From positions 62,001 through 126,000 of the forward strand of contig JALMLS010000334.1 in the NCBI GenBank assembly GCA_038496445.1: a stretch of DNA of 64,000 bases. The letters run 5' to 3'. Made by a program: the position numbers and the translations under genes. Below the pieces are notes generated by a model. That model was given only the letters and a program-made list of their open reading frames with translations. It searched no databases and had not been told where the DNA came from. Positions 1 through 64,000 of the stretch are shown piece after piece (position 1 is the stretch's first letter; the number at the start of each line of letters is the position of its first letter). This DNA is from Trichosphaerium sp. ATCC 40318 (Eukaryota; Protista; Tubulinea).

Positions 1-84
1 TCTTTGAGCGTAGTCGACGTTACCAGAGGCGTACCCGCCCAAATCTTGATGAATCACTTTCTCTAGCGCGTTAATTCTCTCCAT
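1..84 (-). CDS. 5' part of a gene running off the left edge (MERINALEKVIHQDLGGYASGNVDYAQR...)
   Basis: Open minus-strand frame from ATG at 84 to the window edge; no recognisable motif. Confidence 0.3.
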   Translation of the reverse strand, partial: MERINALEKVIHQDLGGYASGNVDYAQR

Positions 85-229
85 ATTGCTATCTTTGTTC
101 TAAAGTAAGCTGTATCACTTGCAACAGGTGGATCAAACTGGGAAAACGCTAAGGAGCTTGTCAACACTGGTCTTTTTGTGAACCCTAAAAAGTTTTCCGA
201 ACAGAAAAGTCTGTAGCATTGTAACAGCC

Positions 230-1289
230 ATGGAAAGACTTACCTTTCTTTTATTTGTATGTTTTGTAGTCGTATCAACTGATAGGTTGGGAGGAAACTT
301 CTCAGGGTCCGTTTTGTATAATATTAGACTCATCACGTGATTTCTAAGGTAAAAACGTGTTTCTAACGTTTTTTTGAATAGAGACCGTGTAAAATTCATT
401 GCGACCAGTACTAATGGCGTTAACTACCTTTTTCGAGGTAATGAACCTCTTGACAATGATTCCTTTGCGTACGAGCCACTTCTTAAGGCAATACGTGCAG
501 CTGGCCTAAACTCATCTATAACACTACCTTCAGACTTGTACTTAGTTGGTATGACGCTTAGACTTGCAAATGTTTAATGTATATTTTTTTTAGACTTTAA
601 TCTCTTGTCTATTGAGATCACGGATGAAGATGCTGAGAAGAAGTTTTTTACGGAAAATCCTGATAAAGGAGAGTTCATTCACTGGCCAATAATAGGTAAT
701 ATTTTTGGACCCGACGATTACTTTGAATCTATAAGAAAGACAATGGCAAAAGATTTAGACGTAAGCTTACAATCAAAACAAAAAAAATCAACTTTGAGAC
801 TTTGACACTCTCTACAGGACTGGACTTTTGATAAAGTACCAAAGACAATGGCAACACTTCAAAGTACTTTAGATAAGACGTACCCTAAACCAGCCATTAT
901 CTACGTACACTGTGAAGGTAATATTACAGTTATTTTTTTCACCTTGAACACTTTTTTTCGTTGATAATATTCACGTGCTTTGTACAGCTGGTATGGACAG
1001 AACAGGCGAAATTTCAGGATCGTATTATATGAAATACTTGAACTGGACCTACCAAGAGGCATTGTATTATGATAATAATTGTATAGAAGGTCGTGATATT
1101 GAACCAGAGAGTAAAAACGGACTTCAATGGTACAGTATATTTCTCCCATTTTTATCACTAATAATAAAAAGGTATTGCTACAATCTCAAGTATGCTGAAG
1201 GCGCTAATCAAACATGTGTTGACCAAAAACCTTATAACCCAAAACCATGCACTATAAAGCATGTATCTGGAGATACGAATGTTTATTAA
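230..1289 (+). CDS. Cys-based tyrosine/dual-specificity phosphatase with predicted signal peptide (multi-exon)
   Basis: Spliced catalytic loop IIYVHCEAGMDRTGE (HCxxGxDRTG); hydrophobic N-terminus MERLTFLLFVCFVVVS. Confidence 0.8.
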
Positions 1290-2784
1290 TAATAAAAGTA
1301 TAACCCAATGAACACAAAGAGTCCAAGGATAAAAGCTAAAGGAGAAATAGGTGTATCCCATAACTGTTTTCTTTTTCTTAGATCAGCGAGCGTACTATCT
1401 ATTGTTTTCTTGATCGTATACTCTGGTTTATATCCTAGGTATTTAGTTGCTTTCTTATTTGAAAAAGAGCGATGTTCAAGCATTCTGGCAAGTGTTTTCG
1501 CTTTCATCATAAAAAGTCTTCTCTTTCCTTCAAAAAAAATCTCAGAAAATTCTTCGTTTTTACGTTAACCAAAGGTACCGATATTAAAGATAGGGCCAGC
1601 AATAGATACAACAATCTTTACCAGTTCCATAGGAAGAGAGAACAAAGGCTAGTTTTTAGTTAGAGGTTGACCTTCAAGAGAAAAAAAAGGATTTGTACTT
1701 GAATACGTCTTTGCTGTTTACACAAATACTTTATCCAATCTTCATACGTCATCGAGTCGTTTGGAGTAATATTATATATGTTTCCAAGTGCTTCATCACC
1801 ACTCTCTAGTGCCTTAACAAAACCTTGAACCACATCATCAACGTGTACAAACCTACCGAAACGAAAAAAAAATCAGCTTCTCAAAATTTTTCAACAAAAA
1901 AAAAAGGGTACATGAGGTGATGTGTTTGTGCTCCGTTTGGTACAAAGAAGAATAATCCAAAGTCAATCAAAGACATTAATTCAGGTATTGCAAAATCATC
2001 GTCAGGGCCAGTAACACCACAAGGTCTCAGAATCATATATCCCATGCCTAATAAAAGGAGTAAAGATTGTGCTTTTTTTTCATATCATTTTTTGTTAAAG
2101 TACGATATTACGTACCTGTGCTTGCTGCTGTGAGCTTGATAAGCTCCTCAGCTTGCCGTTTACTTTCCCCATAGTCATAGTTTGGTTTAGGAGTAGCATC
2201 TTCGCTTACAAAAGTTGTTGATTGTCCTCCAATTGCCTCTGTCGAAGAGCAATAGATAAACCTACAAAAACAATCATTTGTGACATTTTTATTTTTCAAA
2301 GGTGTTTATACCGCTCGACATTGTTGTTACTAGCTGCCGTGAGAAGATTCTTTGTACCAGTAACGTTCATAGTGAATATATCTTTAACTGAGCGAGGATA
2401 AAAATCCATTAGCGCTGCCATGTGTATTATCGTGTGTATGCCGCTTGTACAAGCTCTGAGAGAATCTACATCGCTAATATCTCCAACGACAGTTTTAACG
2501 TCTTTTGTATTTTAACGTTAGTGATGTGAAAACACCGTGCGCGTACTCTTTGGAATGTTATTGGTGTTGCTAATAGGCGTTTAGATCAAGATTACTCGGT
2601 TAGTACAAAAACGAACCTAGTTTTGCGTACAAGCGCTGTTAATGAATACTTCTCTTTAAACTGAGGCTCCGAGAGCTTATTTAGCAGTTTGGCACCTATC
2701 AGTGGCTAACGGCGAAACGCGGACAAATAGATTTGACATACCGATGTACCCAGTGCCACCTGTGACCAATACGTTTATACTCAT
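1286..2784 (-). CDS. NAD-dependent epimerase/dehydratase (3-beta-HSD-like extended SDR) with C-terminal TM
   Basis: MSINVLVTGGTGYIG, FIYCSSTEAIG, YGESK (YxxxK); C-terminal hydrophobic anchor. Confidence 0.85.
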
Positions 2785-2981
2785 TGATTATTGATTGACT
2801 TCGTCTAATCCTTATGAAAAAAGTCTACTTCAGTCCCTAGACTAAATTAGCAAGTCGTAGCAAACTATAACAACGTCACTATACCAAACGTTGGTTGTAC
2901 TCTTTACATCTTGACATCAATGATCAATTCATAGTAAAACAGTATAAAAAGAAGAATCTAATACCCCTACGCTCCGAAACA

Positions 2982-4802
2982 ATGGACAACGATAAGACTA
3001 CCAAAAAATTACGAGTTTTGCGTGAATGGCTTTTATCTACTGTCCCAACGCTCTTGGTATGTTACTAACCAATCAAATACGATTAATATACTACTAGTCA
3101 ATATTGAGGGCAATAAAACTCAATTCTCTCTCTTGTGAGTCTTTAGACGACATTAAAGATACTAGTCTCATCATACGGGACATACTTTGTGTACGCTAGC
3201 TTTTTTTGTTCTTTTTAGGCTACTACCTGGTTTGGTAAATTAATTTATACGGGCTCTAGAAACTGACGAGGATATCAAAATGGATACAACCTCGTGCTGT
3301 ATCTCAAGTAGAAGCGCCCGAAGGATTGGTACGTAAACTAAAACAATTTTTTTTTTCTCAAAACACAAAACGTTGTCTTTATTGTCGACTAATCGTCATT
3401 GGCGTACTAGGCACGCGTTACTCGTGTTCTTATAAATGCTATTGTAAACGTAGAAAATTCCTTATCCGACATTACAAATGCGGTAAAGACGAACCAAGTC
3501 CCTCTTATTAATATCATACGCATTGTACGCGTAGTAAAGGATCTACAATCAATACTAGATCCAAATGCGTCACCACAAGACACTCTTGCCTTTAAACAAA
3601 AGCCGAAGACTCGAACGGCCACTACTCCATCCAAACTACGACATTCTTCTCCTAAAAAGCCTAAAGACAAAACGGTAACGATATCTGACACGCCTGACAT
3701 AAAAGAGACACAATCGCACGTAAGAAAACGATCTGCAGCTGCAACACCTGACCATTTTCGGCAGTACGCCATACGTAGTATGCGTGCAAGTGGCGGAGCT
3801 ACCGTTAGGTCTCAGTCTAACATTGAGAAGCCTACAAAGGAATCTTGGAATACAAAAGACGCCATTAAGCAAGGTACAGACAGTAATATCAGATCTCGCA
3901 ATGCCAGCCTTCCTGGTGGGCTACAACTCAAAAAAAAATCAAAAAAATATATTGCAGCTACTGCAAAGTATATATCGGACTCTAAGAGCTCTACAAAGAG
4001 CTCAAAGTCCCGTAGAATAAAAAGCCCAAAAGGAACATCAAGAAAGAAGCATACACAACAAACAAGGGCTGTTACACTACCAGAAGGTTCTGTATCTCCT
4101 AGAAATCAGAAATTTGAGATGAAGCCTACTTCGTGGTCGAGAACAGTTCCTACAGGTGAAGAGAATGGACCAGGCTCTATAAAGTTCAGTAAACGTAGGG
4201 CAGAGAGTCAAGGGTTATTAATCTCCACTGAGACAAGAAAAGCTATACTTTCAACGTCTCGAGACGCAATAGATATTCCTGTCCGAAAACCGGATATACT
4301 ATCACCAAGGCATGATAGCCTATCATCTCAGTCTCTATCCTATGAAGAAACAAAAGCTACACCCGAAGGTATTTTCTCAGACGACGATGAGACGATTTTA
4401 CATAAAGTTCTTGTTAAATCATCAAATGATGAACCTGAATACGATTCTTTACCTCCTGTGAAGAAAGGTAATAAGAGACATTCTCTATACCTTGTTATAG
4501 ACTCTCTTCCTACGCCAATGGCAGTTGGTATGAGGCCACCATCGATATACAACACACCACCTGATGAGGATTCAATCCGAAAAACTTTAGTACCAAGACA
4601 ATTAGCGCCACATCAACGAGGTAATGTACCACCAGCTATAGAAGCTGCTCAAGAACATTACGCTTCTCTGCCACGAAGTGAAACCGGAACCAATGCTAGA
4701 TATGCACCTTTACCAGCCAAGAAACCACTCATTCAACATCAAGAAGAAAACGAATCTCATTACTCACCTTTACCTCTCAGGAAACCAGAGGCTGGGAACT
4801 AG
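2982..4802 (+). CDS. Hypothetical protein: helical N-terminal domain plus long basic low-complexity tail with YxxLP motifs
   Basis: Short exons splice in frame into the long 3411-4802 exon. Confidence 0.6.
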
Positions 4803-5166
4803 GTAGATAGCCTCTATCTCTTGTATATGTAACAGAGCTTCATGGCCTTCGAAGGTGTTGTTTTATCATAGAGCTTAATGCAAATGAGAACGCACGTGTA
4901 CTTTACTCACTTAATAAAATACTTTTTTGAGTCTTCAACACAAAATCTCTTGACTTCTTTTGCCCAACCTCGACAACCTCGAGTTGCCTTGCGTCTGTTT
5001 ACGGTTTTTACAACTCGTGGTTTACGGTGACGTTCAGCATTGTGGGTTTTTTCTGTTAAGTTGCTCCGTGGCTAAATTACGAAGCGTTTCAACTAAGTAG
5101 CACTTCGGAGTCTTGTCTGCACTCGTTGAGGATTTATTGGAAGTAAAATCTATTTGTTTGTCAAAA

Positions 5167-7553
5167 ATGGCCATGGTAATGCCCATGAAGTCGTTGTTAG
5201 TGCTTGTAAAGTGCGTTGGCAGTTTAGTTTTTGATTGTTCTGAATAATTGTCGTAAAGGGAGGCTGGCACGCTCGAGACGACAGAAAGAGACCCGTACGT
5301 GGAGCTTTTATTTGATGATGAAGAAGAAGACGTAAAAATCGGCGCATCTGTAGAGAAACAAGAAACCCTTGTGCCCAAGAACAATGCTGGTACCTATTAC
5401 GCAAGTTGCCGTTACTAAATTAGTACAGCCCAACAAAACAGTGCTGAGAGGCAAGAAAACAAGGATTTAAGTATGTAACGCAGCACCACAATTTTTTTCT
5501 AAGCCCTTCAAGGCAAAAACGTAACATTCGTTCCAAACACTGATATTGGTACTGGATTCATATTTATAAAGCAACCAATAGCGAAACTAGTTGATGTAAG
5601 GCTTGTTTAACAATCACAAACGATACATAATTTAACTGAACAAAAAGGAGACATCACAACTATCAGCACTCATTGAAGCTCTTCCAAAAATTGGTGACTT
5701 GGATCTCATTGCTGTGCGTAATTTTTTTCGACCTTCCAGACACGTGTGAAATGTAGTCGCATTTTTTTGTGAAAACTTTGGTTGCAACTTGGATGAGTAC
5801 ATTGACAACTTTCGTTGTTGGTCATATGCGTGTACTACGCCCTCAAGAAATTGTTGGGGTTTTTCTTTTAAAAAAAGTATGTACTTGACATTCTTACGGA
5901 CGCTTTAGAGCTCCCATATGGTGGGTGGAAAGCATCGTGTTATTTCTTTGAGGGTTGCCAAAAAACTTGGAGACGAAAATGAAGGCCCTTACTTGGCCTT
6001 GAAAGGTATAGGGAGTAAAACACACTATTAAAAATGACAACTATCTTAGTCGCTCTTGGACCTGGTGCAACTGTCGGTCAAGTGATTCAATGGGCAATGG
6101 AAGTCACAAGAGAAGATAAAAACGCTATTTTACATAATGATGAAGAGTTCTACTTATTGAGTGTTGCGGATGACGATGGCCTACCAGATGAGGATTTTCC
6201 AAGTACACAATGATCTTTTATTAAATTAGTAACATTTTCGATCACGTGCCTCCATAATAGCATGGACAAAATTGACTTATTTTAATAGCTTTGGACAGAA
6301 CAAGAGATATTTATCAATTTAACTTTGAAGAGTTCGTATTGATTAGAGATCCAGATCATAAACGTAAGTACAGCTCTGGTTTAAACCAATATACTTCTTG
6401 TTGCTACTACTATTATTCTTTCGCGTGTACTAATCTTTTTGGGTGTAGCAAAAGGAGCGAGGTCACTTAAGTATCTTAAGATTCATTTACCTGATGAGCA
6501 ATACCAAATTGCTGAATACAAAGAACACCAAACGCTCAATGACCTACTTGAAACTGTTTGTAATAAGCGTAAGCTTGATAAGGACGACTTTTGTCTTCGT
6601 GTGCGTGCATGAAATTTTTTTTTTTCCTTCTTTCTATTGTAGACTTCTTGTTGGCTTCGTTCAGCAACTGCTTTCGCGTTACCCTTGATTTTGTATTTTT
6701 CGACCAAACCACTTGCAAAAACCTCGCCTCAACTTATGGATACGGCCATACAACCATGAAAACTCCGTGTCTCTTTCCGAACCGCGAAGATAAGCATGGT
6801 ATGGCCCTGCCAGTACTTGGGTCCGTGAGGACCAGGGAACGTAGGGTGCTGTATTCATTTTGCTTTTTTTTATGCTGCCTCCTTTACAAGAAGCGGTGAA
6901 GACCAAGCATTATTGGTCCGGCAATATCGATAAAACTGTGTCAAGTTCGTAAATTAACTTTTTTTTTAGTTGCTTTGGGAGAAAGAGAAAGAATTGATAA
7001 TGGACACCAAAGTTGGTTCATTGGGTGTAGCAGAGATTGCTTTAGTTGCTCTAAAAGAAGAACAGCCAACAAAGCAAAAGACAGTAGTTATGACGCCTTT
7101 TTTTGCAAAAGAATACAAGGTAACACTTTTTTTTTTGAAAGTTAATTTTAAGTGATTTGTATTGATTCTCTCTTAGGAGTATGCTTGTTTCAGAAAAGTT
7201 GGTGTTAGAAATAAAGAGCGTATTCTTGGTATTGATGGTGATGGTATCAAGTTTAAAAAGAAGAGAAATGGAGCTACTAAGGTAAGCAATCTTCAAGAAA
7301 TTGTTGTCAGTTTTGGGTTTTTTAACAGAGTTTTAGTCGTTGCGGCCCATCAGCGAGTTAGTACGCTGTGAACTTGGCAGAAAGCCAGGTGTTTTTACTC
7401 TTACATTCAAAGGGAAGAATACAACACAATCAATGGAGTCTAAATTCTCAGGTAATCGCACAGAAAGACGAAAACTGGAAATCTTGGTTGCTAATTTTTT
7501 TACCTTTAGAAGAAATTGTGGAGAAGATCAAGTTCCTGATGGAGAACGCTTAA
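5167..7553 (+). CDS. SIN1: TORC2 subunit SIN1/Avo1/RIP3 homolog (CRIM, RBD, PH)
   Basis: CRIM-like LSVADDDGLPDEDFP..DRTRDI; RBD KIHLPDEQ...LLETVCNKRKLD; PH KERILGIDGDGI...EEIVEKIKFL. Confidence 0.8.
6738..6857 (+). rRNA. 5S rRNA gene inside a SIN1 intron
   Basis: 120 nt GGATACGGCCATAC...CCGAAC..CGAAGATAAGC...CAGTACTTGGGTCCGTGAGGACCAGGGAA...GTGCTGTATTC; helix I GGATACGGC/GCTGTATTC pairs; followed by TTTT and T8 runs. Confidence 0.93.
6858..6871 (+). terminator. Pol III oligo-T terminator of the 5S gene
   Basis: TTTTGCTTTTTTTT immediately after the 5S 3' end. Confidence 0.75.
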
Positions 7554-8436
7554 AGTGTACAGTAAGAACATGGAAGAAAAAAGAAATAGAGAATCAATAA
7601 TTGGTGTTTCTCGTATTTGTACACTAGACAAAATGAGGCAAAGAAAAAACAAAAAAAAAAAAGAAATATTGTTCTTTTTGAAAAGTTTAGTAAAAAGGTA
7701 ATTGTAAAAAGTAAGTCTTTGGCGTAAAATCTCTTTTGTTTATCTGTCGTATAAGGTTCCACCATACTCCAAAGTGAGTGTGTTGATACGTTTTGTGTAG
7801 CGCAGTGGTTAGTCACCAACCAAACTTTGATACCAATCTATGTTTGTAGTAAAATATTTTCTGAAAATTTTTTTTTGTTGGAGCGTACGTGCTAGGTTTA
7901 AACGTTCGAAAGTTTGGACAATAAAAGCAAAAAAATTATGGGTTTTCTTGGGGACAATTTGGTTGACAAACTCTTGTAAAACAGCCAATTACGTACCATT
8001 TCTTAGAGCTCAATAGGTAGGCATAGAAATTTCAAACGTTGTCCATAAAAACTTCAGCTTTAAATGAAATCTGACATGCAGTAAATCTATCTAGATAGAC
8101 GGTATTCAGAACATATATGGTTTGATTTTATTCGATCATTTGTTCGTTATTTTTAATCCCCGGTAAATAGATTGTGGTGCTAACATTTGCATAAAAAGCC
8201 GTCTACGTAATTGTCACCCTTAAAGAGTGGTATGATGAAGTTCGCTACACCCTTTGTATGCTACACTACACGTGTGAATCAAAATATTGAATAAAATGTC
8301 CCTGTCCGAAAAACCTGGCATAGTTTAAACAATCCAACGCTGCCTCGGATGTATTTCTGGGCAAAGAATCAGTGTGATACGAGGTACACACTAAATACAA
8401 TATCTCGAGACAACAAGCACAACTGCTGCGTTCGTT

Positions 8437-10055
8437 ATGTCAACAAGTAAGTGCTATCACTTCAACTAAGCTATTGTTTATCCTCTAATACTAGTACTTA
8501 GTATTGTTTCTTCTCCTTTTGGTTTTTATTTCGTGTTCGCTGGCAGCGCTTACGCAACAACAAAAAGATGATTTATTGACCTATCACAACGAAGCGAGGT
8601 ACGTCACGTGTTTTTTGAGCGACAAGTTTCCGAGCGGAAAACTTTTGAAACATTCTTTGCTTTTAGAGCCTTAAAATGTGTCGGTCCAATGACGTGGGAT
8701 GATGCCCTATCAAACACAGCACAAGCTTGGGCTGACGGAGGAAACGAAGGTCATAACCCTAATAGAACACAGGACTACGCAAACTTCGGTGGTATCGGAT
8801 CTGTAGGCGAAAACGTCGCTGGTGGATCATGGTATTCATTTTTTAGGTTGTGCACCTCGCACAGCAAAAATTGAATGGTTTCTGTTTTGTTCGCTGTCTT
8901 ACTCTATTCTAGGCCTAGCTATAGTCTTAAAGACCACTTTGACGCTTGGGTAAGCGAAGAATCAGTACCTTGTAATACAGGTGGTGGTCATTACACTCAA
9001 GTGCTTTGGGAACAATCAACAAAGCTTGGTTGCGGTTTTAAACTCAGACCTAATGGTGAGCCACGTGCTATTTGCCTAACAAACAGTAGTGTTCGTGTTC
9101 GGTATTGGCTTAACTCTGTGATTTTTAGGAAAGTGGGGAACTATTGTTGTAATCCCTGCAGGTACGACTAGGTACTAAATAGTTACTGCTGGTGGAAATG
9201 GAGTAGGCTGGATTGATGTTGTGATCGGGGTAACATGTTGGAACATCAGTTCGCGACACCTACTCCTTCTGGACTTCCAGATGGGTTCAAGGGGCCTTTG
9301 ACCGACGCTGAAAGACTCGCTATATTGGAGGCACACAACACAAAGCGGCAAGTACATCCAAAGCAGTTTTATAACAGTCTACATCAATTGAAACTATCAC
9401 GTGTTTTTTTACCTTTCGGGAATACTAAGCTTTTCCTCTAGCGCTTCGCGATGTGTTCCTCGACTTGAATGGGACTCTACACTCGAGGAAGTTGCTCAAG
9501 ATTTCGCTGATCGTGGTGTTTTCTCTATCAATAGTAACAGACATGAAGATTACCAGAATCTCGGTGGAGACGGTTATATCGGTGAGAACGTAGCTGGCTT
9601 CTTGTATGAACATACCTCTAGCAAAATTTTTGGCTAAACTCTTTTTTAGCGGTGATGCCAAAGATACAGGTGTAAAAAATTGGGCGTCAGCCGAAGGACA
9701 GCCCTGTAATAATGGAACTGGTCAATACAAACAACTGATGTGGGAAAACAGTAAAAAAGTAGGATGTGGATACAAGATACTTACTGCATATGGTATGAAC
9801 ATATTTTGTTGGTTTTTTTTTTTGGAAATATTGTACATAGATTGTGTCTTATTATTTTTCTCAGGTGGAATGACATTCCTTGTTTGCAATTACCAACCTA
9901 CTGGTAACTACATTGGACAAGATGCCTTCCCGCTAGACAAGTGTACAAACTGTATTTCAGCCCGTAATGCAGCACATTCAGGAGCAAATACTATTAGTGT
10001 AAAAGCATCATTTTGTCTTTTGCTATTATTTGTATTGTACTCTTGTGCTATCTAG
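8437..10055 (+). CDS. Secreted/surface protein with two CAP (SCP/PR-1) domains
   Basis: Signal peptide; two HN..R, GENVA, HYTQVLW/QYKQLMW, GCG sets; VCNYQPTGN; hydrophobic C-terminus (GPI-like). Confidence 0.85.
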
Positions 10056-10606
10056 ATATAAACCAAATAGATTGTTTCTTCAAAATTTATGTTTTTCATA
10101 TAAATAGCTATTGATTGCTAACGTGGAAAGCCCCACTTTGATTGGTGGTTTTTTTTTCGGTCAAAATAAAATCACGTGTTTGTTTTCTCAAAACTTTGAT
10201 TTACATCGTCACACAGTATTTTTAGCATACTAAAATAATAAGTGAAAAAAAAGAGCTACCAATCAAAGAGACAGTGTCGGAATGTTGTTTGACACTGTTT
10301 AGAGGCTGCATACTAGATTATTCATAGCTAGCAACAACAATTCGTTTTGAAAAATATTAGGAACTTGTTTTTTCTGCAGGAACTGGTAGAAAATTAATAT
10401 GAGTTCTTTTCCCAGGTACAAATTTGAGTGCTACAGCATGAGGAAAGCGATTTTATTAGAATAAAACCATAAACGTTCCAAAATACCACTATAATTTACT
10501 GGGATACTTGTGTTTTACTAGCGCTGCGTTGGCTTCTTTGAAACATTGCTTTAACGCTCCTGTATAAGACTTCCTCTTTGCAATAAAAACTCCATACTAA
10601 AATGTA

Positions 10607-11017
10607 TTAAAGTGGCTTCAAGTTGTCAATGAGTCGTACTGGTGTTGCTAGCTGGCAAGTTTTTTTCCACTCAGGCAGTCTTTTAAAACCTGCAAAACCC
10701 ACTCCAGCGCTACAATCGAATGTCCAGTGTTGTTCTGAATCTTCAAGTCTAATATCAAAACTACCTTTTCTTGACAGCTCTGGCTTTAGTTCATCGAGCA
10801 AATCGTCCACTCCCATCTTTTTCATGACTCCCCGCCAACAGTAGCCCAGAAGCTTTGTAACATTGCTTATGCCTGGACAATTGGTTTCAAAAAGGATTTT
10901 GCCTTCAAAAACCAACATTGTTTGCTGGGCAAATTCTACTGTCAATAAGTCATCGTTCGAGTTGTATCGGTTCAAAAGCTTACGCTTGATGTAGACAATG
11001 CAGATGGATAAGGACAT
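10607..11017 (-). CDS. Hypothetical protein
   Basis: 136-aa open frame with protein-like composition; ends uncertain. Confidence 0.5.
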   Translation of the reverse strand: MSLSICIVYIKRKLLNRYNSNDDLLTVEFAQQTMLVFEGKILFETNCPGISNVTKLLGYCWRGVMKKMGVDDLLDELKPELSRKGSFDIRLEDSEQHWTFDCSAGVGFAGFKRLPEWKKTCQLATPVRLIDNLKPL

Positions 11018-11097
11018 TACGCCCTATAAAGTCAGTCAAAAGTAGTAAACGCAATATTTAACAATTTAACACCACAGCGTTGTATCAACTCGAAACG

Positions 11098-12684
11098 ATG
11101 CGAGATATTACAATAAGGCTTCCAACTGGACTACGCATTGCCGCAATGACATGGGGAAGCAGGAAGAGTAAAGTACGGTTTTAAACAAACCATATATTAA
11201 CGTTAACGGATAATAGACGAAAATTCTAGCGTTACATGGGTACTTTCATACAATTTGGCGTTTAGTTTAGTTCAAAATTACAATACCCAACTGAAATTAA
11301 CCAAAAGGTGGATGGACAACTGTGGGACGTGGTTCAAAATGGCACCGGGTTTGGCCAACGCAGGTGACTAAAAGTTTTCGCGCAGACAACTTAAAAAAGC
11401 TAGCACGTGTTATTTTTTTCAGTTCGTTGGGAAAATGAGTTGCACCATTTTTTTTTTTGAGGTTGTTGTAATATTTTTTCTTACCCTTTTGAAGGGGCTT
11501 ATGTTGTTGCTATCGACTTTGTTGGACATGGTCAATCTGATCATTTACCACAAAACGCAGAGTATATGGCTGTTATGTATGCAATGACGGTGAGACTCGC
11601 TCTTTGTTCTTTAATTAAAAGTCAATAGGTCGTTCAAGTTATCGAAGCTCTTGGTTGGACCTCATGTCATCTTATGGGACACTCTATGGGCGCTGGTATT
11701 TGTACTTTTTTTCCAAACATGGTATTGATTTCTCGTAGGAGTATCTACTATTGTAGCCGGAACTTTACCTGCTGTCATTAAAACACTAACTCTCATTGAT
11801 TCAGTTGGTACTTGCACTTAAAAAGAAAGGAAATACCCTACTCACAAGTTATAAATAGGACCTTTCACTACAGACATGATGCCATTAACAGCCCCTCTCA
11901 TGCTTGAAAAAGCAGTAGCGGAACGCAAGAATCTTTTCAAACGCGTACCACAGGTAACAGCAACAACAGTACTCAAGTTCAAATTAGCTAAGCCAACTTA
12001 CCTTAAGGTTTATACGAACTTCCAAGATGTGGTCAACAAGTTTAGGAAAAATAATCCTAGCCAAGCCCTGCATACTTCTACTGCAATCGCTAAACGTGGT
12101 ACAGTACAAGTCGAAGGTGAGTACAATCTTGTTTAGTTATTATCACGTGAGTTTAATTAAACTAATACTTTTTTGTTGTTTAGGAGGATACTCGTTTTGT
12201 CATGATTACAGGCTTGTTGGTAACTCTCTAATGAGATTCAGAGAGGAAGATATCATTCATTTCTTGGAACGTATAAGTTGTCCAGTGATGTTGATTCTTG
12301 CAGGTACATTAAGAGTGAGAAGCTCCATTCGTATTTTTTTATTTTTTTTTTTTCAGGGATTTTGACAAGTTGACTTAGAGAGCACTGTAAATCGTTTAAA
12401 AAATGTCAAAAAGAGAGATGAAGCCAAAGAACAGGAACAAAGAGATGCTGGTAAAGAAGTTAAACCAAAAATTTCAATGTTAGATCTTTTCAAACGAAGG
12501 GTTGATACAATCACAAACATCACTGTTAAAATTGTTAAAGGTACGTCACTTGTCATCTTGTTCTTTAGCTTCTCACTCTTTTCTTTTCTTCTCCCTAGGT
12601 GGTCATCATGTGCACTCTGATAATGCCGATCTGTGTCTTCCATATGTCTTACAGATGACTAAAAAAAAGGCTTCAAAGCTTTAA
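11098..12684 (+). CDS. Alpha/beta hydrolase, SERHL-like
   Basis: LALHGWMDNC, IDFVGHGQSDH, MGHSMGAG (GxSxG), GGHHVH. Confidence 0.88.
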
Positions 12685-12780
12685 CAAAACGTTGTACTTC
12701 GACAATACTAATGCCCCAAATAAAATTATCGAGACTTTTTGTTGTGGTGGACCTACGAACTCTGACAACGACTTTTTGTT

Positions 12781-15577
12781 TTATTTCTTTAGGAGTTTAA
12801 AGTCTCCAATATGTACAGCGTTTGGTACTTGTGTAGAGTAAAACCTATGCGAAATGTAAGTGTCAAAACAAAAAAAGTTTTTATCATTAAAAATGTGTAC
12901 TCAAGGTCGAACTCTTCATCAGCCCAGAATAACTTATCTAACTCGGCTACCTCCATAGCGGTATCATCATAAATAGGGTTTTCACAAACATCTTGTACAC
13001 GATTTATAGTGAGCACAGATAGTACCTAGCGAAGGAAAGTTAGTATTTCAACGAAAAAAATCAACTAATAACAAACAAGGACTCTAGTCGTACAGGCTTC
13101 TGTAGGCAGGTACATTTACCCATCTTGTGTTTATCATGGTATAGATTACGTTTATTTTTATTAAATAAACGTGCACCACATACTTCTAGTTTATTAGGGT
13201 GACCAATACCTTCTTTACCATAATTTGTTTCAATTATTTTCAGAGTACTTTCAATGTCTTCCTAACAATGTTTTAACAGATACAGTTTTGTAGGGCTTGA
13301 TTGTGACATACTTTTCTCATTAGTGTAGCACATAATTCGAAAGGGTAATTCCAGTCATTAGTGCCACCGAAACGATCGTATTTTAGTATAGTGTTGATGA
13401 CTTTATCTTCATGTTTTGTGTCTATTATTTTTTCACATTTTGGCACTTTGGATACTTTGTCAACCGTGTGGCAGTATGTAACGTTAGGTGATAACCTAAT
13501 ACAGCGTTAGTATTTAAGGAAGATAAATAAAGCTCGATTACCTCAAGTGACAAGCAAGCATTTCTGGGTCTTTGTCAAGAATTGTGACATGTTGTTTCAA
13601 GTCAATGTAATCAAAGTAAAGAACATCATCCACACCCCAAAGAATAAAGTCACCAGAGCGTTTTATTATATCTCTATAAAATATAGGTTGAGTAAACTAA
13701 TAAAATAGTTTCAAAAACGCCTCAAGTGTTTGCTTGAAGCTGAAAACAATTATTTTTGTTTTTTTTGAAAAATCGTACTTGAGCTGTTCGGCAAAGTCTG
13801 TTTCCTCCACAAATATGACTTGTGGGAACTGTTCTTTAAGTTTTTCGAATGACTTCTTATATGGTGGTGTTGCTAGGTATAATACAAATACTTGAAGTTT
13901 TACTGTAGGAAGGACATACTTAAGTATTGTCCTTAAGTACTCTTTAAGTTGAAAAGTCCTATCTTTCGAGAAACAAATGACTGACACAGTGTCTAAATTC
14001 CGCTTAACTACTTCCTTAGGTTTTTTATTCTGCTTGCGATAGGGTAAGATTAAAGGATGATGTGATAGGGTGTCTGTAAATACGTACGTTCTTCGGTGGA
14101 GGCGAGGAATTGCTCATCATACCCATCAACATTGAAAATTGGTTAATTGGGTTTCTACTCAACCAAGAACGCCATACAGGGCTCTCTGAAGCGTTTGGTA
14201 TAATTTTTAATGATGCTAAAGCTAGAACGCCAAGTCTTTTTGTAACCTCTTCACGGATTTGAGCCTTCTCTCTACAACAAAAAAAGACATGTCAAAAAAA
14301 GTTGCAAGCATCAATATGTGTATTCTTACTTGTCTGTCCATTTTTCTTGTGCTAGAAGAGCTTTTTCTAGTTCTTCTATTATTGATGTAAGTTTTTTTAG
14401 TGCATCTAGTGATGTTGCAGAATCTGTGTCAGAAAGCCAAGCGATGACATTATCAGTAATATCTTGCTTTAAAAAAGATGACACATTTTCTTTTAGTGCT
14501 TTTGTAGTAGAAGCTTGTTGTATACTCCTAAACTCTTTTGAAATACTTGCTGAATGTTTCCTAGTACGAACAGGTTTAGAAATACAAAATGAAGAAATGA
14601 TGATACAAACTAAACCATGGTGGGTGGAGTACGACGGGAAAAAAAAAGAAAAAAAAGGAAGTTATTGTACTCACCGCAAAGTAAGAACAGTAGGTGAAGG
14701 TAGATTGCTCAATTTAAATCCTTAAAAGCAAGTGAGACTAAAAGACTATTGATAGCAATCATTTCATACCTGATTCTGTAACAAGACGAAGCCACAATGA
14801 GTAATCTTCACAATGATTATATTTGGTGTCATAAGGACATTGCTCAAACACTGCACGACGTGCCATGATTGTTGGATGAACAAGCACGCAATTGAAGAAC
14901 ATAGATACGTGTACTTCACCTGTATTTGTAGAGAAAGATACAACCTAGTGAGACGTCAAAAATTGATCGTTTGTTGAACTTTTGTAACACACTTTTTTTT
15001 TGCCTGTTGCTTCACTTAGCATGTCTACAGCGCCGCCTAGTACAGAAATAGAAGGGTTGGTATCTAGGTACTTTACTTGACGTCTAAATAAGGTATAAGA
15101 GAGGCTTATAACAACCCTTTTGGGCGTACGAAAATCGATTTGGATGAGAAATGTCATCTGCATCCATGCGAGCGATGTATTGACCCTAGAGTAGTTTAGA
15201 AAGGATGTAACAGTACTATAGCTTACCTTGGAGGCTGAGAACGCTGTGTTTAAAGCAGAAACAATGCCAGAATTTTTTTCATGCTTGAGTACCTTCAATC
15301 TACTTTCATTAGCGTATTTACGCGTAATTATACGTACCTGGAGTCTTTAGTAGCGTATTGCTCTAGAATTGTAAGAGAATCATCAGTTGAACCATCATCA
15401 ACTGCTAACACCTCAAAACTAGCATACGTTTGTGCTAAAACTTGTTATCAGCTAATTCAGCAAACATCAATTAATGTCTGCTCTATCCGCACCTAGTATA
15501 CTATCTAGCGCTTCAGGTAAGTACTTTGAAGCGTTGTAGACTGGTAATAAAACAGATACAAGAGTTGTTTCAGCCAT
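12781..15577 (-). CDS. Glycosyltransferase family 2 with a second C-terminal GT-A-like domain
   Basis: VSVLLPVYNA, VDDGSTD, IARMDADDIS; second domain ICFSKDR...VDDV...WNYPF...INRVQ. Confidence 0.85.
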
Positions 15578-15795
15578 AGAAGGTTCGTTTTAGAATGAAA
15601 TTCAAAAATAGTCAAAAGTAAGGCGAATTCAATTCTTACTTTCCTTGTTGGCCTCATTTACATTACGAAAGTACACCTTTGTCATGTTGCATATATCTAT
15701 TCTGTTGTGATTTAAAAAAAACCGGTACGATATCGTTTTTTCTTGGTAAAGCGATTTACAGTAGCTAAAAAGCGTTTTAGACTGCTTTGATCCAA

Positions 15796-18700
15796 ATGAA
15801 TTACCCAACGGATAATAATTTACATACAAATAATCCAACGGAACGCCAAACGCATTCATGGCGTGATAAACTAGTAATACTAGATCCGTGGTTTCACTAC
15901 ATCATTTCAAGGTGAATAACCGGTTTTTACACCTTTAAAGGCCTGATCATACCCTTAGAATAAAGACAACGTTCCTAAATGACGTATTACCTAACGATAA
16001 GGATCTATGTTTAACGTATTTTCCAGCATTCTTCAAAAACCACAAACAAAAAATGACTTTAGCTATTTTGGTACGAAATTTTGATCTCTTCCTTTTTAGA
16101 TGTTCGAGGTTTACTTATATTTTATCCAAGCTTGATGGTATTAAAAAAGCACTTGAAGGAAAGGATTCTGAGGAAGTTGCTCAAAATATCTGTGTGCTAT
16201 TCATTAGCTGTCATACTGAAATCTATGATGAGTTTAGTTGTATTTTAGAGAAAAATGATATCCATGATATTCAGCCTTTGAATGCTCAAATATCAAACAA
16301 TATATGCACTGTTTGTAGCGAGAAATTTGGTACAGCATTGACATATATTGTTGTCATAATGATGACAGTTCTACTGGAACCTTCAGTATTCACAAAGGTA
16401 CCAAAGAAGTTTTGATATTTATGAGAAAAAAATGAGAAAATCTCGCACTCAGGCTTTCTCTAAATCCTTTAGCTTCAAAATCAAGCTCTGGAATCTACGC
16501 CAATATGCGTAGATATACATACTGTGATTACACACAAGTACTATGAGAAACCAAAGCGAAAAAGATCAACTTCTTTTTCTTCAGGTGTACGTTTTTTTCG
16601 AGATTTCTTTACAGCGCTCCTGTCTAATATCTTACCCTAGCATTCCGCCAGAAATAGAAAAGTGAAAAAACACAGAAGAAGGCTATCTAGGTCACATATT
16701 TAAGTCATTATTTTACACCTTACAGCTTCAGTAGGGATGACAGCCTAGTTGGAATAGAAATTGTTAATAATTTCGATCTAGCGAGTTGCCAGAAGGTACG
16801 AGATATCTCTATCTGTTGTAACTGTATTTTGATTTTTTGTTTTAGTTTATTAGTAGCCGTAATATCAGTGGTAACCTTTATATGCAACGTGGTAAACCAA
16901 CAACAAAAAAACAGCTCATTTTTTCTTGTGATACTTGGGTGAAAGTATGGGTTATTGTTGACGACACAGCACTATCTTATTATTCTGATTCTTCTTGTAA
17001 TTTATTGAAGGTAATGATATTTATAGTATGAATAAACGTTACAATATTTGACATCAGAAAGGGCTATGTACCGTTGTTTATGATTTGGAAGATTGGTACT
17101 GCTAAAAAGTTAGGTGAAAATGTTTTCAAAGTTGACGCACTTGGTCAAAACTTTTACTTCAAGGTACGTACTTTTTTACAAGTTCCATAACACTAAGTAA
17201 TATATAACAGGCGGATAGTAAGGAAGAATTGAGCAAGTGGCTATTCTGCTGTCAAGTACGTTTGTTTGAAGGGTTTTTTAATTTTCTAAGAAGTTTCCAA
17301 ACTAAATGCTTTGTTTTAGTCTTGTATTGCTTTGAGTATGTGTAATACAACAAAAGAGTTACGACTATCTCAAAGAAATAAATTGGCACGTGTTAGAAAA
17401 TGGTGGGAAAAAAAGTACTGCTTTGATAGCATCGAAACAACTGGACAAAATATAAAGGTTGACTACCACGTCAGCAGTCAATACGTAAAATAACAACTTA
17501 GAAGCACCTCGATTTTCTTCTCTTATTTTTTATCTTTAGGAACACAACGGATTATTTAGTGGTCGATTACATTGTTGCCAGGGCGTACGAGGCGAGATGC
17601 AAGATGAACATATTGTAGAAAGTGATTTTCAAAAGTATTCTGATGGACATCTCGACGGAAATGTATTTTACTCTTTTTGCGCTATATTTGATGGTAAGTA
17701 TTTCTATAAGTCGTTTATCAAGATGACATAACCTTAGGTCACGGCGGAGTCGAGGCAGCTCGATACGCAAAGGAGCACTTACTTGAGCACATCATTAAAA
17801 ACAAAAACTTTGTTGCAGGGAATATTAAAAAAGCCATAAGCCAAGGTTTCAAGTCTGTTGATGACGCCTTTAACAAACGTGCTCGATACTCTGGAAAACG
17901 TAGTGGAACAACCGTATCTGGTGTTCTTTTTGTAAATAAAAAGCACGTGAAAAACACGTGTTGTAGTAAGGTACCTAATCTTTTGTGTTAGAATGTATAT
18001 ATTCAATTTGGGAGATTCGAGAGTAGTTCTTTGTAAAGATGGGAAAGCGATCAATTGTTCAATTGATCACAAACCCAATAGCGCCGGTGAGCGCGAACGT
18101 ATAGAGGTAAGACTTTCTCACTAAAGAGTTCTTGATAGTGAACATGACTGTTGGCTTATGCGGTTTATTTTAAGGCAGCTGGCGGTAGAGTTACAAGGGA
18201 ACAAGAGATTAATGCAGTTAAATTAAAAAGTATTAATCCTAGATTACTTGAACAAACATCTATTCCAAAAAGTGTTGCGAATTTGGCTGGATTCAATGCG
18301 TACGTTCCATACGATCATATTTTGATTAACTGCGGTAGTGTACATCGCATTTGTGGTGTTCTATCAGTCTCGAGAGCACTTGGCGATCCAGTACGTGGCT
18401 GTCATATCTACCAAATGGAGTGTTAAGAGATTCTCTAGGAATTTAAAGGAAGTATGAAGAACGAAGTTTTTGGTGATGCTATCAAAGAAGATCTTGTTAT
18501 TTCTACTCCAGATATACATACCACAGAACACACAGCTGATATGGATTTTTTAGTAATTGCATGTGATGGTATGAAACTAAGAATACTCAAAAACAAATAC
18601 CCTTTTTCGACGTCTTAAAATTTTTTAGGTTTATGGGACGTAATGACAAGCGAACAAGTTGTTGACTTTATAATGCTCCATAAAAGTAATCAACACGGAG

Positions 18701-18867
18701 ATTCTGGTAAACCATGTGATGTAATCCATGGTAAAAACCAAATGAAAGATGATAGTACACACGATTCTAAAGAAAATGTTGTTGAAAAGGTAGCACATTA
18801 TGCAATTGATTTGGGTAGTCAGGATAATGTATCTGTCTTGGTTTTGTTTTTTAAAGATGAAGATTAG
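15796..18867 (+). CDS. PH-domain protein phosphatase 2C
   Basis: PH-like exons 16850-17250; [49 protein letters not shown]. Confidence 0.88.
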
Positions 18868-19004
18868 CTTATAGCCATGATAAAAGGTGTTAATACAGAG
18901 AAGATTCCAATCACTAGTAGTTCAACTTAGAAAAATAAACTTACTGTAAAATCATACTTTTGTTTGTTTCTAAAACCGAATTGTAGAGTTGGTCACGTGT
19001 AGTA

Positions 19005-19265
19005 AAATCGGGGATATAGTTTTTTCCGAATTTTCCGAAAACAAAAATTCGAAAGTGTAGAAAGATGCATAGCTAGGGCAGTCCACTAAACTAGAAAGCG
19101 CCTGGTTCACTTACGGTCGGGTCCTCGCTGTGCTCGGAACTAGAACCCGACCTTCGTTCACATATAGTGATCCATTGGTGGGTATAGGCATTCGGTTTTT
19201 GTATCGAATTCTATTTTTTCGAATTTTTTCTTTCGAAAAATTCGGAAAAAACGTGGGTCCGATTT
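19005..19265. mobile_element. MITE-like foldback element with ~50-bp imperfect terminal inverted repeats
   Basis: Left AAATCGG..TTTTTTCCGAATTTTCCGAAAACAAAAATTCGAAA matches the reverse complement of the right end; internal stem GGTCGGGTCCT/AGAACCCGACC. Confidence 0.65.
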
Positions 19266-19300
19266 CAAAGTTGTTGATGGGATATCCTTTCTATTCAATG

Positions 19301-19555
19301 AGTCAGCTACTAATGAACATCTTAAACAGCTCTCTGGAATTAAAAGACTGTTTATTCAGTACAGTACACAGATTACAGATGAAGGTGTTAAAGCGTTGGC
19401 TGGTGTTCATACAATTGACCTGTCTCATACCAAATTACTGATGAGTATAAAAGCACTGAAAGGTGCTCATGCTATTAATGTTAGGTGTTGCTGAAATGTT
19501 ACACGTGATTGTGTTAAATCACTTGTTGACAATGGTTCAAACATGAATATTTATC
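19301..19555 (+). pseudogene. 5'-truncated LRR pseudogene related to 61328-62395
   Basis: QITDEGVKALAGVHTIDLSHT...IKALKGAHAINVRCC*; small deletion and in-frame TGA. Confidence 0.8.
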
Positions 19556-19780
19556 TTGGTATATTGTCTGAAGAAGTGTACAAACTTTTTACAGTTGCCC
19601 AACTTTATGTATAAACCATTTTTTCCTACGAACACTTCCACAGGATACAAAATGCGACTACAGCACGGTATTAATACCATACTCAGCGGCTGCATTATTC
19701 AAAGGTCTCAGAACCTGGAACAGACGCAGAATGTTGATTTGAATGTATCAAAAAACTGGCGAACAGACAAACTTTATTGT

Positions 19781-20962
19781 TTAATTAAAGTATTGCATAC
19801 CGCCATCAACATTTAGGTTTGATCCATTGCAGAACTTACCCTCATCGGATATGAGGAAAGCAACAAGTGCTGCGACTTGTTCAGGTGTTCCGAGCTTCTT
19901 AAAAAAAGTGTTGTTCCTATTCAAACGATTAAATCTTCATAGCAGCTAACAACTGTATTGTAGAGTAAATTAACATACTGTAATATATCGCACAGAGCTT
20001 TAGGAACCATCTCCGTTTCAATAGGTCCTGGGCGAATGCTGTTTATATTTATACCAAACTGTGCAACCTCTTTAGCGACTGTCTGTGTTCAAACAAAGTG
20101 TCAGTATATGAAAGGATAAGGTTATTCATTACCCTCGTTACGCTGTCTACTGCGGCTTTGCTGGCTGCATACAATGCTGCCCCTGCAAATGGCTATTGAT
20201 AAGGTCGATAAGTGCGAAGATGTTAATGAACTGTTCGTACTGTTGTTGATGTGGCTGAACTGTTGTTAACGATCGATCCACCTGGTGGGTCCTGTTTCTT
20301 CATTTGAAGTGCTTCATACTTCATACACATTGCCAGTCCTTTGAAATTGACATCGAATACGTACTGAACCCGACTTTTTAGAAAAAACAAAGATCTGTCA
20401 AAAATAATCACGTGCGTCAACAGTTTCTTCATCTATTTCCAAAAAAGGCTTTGGTTTTGCTCTACCAGCATTATTGAACTACAAGTAAGCGCTATTAGAT
20501 ACAGGGTCGAACGGTCAGTGTAAGGGGCGTACTGCTCCATCAAGGCGGCCGTATTTGGCTACTGTAACATTTATCACGTTTTCAATATCTACGGGAAAGT
20601 ATTTAATATGTGCACGTGTTGACGCTTAAGAATTGTGTTAACATGCTTGTTAGCAACGTACCTGTGGACTTTGTGACGTCACATACAGTAAAAATTGCGT
20701 CGCCACCAGCCTTTTTTATTTCTTCTAAAACAGCCTCACCACGCTCTTTTCTTCTTCCACACATCGACACCTTAGCGCCTACAATCGAATAAGGTTTAAA
20801 AAAGTAAAGTCAAAAATACTGCGAACCTTTTTTCGCCAGATAGATGGCTGCACCTTTACCAATACCAGACGTTGCTCCAGTGACCTAACGTCAAGTTGTT
20901 AGTTCTATTGCTAAACTTGAAAGCGCATTTGCTCTTACTAGAATAACTTTGCCTTCTATCAT
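19781..20962 (-). CDS. Classical short-chain dehydrogenase/reductase
   Basis: VTGATSGIG, FNNAG, YAASK, IRPGPIET, VDGG. Confidence 0.9.
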
Positions 20963-21407
20963 TGTCTACAGTTTGTTTAAGATTTGTTACAGTTTGGTTT
21001 AAGATTTGTACGATAACCTTTGTCACACAATAATTGCGAGTTTTCTAATTTATAGAATAAGAAATTTTAGCTGCCAGGTCAAGTAGATTCAACCATTTTA
21101 GTACTTGATTAATTTATTGTACGTTGACTAAATGCATGCGCTACTTGTGTTTGATACACCACAAAAAAGACCTCGGTATCAATCTTTAAACTATGAGTGG
21201 TGGTTTTTGGTCAGAAGCCTCACTGCAACATCTTTCTTTTATTGTTCGTTTCTTCACTCCGTTGGTTTGAAGAGGCTCAGAAGAATCAGAGTCCTTTCGG
21301 GGCTTTTGTGGTTCATCATTTCAAACAAACAATTGTTTTTTTTGTTCTTTAATGCTTTATTTACAACAAAATTATAATACACGTTTGTGTCAAGAGAGAA
21401 TCCCACC

Positions 21408-24400
21408 TAATGATTGTATGCAATGTACTCATACACCAAATCATTGATTACTTCTACATAAGATCTACTTGGATGGGGATGTAAAGGATCTGTCAAAGCA
21501 GCCCATGCTCCAAAAGGTACTAACACAGATTTAACAAAAAAAAAATAGGTAAAGAAAAATAAAGAAGAAATAAGGCGTACAGGCTACAACACAAACACCG
21601 GCAGCAAGAAACATCATCCAGTCTCTAAACTTCCTAGAAGGTGCATTTATCATTACAAAGTGCATGCCAACAGTCTGGAGCATAAAAAGAGGACTCCAAT
21701 AGGCAACACCTCTACAAACAAAAAATCGTCAGTTGTTGAAAAGTACAAAAAAATGAAAAAAATGAATCGTCACGGTAAGGATACTGCACGTTCATTGTGG
21801 TTGGAAGACCAGTATAATACGTACCGTACTACAGTCCAAAAACAAGCATAAGTCAAAGGTGCAAGTACGAAGTATATCCTGTAAGGTCCAAAGATATAAA
21901 AAAAGATACTGTAAAACAAAAGACCAATGAGGTATGTCACAGAATTAAAAATGTTTGCACTCAAGAAAGGCATCCAATAAAGAGTCTGTAAGTACTCAAC
22001 AAACCATTAGCACATTATTACGCTACAATTGAAAAGTATCACTTATTAGCGGTTACTACAAGCAACCTCTATTGCCAACAGTGATGTAAAACTTTTGAAC
22101 ATAAATTTTGATAGCGTTTCAGTCAAGAAGTGTCAGATGTTGACACATGAGCACGTGCAACCAAAAGGCATGCAATATTGGCAATCAAATCTTGTAGAGT
22201 TGTTTTTGGTTGCAAAATGAAAGCTGGTGTCCATCACAACGTACTTCTTGACTGAAAGCTCTGATAATGACATTTTACGTACCCAACTGGACACTTGCTG
22301 TTCTCCTTCGTCAGCTACTCCTATCGATCTGAATATAGCTCCAGGAGCTTCTGCACATGTTCTTAGTATGTCTATAGCTACTTTGTCTACTGGTTTGTAT
22401 TGATGCATTGTAATACACCTTAACTAAAGTAAGTACAAGAACTACAACAAAAAAAAAAAAGTCAATTACCAAGACAACACGAAGCATATCACAGAAGCAT
22501 AGAAAATACGTGATGAAAACTTCTCAGATGCCGATTGCCGTTCACGGAACCTAGTCCTTAAAGCATCCCTTTTACTAGAACAGGTATTAGCAAGGTGACA
22601 GTAAAAACGAAATATTTCTTACCTTAGGCTAAGTTTCTCCATTTCAAGTCCTATTTTTTTTTGTTTATAACGTTTATTATCCTCTAATTCATCTTCTCTG
22701 TGTCTTCTTCTATGACTATACAAGTATTAGAATAATACATTTATATAATGATAATAGCGTACAGGTTCTCTTCTTCAGATACAACAACACCTTGTTGGGC
22801 TACTATAACTTTCTCCCTATTTTCAAAGTTATTTTTTATCACACCAAAAAAAACAGATGCATTTTACAAAGCAATTTTAAATCATTTACCTTTCTATTTC
22901 TAGCGTTCTATCATTATATTCCATTTGCTCCTGAAGAGTTCTGGCATTTAATAAACATTCCATAGCTTTTAATTGAAGCTGAACACGTTTCTCTATTAAC
23001 AAAAAGCGTAAGTGTTTGAAAACCAAAAAAAAAAAAGAGACAAAATAAAAAAAAAGGCATTAAAAAACAACCACTAAAAAACCCTTCGTTATTATTACCT
23101 GGATCTTGAACGGCGTTTATATTATTAGTGAGTTCTTCAGGTAACGATTGACGTGCTAAATCAAGTCTTCTTGGAGTATCCAAATGATTAAACCTCATAG
23201 GAGTGTCCATATGGCCAAGCCTTCTTGGTGTACCCAAATGGTTGAACCTCATCGGTGTATCCATATGGTTATATCTCATTGGTGTGTCCATATTATTGTA
23301 TCTCATTGGTGTATCCAAGTGGCTATATCTCATAGGTGTATCCATAGGACCAACTCTTCTTGGTGTATTCAAATAGTTAAACCTCATTGGCGTATCAAAT
23401 TCGTTCTGTCTCATTGGCCTTGACGGTGTTTGAAGAGCCCTCGAAGTAGTAATACTCTCGTCAGGTCCATAATCATCCATAGCTAGATAGAGTAAGGACA
23501 CAAAATATTTTCTCAAAGGAGCTCCTGAGGACAAAATCCAAAAAACAAGAAAAAAATCGTTCACATACATTGTGTTGACTCATTGGTCTCTACAGCTGCG
23601 TATATGTGTTAGTGGTTTTAACTAATAATGTCTTTTGATAGTAAACGTACTTTGTTCTTCTTCTATTGTATCCTCATCATCAAACGTTTCATCAAGAGTC
23701 GACATATCATCTGTTGTTCTTTCTTCAGGATAATTTTTTTTAATTGTTGTTTGGTTATATGGATTGTCGTCGTCTTTCATTGTTGTTGCTCTGTCATCAG
23801 GTGTAAGCTTCTTAACTGTTGTTCTCTTATCAGGAGCATCGTTTTTCATTATTGTTCGGTTATCAGGTGTTCCATTCTTCATTGTTGTAGGTGGTCTGTA
23901 TGGAGTATTTTTCGTTGTTGTTCTTCGTCTGTCTGTTGGTCTGCCTGTTGTCGCTTTTTTCATTGAAAGCGGACGAGCGAAATTTGGACTCATAGGCATA
24001 CTAGAGTTCTCTTGTGGTACGAACGTTGAAGGGTTACCCTCAGCGTCTTCTTTTAGCATTTTATTTATCGTTGCGTTTTGTCTTTCTTCAACCCAATCTA
24101 AACGATGGTGTAGAGTGAGTAAGAGAACTGGGCGGTTTTCTTTATTCGAGAAAAGTTAACGTACTGGTGTACACTTTAGACATTGTTTTTGTAAGAGTAA
24201 GTACTACAATGAGAGCTTGTATGCGTCAGCTATGTTATAAACGAATAGAGCAACCTCTTACCTACGGCCACAAAAACCATCGCCATTTGCTCTTGTTTTA
24301 TTGGGTTATTCCATTCCCTTGCGTTGTTAATGGTAAGACCACCATCTATGCGTGTGTTAAGAGCCACGTCATTTTTTAAAACAGTAAAACAACAAAAAAG

Positions 24401-24580
24401 TGGTATTTGATGACACATTCGCACTGTGCTACCTGAAGTATGAGTACCTGACTTTATTTCCCGCGGATTACTTCTGGTGGTTTGAGCGTCCGTAGCATCG
24501 TATAACGTCTGGTGACGTGACGTCGAGCTACATTTAACACATAGCACGAGTACTAGTAATCCAAAGGCGCGTACAATCAT
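21408..24580 (-). CDS. Multi-pass membrane protein with signal peptide, TM, two repeat arrays, coiled coil and C-terminal TMs
   Basis: ORFs 24230-24580, 23622-24059, 22914-23570, 22133-22408 and 21770-21973 appear to join through GT-AG introns; 3' end uncertain. Confidence 0.6.
23164..23430 (-). repeat. 27-nt coding tandem repeat (DTPMRxxHL-type, ~9 units)
   Basis: Repeats such as CTCATTGGTGTATCCA on the plus strand. Confidence 0.9.
23700..23935 (-). repeat. Degenerate ~33-nt coding repeat (PDxRTTMK-type)
   Basis: TPDNRTIMK, APDKRTTVK, TPDDRATTMK, PYNQTTIK. Confidence 0.7.
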
Positions 24581-24702
24581 CTTGGAGGACAGTATTTTGT
24601 GATCAAAAAAAAGTCGTTACGAATCTTCGAAACGGTAAAATACTTAGTGCCAGTCACATTTGACGCGTCGAATCTTCAAAACTATCAATTTATACGTACA
24701 AA

Positions 24703-25028
24703 ATGGTAAGACAACCCACCGTTTGATCAAAGTGTAATTAAAAACATTCAGAGCGCGTTTAATATTGGCCAACTGTCTGAGATGAAGTGGAAACTCGGTG
24801 TAGCGGTCCAATCATCCCATTGTAAAATATTAAACTCTGGGTTTGTATCAATTACGCTACGCGTACTAGATAGTAACAAAAAGGAACAAACACACTCTTT
24901 TGAACTTTCCATCACAGAATTTCAGGTAAAAGACACCAATACCGCCACTAAACACTTCCTAACGCTCTAAATAGAAGTTTGCAACGAATTTTAGCAAGAT
25001 GGGCGAAACTTTAGAGTCTATGAGCTGA
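24703..25028 (+). CDS. COMMD6: COMM domain protein 6
   Basis: GQLSEMKWKLGVAVQSSHCKILN...HSFELSITEFQ; COMM domain only. Confidence 0.85.
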
Positions 25029-25180
25029 CAAAACTGAAATATCCAAAAAAACTTCATTATTTTTTTTGTACACACTATAAGTACAGTAGAAACTTTTTAT
25101 ACCACTCCCAGTTGTTGTTTTTTTTTTTCTTTTTTTGTGAAAGTGTTGTTTCAATTTTGTTTTTGACGTTAAAATCTGAA

Positions 25181-26762
25181 TCACGTTGCTGATGTATAGA
25201 AATAACGTTCTCTGTATAACTGAAGTACTTGTGTACCAAACCCTGTAAGAGAAAAACAGAGTGTCAGTAAAGCAATTAGGACGAAAAAAGAAGAAAAAAG
25301 AAAAAATCTATTCTGCTCGAAACGGTTCATGAATTAATGACCGTACCGGTAACGACGTTGACGAGCGGTAATCTTCCAAACAAGCCAACTATAGCCGCAA
25401 GTCTATGCTCAAAAACACCCTCATAACATGGGCTACGAAGTAGGTAAAATGCCCATAATGAAAAACGTCTCCAAAGCTCTCTACTTTCTCTTGCATTTGT
25501 ATTTTGTCTCCAACTGTAGTATGCACTCATAACATCTATTGTCAGTGAGGCTAGCCAAGGCTTCCAAGAGCCCTTTTTCCAAACATACAGAGCTAGCACT
25601 TACTTTGTCAAGGACCAACAAAGCGTCAAAGACGCAGATTTCAAAAAAAGAAGAAAGTAGGATACAATAAACAAGAGGTCGTATTATCCAAAGTATCTCT
25701 CCTGTAGTTGTCCCTGATGTTGCAGGTGTTCCTGGTACTAGCATTATACGTTGCATTTGGCTCTTTTTAATGTCAATCATTTGTTTTATGGTGCGTAAAG
25801 ACTTTCTACGTAATTGTCCGGTACCAGGATGGTACATTCTATGAACGTGAAAAGTCAGGAACTGACAAAACCCTCATCAAACACTATCGTACATGCGGTC
25901 AATCTGGTCCTGCTCAGCTTGATCTGTAGGCTCTCTTTGAGGTATGGTATTGTACGCTGTAATCTTGCCTATGGAAGATGTCAGTTGAATCAAGAAAGAA
26001 GTTCAAAAAAAAATGTCAAAAAAAACAGGTGCTTTTTTTTTTTTTGGGTGTTCGTCACGTGCCTTTGTTTTTTGATAATAAATTAAGGTGAATAGCCGCT
26101 ACGCGTATGTTATGTTGTTTCGTCAAAATTAAATGAATAAAGGGTGCCTTTGATGAGTTCAATCAAAAAAATGGTTATAAACCACATGTTTCGTAAATAA
26201 GGTGTTGTGCTGTCTCTGTTGGCGCGTTCTACTTCTGTACCAATAATTTCTAGAGGTAATTGCACGATTTTGAGTGCTTGTAGCCAGAATAAAGAATTTA
26301 CGTAACTGAGTAGGGTAAGATGAAAAATAATGCGTAAAATAGAGTGCATACTGTTTAGGGAGTGTTTTTGATGCCATTAAACGCCGTTGTAGTCGCTCAT
26401 CTAAACCTTTCATTTGACCAGTTTTCTTTAGTTTGTCTCCATATTTTAGCCAAATACTATCGTGGTTGAGGATAATCAAGTTGATGAGCGCTTGTGCTAG
26501 TGTAGTGTTAGTAATTCTGGCGGGCAATCGTTTATGCGCGTGTAACGTCGTATGCACGGCGTTTGAAATACGTTACTACCGCACAGGATGTTTTTCGCGT
26601 ACCAATTTCTGATTGCATTTCTTTGTCATTGAAACGACCAGGAATCAGTAATAACGACGTGCGTAGTGCTGATTCAATGTAAGAAACACTATCTACGTTT
26701 TGAAGTAACGCAATGTCGTAGGCCTTCTTTATTTCTGTGTACAACGTTTGCACGAGAGCCAT
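25181..26762 (-). CDS. PEX16: Peroxisomal membrane protein PEX16
   Basis: ESALR...GRF; GEILWIIRPLVY; SWKPWL; ELWRRFSLWAFYLLRSP; YFYTS. Confidence 0.9.
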
Positions 26763-27047
26763 GGTAACTTACAAAATGCCAAAATACAAATGTTTTCCGC
26801 CAGTTAAGTTAACACCAACGACATCATGGCCTGCATAGGTACACTAGTACTCGAGCTATTCGTTGAATTTGTAGGTAACTGTGCCCTTAAAAAGAGAGCG
26901 AAAATGAAATGTTGACACTTGTACAGTTACACTGTACTTCCACGCCAACCCACCTGCGCCACAGATTGAGTGCAATACTACTGAAAGGATTCCTTAGCCT
27001 TGCTTATTGACTTCTTTTCCGCTGTGGACTAACGCAGAACGCCGAGG

Positions 27048-29952
27048 ATGGCTACAAAAGCTTACGTTTACGCGTCAAAAAGTATTGAACGGCGCTACAT
27101 TACTGTTGAACAATCTCATGGAAAGAAAAGGAGAAATAAATCACAAAAAGCCGCACCAACGCGCGAAACGAGTAATCAACGTAATATATACAAAGAAAAC
27201 GAATTTGTACTGTCAAAATGGGTTATCTTAAGAATAATGGGTTTTATATATTTATCAGCGTTTACGTCGTTCTATGTACAGATCCCTGGCCTATACGGCG
27301 ATAATGCACGTTCCCTTCATTTTGACACCTGCTGACACTTCAAAACCTAGGGCGTATTCCCTGTTAATGAATTCTACGCTCACCCTTCAGTACAAGCGTC
27401 AAATTTTCCAACTTTCTTACCTGCACTGGCTAAAGCTACTCAATCGGATCCTGTAGTACTCTTACACGCTGTGACACTTGTTGGTATGGTGCTATCGTAC
27501 GTATTTATTCTCGAAAAAGGCTTTACTTTTATTTTTCTGATCGGTTTTTTTTTATTAGTGCGATCGTTGTCCTTGGTGTGAGCTGGAGCCCAATCTTATT
27601 ACTTTGTTGGATAATCAACCTTACAATATTCGATGCTGGCCAACTATTTAAGCACTTTCAATGGGATGTACTCTTACTTGAATCTGGTGAGTGTTCACTC
27701 ATTTATTTCCTGTTTTAATGATAAATGTAAGGTTTCTTGGCTATCTTCTTAGCGCCTTTGTTTTCATTTACATTCACTGTAAAATCGTACAGAGTTGGTT
27801 TACCCAAGGACCTTGGTATTTGGTTGTTTAGATGGCTTCTCTTTCGTCTCATGTTCGCATCTGGTTCGTGTTCCTGTGGTTACTATTTATTTTATTGACG
27901 AGTTATTTTAAGGTGTTGTTAAATTATCTTCAATGTGTCCTACATGGTGGTCACTAACTGCATTGGATTATCATTACTGGACTCAAGTGAGTAAATAAAT
28001 ATTATAATATAAAAACACATAAGCTAATACTTATCGTAGTGCATTCCAGGACCTTTGTGAGTACACTTTGGGTTTTTTTCCCTGTCAACTTCTTTTCAGG
28101 AATATCTCACTTTTTTAAAAGGGCTTGGTACATTCACAACTACAGCGCTGCTTGGTTTTCTCAATTGAGTGTATTTCTTGTTCTAGTTGTAGAACTATTC
28201 GTTCCGTTTTGGATTTTTGGTACAAACTTCGACTTGATATTTTTATTAGTCTAATGTCTAATAGGTTCACGCACTCTAAGAAATGTTGCTGGGATTTTGA
28301 ACGTTATATTTCAAGTATCTATAGTCTTAACTGGAAACTATAACATATTCAATATCAACACAATAGCTCTATGCATAGCACTCTTTGATGATAAATTTTT
28401 ATCCCAATTCTTTATCAAAAAGTACAACGCATTTTTTACTTCATTAATACCTAATATGTACCTTGCTACAGGTCACTACCTGGTCTTAAATATGATAATA
28501 CACCTCCCAATGAAGATGTCAAGTCGTCTAAAGGAGAATACAAAAAATGGTATCTAACTGTTTTTGATGTTCTTGTATTCATCGTTGGCATTGCTGTCAC
28601 CGTATATCTTATTGCCCAAATGTGGAAAATCGACTTGAACAAAGACGGTATGTTTTGTCGAAAAAATCTTACAATCACGTGATTTTATCTTCATTTCCAT
28701 GTACGATGTGCTTTATTTTTTACTATGAACAAGGTGTTCCTATTTCGATAAAGTACATTATTCAACAACGAGATTGGCAAGCAATCGTATCCAAAGGTAT
28801 TGGATAACAATTAAAAAAACCGTATTCAATTATTTAGTAACACCATGGACGATATACATTGGCATTGCTTCTGGTGTATGGTACATGCTAGCGAATATAT
28901 TAAGCTTGGTAAACAGTAACTTATTTAATACAAGGTCAGATATCCTAGTGTTACTTTGTTTTGCTTACATTTTTACTAGGATTGGTTCTAAGGATGTTGT
29001 CGTCCTACTTTTTGGCATCATATTCGCTTGTCTTCTTTTCACTGCATCCATTCGCCCATTTACAGAGTAAGCAACAATATTTGTTTATCCCTTATGTGTT
29101 GTTTAGGGGTATCACTGGTAGAATGACACCTGACATTCCTACACAACTTGTACCTTTTGAAAAGTTTGCATCCTCTATCCAACAACAATACTATCTTTCA
29201 GGAAGATACGGTAAGTAGCTAATTTGAATAAAAACCTAATAGCAATTCTTTGTTAAAGGTTTGTTTGCACGTATGACAACAACAAGACCAGAAATTATTA
29301 TTGAAGGAAGTGTTGATGGTAAGACATGGAAGGAGTATGAGTTCAAATACAAAGTTGGTTCTTTAAATAGACCTGCACCGTGGGTGATGCCACATCACCC
29401 TTACTTGGACTGGCAGGTAAAGAATGAACGTTTATGTATTTTGATAATCACCAAGCTTGTTTTTTTTTTTGCCTTGTTGAACTCATCCTTACACTAGATG
29501 TGGTTTGCTGCACTTTCAAATATGCAAAGAAATCGATGGTTTGCACGTGTACTTGTTCGTATAGTTCAAAACGAACCTACAGTACTTTCTCTGCTTGATA
29601 GTAATCCATTTGAGAAGAGTAAAGACAAACCAAAGTTTGTCAGATCAAAAGTTTTCGAATATTCCTTCACATCAGTGGATGAACAAAACAAAACAGGAGA
29701 TTTCTGGAAACGTACATACAAAGGGTACCTAAAAAAACCGGAGATTTCATTAACACCCCGTGCACACTACTTCTTATAGTAATCAATAGGGACTACACAA
29801 AGTCAGTTAGTCTGGAAGTAGCGAACAAAATGTATCCAATATCAACTGAACAACATGACCATATACTAAAACGTATTCACTCAAACATCGCGCCATGGGC
29901 GCCCTTCGCAGTAATGTGTGTACTTGCTCGCTTATTAGCTCTTGTCGTATAG
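27048..29952 (+). CDS. Lipase maturation factor family (LMF2-like)
   Basis: [64 protein letters not shown]. Confidence 0.9.
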
Positions 29953-30481
29953 GAGATTAAATAATATTATACTCAACATAAACAAGCTACTGTTGATTCC
30001 TTAGCCAATTTTATAAACAAAACATGTGAACAGTGAGTTTTTTGCCGTCTTTGTTTGGAGTTAATTATTTTATTCCTTTTTGGTTTCCTATAACGTTAAA
30101 TACGCTAAAACTACATCCGTTGTATTAACAATAACTCAGTCAAGCTATTAGAAGTGGTATTTACGAGTTTACCTAAAAAGAAACAGTTTATTATAAACCC
30201 GGAACTGTACTTTCTGAAAATGTTTAAATACGGACAAATGCTACAAATCATGTAACTTTTTGCTTGAGGTTACGGAATCTTCCGTTTTCGAAAAAACAAA
30301 ATTACTGTCTGCAACTTTGTAAAGCAGAGGAGTATTATCCTTTATACGGTATATAAAGGTCTTCTTGTTGTATAGAGGCCGTAGTGTGAATGCTAAACTC
30401 CGAATGAACCAACAATAGGACTTGTTTTACTCCGAGTTTTAAGACAGTTTCTTGATAAAAATACGCTTTAGAAAGCACCGC

Positions 30482-32648
30482 ATGGTGTTTTATCAGTGTT
30501 CATTGTTATGTGGGTGTGTTGGGGCTACGAATAGAAGCCAAAAACGCGTTCGTAGTCGTTTAAGAGCAGGTATATTTCGTGCTTGCGTAGGTATGTTGCA
30601 GTAGGTACTGTGTATCGATTATTGATGGTTGAGTAGGGATTTTAAGCGCTATATCTTTTTTCTACTTCTTTGTGCTTGTTACGATTGAAATACGCGATAA
30701 CGCAGAGTTCCGCGAGCGGATAAATACAATCCGAGCAGTCGTCGCTTTGACCGAAGTAATTGCACAAGAACGTGGTAGAACAGCGTTGTATATATCAGGA
30801 GGATTTGATGATAGCTTACGCGCTGATATTTGTACGTTTCAGCAGGAAAACGCTGTTTATTTTGGAAAATAGGCCACCTCACTTCTTTTCTGACAAACCT
30901 CGTTTAGTGAAGACCAGAACATCTGTAAATGACCTTCGTACAGAGCTAGACAGAGTTTCCGGTAAAGGACGGGATTTTCCCACTCTAAACACTGCTCTAG
31001 AAGAGCATAACAAAATAGAACAACTACGAGCTGATGTACGAGTAAAAAAAAAACCACAACTCGTGAAACTTTTCATTTTTTCTTACTCTTCCTCAGATTG
31101 ATGCTTCTATTGGTTTATCACCCACTGATCCAAACAGAGTGTCAGAGCAGACAGCTTTTGCTGCGTTTTCTAAATATAACGAATTGTTTGCCAACTTTAA
31201 TCTACGACAAAGTTTCACTAATCAAGAAGGTATAAGTAGAGTACTATACAGTGTAGTTCGTGAAGGAATTGTAAGTTATTTTGAGCAGCAATCTTTTTTT
31301 GGTTTTTTTTTTCTTTTTCTTGGATACATGGGCTTATTTGTCTATTTTAGTACCTTGAAGCAAGCGGTATAGTGAGGGGTTTACTTGGTTCAGTTTTTGC
31401 CAGAGGTAAGGAAATTACAAAAGAAAGAATTTGCCAAAAAACCAAAAAAAAACCAAGTTGATGTTTTTGACTTTGTCTTTAGGTTTCTATTTGGATAATG
31501 ATGAGGTGCTCGCAGTACGAGCTTCAGAAAATGCTCAACAAAGCGCATACCGTGAATTGCTTGTATTACTTGATGATGAAGACAGAGAGGTTGAAATGTC
31601 TTCTTTAGTGCGTGTACAACTCTTTTTTGGGCGTTTTTTTTTGATTGATGTGTCATCTGTATACTTACGCTTTTATTAGACTCCGGAAGTAAATGAAGCG
31701 TTGTCGTTCATTTCACTCTTTCGTAACATTTCCTTTGTGGTACGTTTTATTTTTTGGCAGTAGTTTGAGACTTGGCCGTTAATTTTCTGATCTAGGATCC
31801 ACTGCAATACAACGCATCGAACCCTTTCCCAGTTGAGGCTACAGCTTGGTTTGGAAATGTTACAATATTTCTAGATAGCTTCCAAGTACTCAGGACTCAC
31901 TTGTTGTACGTTATTTGTCATTCTACTAAAGACTCTTGCTTTTTTTTATTACCTCCCAACACTTGTTTAAATCGTGTTTTCTCATTGTGTTAATCGGTTT
32001 CTGAATTCTTTTAAAGTTCATTGCTAATATCTGGCTAACACGTGTTCATAGTGAAAGGCTATTAGTAGAGCAAGACAAACAACTAGTGATCACTATTACT
32101 GAGTTTGTTATTGCTTTGGTTGCGCTTGTACTAGAGATAACAGCATGTACTACTCTTATACTCATTGCATGGCCAGTTCTTAAACTGTTCTGGACGATGG
32201 AAGGCAAAGCTCGAAAGTACGTTTTCAAAAACTACGATCTGTTTGAAGCAGAAATGTGAAACTATCAATCAACATGTGTGCTCATTTTTTTTTTTGTGAA
32301 GAATTTCGGATAGTTCTACAAGAGGAACTACTAGTAAAGCTGGTACTGGTGCTGACACAGATGATGGATTAAAAAATGATATCAATAAGCACAACAGCTT
32401 TGTTTTGGAAATGTCAGGTGAGATACCAAAATCTTTTACAACTTCGGTTCTCTTACTATTTTTTCCAAGACGTTGAATCAGCAACGACAGAATTATCATC
32501 TTCTAAAGACAAATCATCTGAAAATGAAGAACCTCTAGAACCTAGGATGTCACAAACGCAAACTCCTAGAGCACCTGATGTTATGGAAACTCCAAAGTCA
32601 AGACGGAAAAAAAAATCCGCTAGGAGGAAAAAGAAGTCTCCAGAATAA
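30482..32648 (+). CDS. Membrane protein with NIT (nitrate/nitrite-sensing)-like domain and disordered C-tail
   Basis: TM, VIAQERGRTALYISG (QxERG), EASGIVRG, second TM, low-complexity K/R tail. Confidence 0.6.
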
Positions 32649-32965
32649 ACTTGTACATAAAAAACACTACCCTAAGTAAAAAAATAAAAAACCAATTTTT
32701 AAACATGTGGAATACTATTTGTTGAGCGCGAAATTACAATCAATAAAAGAAGGAATGTGGTTCAAGAATACAGTTGCAAACAAAACAAACAGTAGTGAAC
32801 GAGTACGTCACTAGAAGATATGTAAATTCCCCTTTGAATTTTCCTAGATATTACTGTGGGCTATAAAGGTAACATGTGACCTTGTCGCTTAGTTTAACAT
32901 TTTATGTCAATAATGTCGAAATGTTGAATAGTTTTTATTAAAGTCATTGTCGATTTGTTTCATTT

Positions 32966-34638
32966 TTAAGGTAATAAAGTCTCAATGTCATCAGCCCAAC
33001 GTACTGATATCAATGCAGAGTATCTAGCAAGTAATAAAGCCAATAAAACAGAAAAAGACCAACTTATATGTAGCGCCAAAACAAGAGAAACTACAGATCC
33101 AACAAGAGCAAATCCAAAAATAAACCATATTGCTCTAATCCACATTTTCTTCGGTAGTAGCCTTAGCCCTTCAATTGCAAACAGAGTAGATATCATAACA
33201 GGTGTAGATACAAGGTTATCTCCGCTGGTATGTAAGGTTGACAAAAGTGGAATGTTATCAAGAATAGAATAAGAGGTAACAGCTTCTTGCCAAGGAGAAT
33301 TACTTGGTTCTTGAATAACAGTTACGAAGTTGAATAACTGTCGTCCAACAACACACAAGAATAAGCTCACTAGAGGTCTAACTGTAGAACCGATTATACC
33401 AATACAAAGTAAGGCAATTGTCATAACCTCGTTCGCCAGTAACATTGTCAAAACGCACGTGTGTACGAGTTTAGAATCCCAAATATAATCTCGAAGTCCG
33501 TCCAAGTATTTGAACCCTCTATCATTAAATATCTGTTCTATATCGCTCTTTTCGTTAGATAACGTAGGTAAGGACTCTGAGATCACATATTGAGCCATGA
33601 ACCAGAAATATATGCCCATCCCTACTATAATTATTCTTGCTACGACAGCGCTTAATCCCCGGCTTAAGGCAAGTGATTCTCCTCTTGTGCTGTGGTTCTG
33701 TTGATACAATGATTGTTCTCCACCCATGAATAGTGTTGATGATGTTATTGTTCCTGTTGATAATCCTTTGAGTACGTGGGCTTGATTTATAGCCTTAGGT
33801 AAAGCTCCAGGTTCGCTTAGAGCTTCTCTTAGTTTAGCTAAAACTTCATCTTCACTAGCTTTTGTTTTCTTCTTGTGAGGGCTCTGTATAAGGAGAGACC
33901 CAAATATTTTATCGGGAGATAGTGTACCAAAGTTGAGTACGGCGTAGTTATGTCGGCAAGTACCCAAATGATGGATATAGTGAAGAGCTCGGAGTTCTTC
34001 AAACCAAGAAAAATTCTCAAGCCAATGTCCTTCAATATGAAACGTATTATGAAGCCAGTTCCCTACAAGCCCCATCACTACGTACCTAAATAAAGTGTTA
34101 ACCAGCTAAGAGCTAAAAAAGAAGGTATGTTTAAAGCGCACATGATGAGAGCAGCTATTACCGTTGGCATTGTTGCGAGACCGCAAATGTAGCTCACGAC
34201 GCAGTTTGATAGCATGATGAGGTATAAAAGAGCTTCGTGTTGAGTAAAGAAGGAAGAATGCTCTCCCATTTGCATTTTGTTGTCTGGTTCGCTCCTAACT
34301 TCGTCGCTTCGTCTTCCGAAGAATCTAGCAGGAGGATAGAGCTTGTAGTGGTGTATGTTATGCAATCTTCGGCATTCTTTATTGAACGGAAGCCATGGGT
34401 AGTTTCTATGCGCTTGAAAGTGCCACACGTAGAAACCAGCGAGTCCTGCGAGGTAATAGAGAAACATGGAGAATATTGAGCAATCAGTTATAACAGATAC
34501 ACCATAACTGTACGACGCTAATGCTATCCACATGAGAAGCATTATGCGCGGTATCTTCGAGTGATGGTCTGTAATTATCACCTCTGGCACTTCTTTTGCC
34601 GTTGGAATACTGTCAAGGTCAGCGATTTTGTTACGCAT
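32966..34638 (-). CDS. Fatty acid hydroxylase/sterol desaturase domain fused to a degenerate sphingomyelin synthase/PAP2-like domain
   Basis: His boxes HFQAH, HNIHH, HNTFH, HYIHH; one intron 34086-34141; multi-TM C-terminal half. Confidence 0.75.
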
Positions 34639-34752
34639 TGCTGAGGATTGTTGGTTTTTTGTAGAGTTAAGTTTGCGAACGTAGATAGTTGTGATTTTAA
34701 CGGAAATATTTTGTATGTGAAAATGCACAGGGCTCACAAACACGTGAACGTT

Positions 34753-34990
34753 CTAGGACGCCTAATAGTGAGCTGAATGGTATTGTTTGAGACTAAGGCG
34801 GTAAACTCATGCTGTTCACCGAAGGTATCTATGTAAATACCTGAGCAAGCGTGGTGGGGAGAGAATAGCGCTTATAAATTCGTTTCACCGCTTTGGCGGA
34901 AAGTAAACGAATACACGATCAGTATTAACGCCTTTCACAGAAGGTTTTGAGTGACATTTGAGTTACCGACCGCCTAGCATTATTCCTAGT
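34753..34990. ncRNA. Candidate structured non-coding RNA, class unknown
   Basis: Long-range stem AGGCGGTAAACTCA/TGAGTTACCGACCGCCT enclosing several hairpins; GC-richer than flanks. Confidence 0.4.
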
Positions 34991-35289
34991 GTTTGCGTAC
35001 GGTTTTAGTTTGTGTGATGGGTTTAGCTTCTTTGAATGATATTAAATTTATAAGGAACACCTACCAGGCATTCTTGATACAATGGGCGAGTTTGCCGAGT
35101 ATACACTAAATTACTTGACTACGCACCGAATTTGAGAATTTTGCGGGATTTTAACTGTTGTTAGGCACACCAAAAGGTACAAACGCATCACCACGTTAAA
35201 TAATTAGCGTTATATTTTATAAAGAAGCTATTGGAGACTTACAAGACTAACTCGTTAGTAGGCTTCAAAAACCACTACAATAATTCACA

Positions 35290-38278
<2,989 letters not shown>

Positions 38279-38626
38279 AATAAATAAACTACATTTTTTT
38301 TAAAACGATAATTGCGTTGGTTGTAAATCTGACATTGACCGTACAATAGTTACGGTGAGTGTAAGGAACGTGAAACTTAAAACCAAGCGTTGACTTACTA
38401 CGCCTATCGCTGCATGAAAAAGAAAAGAACCGAACTCATGTTATCTGGCAAGACCAACTTCACAGTCAGTGTCTGTTGGTTTTACGAACATCTGTTCCAC
38501 TTCCAGCTTTCACATCTGGTTCATTTCCAACATTACAAACATTAGTATCAGTTTGCTATTATGTCTTTGTAGTCACGTGGAACAAAATCAAAAAAACTGA
38601 AGAATGAAGGTTTGCTTTATTGAGAT

Positions 38627-39957
38627 TTAGCAGTCGTGCCAAGTTACTTTTGATAAAGCTCTGTTTGACAAGTCAACATAAACGCTTGCATATTCAAACT
38701 CACGAGTGTAAACCCATGTATTCGAAACACGTTTTGCTGGACCTTTTGGAGCACCAAGTTTACAATGTAAGTGGGGATAAAAGTTATCTGGACAAGTATG
38801 ATCTTTTCCATAAGGGATATAATCCGAGATTTCCCAGAATAATGAGTATCCCCACCAGTGGTTCTCCTCTGCAATGAGTAAAAAGTACGATAACGCATTA
38901 TTAAACTCGTCAGTCATCATCTGTCGTAATCCTGCAGGCGTTTTAGGGATGGTATTGTTAGGCCATGTCTTTGGATGAATAAGCGGTCCAGGCCAACTCT
39001 TTATCTCGAGAGTTCGGTTACTGTTCAATGGAGAAGTTATTACTTCGAATAAGAGGTGTTGCATCGCTTCAGGTATCATTTTACCAGTTTTAGAGTCAAG
39101 AAACTGAAGTATGGCAAAGTGATCAACCATTGACGCTGATCCTCCTTCAACGTGAAGATTCAGAGCGTAATCGCTGTCTAAGCCGTTCATTAGAGCTTTT
39201 TGGTTTTCTCCAAATCCATTTAATGAATCTTGCAATTTTCTTATCATCGCCGTTTGAGCTTTGTTGTGAGCGTCATTTTCCGCTTTTGTAAGGTCTGGTA
39301 TTTGCGTATCAGAGTTTGGCATGCCGTCAAGGAAGAACCCGTCAATTATAACCTTTCCATTACTGAGGCGATGTTTGGCAAGATCCACTAAATGGCCAAC
39401 AAAAAAGTCAACAAAATCTTGTTTAGTAGGGTCAAACATTACCGAGTCTATTAAAGACATAAGCGCGTATTCTATTACGTTATAAAGCGTACTGCTATGG
39501 TAAACGATGTTGCCTTTATCATCACGAAGGGCCCATTTATCTTCATTTTGTAACCACGTTTTAGAAGCACTTGAACACTCTGCGAGTTGTTCGCCAATAT
39601 CCGACTTGAAGTAAAAAATTACTTTTACGTCTGGATTAACCGCCTGAAAAATACGTTAACCTTTCGTTATTGTATCACGTGATTTACCTTTACTTCAGAA
39701 GCAGCTTTTAGCACAGCTTCTTCATTTGTGGTACCGTATTTGAAAGATCCAAAGCAATTTCCAAACGTAATTATTTTGTAGTTTGTTGCCATGAACTTTA
39801 TTTGAGCATCTGTTAACATACCGCTCGCATTTTGACCGTGCATATAAAGCATATCTGATAATGTATCCCACTTATGAACCCATGGCGTTGCTTCGCAATA
39901 GCGGAGTAATAGTATTGAAGAGAAACAAAGAATAAAGCAATACAGGAGTCTTGTCAT
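38627..39957 (-). CDS. Secreted glycoside hydrolase, GH168/GHL15-like
   Basis: Signal peptide; KAVNPDVKVIFY, DGFFLDG, LGAPKGPA, YTREFEYASVYVD; single intron 39644-39687. Confidence 0.7.
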
Positions 39958-40392
39958 GTTGTAGACGTCTAGAAAAGACTACGCTCTGACTTGTATCCAC
40001 AATTATGGATAAAACAAATGTGAAATGAAGACGTCACATGTCAAACTTGGATTGACTAGAAAAGAATGACAACGTCAATCATGGTGACAAGTATCGACCA
40101 ATTAAATCTCTGCAGCCATAAAAGGGCTAACAGATAAGCTAACTGCGTCATTGTCACTCACCTCTGTTGTGGCCAAACTCTTTTCCCTGTCATGTTTCAT
40201 TGAAAGGAACTACATAGACAAGCATGCAGATCTTCGAATAATAAGAATCCTGTACAATTCTCAATTTCGGCGCTAAGTCAACTAGTTTAGTGAATGCTTG
40301 GCAAACTTGTGTGTCAAACTTAAAGGATACTTACTTGATTTACATACGATAGCTTTAATATTCAAAGAAGGTTAAACTGTCAAACAAACAGA

Positions 40393-42936
<2,544 letters not shown>

Positions 42937-43181
42937 AATAAATAAACCATTTTTTTAACAATGAACAGTTGGTTATTGTATAGTGTTCCAACTGTCCGGA
43001 GCTATCACGAAGTGCAAATGAATTATTTTGAACATTTGTTTAAAGTCAAGGGTTATCTTGTAGTGACTAGCTTTAAGAGAAAATCAGGAGAAGTACACGT
43101 GAGCAAGCTGTTCATTGAAACGAAGCTTATATTTAGCAATTTTTTCTGTATTGTGGAGCTCTTTTATTTACTGAGTTACAC

Positions 43182-46064
43182 ATGCAAGTATCATACTACG
43201 CACAAGTAAGCAAGGTTGATTGGAATAACATCCCAGAGATGGAAGAGAAGCCAAAAGTTTATTTCCCATTCGCTAAGAACAAGAAATGCGTTATTCGTAT
43301 TGTAGGAGGTTAGTATAATAGAATGCACGCGTAATTAGAGCTGTTGATCCTAATTATACGATTTAAGGTAAGGAAGTACCACAGAGGTATCTGCGTGATC
43401 TAGAAGCGCGAGATAACTTCATAAACGTTACATCGCGGTCTAAAAAGTTTGGCACTGAGTTTTCTCCGTTCTTCTTGGGTCCTTTAACGCTCTACGATGG
43501 TACTAACACATATAATACATCAAGAGTGTTTACTAAACTATTTTTGTAGATTACAAATGCGAAAACATGGAAAACGCTTGGCAATACGCCAAAGTTTATA
43601 AAGAATACACTGACGAGAATGGTGAAGTAATTTTGATAGTTTAACATTTCTTAACGGCTTTTTTTAGGTGATCCTACCGCTGATTACTTTAAATGGGCCA
43701 AGAGTGGGTGGGATAACCCTAAAGCTGTCAGATTTCCAATGGGTAGAGGTGCTAAACCTGAGTACTCTTACTGGGAAGGAGGAAAGTACTTGTATGTACC
43801 CGCCAGAAAGAGAATCTACGCACCTCTTTGTACGCTAATTTTTCAGAAATGTAAAAAACTTGTGTTGTTTTTTTGATCAAGTCACATTGCTCAGTGACTC
43901 GCTGATTTCAAAATATAGATGCCAATGAAGTAGTCAAACGATCTTGGTTTGATAAACTGAAAAAAATAACTACTCAACACAAATATGTCATGTTCTGGGT
44001 AAGTGTCAAATGTGCAATGTGTCAAAAAATTTTTACATTTTGACTTACTTCGTTTGTTAAATAGGATTTCGATGGCTATGATCACTTAAAATACGGATAC
44101 GACTATGGTTAGTAACATTACTATACAGAGTGAGTATTTTTATCTGACATCTTCGTAGAGCATGTGCTTAATAACCCTAAGAGAAAAATGGGACATGCTT
44201 TTGTTTTGGCAATGTTGTTGGATAACCAAAAGTTGTGGGAAGTTGAAACAACGTACGGTGGTGTAAATAATACAATAGAGTCAAATTATTTCCTTTAATA
44301 CTAAAAATGGATATTTTACTGACATTTTCGATAGACTAAAAGAAAGAAAGACAGATTGGGAAGAAGAAAAACGTATAATTAAAATATCGCCTTCTTTGGG
44401 TGAGACACAATTACACGTGCACTTCTATAACCCTACACCTACTTTATGGAACGATGAACTTGCTGAAAGTTTCTCTAAACATGTCACAGCGAAGAACTGG
44501 AGATGGTTGAACCACAAAAAAGATTCTCTTGTTTTAGAGTTTTATCACTTGGAGGTTGCTGGTACACATACCAACTTGAGTTAAAACGAAGTTACTCACA
44601 TATGTAATAGAACTTTGGGTAGCTAAAACAAGATTGACATGGGACGAATTTAAGCAGTGTGCAGTGTAGAAAACGCGAAATAAAATCGTTGACTTTTTTT
44701 TGGTCTGTTTTTTTTTGTTTGTTGAAAGAATTCGATGGGTGTTTAGAGAAGGAAGGGTTTTCATGGCTACTTCATCTCCAGCTGCATTACATAAATGTAC
44801 AGAAGACTCCAAGTTTAAAAAAACGAGCATTGAGACATTTGATGAGGCAATAAAACGATTTGGGCTATTTTACAGGTTAAGAAGGTTATATAGTAGCTCG
44901 TGCGCGTAACCAGCCGTTAGGTCTCGTTTTGAATCGAATAACTGTTTTTTATTGTACACAAAGACAGTTGATGTCCGTATACAAGCTGGGCCAAGGTAAG
45001 GACGCGTATGTAATCGTTAACTAGCAATAGTTGTAACGTTCTCGCTGTTTCTTTCCTACAATTACCTATTCGTTCTTATTTACGCGTGAGCTTGTAGTTG
45101 CGGACTTGTAGCGTTACGAATGGGTGGAGAATATCTAGAAGGCAACGTAAACCGCCAAGACACATTCAAAGACTTACTGGACAGGGCCAAAGCCAAAGGT
45201 ACCTCATCATTTTGGCATCTCGTTGCTCAATCAATGTGTAGGATTTTCCAAACAAGGAGAAATGTTCAACGCCCAACATATGGCGACTCTTGCAGTTAGT
45301 ACCAAAATTACTCTTTTTAATAGTTGTACATAACATCAAACTTTAATATTAGGCTGAATATTATGGATTAAATCCCACTGTAGTCGAGGGAAATGGCACG
45401 TGATTTTTTTTTGGTTTTTCTTTACAATTATTGCACGTTGCACTCTTATTCAAATTTATTACTAGAATTCTCTGCTGCAAATGTGCTGAGGTAAGTGTTG
45501 AGTATACGAATACGTTACTGAATTATTTTTGATAACAAAAAGGAGCTTATCTCAAAATCAGCTTATGCTTGTACCTTATGATACTGACGCAAACAGCTCG
45601 CCAGGGACACATAATGGTATAGCATAGCTATATGTTTTTCACTTTTAAGCATGCTATAGGTCATAGAGCACATTGGGCATTGATTACTGGCTTTCTATTC
45701 CCACTATCCGAACCACAACAATCGGTTTTCAAACATCACGCTACACATGTTGTTTCACGATATAATGCTACTTTTATATGCACAGATACTCTTCCAGATG
45801 AAGTTATGAACGGTGCTCATATTCTTGAAGAACAACTGTTCGTTGTATGCCGACAGAGCAAGTCAAAGTGGGCAGCGATATGGCCATTAAGTGACTTAAC
45901 AAAGTCAAATAGAAACTTAAAAGAAGCACCTCCTGATAAGCTTGCTGAGAAGACGTACAAGATTTTGATGCTTACAACTTTAATGATTTTCTTTTAGGTA
46001 CGTGATGCCAAAAACTCTTGAGGATTTATGCTCAAAAGCAGTAGTATTATCAAAAACCTTGTAA
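43182..46064 (+). CDS. Fusion of DUF6939-like domain, linker domain and ACTMAP (C19orf54)-like cysteine protease
   Basis: INVTSRS..FSPFFLGP..ENAWQYAKVY..GHAFVLAMLL spliced in frame to QAGPSCGLVAL..GEMF..VPYDTD..HRAHWALITG..RQSKS. Confidence 0.8.
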
Positions 46065-46329
46065 AAAAAACCCTCTTACTTGCCATGAAGCCATTCTGTT
46101 TTAGTACCTTTTTCTACACCAATACAACAGACGCAACTGCTCAAAAATGTGAAGTACACCCGCTAGAGTAGCTATATTAAAGCCAGCGAACGAACCGTTG
46201 AACTTTCCGTTATTTTTCGTGTTTAGTTGATTTCCAATTGAGAAAATAGACGGAAAGCAAACAGAGCACAACTACAACTCAAACAACAAGATATTTTACT
46301 TGTAGGCGATTCTTTTATTGTACGTTGGT

Positions 46330-46887
46330 TCAATTTGGTTTGTTAGAAGGATCACCTTGCTCTTGATTTTGAGCACCAAGATTTTTTGCAATTTCTTGTA
46401 ACATAGTTTTACCTTGTTCTTTACATTGAGCAGCAATCTTATCACAATCCTCTCTTGGATAACAACAAGTCATTTGGAATGTATCATAAAGAGAAGTACC
46501 ACCACTGAGTATAATTTGTTGAAGTACAGCTGCTGATTTAAAGCGATCATTTTGTACAAAAGAAAGCATCTCAGAAAGGACGATATCGCTTTTTTTAGGG
46601 TTTGTGTTAATATCAGCACTCATAGATGTACCCTCTCCTGCTCCAGGGGTAGGTGTGGTCTTTGGTATATCTGTTAGAGGGTCTGTGTGTCGTCTGACGT
46701 CAATAAATACTACACGCTCTCCAAAAGGCGGCATTGGTGTAGGTTGCGTTAGTACAATGTCTTTTTGACCCTCTGTCGCTTGTTCTGCGTATACTGTTTT
46801 ACGCAGCGATTTTATCCGATCGTTCGCTTTCCTGCCCTTCTGGCTCATGTGTGTTTTGTATATGGCAGCTAAACGCGGAATAGACAT
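46330..46887 (-). CDS. Intronless hypothetical protein (185 aa)
   Basis: Uninterrupted ATG-to-stop ORF. Confidence 0.65.
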   Translation of the reverse strand: MSIPRLAAIYKTHMSQKGRKANDRIKSLRKTVYAEQATEGQKDIVLTQPTPMPPFGERVVFIDVRRHTDPLTDIPKTTPTPGAGEGTSMSADINTNPKKSDIVLSEMLSFVQNDRFKSAAVLQQIILSGGTSLYDTFQMTCCYPREDCDKIAAQCKEQGKTMLQEIAKNLGAQNQEQGDPSNKPN

Positions 46888-47280
46888 GATGAAAAGAAAC
46901 TACCTCTACAACGTATCTAAAACACTATCTAAGCGTAGAATCAATTCTATATGGTTGTGATAATACCAGTACGCGTGAACGAGTGGCTTTGAGTGACTTT
47001 AAGCGGTTTCACAGCGGCGGTCAAATCAATTCCACTAAGGCATCGTTTTGCTAAACTTGATTTGTTTATGTTAGAATATCACGTGGGTAATAAGTTCACG
47101 ACCTTGGAGTATTGCAAAAGTTCTCACTGCTAGTAAAGAACAATACAAGGGTATATAACAGTAGCTGGTTTTGTTTGTTGGGGCCATTTCAACGTTCCGT
47201 GAACATTTTTTTGATCCGTGAGTTTAGGAACTCACAATGTGTCGTATTAAGTTCTGGAAAGTACAAACCTGTAAAAAGCA

Positions 47281-49267
47281 ATGCTGTTGGCAACTACAAG
47301 AGCACGTAATGCTCTTGCAAGAGGAGTGAGAGCGAGAAATTACGCAAACTACGCTAGAATGCAGTACGATTTAAACAACATTTGTCAGTTGATTTAATTA
47401 AATCCTTTTAAGGGTAGCGCCTAAGCAAAAGGACTTATCATTAGGTGAAGAAGAGATATTTTCTGCAAGGAGTGAGTATTTTTCACAGCATTTAACAGCG
47501 TTAACCACTTTTATCGTAGAATCTGCTGTTATTCCACCAACAAGCGCAGCAAGGCGTCGTTGGGGACTTGTAACAGTTCCTAAAGGATCTTCGGTCCTAC
47601 GTGTTTATGCCAATGGAAAGGTATGCTATTGTCGTTTTTTAAGCGTCTTTGTTCATAATAGCGCTATTTGAGGAAGTTTTAATTTTTTTTTTGTGACAGA
47701 TTTTAGTTTTGTTTGACATAATTTTTTTAGATACAACGTCTTGAAGGACCAAAACGTTTTTTTTCGGTTTTCTCCAAGGTCATGAATTTAGAAAACTTTG
47801 TAGCTGATCCATCACAATTCATTCGTGTTGTGAAACGTACTGGTGAGAAGGAATTCATTGAAGGGCCTGCGAATATTTGGTCAGATCCTCTCGAACATGA
47901 AGTATGCTTTTTTTTTCAAAAGATAAGTGTTGTTCCAGTCACCATTACGAGTCCTCTCTTACTAATTTCTCTCAGACAGTTGTTGTATTTGACGGTCTTA
48001 AAATCAATGCCAATAATGCTATTGTTGTTTACAAAAGTAGACCTGGAGGTACGCTATAAAATACTTACTAATTTTTGAAATAACAATCCACAAAAGGTGC
48101 TGTTGAAAGAAGAGTAGTGAGAGGTCCACGTCTACATATGCCAAACATGAATGAATGGATACACAGTTTTGCGTAAGTCTTATAAATGTAACTAAACCTT
48201 ACACTGTGTTATAGATGGCATGGAGCAAACCCTACACGTCCAGAACACAAAATACCTTATGCTTTACGTTTCAATCAACTACACATGTCAAGAAGTCAAA
48301 TGTACTACAATGTACGTTCTATCAAAATACAGGACAGCGTACCTGATTTATTCGAATAATAGGTAGAGCAAGTTAGAACAAAGGATGATGCTCTTGTTAC
48401 CGTAAATCTGATGATATTCTATGAGTTAAAAGATGTTGAACAAATGCTTGATAATACTTGTTAGAACTGTTTTTTTTTTTGGAATCGATGTTCTTGTCTG
48501 TTTTCTAATTGGTATTAGCTGATGTTACTGCGGGTATTATTAATTCTGTAAGTTCTGATGTTGTAGAGTTCGCAATGAGCAAGACGTTTGAAGAGTTTAA
48601 ATTGATTACTGGAGAGCTGAACAAACTTGAAAATTACCCCAACGTATGAGTATAAACATAGCTGAATATTTATCCTCATGCTTACTTAGGCTATTGCACG
48701 AGCTAAGATTATGGGATATGATCTTAGTAAGGTAGTGTTCAGAGGATATATTGCAAATACAGCACTTCAGGAAATGCATGATGATGCTATCGAGAAGAGA
48801 ACGAAATTGAAACTTGACAGAGAAACAGAAGAGCAAGAACAAGATCTTGAAGACTTCAAACTACAAAAAAGCACGTGATATTATTACCCATGCCATGTAA
48901 CGTCTTTGTTTGTTCATTTATTTATAACTTTTTAGACCGTGCACGTGCTGAAAAACAGCATCAAATGGAACAAGAGCAAATGGAGCATGAACAACGTATT
49001 CGCGAACTTGAGCATGCACAAAGTCAGAAGCAAGGTGAAGAGGACATGGAGAGAAGGAGAAAAGATAGAGAAGCAACTCTTGAAATAACAGCAAGGAATA
49101 ATAAGCGTATACAACAACAAGATATTGAGCATTATGAGGAACTAGCAAAGCGTTTCAATCTAAGTATTGCAGATTATCTGATACTTGATAAAACAAGGCC
49201 ACATAAACTAATCAAGATTGACTCAGGAAATCCTGATGTTCACTTGCACGAAGGAGAAGCGAAATAA
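47281..49267 (+). CDS. MVP-like repeat/SPFH (Band 7) protein with coiled coil and possible mitochondrial presequence
   Basis: ..GP.. repeats (LEGPKR, IEGPAN, VRGPRL), VRTKDDALVTV.LMIFYEL, C-terminal coiled coil. Confidence 0.65.
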
Positions 49268-49501
49268 CCTACCAAGATAAACAAAAAACAAACAGATTAA
49301 CACTATGGATATTCATTGGCAGAGATATATATTTTTTTATATGGAGGAAAATTTACATGAATAAACTTTACTAGTTTTATAGCTTATTGTAGTTTCTCGG
49401 TACATGGTTTTTTACCAAATCAGTTCGTACAAGAGCATGTAATTCTAGTTTCAATAACACTTTTTTATTGCTTTGTGGGCTTAAACTTAAGCCAAGTTTT
49501 T

Positions 49502-51262
49502 TTAAAGTAATTTTGTCAGCATGTTTCTTGTTTCAACAGGAAGATCATCAAAGGTGCGAGTAGAGTAGATTAATGATACAAGATGTAACACAGGGTTAGG
49601 AACAATATCTTTAGGTAGAGTTCTATCTTTAGAAATCCTATACCATTGTTTCTAAACAAAGATTAACCTCAAAACACTTGTTCAAAAAAAAAAAAAAGAG
49701 CGAAAAAAAGTCGTTTAAAGATTGACGTTTTGAAATTATGTTGTCCTTTATAATGAAAGTATATTGGCGCGAGTTAAAAGATCATGTGGTGAGAATAAAA
49801 AAAATCATGTGGATGCTTACACAAACACATGCAGCCGCATGTAAATCAGGTAATGCCAAGTTTTTCATAATTCTAAGCGTAATGAAGTCTTCCAATATTC
49901 CTTCTTCATTTCCTGTTACATTAATAAGAGATTCTTGCTCAGTCGTATTGTCATATTGCTCAGCTAGTTTGACTATCACATTGAAGCACTTTTCAACCTA
50001 ACAAAACGAGTTTGTCAACAAAAGCTATGTTGGATGGATAACACGAAAACGCCCTTAAGGTTTGTTGAAACACCTCATAAAATCATTCGTTTTCCTTAAC
50101 TGTTAGGTAGTAAAACGTACTTGTAATGATGTTTCAGTGTATATGTCAGACTCAGATTTGGCTTTAGCATCTGCGGCTGCAATAAGACCTGATATACATC
50201 TACAGTAGTATAAATTGTCTTCGAAAGACAAAATGTTGTTTTCAATGAACTCAGCGCAGCCATTTGCTAAAGCACACATAGCCTAAAAACAACATTAGAT
50301 TCGACTTGGTTTGTGATGATGATATCTCATTTAACGGAATACACATACCTTTGCCCACAAGTTATCATCCTCATCTGGTATATTATTGACAAGGGAAACC
50401 AATGCTCTCCAAGGTTTGACCCAAAATAGTACCATTCTATTAAAAATGTCATACTTGAAATTCGCATCCTTGTTTTTGTTTTTCAATGACGCGTTACATC
50501 GTTTATGGAATGTAATATCTCTTGTAAATAATGGTGCTTTATACATCTAGTAAAACAAAATTAATAGTGTACAATCATAAAAGTCACGTGATTCAGTGTA
50601 TCCAAATGAAAAAAAAATTTTCTTTGCTGAAATTCAAAATCAAAAAAAATTGATTTGCACGTGACGACCATGTAATGGCCTCAACTGATTATTTTTGCGC
50701 TCAAGAATGGTTCAAAGCAAAGAATTTCAGTGTTTGGAGGAGTTTTTAAAAACAAAGCCGTTACCGCTATATACTCGAACAAAAACCCAGCGTTAATAAG
50801 TTCTAGGGCTGAGTTGCATAACCAAGGTGGTGGATTAGCTTTTTGATCGTCTGAAGCATACGAGATGAAGTTTTCGAGGAGCTCAGCTGTAAGAGTCGTT
50901 AACTATATCAAAGTGTGTAGAAACTATGCCCATTGACTAAATAAACGTACTGAGTGCGCTCCACTGCTTGAAAGTTAATATTAGCTTTTCAACGTTTTCC
51001 TTCGCTGCCTGAATGGCCTTGGTATTATTATAGTCTTCGTATAGATACCACTAGAGCTAATATTAGGACAAAAAAGTGTTATAATAGCGAAAACTGTTTG
51101 TACTTCTTTAATTAGTTTGGTAATATCGTCATACGCTCTTAACGTAGGTAAAACATCATTTTTGAGCTTTAATAAGAGTTCATCGGCCTTTTGTATTGGC
51201 TCTATGATTTCTATTGGTTTAGATGTCGGGTCAATTGATATTGTAGTGAGTTGAGTTCCCAT
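49502..51262 (-). CDS. Divergent CYRI/FAM49-like protein
   Basis: MG start, LRAY...IKE, NRMVLFW, C-terminal LIYSTRTFDD resembling FAM49 LRYTTKHLND. Confidence 0.55.
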
Positions 51263-51490
51263 CTCTTTGTTTGGTGCTAATAAATGGCAGATAATAATTT
51301 TAGACTAAAATCGTTCGGCGAATACAAAGAGTGTACTAGTACACTAACACAAAACACTAAACCGGGTTTATCTGTAGTAAAATAACAGCGTGTGAGGTGG
51401 AGACAATGTTGCTATGGGGAGCTAGAGGATTCCAAAAAAAGGCTTTTATTATTGTGTTTGGAAGTTATTTACAGTTTTTTTCTTGTTGCT

Positions 51491-52126
51491 CTACAAAGCA
51501 CCAATTTTGTGAAAATCGTATGCTAGGTTACACATACATAGAATTGTTGCAAGAGAGGTTGCTGGAAATAAAATAATAAGTCATTTATTGCATAGAAAGT
51601 ACTAGTGTAGAAGGAGCTTATCCAGCGGAAAATTAAGTTTTAACTTTTGCAAGAAAAAAAAAACCCTAAAAAAGAGCACACGTGCCTTGGAACGGTTTAC
51701 TAAAGAAGTAACGACGAGCAATAAAAACAAACAAAGCACTACTACACGTCATGATAAGACCTGTTCCAGAGCATCTATCTGAAGCATTTGACGTTGACAT
51801 AAGGTATAAAATACCAATACCTTCAAACAACTAAATAAAACGTTACAAAAAAAAACCATGTCAAATCAGAAAATATGTTGGTGTACCAAGCTCAATGAGT
51901 GTGTGTAGTTAAATCCAATATAAGCACGCCATAGTGGTACGTTTTCTGGTGGTACAGGAAATCTTGCGTTCTTCATTTGCTCAAGCAACCTTTTATCCTT
52001 GTACGGAGCGAAAAAGTGTGGTTCTGAGCTGAATTCATCGTAAATGGTTAAACCTGTGTGTAATGCGCCTAGAGCAACGTAGATTGCGCCAGCACAGCTG
52101 TATCCAATTGTTTCCATTATGCTCAT
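51491..52126 (-). CDS. Small multi-pass membrane protein of a mostly bacterial uncharacterised family (LIC_13387-like)
   Basis: LGALH...LWRAYIGFNYTHSL...RRYFFSKPF. Confidence 0.6.
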
Positions 52127-52422
52127 TGTAGGTTAGTCGGTTGTAGGGCTGTAAACAAGTGATAACTACAATCCTGACTTAAACATGCTCTTCTTTTTAC
52201 CCGACAGCCCGAGCGCCATGAACTCACATAGTACAAAGGTGGACTACCTCATTGTCAACAGAGTCCATGGTTCCATTTAAGACTCAACGGCATTTGAAGG
52301 TCAAAATCATTAAATATTTAATTGGCGTTACCTAGCGAAATAGTGTAATCTAAATAATAGCCTATTACAACCGCAATTTCACAGAATAAGTTAAAACTAA
52401 GTACAAAGGATTATGGTGTCAC

Positions 52423-53508
52423 ACTGATGATATTGTCAAAGCACTTGCTGGCTTGCGTTCAATCGATATTCAGTCTTCCAGGGCAACAGATGAAGCCATC
52501 AAAGGCACTGTCTGGCGTTCATACCATTATTATAAGATTTTGTACTTGTATTACAGACGAAGGTATCAAGGCACTTGCTGGTGCCCACACTATTCTTCTC
52601 GGTTATACAGAAATATTGTCCGTATTATTCAAGTTTGCGACAGGTTTGGCAGAAGTATCAAAGTGTAAGATCTTGCAAGAACTAACAAAACTGACAGATC
52701 TGTAACTTCTGCTAGTTCTTGCAAGTTCTGTCAGATTTTGTCAGTTAGTTCTTGCAAGAACTGACAGCTTTGATAAAAACTTGCAGAACCAGTGCAATGT
52801 GAATGCATCACATTTTATAACTCATGACAACGTACCTTCTTTGTCGTCCTTATGTACATTAAGGCAAGACGAAAAAGCACTGTCAAAGTCACATCATCTA
52901 ACAAGACGAGCTCAGTATTTCACGTAGGGTGCGCTCTCATTACTACTCACCCAGCATAAAAACGAGTGTACAATTAATAATTATTTTCATATTAACTTAC
53001 AACCACGCGCGAATGCTGGCACATTCAGGCGTAAGAGGAGTGTTAACCGCGAGATAAAGTTAAAACCTCAAAGAAAATTCCAAGCGCTTCCAAAGTATCT
53101 TGCGCTGCATGTACGGATAATATAGCGTAATAATCCGTTTTAGAGTATAGGAGACAATCGTTGGACCTTAGAGGTCTCAGAGAATAAGCTAATGTACCAA
53201 ATAAAATAATGATGGTTAAGAACACGTGGTGTCGCAATAAATTTGTACCTGTCCAAGTGGATTTAGTTTGTTCCAGAACTGACAAGATCCGTCAGATCTT
53301 GTAGTTTTTAACAGATCTTGCAAGAACTAACAAGATCTTGTAAGAACTAACAGAAGTTGCAAGATCTGTCAGATCTGACTAAACACGAAAACCAAAAGTC
53401 ACAAACAGCAAAAAGTTGCAAAGATTAGCAAACTTGAATGATACGGACAATAACAGATGAAGGATTAAAAGCTCTTTCTGGTGTACACACTATTGATGTC
53501 CAACATTA
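52423..53508 (+). pseudogene. LRR pseudogene with frameshift, split by a transposon insertion
   Basis: TDDIVKALAG..ATDEAIK/ALSGVHT..ITDEGIKALAGAHTILLGYTEI[insert]TDEGLKALSGVHTID. Confidence 0.85.
52616..53450. mobile_element. Non-autonomous TIR DNA transposon (835 bp) with TA target-site duplication
   Basis: 23-bp TIRs TTGTCCGTATTATTCAAGTTTGC / GCAAACTTGAATGATACGGACAA (1 mismatch); TA at 52614-5 and 53451-2; subterminal TCTTGCAAGA and AACTRACA arrays. Confidence 0.9.
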
Positions 53509-53920
53509 ATAAATTAGTAGGTAGAAACAATTCTGTGGGTTTTTTTTACAACACAAATGAGGTAGTTGGAGATTGGATATCCGCGTGTTATTTTTGTCTT
53601 GGGCTTTTCTCGCCCACCCTGCCCTATGTCATGTAGAGGAGCACATGGTCCTGTTCAACTTAAACAAAGTTGAACCAGTTGTATTGCAATATCAGAACAT
53701 AGTTGTTCGTCACAATCTATTACTTAATGTAAGATTACCCTTCAATAGGTACGTAACTCAGAAGAGGTACACAAGAATGTAACAGGAAACAACAGGGTTA
53801 AAACTACTTGCCAATGGTAGACATATAAGAGCAGTGAGGTATACAACAAATACTGTATCACATCTAATAGCGGAGTAATAAATTGTGGGCAACAAATAAT
53901 GAAAGTGTTTATATGTGGCT

Positions 53921-56900
53921 TTATTTATCAAGTACTTTCATGTCTTTCATATTAATATTCTTTAATTTTTTATCAGCAAGTTCATGTGCATCAACAACCT
54001 CAAACATTGCCAAGAATGTTCTATACTCAATTTCACCATTTTGTTTAGCCATATTGAAAAGAGTCTTTATCTGCATCTCAGATATACCTTTCTTATCTGG
54101 TAATAACTTATTAACTAATTGCATCGCTGCCATAAACTCTTCCTTGTCAAGAGTCTTTGAATTATCAACGTCCATCATATGGAAAATACTGACAATCTAA
54201 ACAACAGATACATTAGTAATGTGGTTATATTCAGAGAGTGGCCTTGGTGAGGAACTTGTGTTGTCGTCCGCACACAAACGAATAAAAAAAAACATGTGCC
54301 TGATTTTTGTGTTTAAACATTGTAACACAAAGTCTTCGAAGTATTTGCATGGACCACTCATCACTCTTTTCATCATTTACATGTAGAGCAGTTCTTTGAA
54401 TAAAAATAAACAAGCAGAAGAGCTTTATCAACTAAACAACGTACTTGAACTCTCTAAGCGAGATATTACCACTATCGTTTGTATCAACATAAGCTGCAAT
54501 CTTCATACGTTGAGCCTTATCATATTTATCTAAAAAAGTACTTTGTATTTAGCTACTAATTAACTACAGTGTTAGTCGTAAGTACCTAGACCAATGCGCT
54601 TAAGTACTAGTGCAAAATCACTAAAAATCCAATAGAGTTAGCAACAAAGTTGCTAGCACGATAACTTACTCATATGAGACACCACCTGTATCAGTTCTAT
54701 CAAATTCTTCATAAATTTCTTTGATACTAAGATCACTATGCTCTTGAGCAAGAACGAGACCCATATCAGTGAGCGCTTGCTCCATCCATTCCTAGTTAAA
54801 GCATTAGTAAAACAATCGCCTTTATCTTACTAACCATATCATCGTCTTGTATGCTCGCATTTGAGAAAGTAACAGAGAACCTAAGAGAAAACTCTTAACA
54901 TCTCAACCCGAAGATTAGGCTTTTTTTAATGGCTTACCTATCGAGGAACTCTTGGTATGAGATTGTACCGGATCTATCAACATCAATGGCGACCATAAGA
55001 TCATACATTTGTTCATGTGATAATCCCAAGTTATATTGCTTTAATACTTCTACAAACTCATTATAGTCAAGCTGTTCATCACCATTCTTATCAATTTCAT
55101 TGAAAGAAAGACGAAGAGAAGTAGTATGAAGTAAGAATTTCTCGCAAATGTGCTTCACCATCTCATCTTCCCAGTCTTTTCTGATAGACCTATAACAGTA
55201 ATATTTAATGGCCCACCTACTAAAGAGGAAAAAAATAAACAATGCTAAGCACCAGTAACGTACTCATTCAAAGAAATTTGGTAACGATCTAAAAAGTCCA
55301 CATAGCAGACAAAGTCATCGTCATGAAGCTTAGCCAAGTACGGTCTCATTAACTTAAAAGCTATATTCAGTTTCAATACAGATTGTAGAGCGTCTTCCCA
55401 TTGTTGTTCAGTAATATAAGCTGAAAGTTCTGGATCATATCTTGAACAAACACTCATTAGAAAAATAATTAAAACAAGTATTTTCTTACTTGCTAAACTC
55501 AACCATAAGTGCATGACGGTTTTGAAAGATACGATCTCTGAGCATCTATGTACAATCATTAATACCGTATAAACAGAAAAATGAAATACCTGTAGTGTAT
55601 CTTGCTTACAAGTTGTCGATACATGAGCTGTATCAAAGACTTCTGCAATATATTGTATAAACTCAGGTTTCAGTCCCTTATCCTTTGCTAAAGCGACCAC
55701 ACATCCCTTATTATCATTTCTGCTGCAGTAATAAGAAGCAGAGAACACAGTTATAAGATTAGCATGAGCGTAATCATAACCTTCTTGTACTTTCTGAAAA
55801 AGAGATAAGTGAGAATAATACAAGAAAAAACTATTTAAATAGCAGCACCTCATGGGATCGGATGACCAGTTCTAGATTGTTTTTCTCCAAGAAATTATTG
55901 GTTATATCACTACCAAAATTGATGCCAGCACCTCTAGAACTTTCAGTCCACCCTTGAAGAAGAAAGAGCCATCAGCATTAAACAAAAAAACCTTTTAAAA
56001 GATACCTTGTATTTCGCGCGGATCACTCCAGATTAGTTGCTCCATAATCCAGTCTCCTCTTACATCAGAGTGCTTAATAACCTTGTGCCTTGGAAGTGCA
56101 TGATCGCTCTTTATTCTAACAGGATATTAGTAAAGAAGAAACATCATAAAACAGCGAAACAAGGGACAAGTTTTTCTTTTAAACTTACTCTTTCTTTATA
56201 TCATCAATCGTCAAGTCACCATATTGTGTAAGTCCACCATGTACAACAAAAATCTTTTTATCAATAACAGCACATACTGGTAATAACTCGAATACTTTGT
56301 GTATCTTCTGATACATTGAATAATCATACGAGTCAACAACTTGCTCTTCAAAATTGTATTTTGCATTCATATGTTTAGCTTCATGATTACCTCTATTCAA
56401 GAAGACATGATCAGGATATAGGACCTTGTAGGCCAGTATCAAGAACAACACTTCTGGGCCATGAGGTCCACGGTCTACAAAGTCACCGTTGAATAGATAC
56501 ATGTTAGTTTTCGAAGGAACACCTAGGCGCTTTCGTTAAGAAACGTCGTAATTCGTCAGGTTTTTTTTCAATTACCTGCACGTTTCAGGATTGTCAGTAA
56601 ATCTGGCAGTTGACCATGTAGATCCCCAACTACCACTATTCTGCCACCCTCAGAGACAGTAATTTCGTTAACGCTACAATTCGCTGCTAAAAAGGCATGT
56701 TTTGCTTGCTTTACAATCTGGTATGCGTAACTACGAGCGTAAGGGTTGGTAAGAGGACGTAAAGCACGTACTAGTAGTGTAATTTTTGTCCTTCTGTAAA
56801 TGCAGTTCTTAATGCTTCCACAGCTTCTGCTGTGAGTACTTCTGGCAGTGTAGGTCCTTTATATCCTGTTAGGACCACTTTATTTTTTCTACATAAGCGT

Positions 56901-57125
56901 TAGCGATTATATTGCGTTTTAATCGTACGCTTTATGCTCCTTATGTTTTCCTTTAATGTCTACGGCAATAGGACCAATATCGGTAATTTCGTTATGCGCC
57001 TCTATTGCAAGGCGCTCTAACGCACTTCGTTAGTATTCTAATTACAACGGTTGTATTTTAAAACCTTCATCCTCATCTAAGCTATCCCACGCCTCTTGCC
57101 ACATTTTTATATCGTCTGTTGTCAT
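53921..57125 (-). CDS. Ser/Thr phosphatase with EF-hands (PPEF/rdgC-like)
   Basis: GDLHGQ, GDFVDRG, NRGNHE, VHGG, FSASYY; multiple EF-hands (DKNGDEQLDYNE, DVDRSGTISYQE). Confidence 0.92.
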
Positions 57126-57406
57126 CGTAAATAAGATCAATGGCGAATACTGAACGCGACTACGGCCAATTTGCCCCGAAACAATTTCTAAATGAATAGA
57201 AAAGGAACAACCTCTTGCTTGTATCTTATTCTCGGCTCAAGCACGTGACTTCCTGATCCTACTCTATAAGGATGTAGTGATAAGCTTGTGTAGTATAGTG
57301 GCCAGATCTCACAAATCTCGATAAAATTGCAAGTCCACTTGAACCCCAAAAAGTCAACAAGTTTAAATCATTCATTATCGCAAAACCGAAACTACGTGCT
57401 TCAACT

Positions 57407-57782
57407 ATGAGCGACGACATGAGCGAATTGTATAGGACAAACAAATGGCCTGATCTATGTTTAGGCGGAGATAACTTGAGTGGTCCTACTTTGAAGGTAT
57501 TGGAGGGCCCGTGGTGTTTAGATGGTGCGTTTGGTGGTATTGTAATACTAAAAACTAACCAAAGAGTTACTAGGTTCATGCAAAGGGTTAATCGACCTTA
57601 AAATAGAAGCAGAAAGCTTTAACTTCGATTATACGGCGACTGTCAAGAAAGATGACTACACAATAACGTTAAAAGGCCACGTACTTCTAAGTTGTGGATT
57701 TATGCATGACGGCACATGGGAGAGCGATAAACCAATAAAAGAGCTTGAAGGATTGACTAAAGGTGGATATCGTGCCTATTAA
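57407..57782 (+). CDS. Small hypothetical protein (2 exons)
   Basis: Phase-1 intron gtgcgt...actag joins two open frames. Confidence 0.5.
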
Positions 57783-57970
57783 AACGAGAAAAAAAAGCAT
57801 GTAAACTAAAAATAAAAAAAACATTTTGTTGTTTCTTGTTCTTGATCAACTGTCAACACTGTGGATACTCCTTATACGACATGAATTTGAGGTCCAGCAT
57901 AATTACTTTGTCATATTTGTACCGAAGTTCTTGGTTGTGGGAGGTGAAACAGTTTGGGAAAATCGATTTG

Positions 57971-58056
57971 AAAATAATTTTTGAAGTGTGGGATTTCGAG
58001 AATCTTTGAGACCTTTTACTCACCTCAAAACCATCCTACACTTCAATTACTATTTT
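57971..58056. repeat. Imperfect inverted repeat / long hairpin
   Basis: AAAATAATTTTTGAAGTGTGGGAT ... ATCCTACACTTCAATTACTATTTT. Confidence 0.7.
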
Positions 58057-58285
58057 GAACATGTATCTAGGATTCTATATTTATAGGAGTAAAAACATTT
58101 TGCGATTGGTTTATGCTGCACCGAGGAAAAGTACCGACAGTCAAAGCAATTTTTCTGAAATTTTGGAATTTCTTCAGTCCTTTCACTTCAACGTTTAATG
58201 ACCGAGTCTCGTAGTCAGAATCAACACGTATTGGAAAGCATGTACTACAATAGTATACAAATTTACATAATATTTATTCGGAGTG

Positions 58286-59067
58286 TCAACCCAGATGTTC
58301 CATGGGAACAAATACAATTTTTTCAAAAGTTGGTTCTCTTTTAACCTTTGGCACACGCCAATACTTATTTATATTTTGGATTCGTTCCCATGGGTTTAGT
58401 GGCTTGTTTTGGGTTGCTTGATTCTTCTTACATTGTTGTGATCTGGAAGGGCACACTGACCCGTAAAATTGATTGTATCGTTTAAAGTCACGTGGCGGTA
58501 GCATAGTGCTGTACGTCGTCAAGTGATGTCTGTGTAGTTGCTGCTTGCGTGTTCTTTGTCTCTTTATTACTCTACCATCCCTATGCTGTGGATACTGTGT
58601 GTGGCATGCGACTAACCTGATGTAAGGTAATTTTAGTGTTTGAGGAAGCCACAAAGGGTTTGCCTTAATCGAAGGTAATCTAAAAAAAAGATAAGCCAAG
58701 ATTTATCTTAAATTGAAAAAAGGGTAGTGTTCAAAACTGGATGGTGTATGTAAAACCAAGTTTCTCCGCAACCGTCGGAAGCGCGTAATACGTATTCCAT
58801 ACGCATTTTGGAGGATCTCGCTATCAAAGTAGTTGTATCTTCGTACCTTTCAGTCATGATACAAGGTAATGCATATCTATCTTCTTGAGGATCTTGTTTT
58901 GCCATGCGTTGAAGTAGAATAAGAGAATATGCAGCGACTGTTTGTCTTGTATCGGGCTTGGTGCATGCGAACTTGGCCCTTGTTCTGTCGTGTAAAGTAT
59001 CACGTGATAAACGCGGTACAATACTATTTCCAGTGTTTACCATAGTTTGAGTGTTGTTGTGATACAT
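58286..59067 (-). CDS. Hypothetical protein (probably two exons)
   Basis: Two adjacent ORFs with a polypyrimidine-AG acceptor at 58680. Confidence 0.4.
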
Positions 59068-61327
59068 GTATTGCTATAATGTAAACGGAGAGGAAATCTC
59101 CTGACTATTCATTTCTACTTTTAGAACACAAATCACGTGTTGATATATTTTTTACAATAATGTTCAGATACAACTTTGAAGTAGTTTACGGGACTCTTAA
59201 ACGCATAAGGTACGTTAATTTTATCTTCGGATAAACTAAAAAGAAAAAAAAGTCGGCGTGGGTTGTAACATGCAAAAAAAAAAAAAGTGCTTGACAACTT
59301 CAACCTCGAAGTTGCGCAACGTGCTGAAGTAGCATAGAATTGAGATTTAAACTTTTCGTGATTGTTCGTTTGAAGTATAGTAGTATTAAAACCATTGTTA
59401 ATGAAACAAAAACCTTTTTGTGAACAAATATTAACGGGGGAAAATTGCTCAAAGCACGGAACGGAGTTTTATAGTTTTTACGAAGTGTCTAAAGCGCTTT
59501 CCAACCCATAACCCAGCAAGCTACTATACTTATCTACTACTTGAAATAGAATTAAGAGCGGAGAAATGCCTTTAGACTGCAGTTTTTGTGAAGAGATTCA
59601 AAAAAAAAAAAAAAAAAATATTGTTTGAGAATGAATACTTGTAAAGCTTAGTCCGACAAATGTCTACAGTAATCATCCATTCATGCGAAACTTTATCTTA
59701 TGGAATGTCGGGCTGAAGGTAATACAAAACTAATATATCTTTTTTGATAAAAAAGCTGGGCTGCTAGGAGTTGTGCCTTAGATCACAAATGATACTGCAT
59801 ATTTAGAATCAGTTGATTATATAACTGTAAAATAAGCGATTATCGCCTCTTGACGAATAGGTGGCTTTGTGTTGGGTTACTTCATAGTACCAGTAGTGCA
59901 CCTTGAAACTAGCCATAAAAAAAATAGAAAAAAAAAACAATCACACAATATCTTTTAACTAGCCACAGGAAGCCCGCAATTGTAGATCGTTCAACTAAAA
60001 CAAATAATTTATTTTAGGTAGTTGATGCTCTACTTCTAGCGACGAAAAAAGCAGGGTGTAGAGTGACGAAGTGAGCCAGTACACAGCGTAATTGCGGTGC
60101 CTATTAGTTTTACAGAGACTACCATTCAATAGTAAACACGTCAAACGTTTATTTGCGTGCACATGATCTATTCTGCGTGATAACTATTTATAACGAGAGA
60201 CAGACGCCAATTTCTGTGGATAAGATAATAAACAGCTTGGTTACAGCAAGTTTTATCGTATTTATTCGGATATCGCTACGGAACACGTGAAGATTGATAA
60301 GGAAAAAAAAACCAACTAGAAAAAAGTGTACAAAGTTTTTAAAAGTCACTGCAAACCAACAATGACAAGATATCACGCCTTCCACTATCACAAAGTTATT
60401 GTTGTTTTAGATATATAAAATAACGCAGATGTGAAAGTAAGGGATTAAAGACTCCTATCACTTTTGTCAATGCTCTATCCAGATTTGACATTATCGATTG
60501 CAACAACAAAAACAAACTTTTCAAACCAACCAACTGATCCGTGGATACAGCATCTTTACTCTGCTTTTTTTGTTATTTTATGGAGCAATGATGGATTATT
60601 GTTGCCACTCGTGGGATAGTGTCCCGGTTACAAAACACAAAAAGTTCGTTAACCTTTTTTTTGTCGCGGACAAGGTTTCTTCTGCGCCAAATACTCTTTA
60701 TGTTACTTTATTTCCTGAAGGAGACTGATTTTTATCCAACCAAATTATATTTGTCAGATGTGCACTGAGTGGTTTGAGCCATTAAAAGCTCAGTATCCAT
60801 ATTATTTAGCGTCTTCTTGGTGTTGTTTCTCTTTATACTGTATACTAGCGTAGATACTGTTGTAATACCTGTGATACAATTAGTAGGCCTACCATCTAGC
60901 ATGTGGCACGTGCTAAAAAAGAAACAACAGGATAACTCGCGAAAAAAGCTTGGTTTATTTAACACAAATCAAAGTGACAAGTCTTTTGAAACCCTGCTTA
61001 ACACGTAATTTCTAAACTGTCTAAAAACCAATGCCCATTACTAGCGTTTGAACTATTTACTTTAGCGCGTAGCATGGTGACCTTATTTGAAAGAGCAACT
61101 GAAACGTTGCAAATGATGGAGTAAAACACCTGACAGCGTTAAGCTTTGGATGCGATCATTGCTTTAACATAATAAAAGAGTGCTTGTGCAACCTAGATAT
61201 TAACATGCCATGTTAATAAAGTCTACAACTTTTGCAGTATCATAAAAAACTACCGAAGAAACTGAATTTTGGAATCAATCATTTAAAAACGCAGGAAGGC
61301 GTGCCTTGTATTCAATTGTAGTTTTAT

Positions 61328-62395
61328 TTAAATGTAGCTGTCATGCCATACACCTTTCGATATTACAGAATGTGCATCAGAGAGCATAGCTAAGCCATCT
61401 TGGGTAACTAATGTACAAAAACTAAGGTCGATTGTATGAACACCAATCAATGCTTTTATACTTCTGTCTGTTACTCTTCTACAACTCTTTAAATTTATCT
61501 TATGTACTCCAGCAAGAGGCACAATACCAGCATCACCAATACATCGGTTATACTTGAGATTTATCTCGTGAACCCCAGCGAGAGATGCAACTCCTTCATT
61601 TGTAATATAACTACATCTTGAAAGCGAAATAGTATGAACTCCTGCAAGCGCTTGAAGGCCTCTATCTGTTACATTCGTCTCATCTAAGCAAATAGTGTGT
61701 ACACCAGAAAGAGCTTCTATACCTTCATCAGTGATGATCTTATTACAGCCAAGGTTTATGCTATACACTCCTGCCAATGCCTTTATGCCATCATCAGATA
61801 CCATGCATCTTCTTAGATTTATCGTGTGAACACCTGCCAGTGCTTTAGCGCTGACATCTGTTATTCTACACCCAAGAAGATTAATCGTGTGTATACCGCC
61901 TAGAAGCTTTATGCTTTCATCTGTTACTGAAGTATATCTCACGTCAAGGGTATGAATATTCTTTAAATCTTTAATGTGAACATCCGAAATAACAATTTGA
62001 TTCCCAACGAACAACTTTCTCAAGTTTGCCAATTGTTTGATATCAGGTACATCAGGTGTACTCTCTATGTTCTCTAGTGTTATAATATGACAATCAGAGA
62101 ATTTTGGAATACAAATTAAGCTTTTTAGGGAAGCGAAAATGAGATTGGTCTTTTTTCTAATACTATTCCATCTTTTGACAATATCGGCATTTGATGGTGT
62201 TATACATATGTTGTTGTACCCAACGAAGTCGTGAATGATCAACGAGAACTTAGTACACGTTTGAGATACGGCTATCTTATCTAAATCGGTCTCTAAGAGT
62301 GTAATAATGCCGTACAGTACTTCTAGAGGTAAATCTAATGCGTTTGTTTGTTTTTCTTGTATTAACGCTTCTCGCTTACATAGCGGTTCTGACAT
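61328..62395 (-). CDS. Intronless F-box-like/leucine-rich repeat protein
   Basis: LDLPLEVLYGI..L..VSQTC (F-box-like); ~9 repeats of ITDEGIxALAGVHTIxL. Confidence 0.9.
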   Translation of the reverse strand: MSEPLCKREALIQEKQTNALDLPLEVLYGIITLLETDLDKIAVSQTCTKFSLIIHDFVGYNNICITPSNADIVKRWNSIRKKTNLIFASLKSLICIPKFSDCHIITLENIESTPDVPDIKQLANLRKLFVGNQIVISDVHIKDLKNIHTLDVRYTSVTDESIKLLGGIHTINLLGCRITDVSAKALAGVHTINLRRCMVSDDGIKALAGVYSINLGCNKIITDEGIEALSGVHTICLDETNVTDRGLQALAGVHTISLSRCSYITNEGVASLAGVHEINLKYNRCIGDAGIVPLAGVHKINLKSCRRVTDRSIKALIGVHTIDLSFCTLVTQDGLAMLSDAHSVISKGVWHDSYI

Positions 62396-62803
62396 GGATT
62401 GTATTTACGTTTGGAATGCCTGTACACGCGGAGAAATTAACCCTGCTTAACGGGCGATTAAGCTAACGTCACGCGTTTATATAGTAGTAAACACGTGACG
62501 ATTAGAAAGAACATGTACTAATTTGAACGTTTAGAAGAGGTCCAGTTGCTTTCTATTGTATCTTACGTGCCAAGTCACGTGCCTACCAAACCCGGAAGAG
62601 GTGGTTATGTGGTATAGGTAATAAGAAGGTATTCTTTGTGATACACTGCAGTTATTTAAGATTCTCGTTGAGCGGTTTAAGTCTTAGCGTTGGCTATCTC
62701 GTACTATGAGCTCCAGTTGCTGTACTAAATCTAGGTATGCTACTCACTCGCTTTAAATGGTGTAACACATAAAAGCGCCCATGTTGACACAGAGCGCGAG
62801 CCA

Positions 62804-63750
62804 ATGTTGTACGAGACGCTAGAAGACATGGATCTTTATGATGGAGTAATCAGGTTATTTTATAAATGAGTTTTAAGTTATTTACAGTTTACTCAAGGGG
62901 AGCTCGCCAATACCCTATGCTCATGCTTAGTGATATACAAAAAATAGCGATAAAGCCAATAGTTGAAGGTTTCTTTTTAATACAGTATCATTTAGACAAA
63001 AACTTTCTCTTTTTCAAAAAGCTTTTTTTTTTTGAAAACTTTTACTGTGCTCAACGAACTGGTTAGGAAATGATATGATTATTCGTTATCCGTCATGTTC
63101 TGGAAAAACGTTTGCCTACCTTATTGGTATTCTTCAGATGATAGCGTCTACATATGACCCTAGTTGCATCAAGATGGAGGCACTGATTATACCGTATTGC
63201 AGGGAATTAAGCTTTGGCCTTAATAATCAACTTAAGAGTCTGTCAAGGTATACAGATGTCAACACGGTCTTTGCTTCTACAATGATTGACAAAGATAAAC
63301 TTGATATCAAGTGCTCTAGTATATGTATTGGTACACCAAGGTCCATAATAAAACATAAAGAAGTACGTGAACACTCAAGAAATTAAAAAAAATCACGTGC
63401 AAGAGGGTTTTGGAATCTTATTTTTTTCTTGATTGTTATCCTAATTAAAATGCAAAGGTTTTATTAGTTGATAGTGTAAAAGTTTTAGTCATAGATGAGC
63501 CTCGTTATGAATATTTAAACTTGATAGAGAAAATAATCAAACAGCTTCCAAAAGATGTACAAGTTTGTACGTTTAAAACTTGCAAAAATTTTAGTCTTCG
63601 TCACTATATAGTAGTTTGTATGTTAAAAAAGGCAGTTTTGGTGTTATTCTTGAGAGTGTCGCAAATGAAAACGAAGAGCTGTTCAAATGGGCAAAAAAAG
63701 TAACAAAAAAGCCAAGGTTTATTATTTCAAGCTCAGCTTACACTTCGTAA
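62804..63750 (+). CDS. Degenerate eIF4A-like DEAD-box N-terminal domain
   Basis: SDIQKIAI, SCSGKT, PYCREL, IGTPRS, VIDEPR; apparent stop at 63748-63750. Confidence 0.6.
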
Positions 63751-63790
63751 TGCAATGAGGTAAGCCTACGACTAGGAAGTAATTGTTGAT

Positions 63791-64000
63791 CTAATGCCAC
63801 CATAGCTCATTGGCCAAATATTGATTGTAGTACAACCAAGGAGCTCTAAGATTTATATTAAACAACTTTTTTGGTCTTTAACTTTTTCAACACTTGAGAG
63901 TCTTCATCAATACTCTTTCCTTCAGCCTTACGTTTAATACCACATTTGAGACTATTGCCTTCACTTAAACAATCAAGTTTACTTCCTAGATCCAAAGGTT
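63791..64000 (-). CDS. 3' end of a gene entering from the right edge (basic, NLS-like tail)
   Basis: Open minus frame ...GIKRKAEGKSIDEDSQVLKKLRPKK... Confidence 0.4.

What the first reader, a model, noticed from the sequence alone, without database searches (positions are those of the whole stretch)
6601..6969. Complete 5S rRNA gene nested, sense-oriented, in an intron of the TORC2 subunit SIN1
Seen: the RBD exon ends ...DDFCLR at 6600 and resumes LLWEKE at 6970, defining a 369-nt intron far longer than its neighbours. It holds a 120-nt 5S with intact helices and an oligo-T terminator. Established: 5S genes are usually tandem, rDNA-linked or dispersed intergenically, and are Pol III transcribed. 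Inference: this lineage may disperse 5S genes into Pol II introns as independent Pol III units, or this is a recent insertion. Any regulatory link to TOR signalling is speculative.
Basis: partly seen in the sequence, partly recalled or inferred. Interest (0 to 1): 0.8.

Follow-up and report, generated by a model that had tools for sequence, protein, structure and literature searches.

The report
5S rRNA gene inside SIN1 intron
A complete 5S ribosomal RNA gene sits, in the same direction as its host, inside a spliced intron of the TORC2 subunit gene SIN1 in an amoeba-like protist; it seems to be one case of an unreported genome-wide habit, but whether this copy is transcribed was not shown.

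Summary
Rfam places a full-length 5S rRNA at 6738-6857 (+), 93.7 bits, followed directly by TTTTGCTTTTTTTT. Spliced contigs from four public runs (three studies), plus an independent JGI cDNA contig, join 6600 to 6970 exactly (GT..AG, 369 nt skipped). The organism's own 416-aa protein from that cDNA passes Pfam thresholds for CRIM, RBD and SIN1_PH, and the RBD match runs across the junction. The intron is the longest of 15 mapped here (median 57 nt).

The 5S body is identical to the 5S found in RNA-type contigs of two runs. Those contigs carry at least three other downstream flanks, so the 5S genes are dispersed. One other copy also shares a 30-nt block at -43 to -14.

The best reading is an independent Pol III gene nested co-directionally in a Pol II intron. 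Its transcription from this locus was not shown.

This scan had already noted the same layout on other DNA of this genome (UPF2, ABCE1, NMD3, eIF4G and others), always in sense. I could not verify those notes.

Nine literature searches found no report of functional nuclear 5S genes housed in spliceosomal introns. No close SIN1 relative was retrievable, so the age of the insertion is unknown. A link to TOR signalling has no support.

The parts
6738..6857 (+). 5S rRNA gene, full length (120 nt)
   Evidence: Rfam RF00001, 93.7 bits, model 1-120. Canonical fold, z -3.6. Body identical to 5S contigs in X3 (6738-6865) and X6 (6756-6867, 0 differences).
6858..6871 (+). Putative Pol III terminator, TTTTGCTTTTTTTT
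   Evidence: Read directly from the sequence. Contigs of other 5S copies still fit the window up to 6868-6871 before diverging (loose ends), so the trailer is shared between copies.
6695..6737 (+). Upstream block shared with at least one other 5S copy (-43 to -1); -43 to -14 carries no listed difference. Candidate upstream promoter element or edge of the duplication unit.
   Evidence: X3 contig record 4 fits 6695-6865 with 9 differences; the 6 listed lie at 6725-6735, and the sequence before 6695 is unrelated. The block is unique in the window. Its function is inferred.
6601..6969 (+). Intron 9 of SIN1 (369 nt; GTGCGT...TTTTTTTTTAG), host of the 5S gene. A putative branch site TTAAC lies at 6954-6958.
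   Evidence: Joint 6600|6970 in 4 runs from 3 studies. cDNA L001. The branch site is read by eye only.
6449..6600 (+). SIN1 exon 9 (first part of the Ras-binding domain)
   Evidence: Pfam RBD 32.3 bits, profile 2-42 of 69. Contig pieces.
6970..7117 (+). SIN1 exon 10 (rest of the Ras-binding domain)
   Evidence: On P0001 the RBD match covers residues 238-304, profile 2-68 of 69, across the junction. Contig pieces.
5086..7708 (+). SIN1 transcription unit: 13 exons, CDS about 5167-7553, product 416-418 aa
   Evidence: Joints. Open frame. P0001 is 100% identical to the model. L001 alignment.

Best explanation
This is a genuine, intact 5S rRNA gene of the dispersed type, lodged co-directionally in intron 9 of the SIN1 (TORC2 subunit) gene. 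Most likely it is its own RNA polymerase III unit. Under that reading the internal control region (A box, intermediate element, C box) recruits TFIIIA, TFIIIC and TFIIIB, possibly helped by the shared block at -43 to -14. Transcription would start at 6738 and stop in the T-run at 6858-6871. Separately, Pol II reads through the whole unit as part of the SIN1 pre-mRNA, and the spliceosome removes all 369 nt. Shown: the 5S is complete; it lies in a spliced intron on the sense strand; its sequence equals the 5S present in RNA-type data; other copies with other flanks exist. Inferred: Pol III transcription of this particular copy, the promoter role of the upstream block, and the cause of the sense orientation. 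Possible causes are selection against pre-mRNA complementary to abundant 5S, selection against head-on polymerase encounters, or oriented insertion through T-run microhomology with the T-rich sense strand of introns.
For: Full-length Rfam match with the conserved positions of the A-box and C-box regions intact. Canonical fold. A T4GCT8 run directly after the 3' end. The 5S body is identical to contigs in X3 and X6, while X3 shows three different continuations after 6868-6871 and another before 6695, which means several loci share one sequence. Upstream positions -43 to -14 are shared with another copy; that is not expected for a retro-copy of the mature RNA. The junction 6600|6970 appears in 3 studies and in JGI cDNA. 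Host introns are T-rich on the sense strand: in the 14 other introns, T 357 against A 278 and 13 T-runs of 5 or more against 3 A-runs; the flanks of this intron have T 78 against A 41. Scan notes report many further sense-intronic 5S genes, and tRNA genes, in this genome (unchecked).
Against: No read-level data were available. All four runs were contigs, so no 5' or 3' ends, strand or locus-specific expression could be seen. No contig was shown to cover the unique intron flanks 6601-6694 or 6872-6969, so the placement of the 5S in this intron rests on the assembly itself. With identical copies elsewhere, this one could be silent. The orientation of a single locus is a coin toss, and the genome-wide bias comes from unverified notes that may be selectively recorded.
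Confidence: 0.7

Rival explanations
1. The copy is intact but silent. It would be a recent DNA-level duplicate that landed in the intron, is not used (for example, shut down by passage of Pol II or by chromatin), and has not yet decayed.
For: Several identical copies exist, so one silent copy would cost nothing. No locus-specific expression was seen. X1 and X4 have no coverage over 6674-6840, though these appear to hold only spliced mRNA contigs.
Against: There are no differences from the expressed consensus over 120 nt, and the terminator and upstream block are both preserved. If the many sense-intronic copies noted elsewhere are the main 5S gene pool, they cannot all be silent (unchecked).
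Confidence: 0.17
2. 5S RNA is made from the host transcript. Pol II transcribes it as part of the SIN1 pre-mRNA, and the 5S is trimmed out of the excised intron, as happens with intronic snoRNAs.
For: Sense orientation, here and reportedly at every other noted copy, is what host-dependent biogenesis requires. In the predicted fold of the whole intron the 5S folds as an autonomous domain. Intron-derived tRNA-like RNA from a Pol II transcript is documented in Arabidopsis GUT15 (PMC6152437, abstract seen).
Against: 5S is needed in ribosome-scale amounts, whereas signalling genes such as SIN1 are normally expressed at modest levels (general knowledge, not measured here). A Pol III-type T-run follows the 3' end exactly and is shared between copies. 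The internal control region and an upstream block are conserved. The intron as a whole shows no special structure (z -0.56).
Confidence: 0.08
3. Assembly artefact: a 5S repeat was wrongly placed in this intron by the genome assembler.
For: 5S is multi-copy, and no independent DNA contig spanning the intron flanks was obtained.
Against: The assembly holds 137 nt and 112 nt of unique sequence on either side of the 5S within an intron whose two splice sites are confirmed to the base. The cDNA gap is exactly 369 nt with GT..AG ends. The same layout is noted at many other loci (unchecked).
Confidence: 0.03

Closest known systems
Dispersed 5S rRNA genes of fungi and protists (e.g. Neurospora, Schizosaccharomyces pombe, Yarrowia lipolytica; the Yarrowia dispersal and tRNA-5S fusions are cited in PMC2911113)
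   Same: Single 5S units scattered through the genome rather than in tandem arrays or in the rDNA unit. Each has its own flanks, and the RNA sequence is the same between copies.
   Different: Those copies are described as intergenic, or as fused to tRNA genes in Yarrowia. Here the unit lies inside a spliceosomal intron of a protein-coding gene, on the sense strand, and reportedly this is the rule in the genome.
tRNA genes nested in introns of protein-coding genes (e.g. in Caenorhabditis elegans and mammals; from my own knowledge)
   Same: A Pol III gene with an internal promoter sits inside a Pol II intron and is presumed to be transcribed independently. Scan notes report intronic tRNA genes in this genome as well.
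   Different: The nested gene is 5S, which has a type 1 TFIIIA-dependent promoter. I found no report of functional 5S genes housed this way.
Intronic snoRNAs and other intron-processed RNAs (including the Arabidopsis GUT15 tRNA-like RNA, PMC6152437)
   Same: A stable structured RNA encoded in sense inside an intron of a host gene.
   Different: Those RNAs lack their own promoter and terminator and depend on host transcription. This unit carries 5S internal promoter elements and a T-run terminator.
5S-derived SINEs and 5S pseudogenes or retro-copies (SINE3-type elements; Cassandra retrotransposons carrying 5S in their LTRs, cited in PMC10946416)
   Same: 5S-like sequence dispersed into genes and introns.
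   Different: This copy is full length and identical to the expressed 5S. It has no unrelated body, no A-rich tail and no LTR context, and it shares sequence upstream of +1 with another copy.

Membership tests
5S rRNA (Rfam RF00001) | Covariance-model score above the curated gathering score over the full model | tested here: met
   93.7 bits against 38; model 1-120 of 120; not truncated
5S rRNA (Rfam RF00001) | Three-way junction with helices I-V | tested here: met
   The CM alignment has only two non-standard pairs. The MFE fold reproduces the junction, z -3.6.
Functional Pol III type 1 gene | Internal control region (A box, intermediate element, C box) and an oligo-T terminator | tested here: inconclusive
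   The conserved consensus positions in the 50-97 region are matched in the Rfam alignment, and T4GCT8 follows the 3' end. No functional test or protein-binding data.
Functional Pol III type 1 gene | Transcribed from this locus by Pol III | not testable with these tools
   All runs were contigs, with no ends or strand. The sequence equals the expressed 5S, but identical copies exist elsewhere.
SIN1 / AVO1 / MAPKAP1 (TORC2 subunit) | CRIM domain, then a Ras-binding domain, then the SIN1-type PH domain, in that order | tested here: met
   P0001: CRIM 101-224 (46.1 bits), RBD 238-304 (39.1), SIN1_PH 327-414 (30.9), all above gathering. PDB matches to MAPKAP1 and S. pombe Sin1 CRIM, E 8e-5.
SIN1 / AVO1 / MAPKAP1 (TORC2 subunit) | N-terminal TORC2-anchoring region | tested here: not met
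   No Pfam match in residues 1-100 of P0001 at E 0.01 or better. The region may be too divergent. This does not affect the host-gene call, which rests on the three domains.
Nested intronic gene | Lies wholly within an intron that is actually spliced, on the host's strand | tested here: met
   Joint 6600|6970 in 4 runs from 3 studies and in JGI cDNA. The 5S is on the + strand, as is SIN1.
5S-derived SINE or retro-pseudogene | Truncated or diverged 5S head; copy starts at +1; A-rich tail; target-site duplication | tested here: not met
   Full length and identical to the expressed 5S. Similarity to another copy extends 43 nt upstream of +1. No A-tail. Only weak T-rich direct repeats.
Intron-processed RNA (snoRNA-like biogenesis) | No own promoter or terminator; maturation depends on host transcription and splicing | tested here: inconclusive
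   The terminator and internal promoter elements argue against it, but dependence on the host could not be tested.

The most novel reading that the evidence does not exclude
In this amoeba-like protist most or all nuclear 5S rRNA genes live as single copies inside spliceosomal introns of unrelated protein-coding genes, always on the sense strand. This would be a mode of 5S organisation beyond tandem arrays, rDNA-linked units and intergenic dispersal. It could be produced by oriented insertion (microhomology between the T-runs flanking the 5S unit and the T-rich sense strand of introns). Alternatively it could reflect a functional need for co-directional Pol II transcription, such as open chromatin, avoidance of antisense pairing with 5S, or even partial host-dependent biogenesis.
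Probability: 0.4. Interest if true: 0.75.

Novelty: new variant of a known kind. Interest (0 to 1): 0.55.

Why it matters
5S rRNA genes are the textbook case of Pol III type 1 genes. Their genomic organisation (tandem, rDNA-linked, linked to other repeats, or dispersed) has been catalogued for decades, and I found no report of functional copies housed in spliceosomal introns. If the sense-intronic layout is the rule in this genome, it gives a natural system for two questions. The first is how a very active Pol III unit, with its stable TFIIIA/TFIIIC/TFIIIB complex, coexists with Pol II elongation and splicing across it. The second is how 5S units spread. As a single locus it is a tidy, well-supported example rather than a discovery in itself, and this scan had already seen the same layout elsewhere in the genome. 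The host being SIN1 appears incidental.

Tried and rejected
1. Orthologous intron in relatives. The word search with the full-length protein P0001 returned only P0001 itself. The exhaustive search with the CRIM exon gave only P0001 plus two unrelated repeat proteins. The age of the intron and of the insertion could therefore not be tested.

2. Other 5S copies or relatives in public collections. Two exact 5S patterns found nothing in metagenome contigs and one found nothing in genome contigs.

3. Independent DNA contig of the locus. A look-up of the neighbouring 340-aa ORF product found nothing on record.

4. Target-site duplication or an introner-like origin. Only short T-rich direct repeats were found (23 nt at 78%, 16 nt at 81%). 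These are of a kind expected by chance in T-rich introns. The 16-nt pair 6685-6700 / 6854-6869 coincides with the edges of the unit shared between copies, so I record it as a lead, not a finding.

5. Relationship between the 195-nt intron and the 5S intron. There is none: local alignment score 20 against shuffles of 18.8 +/- 2.6.

6. Special structure of the whole intron. There is none (z -0.56).

7. Other RNA families in 3000-8200 at E up to 1. Only a sub-threshold chance hit.

8. Organism guess (a nucleariid). The cDNA comes from JGI sample 3300016894, and earlier notes call the organism an amoeba.

9. The bacterial-type promoter and terminator scan is not applicable and found nothing.

10. 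Literature. Nine searches (and 52) and three papers checked (PMC7050145, PMC3439972, PMC2911113; also PMC10946416) gave no report of intronic nuclear 5S genes. Absence from this open-access library is not proof of absence.

Full report
**What is there**

The window is eukaryotic DNA of about 37% G+C with many very short introns. Rfam finds one family above its gathering score in all 64 kb. It is a 5S rRNA at 6738-6857 on the + strand, 93.7 bits (gathering 38), covering model positions 1-120 without truncation and with only two non-standard pairs.

The 120 nt fold into the usual three-way junction, at -45.7 kcal/mol and z -3.6 against dinucleotide shuffles. The gene is followed at once by TTTTGCTTTTTTTT, 6858-6871. 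There is no second copy in the window and no tRNA gene.

**The host gene and the intron**

I laid the contigs of four public runs on 3000-8000. Runs X1 and X3 come from one sample; X4 and X6 come from two other studies.

- All four hold spliced contigs that join 6600 to 6970, skipping 369 nt with GT..AG ends. Three have 148 nt on the shorter side and the fourth has 34 nt.
- The same contigs define eleven further SIN1 introns and three introns of the upstream gene.
- Concatenating the exons in a local script, only to check the frame, gives one open reading frame from MAMVMPMK to FLMENA-stop.
- I did not send that joined model to any search tool.

Instead I ran the exhaustive protein search with the CRIM exon alone (6049-6201, by reference). 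It returned P0001, a 416-aa protein identical to the model. P0001 is encoded on two cDNA contigs of JGI sample 3300016894. Those contigs align to 6449-6600 and then 6970-7117.

On P0001, Pfam gives three matches, all above the curated cut-offs:

| Domain | Residues | Bits |
|---|---|---|
| CRIM | 101-224 | 46.1 |
| RBD | 238-304 | 39.1 |
| SIN1_PH | 327-414 | 30.9 |

The RBD match covers profile positions 2-68 of 69 and runs straight across the 6600|6970 junction. Exon by exon, the same families appear in the same order but weaker. PDB matches are to human MAPKAP1 in TORC2 structures and to the S. pombe Sin1 CRIM domain.

The host is therefore a short SIN1. The 5S lies in intron 9 of 12, on the coding strand. 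The 15 mapped introns measure 39, 41, 42, 44, 48, 52, 55, 57, 58, 69, 82, 85, 86, 195 and 369 nt, so this intron is the clear outlier. Without the roughly 177-nt 5S unit it would be about 192 nt.

**Is this copy the cellular 5S?**

Two of the four runs (X3, X6) hold 5S contigs.

- The X6 contig fits 6756-6867 with no difference.
- The X3 contig fits 6695-6865 with nine differences. The six that are listed lie at 6725-6735, upstream of the gene.
- The 5S body of this locus is therefore identical to the 5S assembled from those samples.
- X3 also shows three different continuations after 6868, 6870 and 6871, and an unrelated sequence before 6695. At least three other loci therefore carry the same 5S and the same T-run trailer with different flanks. 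The genes are dispersed, not tandem.
- The other copy also shares 6695-6724 (-43 to -14 from the start), while -13 to -3 differ. Shared sequence upstream of +1 argues against retro-copies of mature 5S RNA. It fits either a conserved upstream promoter element or a DNA-level duplication unit.

**What could not be seen**

All runs were contigs, so there is no information on RNA ends, strand or locus-specific expression. No listed contig covers the unique intron flanks.

**Mechanism**

The anatomy is that of an ordinary Pol III type 1 gene. The conserved residues of the A-box to C-box region are matched in the Rfam alignment, and a T-run sits at the 3' end. I therefore read it as an independent Pol III unit that Pol II traverses and the spliceosome discards (confidence about 0.7).

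The alternatives are:

- an intact but silent duplicate (about 0.17);
- maturation of 5S from the excised intron, as for snoRNAs (about 0.08);
- mis-assembly (about 0.03).

The snoRNA-like route would explain the sense orientation. It fits poorly with the amounts of 5S a cell needs, with the conserved terminator, and with the unremarkable structure of the intron as a whole (z -0.56).

The sense orientation of one locus means nothing by itself. If the bias is general, three causes are open:

- selection against pre-mRNA that is antisense to an abundant RNA;
- selection against head-on polymerase encounters;
- oriented insertion.

On the last point, introns here are T-rich on the sense strand. 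In the 14 other introns T is 357 against A 278, with 13 T-runs of five or more against 3 A-runs. The shared 5S unit is bounded by T-rich stretches, and the 16-nt direct repeat 6685-6700 / 6854-6869 coincides with its edges. This is a lead, not a result.

**Context from the scan**

The scan found this layout before on other DNA of the same genome. Notes report intact 5S genes nested in sense in introns of UPF2, a CTD phosphatase, eIF4G, an SMG7-like gene, ABCE1, NMD3, CAF-1 p60 and others.

One follow-up (s1-409515) reached the same reading and also found no published report. No note in this genome combines '5S' with 'intergenic' or with 'antisense'. These notes are unchecked and may be selectively recorded. 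I could not reach the rest of the genome with the tools, so I count them only as leads.

**Comparison with what is known, and novelty**

Dispersed 5S genes are well known in fungi and protists, and nested intronic tRNA genes are known in animals. 5S-derived SINEs and pseudogenes also occur in introns. This copy fails the SINE/pseudogene features and meets those of a bona fide 5S gene.

Nine full-text searches, including the phrase 'intronic 5S' (0 papers), and four papers read in part found no description of functional nuclear 5S genes housed in spliceosomal introns. I rate it a new variant of a known kind.

The hosts listed in the notes are functionally unrelated, and nothing ties the 5S to TOR signalling.

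**Limits**

- No close SIN1 relative could be retrieved, so the orthologous intron could not be compared and the age of the insertion is open.
- Exact 5S patterns found nothing in the metagenome or prokaryote-genome collections.
- The identical tool-returned protein P0001 served in its place.

Noticed in passing
window 7745-7813: A 69-nt segment just past the SIN1 3' end fits contigs of three runs that continue with unrelated sequence on both sides, with depth about 547 in X6. It contains a tRNA D-arm-like motif (GTAGCGCAGTGGTTAG), but ARAGORN and Rfam call nothing there, and it is unique in the window. It may be a fragment of a repeated or highly expressed element.
   Followed up: partly
window 5714-5908: The second-longest intron of SIN1 (195 nt against a median of 57). 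It has no Rfam match at E up to 1 and no similarity to the 5S intron. It could hold an uncatalogued small RNA.
   Followed up: partly
window 6685-6700 and 6854-6869: A 16-nt T-rich direct repeat (81% identical) coincides with the two edges of the 5S unit that is shared with other copies. It could mark a microhomology junction or a remnant of a roughly 169-nt repeat period, or it could be chance.
   Followed up: partly
window about 2895-4802 (+): An upstream gene with three short introns (joints 3055|3097, 3190|3260, 3327|3410). Its 463-codon last exon is rich in Ser, Lys and Pro and has no Pfam match. It ends about 280 nt before the SIN1 transcript starts.
   Followed up: partly
window about 8500-10100 (+): Tandem ORF fragments with CAP/PR-1-like motifs (for example GHYTQVLWE..KLGCG), seen by eye in the ORF list. 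Not tested against Pfam.
   Followed up: no
window 5141 and 5178; 5153, 5166, 5950, 5953: Small differences between the window and transcript contigs. In X1, one base is missing at 5141 and 5178 is A>G. In X6 (another organism label), there are four substitutions. These suggest strain-level variation.
   Followed up: no

What the first reader, a model, noticed from the sequence alone, without database searches (positions are those of the whole stretch)
43182..46064. Fusion of a DUF6939-like domain with an actin maturation protease (ACTMAP)
Seen: I traced an unbroken spliced frame from ...GHAFVLAMLLDNQKLWEVET through TLKERKTDW...IRWVFREG to IQAGPSCGLVAL, with ACTMAP-type Cys (PSCG) and His (AHW) motifs intact. 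Established: ACTMAP cleaves the acetylated N-terminal Met of actin and is normally standalone. Inference: the N-terminal domain belongs to DUF6939, which I recall from bacteria, phages and giant viruses and which may be NADAR-related. If so, the fusion could couple actin maturation to ADP-ribose removal or sensing, for example as a defence against actin-modifying toxins. That function is speculative.
Basis: partly seen in the sequence, partly recalled or inferred. Interest (0 to 1): 0.75.

Follow-up and report, generated by a model that had tools for sequence, protein, structure and literature searches.

The report
Two neighbouring genes, not a fusion
This amoeba locus holds two ordinary, separate genes side by side: a phage-like DUF6939/NADAR-type enzyme gene that ends at its own stop codon, and a standalone actin-maturation protease (ACTMAP) gene. 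The proposed fusion protein is not supported by the sequence.

Summary
Exons 2-7 of the upstream gene map in order onto a DUF6939 profile, and DUF6939 has a NADAR-like fold. The downstream gene is an ACTMAP orthologue with its Cys (SCG) and His (AHW) intact.

The "unbroken spliced frame" does not hold:
- **Upstream gene closes on its own.** It has 8 exons (319 aa) and ends at TAA 44582-44584. An AATAAA follows 95 nt later, then a T/GT-rich tract.
- **ACTMAP starts on its own.** Its ATG is at 44763, it has 9 exons (281 aa), and an in-frame TAG lies upstream.
- **The bridge needs a very poor splice.** The donor AGA|GTTTTA (44539) scores below all 15 local donors and below 73 of 77 exonic decoy GTs. 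The intron would be 190 nt, against 43-102 nt locally.
- **Relatives are standalone.** All detectable ACTMAP relatives are 343 aa or shorter. Two paralogue types of the DUF6939 gene in this genome have no protease attached.
- **The 178-nt gap is normal here.**

No RNA from this species could be reached, so co-transcription or a rare fused isoform is not excluded.

What remains is modest: an intron-rich, phage-like (58-64% identical) DUF6939 gene with an orphan 82-aa tail, next to a non-animal ACTMAP.

The parts
43182..43308 (+). Gene A exon 1: start ATG, a lineage-specific N-terminal extension of about 30 aa, then the first beta-strand of the DUF6939 domain
   Evidence: First ATG after an in-frame stop; GT donor at 43309. 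No match to the DUF6939 profile except its last residues.
43368..43499 (+). Gene A exon 2 (DUF6939 profile positions 13-43; 'TSRS...FSPFF')
   Evidence: 25.5 bits against a profile of 44 relatives; splice sites.
43550..43621 (+). Gene A exon 3 (profile 45-67). Carries 'ENAWQYAK', a Glu...Lys pair seven residues apart (Glu codon 43570-43572, Lys codon 43591-43593)
   Evidence: 29.8 bits. E51 and K58 are invariant in the family. The spacing matches the NADAR catalytic E88/K95 (PMC11543638).
43668..43829 (+). Gene A exon 4 (profile 69-121), the most conserved part
   Evidence: 81.8 bits. tblastn found 75 phage records, the best 58.5% identical over 53 aa.
43919..43998 (+). Gene A exon 5 (profile 124-148)
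44065..44107 (+). Gene A exon 6 (profile 149-162), with the invariant 'DFDGY' (Asp-x-Asp)
44159..44252 (+). Gene A exon 7 (profile 165-186; 'RKMGHAFVLAMLLDNQ'). The DUF6939 domain ends here, where the phage proteins end
   Evidence: 28.0 bits. 81% identical to the C-terminus of P0093. The phage ORF L002:2297-2872 ends at the same point.
44335..44584 (+). Gene A exon 8: an orphan 82-aa C-terminal tail, then stop codon TAA at 44582-44584
   Evidence: Frame and stop. No relatives in any search. Only one copy in the genome.
44679..44724 (+). AATAAA (44679-44684) followed by a T/GT-rich tract (44694-44724). Read as the polyadenylation signal and downstream element of gene A
   Evidence: Neighbouring gene ends also carry AATAAA or ATTAAA 1-112 nt after their stop. 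The function is inferred, not shown.
44539..44728 (+). The 190-nt 'intron' the fusion reading needs (donor AGA|GTTTTA, acceptor GAAAG|A). Judged not to be an intron
   Evidence: Donor -3.6 bits, acceptor 5.1 bits. It is longer than all 15 local introns (43-102 nt) and contains the stop codon and the AATAAA.
44763..44875 (+). Gene B (ACTMAP-like) exon 1, starting at ATG 44763. An in-frame TAG lies at 44667-44669 upstream
   Evidence: The N-terminal length before the catalytic Cys (62 aa) lies within the range seen in relatives.
44921..44995 (+). Gene B exon 2 ('NNCFLLYTKTVDVRIQAGP')
   Evidence: Matches the conserved 'NCYLSFGQTV.PIIQ.GP' block of P0129 and P0134. The preceding intron is 45 nt.
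45098..45198 (+). Gene B exon 3, with the catalytic Cys (codon 45099-45101, 'SCGLVAL')
   Evidence: PF21646 positions 11-40, 15.4 bits.
45242..45294 (+). Gene B exon 4 ('GFSKQGEMF')
   Evidence: Own-genome PF21646 hit at positions 41-62.
45353..45395 (+). Gene B exon 5. It must use a GC donor at 45396 to reach the next exon in frame
   Evidence: The alternative is the GT donor at 45400 with the micro-exon skipped (274 aa).
45466..45490 (+). Gene B exon 6, a 25-nt micro-exon ('FSAANVL')
   Evidence: Matches the conserved 'ILxxLL' helix that precedes 'LLVPYD' in relatives (read by eye).
45543..45616 (+). Gene B exon 7 ('LMLVPYDTDANSSPG')
   Evidence: PF21646 positions 86-107, 22.1 bits; 23.6 bits in the own-genome search.
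45660..45954 (+). Gene B exon 8, with the catalytic His (codon 45671-45673, 'HRAHWAL')
   Evidence: Exhaustive search: 26 relatives, 29-48% identical.
45998..46064 (+). Gene B exon 9 ('YVMPK...') and stop TAA
   Evidence: Matches the C-terminal 'YVIP.GG...' of relatives.

Best explanation
There are two independent, head-to-tail protein-coding genes in a compact amoeba genome. Gene A (43182-44584, 8 exons, 319 aa) encodes a complete DUF6939 domain, plus a lineage-specific N-terminal extension of about 30 aa and an orphan 82-aa C-terminal tail. By fold and by conserved motifs (Glu-x6-Lys and Asp-x-Asp) it is a NADAR-superfamily enzyme. It most likely acts as an N-glycosidase or ADP-ribosyl-glycohydrolase on a nucleobase-linked (ADP-)ribose. 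It was most likely acquired from a phage or bacterium, and later gained introns and duplicated. It terminates at TAA 44582-44584 and is probably polyadenylated after AATAAA 44679. Gene B (44763-46064, 9 exons, 281 aa) is a standalone ACTMAP orthologue, a papain-like Cys/His protease. It most likely removes the acetylated initiator Met from this amoeba's actins, which begin Met-Asp-Asp. Shown here: the gene models, the stop codon, domain identities, fold similarity, conserved residues, and the standalone architecture of relatives. Inferred: the polyadenylation site, both enzyme activities and the horizontal origin.
For: Gene A closes cleanly on its own, with 7 GT..AG introns of 46-89 nt. AATAAA lies 95 nt after the stop, followed by a T/GT-rich tract. 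Gene B has its own ATG, with an in-frame stop upstream, and gives 281 aa. Relatives are 249-320 aa and carry only PF21646. The bridging donor is worse than all true donors and than 73 of 77 decoys, and the intron would be 190 nt against 43-102 nt. All 18 frame-compatible pairs score below every true intron. The 178-nt gap compares with 245 nt upstream. The closest ACTMAP relatives sit on mRNA-sized contigs of 1.0-1.4 kb with no second gene. DUF6939 relatives are 182-291 aa among the 240 rows listed, and nearly all carry PF22075 only. Paralogues of gene A in this genome end 6-7 aa after the domain. ACTMAP is single copy. DUF6939 identity. NADAR fold. Actin N-terminus MDD.
Against: No transcript of this species could be retrieved for either gene, so separate mRNAs are inferred, not observed. 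The acceptor-like site at 44728 scores well (5.1 bits). Donors in this genome are degenerate (GTACAA, GTACCT and even a probable GC donor), so a weak donor is not impossible. The word searches cannot see proteins longer than about 335 aa, so DUF6939 fusions elsewhere were not excluded from the DUF6939 side.
Confidence: 0.8

Rival explanations
1. The two genes are co-transcribed on one primary RNA (operon-like), and are then separated by polyadenylation and a splice at the 44728 acceptor, or translated from a bicistronic RNA. The proteins remain separate, but their expression is coupled.
For: The gap is short (178 nt) and both genes are on the same strand. A good acceptor-like site lies 34 nt upstream of the ACTMAP ATG (5.1 bits).
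Against: The upstream neighbour pair has a similarly short gap, so short gaps are simply the local norm. The T-rich tract is equally well explained as the downstream element of a poly(A) site. I did not look for a spliced-leader RNA. The closest ACTMAP relatives show no DUF6939 neighbour.
Confidence: 0.1
2. This is a true fusion, constitutive or as an alternative isoform. A splice from within exon 8 (donor 44539 or 44562) to 44729-44752 removes the stop codon and yields a DUF6939-tail-ACTMAP protein of about 590 aa.
For: Frame-compatible GT..AG pairs exist. The best is donor CTG|GTACAC at 44562 (5.1 bits) to 44752 (1.4 bits). No 319-aa product of this species was found in the protein collection, which would also fit a product too long for the length filter.
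Against: All candidate pairs score below every true intron and are 115-379 nt long. The putative intron contains a stop, an AATAAA and a T/GT-rich tract. No ACTMAP relative exceeds 343 aa. The paralogues lack any protease.
Confidence: 0.07

Closest known systems
ACTMAP / C19orf54, actin maturation protease (Pfam PF21646 ACTMAP-like_C; Haahr et al. 2022, as cited in PMC11735805)
   Same: Gene B shares the conserved blocks (Q.GP.CGLVAL, SKQGEMF, LLVPYD.D.N..P, GH.AHWA, QGKSK..WPL..L..SN.NL, YV.P). It keeps the Cys and His, has the same size class (281 aa against 249-320 aa), and is standalone. The amoeba's actin begins Met-Asp-Asp, like animal beta-actin.
   Different: It is only 29-48% identical to any relative over its largest exon. 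It sits in an amoeba, whereas a 2025 review describes this maturation step as found only in animal cells (PMC11735805). Its activity is untested.
DUF6939 (Pfam PF22075), an uncharacterised family of about 190 aa in phages, bacteria and metagenomes
   Same: Exons 2-7 cover profile positions 13-186 of 189 in order. Of the 23 residues invariant across 44 relatives, the amoeba keeps 22; the only change is Tyr90 to Phe (read). Identity to the closest members is 58-64%.
   Different: It is eukaryotic and carries 7 introns. It has an N-terminal extension of about 30 aa, an insertion of about 12 aa after the first strand, and an orphan 82-aa tail. It belongs to a small multi-copy family in this genome.
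NADAR superfamily (DarG1 antitoxins, phage AdfN, YbiA; PMC11543638, PMC11825919)
   Same: The three best structural matches of a DUF6939 model (pLDDT 97) are NADARs: Z 9.0, 7.1 and 6.9, with 136-150 of 191 residues aligned. Foldseek's top two hits are also NADARs. The Glu-x6-Lys and Asp-x-Asp/Glu motif spacing is the same. There is a weak Pfam co-hit to NADAR-DarT1 (P0174). Orphan copies in phages are a known NADAR theme.
   Different: Sequence similarity is below family thresholds: 14.6 bits against a cut-off of 27, and no PDB sequence hit with the profile. The tested AdfN-Bas60 phages are not among the DUF6939 hits. No DUF6939 member has been assayed, and I found no paper that mentions the family.

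Membership tests
ACTMAP (PF21646) | Match to the family profile above the curated cut-off (27 bits) | tested here: met
   Exon by exon: 22.1 and 15.4 bits. In the own-genome six-frame search, 23.6 bits, reported as 27.7 'with its neighbours in the frame' and marked over the cut-off. The pieces map in order onto profile positions 11-40, 41-62, 82-109 and 108-121.
ACTMAP (PF21646) | Catalytic Cys and His of the papain-like dyad present | tested here: met
SCG at residue 63 and HWA at 166 of the 281-aa model. They align with CG[LMI]VAL and GHKAHWA of relatives.
ACTMAP (PF21646) | Standalone single-domain architecture | tested here: met
   The gene has its own ATG with an upstream in-frame stop. 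Relatives are 134-343 aa, and the nine ACTMAP relatives scanned carry PF21646 only. Their mRNA-sized contigs carry a single gene.
ACTMAP (PF21646) | Cleaves the acetylated N-terminal residue from actin | not testable with these tools
   Only the presence of a plausible substrate was checked: 5 of 6 top actin loci encode Met-Asp-Asp-Val-Gln....
DUF6939 (PF22075) | Full-length match, in order, to the family profile | tested here: met
   Pfam's own model gave no hit on single exons and found nothing in the six-frame search, including in the control genomes. A profile built from 44 PF22075-positive relatives matched exons 2-7 in order, summing to about 180 bits. The joined protein was not scanned.
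DUF6939 (PF22075) | Family-invariant residues kept | tested here: met
   Of the 23 invariant columns in A1, the amoeba differs only at Tyr90 (Phe). This was read from the exon translations.
NADAR superfamily | YbiA-like/NADAR fold | tested here: met
   Tested on the phage relative P0001 (about 58% identical to the amoeba in exon 4), not on the amoeba protein itself. 8bat Z 9.0 (rmsd 4.2 over 150 aa), 2b3w Z 7.1, 8bau Z 6.9; the next rows are Z 6.1 or lower and align only about 80 aa. Foldseek probability 0.92.
NADAR superfamily | Sequence-profile membership (PF08719 / PF22397) | tested here: not met
   NADAR-DarT1 scored 14.6 bits against a cut-off of 27 on phage Tr1. The profile found no NADAR chain in the PDB sequence search. 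The relation is therefore at superfamily or fold level only.
NADAR superfamily | Catalytic Glu and Lys (E88 and K95 in E. coli C7 NADAR) plus an acidic residue (D171/E173) | tested here: inconclusive
   The motif spacing matches (E51-x6-K58 and D153-x-D155; PMC11543638), and the amoeba keeps these residues. I could not obtain a residue-level structural superposition.
NADAR superfamily | ADP-ribosyl-glycohydrolase or N-glycosidase activity | not testable with these tools
   No DUF6939 member has been assayed, as far as the paper library shows.

The most novel reading that the evidence does not exclude
Adjacency is not accidental. A share of transcripts splices from the end of gene A's tail into the ACTMAP leader (or the pair is expressed as one unit). 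This would give this amoeba a NADAR-like / actin-maturation-protease bifunctional protein, or a co-regulated pair, for example one linking actin N-terminal processing to reversal of an ADP-ribose-type modification.
Probability: 0.08. Interest if true: 0.6.

Novelty: new member of a known kind. Interest (0 to 1): 0.2.

Why it matters
As a fusion it would have been a new enzyme architecture, but the sequence argues against that. Three modest points remain:

1. **DUF6939 assignment.** This family has thousands of members and none has been characterised. It can now be placed in the NADAR superfamily by fold and motif, which gives a testable activity.

2. **Phage-like gene in a eukaryote.** An amoeba carries a small, intron-rich family of these genes, one with an orphan tail. 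This looks like horizontal acquisition followed by intron gain.

3. **ACTMAP outside animals.** An intact ACTMAP orthologue and Met-Asp-Asp actins occur in an amoeba. This bears on the statement that this actin-maturation step is restricted to animals.

Tried and rejected
- **Pfam and PHROGs on single exons of gene A** gave nothing useful.
- **Pfam DUF6939 model in six frames on the genome** found nothing, including in the control genomes, so the blank is uninformative.
- **The exon-8 tail** has no relatives in viral contigs (44), metagenome contigs (46), PDB sequences (45), the word search (47) or the ESM Atlas (best score 0.83, at noise level; 62). The weak Pfam hit to Nuc_deoxyri_tr2 (E 0.08) was not pursued and is treated as chance.
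- **Retrieving this species' own transcripts or proteins** failed three ways:
  - the exhaustive search with the largest ACTMAP exon found nothing above 48% identity;
  - a word search with a phage protein listed only phage-like members (25);
  - a profile of P0093 plus three exon rows also listed only proteins of 182-291 aa (71).
  Local ranking tests showed that a phage query could not bring an amoeba-type protein into the 120 rows shown.
- **Possible identity of DUF6939 with the tested phage anti-DarT NADAR AdfN-Bas60** was rejected: no Bas60-62 or other Escherichia phage appears among the hits at E 1e-5 (55).
- **A first alignment that included all the exons** was misaligned by MAFFT and was discarded (69).
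- **Joined models.** The joined spliced proteins were never used as a query for any search or fold. Exons were searched one at a time by reference. In the sandbox they were concatenated only to check frame, length and motif positions.
Full report
**What is there**

The window is a compact, AT-rich eukaryotic genome segment (G000, 70 Mb). Earlier notes on this genome call the organism a marine amoeba. Reading the three forward frames across 43150-46100 gives two same-strand genes with short GT..AG introns.

Gene A has eight exons: 43182-43308, 43368-43499, 43550-43621, 43668-43829, 43919-43998, 44065-44107, 44159-44252 and 44335-44584.
- It runs from the first ATG after an in-frame stop to TAA at 44582-44584.
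- It encodes 319 aa.
- Its introns are 46-89 nt.

Gene B starts at ATG 44763, and an in-frame TAG lies upstream at 44667-44669. It has nine exons: 44763-44875, 44921-44995, 45098-45198, 45242-45294, 45353-45395, 45466-45490, 45543-45616, 45660-45954 and 45998-46064.
- It encodes 281 aa.
- Its introns are 43-102 nt.
- Exon 2 and the 25-nt exon 6 were placed with the help of relatives.
- One intron (45396-45465) needs a GC donor. The alternative, a GT donor at 45400 with the micro-exon skipped, is also in frame (274 aa).

**Identity of the downstream gene**

- Single exons hit Pfam ACTMAP-like_C (PF21646) at 15.4 and 22.1 bits.
- The six-frame search of the whole genome finds this family only at this locus. 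The pieces map in order and pass the cut-off when combined.
- The exhaustive search with the largest exon found 26 relatives. They are 29-48% identical and 134-343 aa long, and the match always lies toward their C-terminus.
- Nine of the ten relatives scanned score 93-150 bits on PF21646 and carry no other domain.
- The Cys of SCGLVAL (residue 63) and the His of HRAHWAL (residue 166) are intact.
- The closest relative is a 277-aa gene on a eukaryotic chromosome. It also appears on three RNA-sized contigs of about 1.3 kb that carry that gene alone. A second relative behaves the same way.
- The literature describes ACTMAP as the protease that removes the acetylated initiator Met from actin before NAA80 acts (PMC11735805; PMC11615838).
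- Five of the six best actin loci in this genome encode Met-Asp-Asp-Val-Gln-Ala-Leu-Val-Val-Asp-Asn-Gly, using a 10-nt first exon. A plausible substrate therefore exists.

**Identity of the upstream gene**

- Single exons give no Pfam or PHROGs hit.
- Exon 4 alone finds 75 phage records by tblastn, at up to 58.5% identity. They come from huge uncultured phages and from Citrobacter, Klebsiella, Erwinia, Dickeya, Ralstonia and Yersinia jumbo phages.
- The Citrobacter phage Tr1 protein passes Pfam's cut-off for DUF6939 (PF22075, 31.2 bits). It also has a weak co-hit to NADAR-DarT1.
- The family is very large. One search gave 1,349 proteins at E 0.001 or better, and another gave 3,372 at E 1e-10 or better. 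All listed members are 182-291 aa. Nearly all carry PF22075, and one is a named Bacillus 'DUF6939 family protein'.
- A profile of 44 members matches amoeba exons 2-7 in order at positions 13-43, 45-67, 69-121, 124-148, 149-162 and 165-186 of 189. The scores sum to about 180 bits. Exons 1 and 8 do not match.
- Of the 23 invariant family residues, only Tyr90 is changed, to Phe.
- Identity to the nearest members is 58-64%.
- Phage proteins end where exon 7 ends. Exon 8 is therefore an added tail.
- That tail has no detectable relative anywhere I could look, and it occurs only once in the genome.

**The NADAR relationship**

- An AlphaFold model of the phage relative P0001, built with 44 sequences, has pLDDT 97.
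- Foldseek ranks Geobacter NADAR (8bat, probability 0.92) first and E. coli YbiA second.
- The search that does not depend on Foldseek puts three NADAR structures on top: 8bat (Z 9.0, 150 aa aligned), 2b3w (Z 7.1) and 8bau (Z 6.9). The generic phosphatase-like folds below them align only about 80 residues.
- NADAR catalysis uses a Glu and a Lys seven residues apart, plus an Asp/Glu pair (E88, K95, D171/E173; PMC11543638).
- DUF6939's invariant E51...K58 and D153-x-D155 have the same spacing, and the amoeba keeps them (ENAWQYAK and DFDGY).
- At sequence level the link is below threshold. It is therefore a superfamily-level assignment, and the activity is inferred.
- Orphan NADARs in phages remove ADP-ribose from DNA to defeat DarT1 (PMC11825919). 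The phages tested in that work are not among the DUF6939 hits.

**Is it a fusion?**

The sequence argues against it.

1. Exon 8 reads straight into TAA.
2. That frame is closed by a TAG 94 nt upstream of the ATG.
3. I listed every GT..AG pair that could join exon 8 to the ACTMAP frame without a stop, and found 18.
   - I scored them with matrices built from the 15 local introns.
That is below all true donors (leave-one-out minimum -0.8) and below 73 of 77 exonic decoy GTs.
   - Its intron would be 190 nt, against 43-102 nt locally.
   - The 18 pairs sum to between -5.2 and 6.5 bits, whereas true introns sum to 9.4-18.5 bits. All 18 would be 115-379 nt long.
4. The supposed intron contains an AATAAA 95 nt after the stop, followed by a T/GT-rich tract. 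This is the usual layout of a polyadenylation site. Neighbouring gene ends carry similar signals.
5. The 178-nt gap is no shorter than the local norm: the gap between the upstream lysyl-tRNA synthetase-like gene and gene A is 245 nt.
6. No ACTMAP relative is fusion-sized.
7. Two further paralogue types of DUF6939 in this genome (three loci) have other exon layouts. Their frames close 6-7 residues after the domain.

**Limits**

I could not reach any RNA or predicted protein of this species for either gene.

The site at 44728 does look like an acceptor (5.1 bits). I therefore keep co-transcription at about 0.1 and a real or minor fused isoform at about 0.07.

As required, the spliced models were searched exon by exon by reference. 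The joined proteins were never used as a query or folded. In the sandbox they were concatenated only to check frame, length and motif positions.

**Verdict**

The family assignments are right: DUF6939, NADAR-like and ACTMAP. The central claim, one fused protein, is not supported.

The locus is best read as two ordinary neighbouring genes. What is mildly new is:
- a eukaryotic, intron-rich, phage-like DUF6939 gene with an orphan tail;
- a fold-level assignment of DUF6939 to the NADAR superfamily;
- an intact ACTMAP in an amoeba.

Noticed in passing
window 45396-45465 and 45466-45490: The ACTMAP gene appears to need a GC-AG intron (donor ATG|GCACGT) to include a 25-nt micro-exon. That exon's peptide (FSAANVL) fits the conserved helix before 'LLVPYD' in relatives. 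A GT donor 4 nt downstream would instead skip the micro-exon and stay in frame (274 aa against 281 aa), so alternative splicing is possible.
   Followed up: partly
G000:C166:129353-129667 (-) = L007; G000:C511:14924-15064 (-) = L009; G000:C103:13402-13542 (-) = L010: There are further intron-bearing DUF6939 paralogues in the same genome. L009 and L010 gave identical match coordinates and near-identical scores in the local profile scan. Their exon layouts differ from the window gene's, and they lack the C-terminal tail. The phage-like family has therefore expanded in this amoeba.
   Followed up: partly
window 43368-44252: The amoeba DUF6939 domain is 58-64% identical to phage and metagenome proteins, yet it is split by six introns. 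This points to horizontal acquisition followed by intron gain. No tree was built, so donor and timing are open.
   Followed up: partly
window 44336-44581: The 82-aa C-terminal tail of gene A is an orphan: no relatives turned up in any collection or library tried. The only hint is a sub-threshold Pfam match to a nucleoside 2-deoxyribosyltransferase-like family (E 0.08).
   Followed up: partly
L020-L024 (G000:C64, C40, C1, C102, C44): The conventional actin genes share a 10-nt first exon (ATGGATGACG) followed by an intron of roughly 105-115 nt, giving the N-terminus Met-Asp-Asp-Val-Gln. The genome gives 128 exon-level matches to the actin family.
   Followed up: partly
window 44763-46064: An intact ACTMAP orthologue occurs in an amoeba, although a 2025 review (PMC11735805) states that this actin maturation pathway is found only in animal cells. 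I did not search for an NAA80-like acetyltransferase in this genome.
   Followed up: no
window 44694-44728: A T/GT-rich tract ends in an acceptor-like AAAG, 34 nt upstream of the ACTMAP start codon. It could be a poly(A) downstream element, a splice acceptor for a 5'-UTR intron, or a trans-splice site. These were not distinguished.
   Followed up: no
P0174 and P0207: One DUF6939 protein (P0174) carries precomputed hits to both PF22075 and the NADAR-DarT1 family PF22397, which fits the fold result. P0207 is a 291-aa member with an unexplained extension.
   Followed up: no
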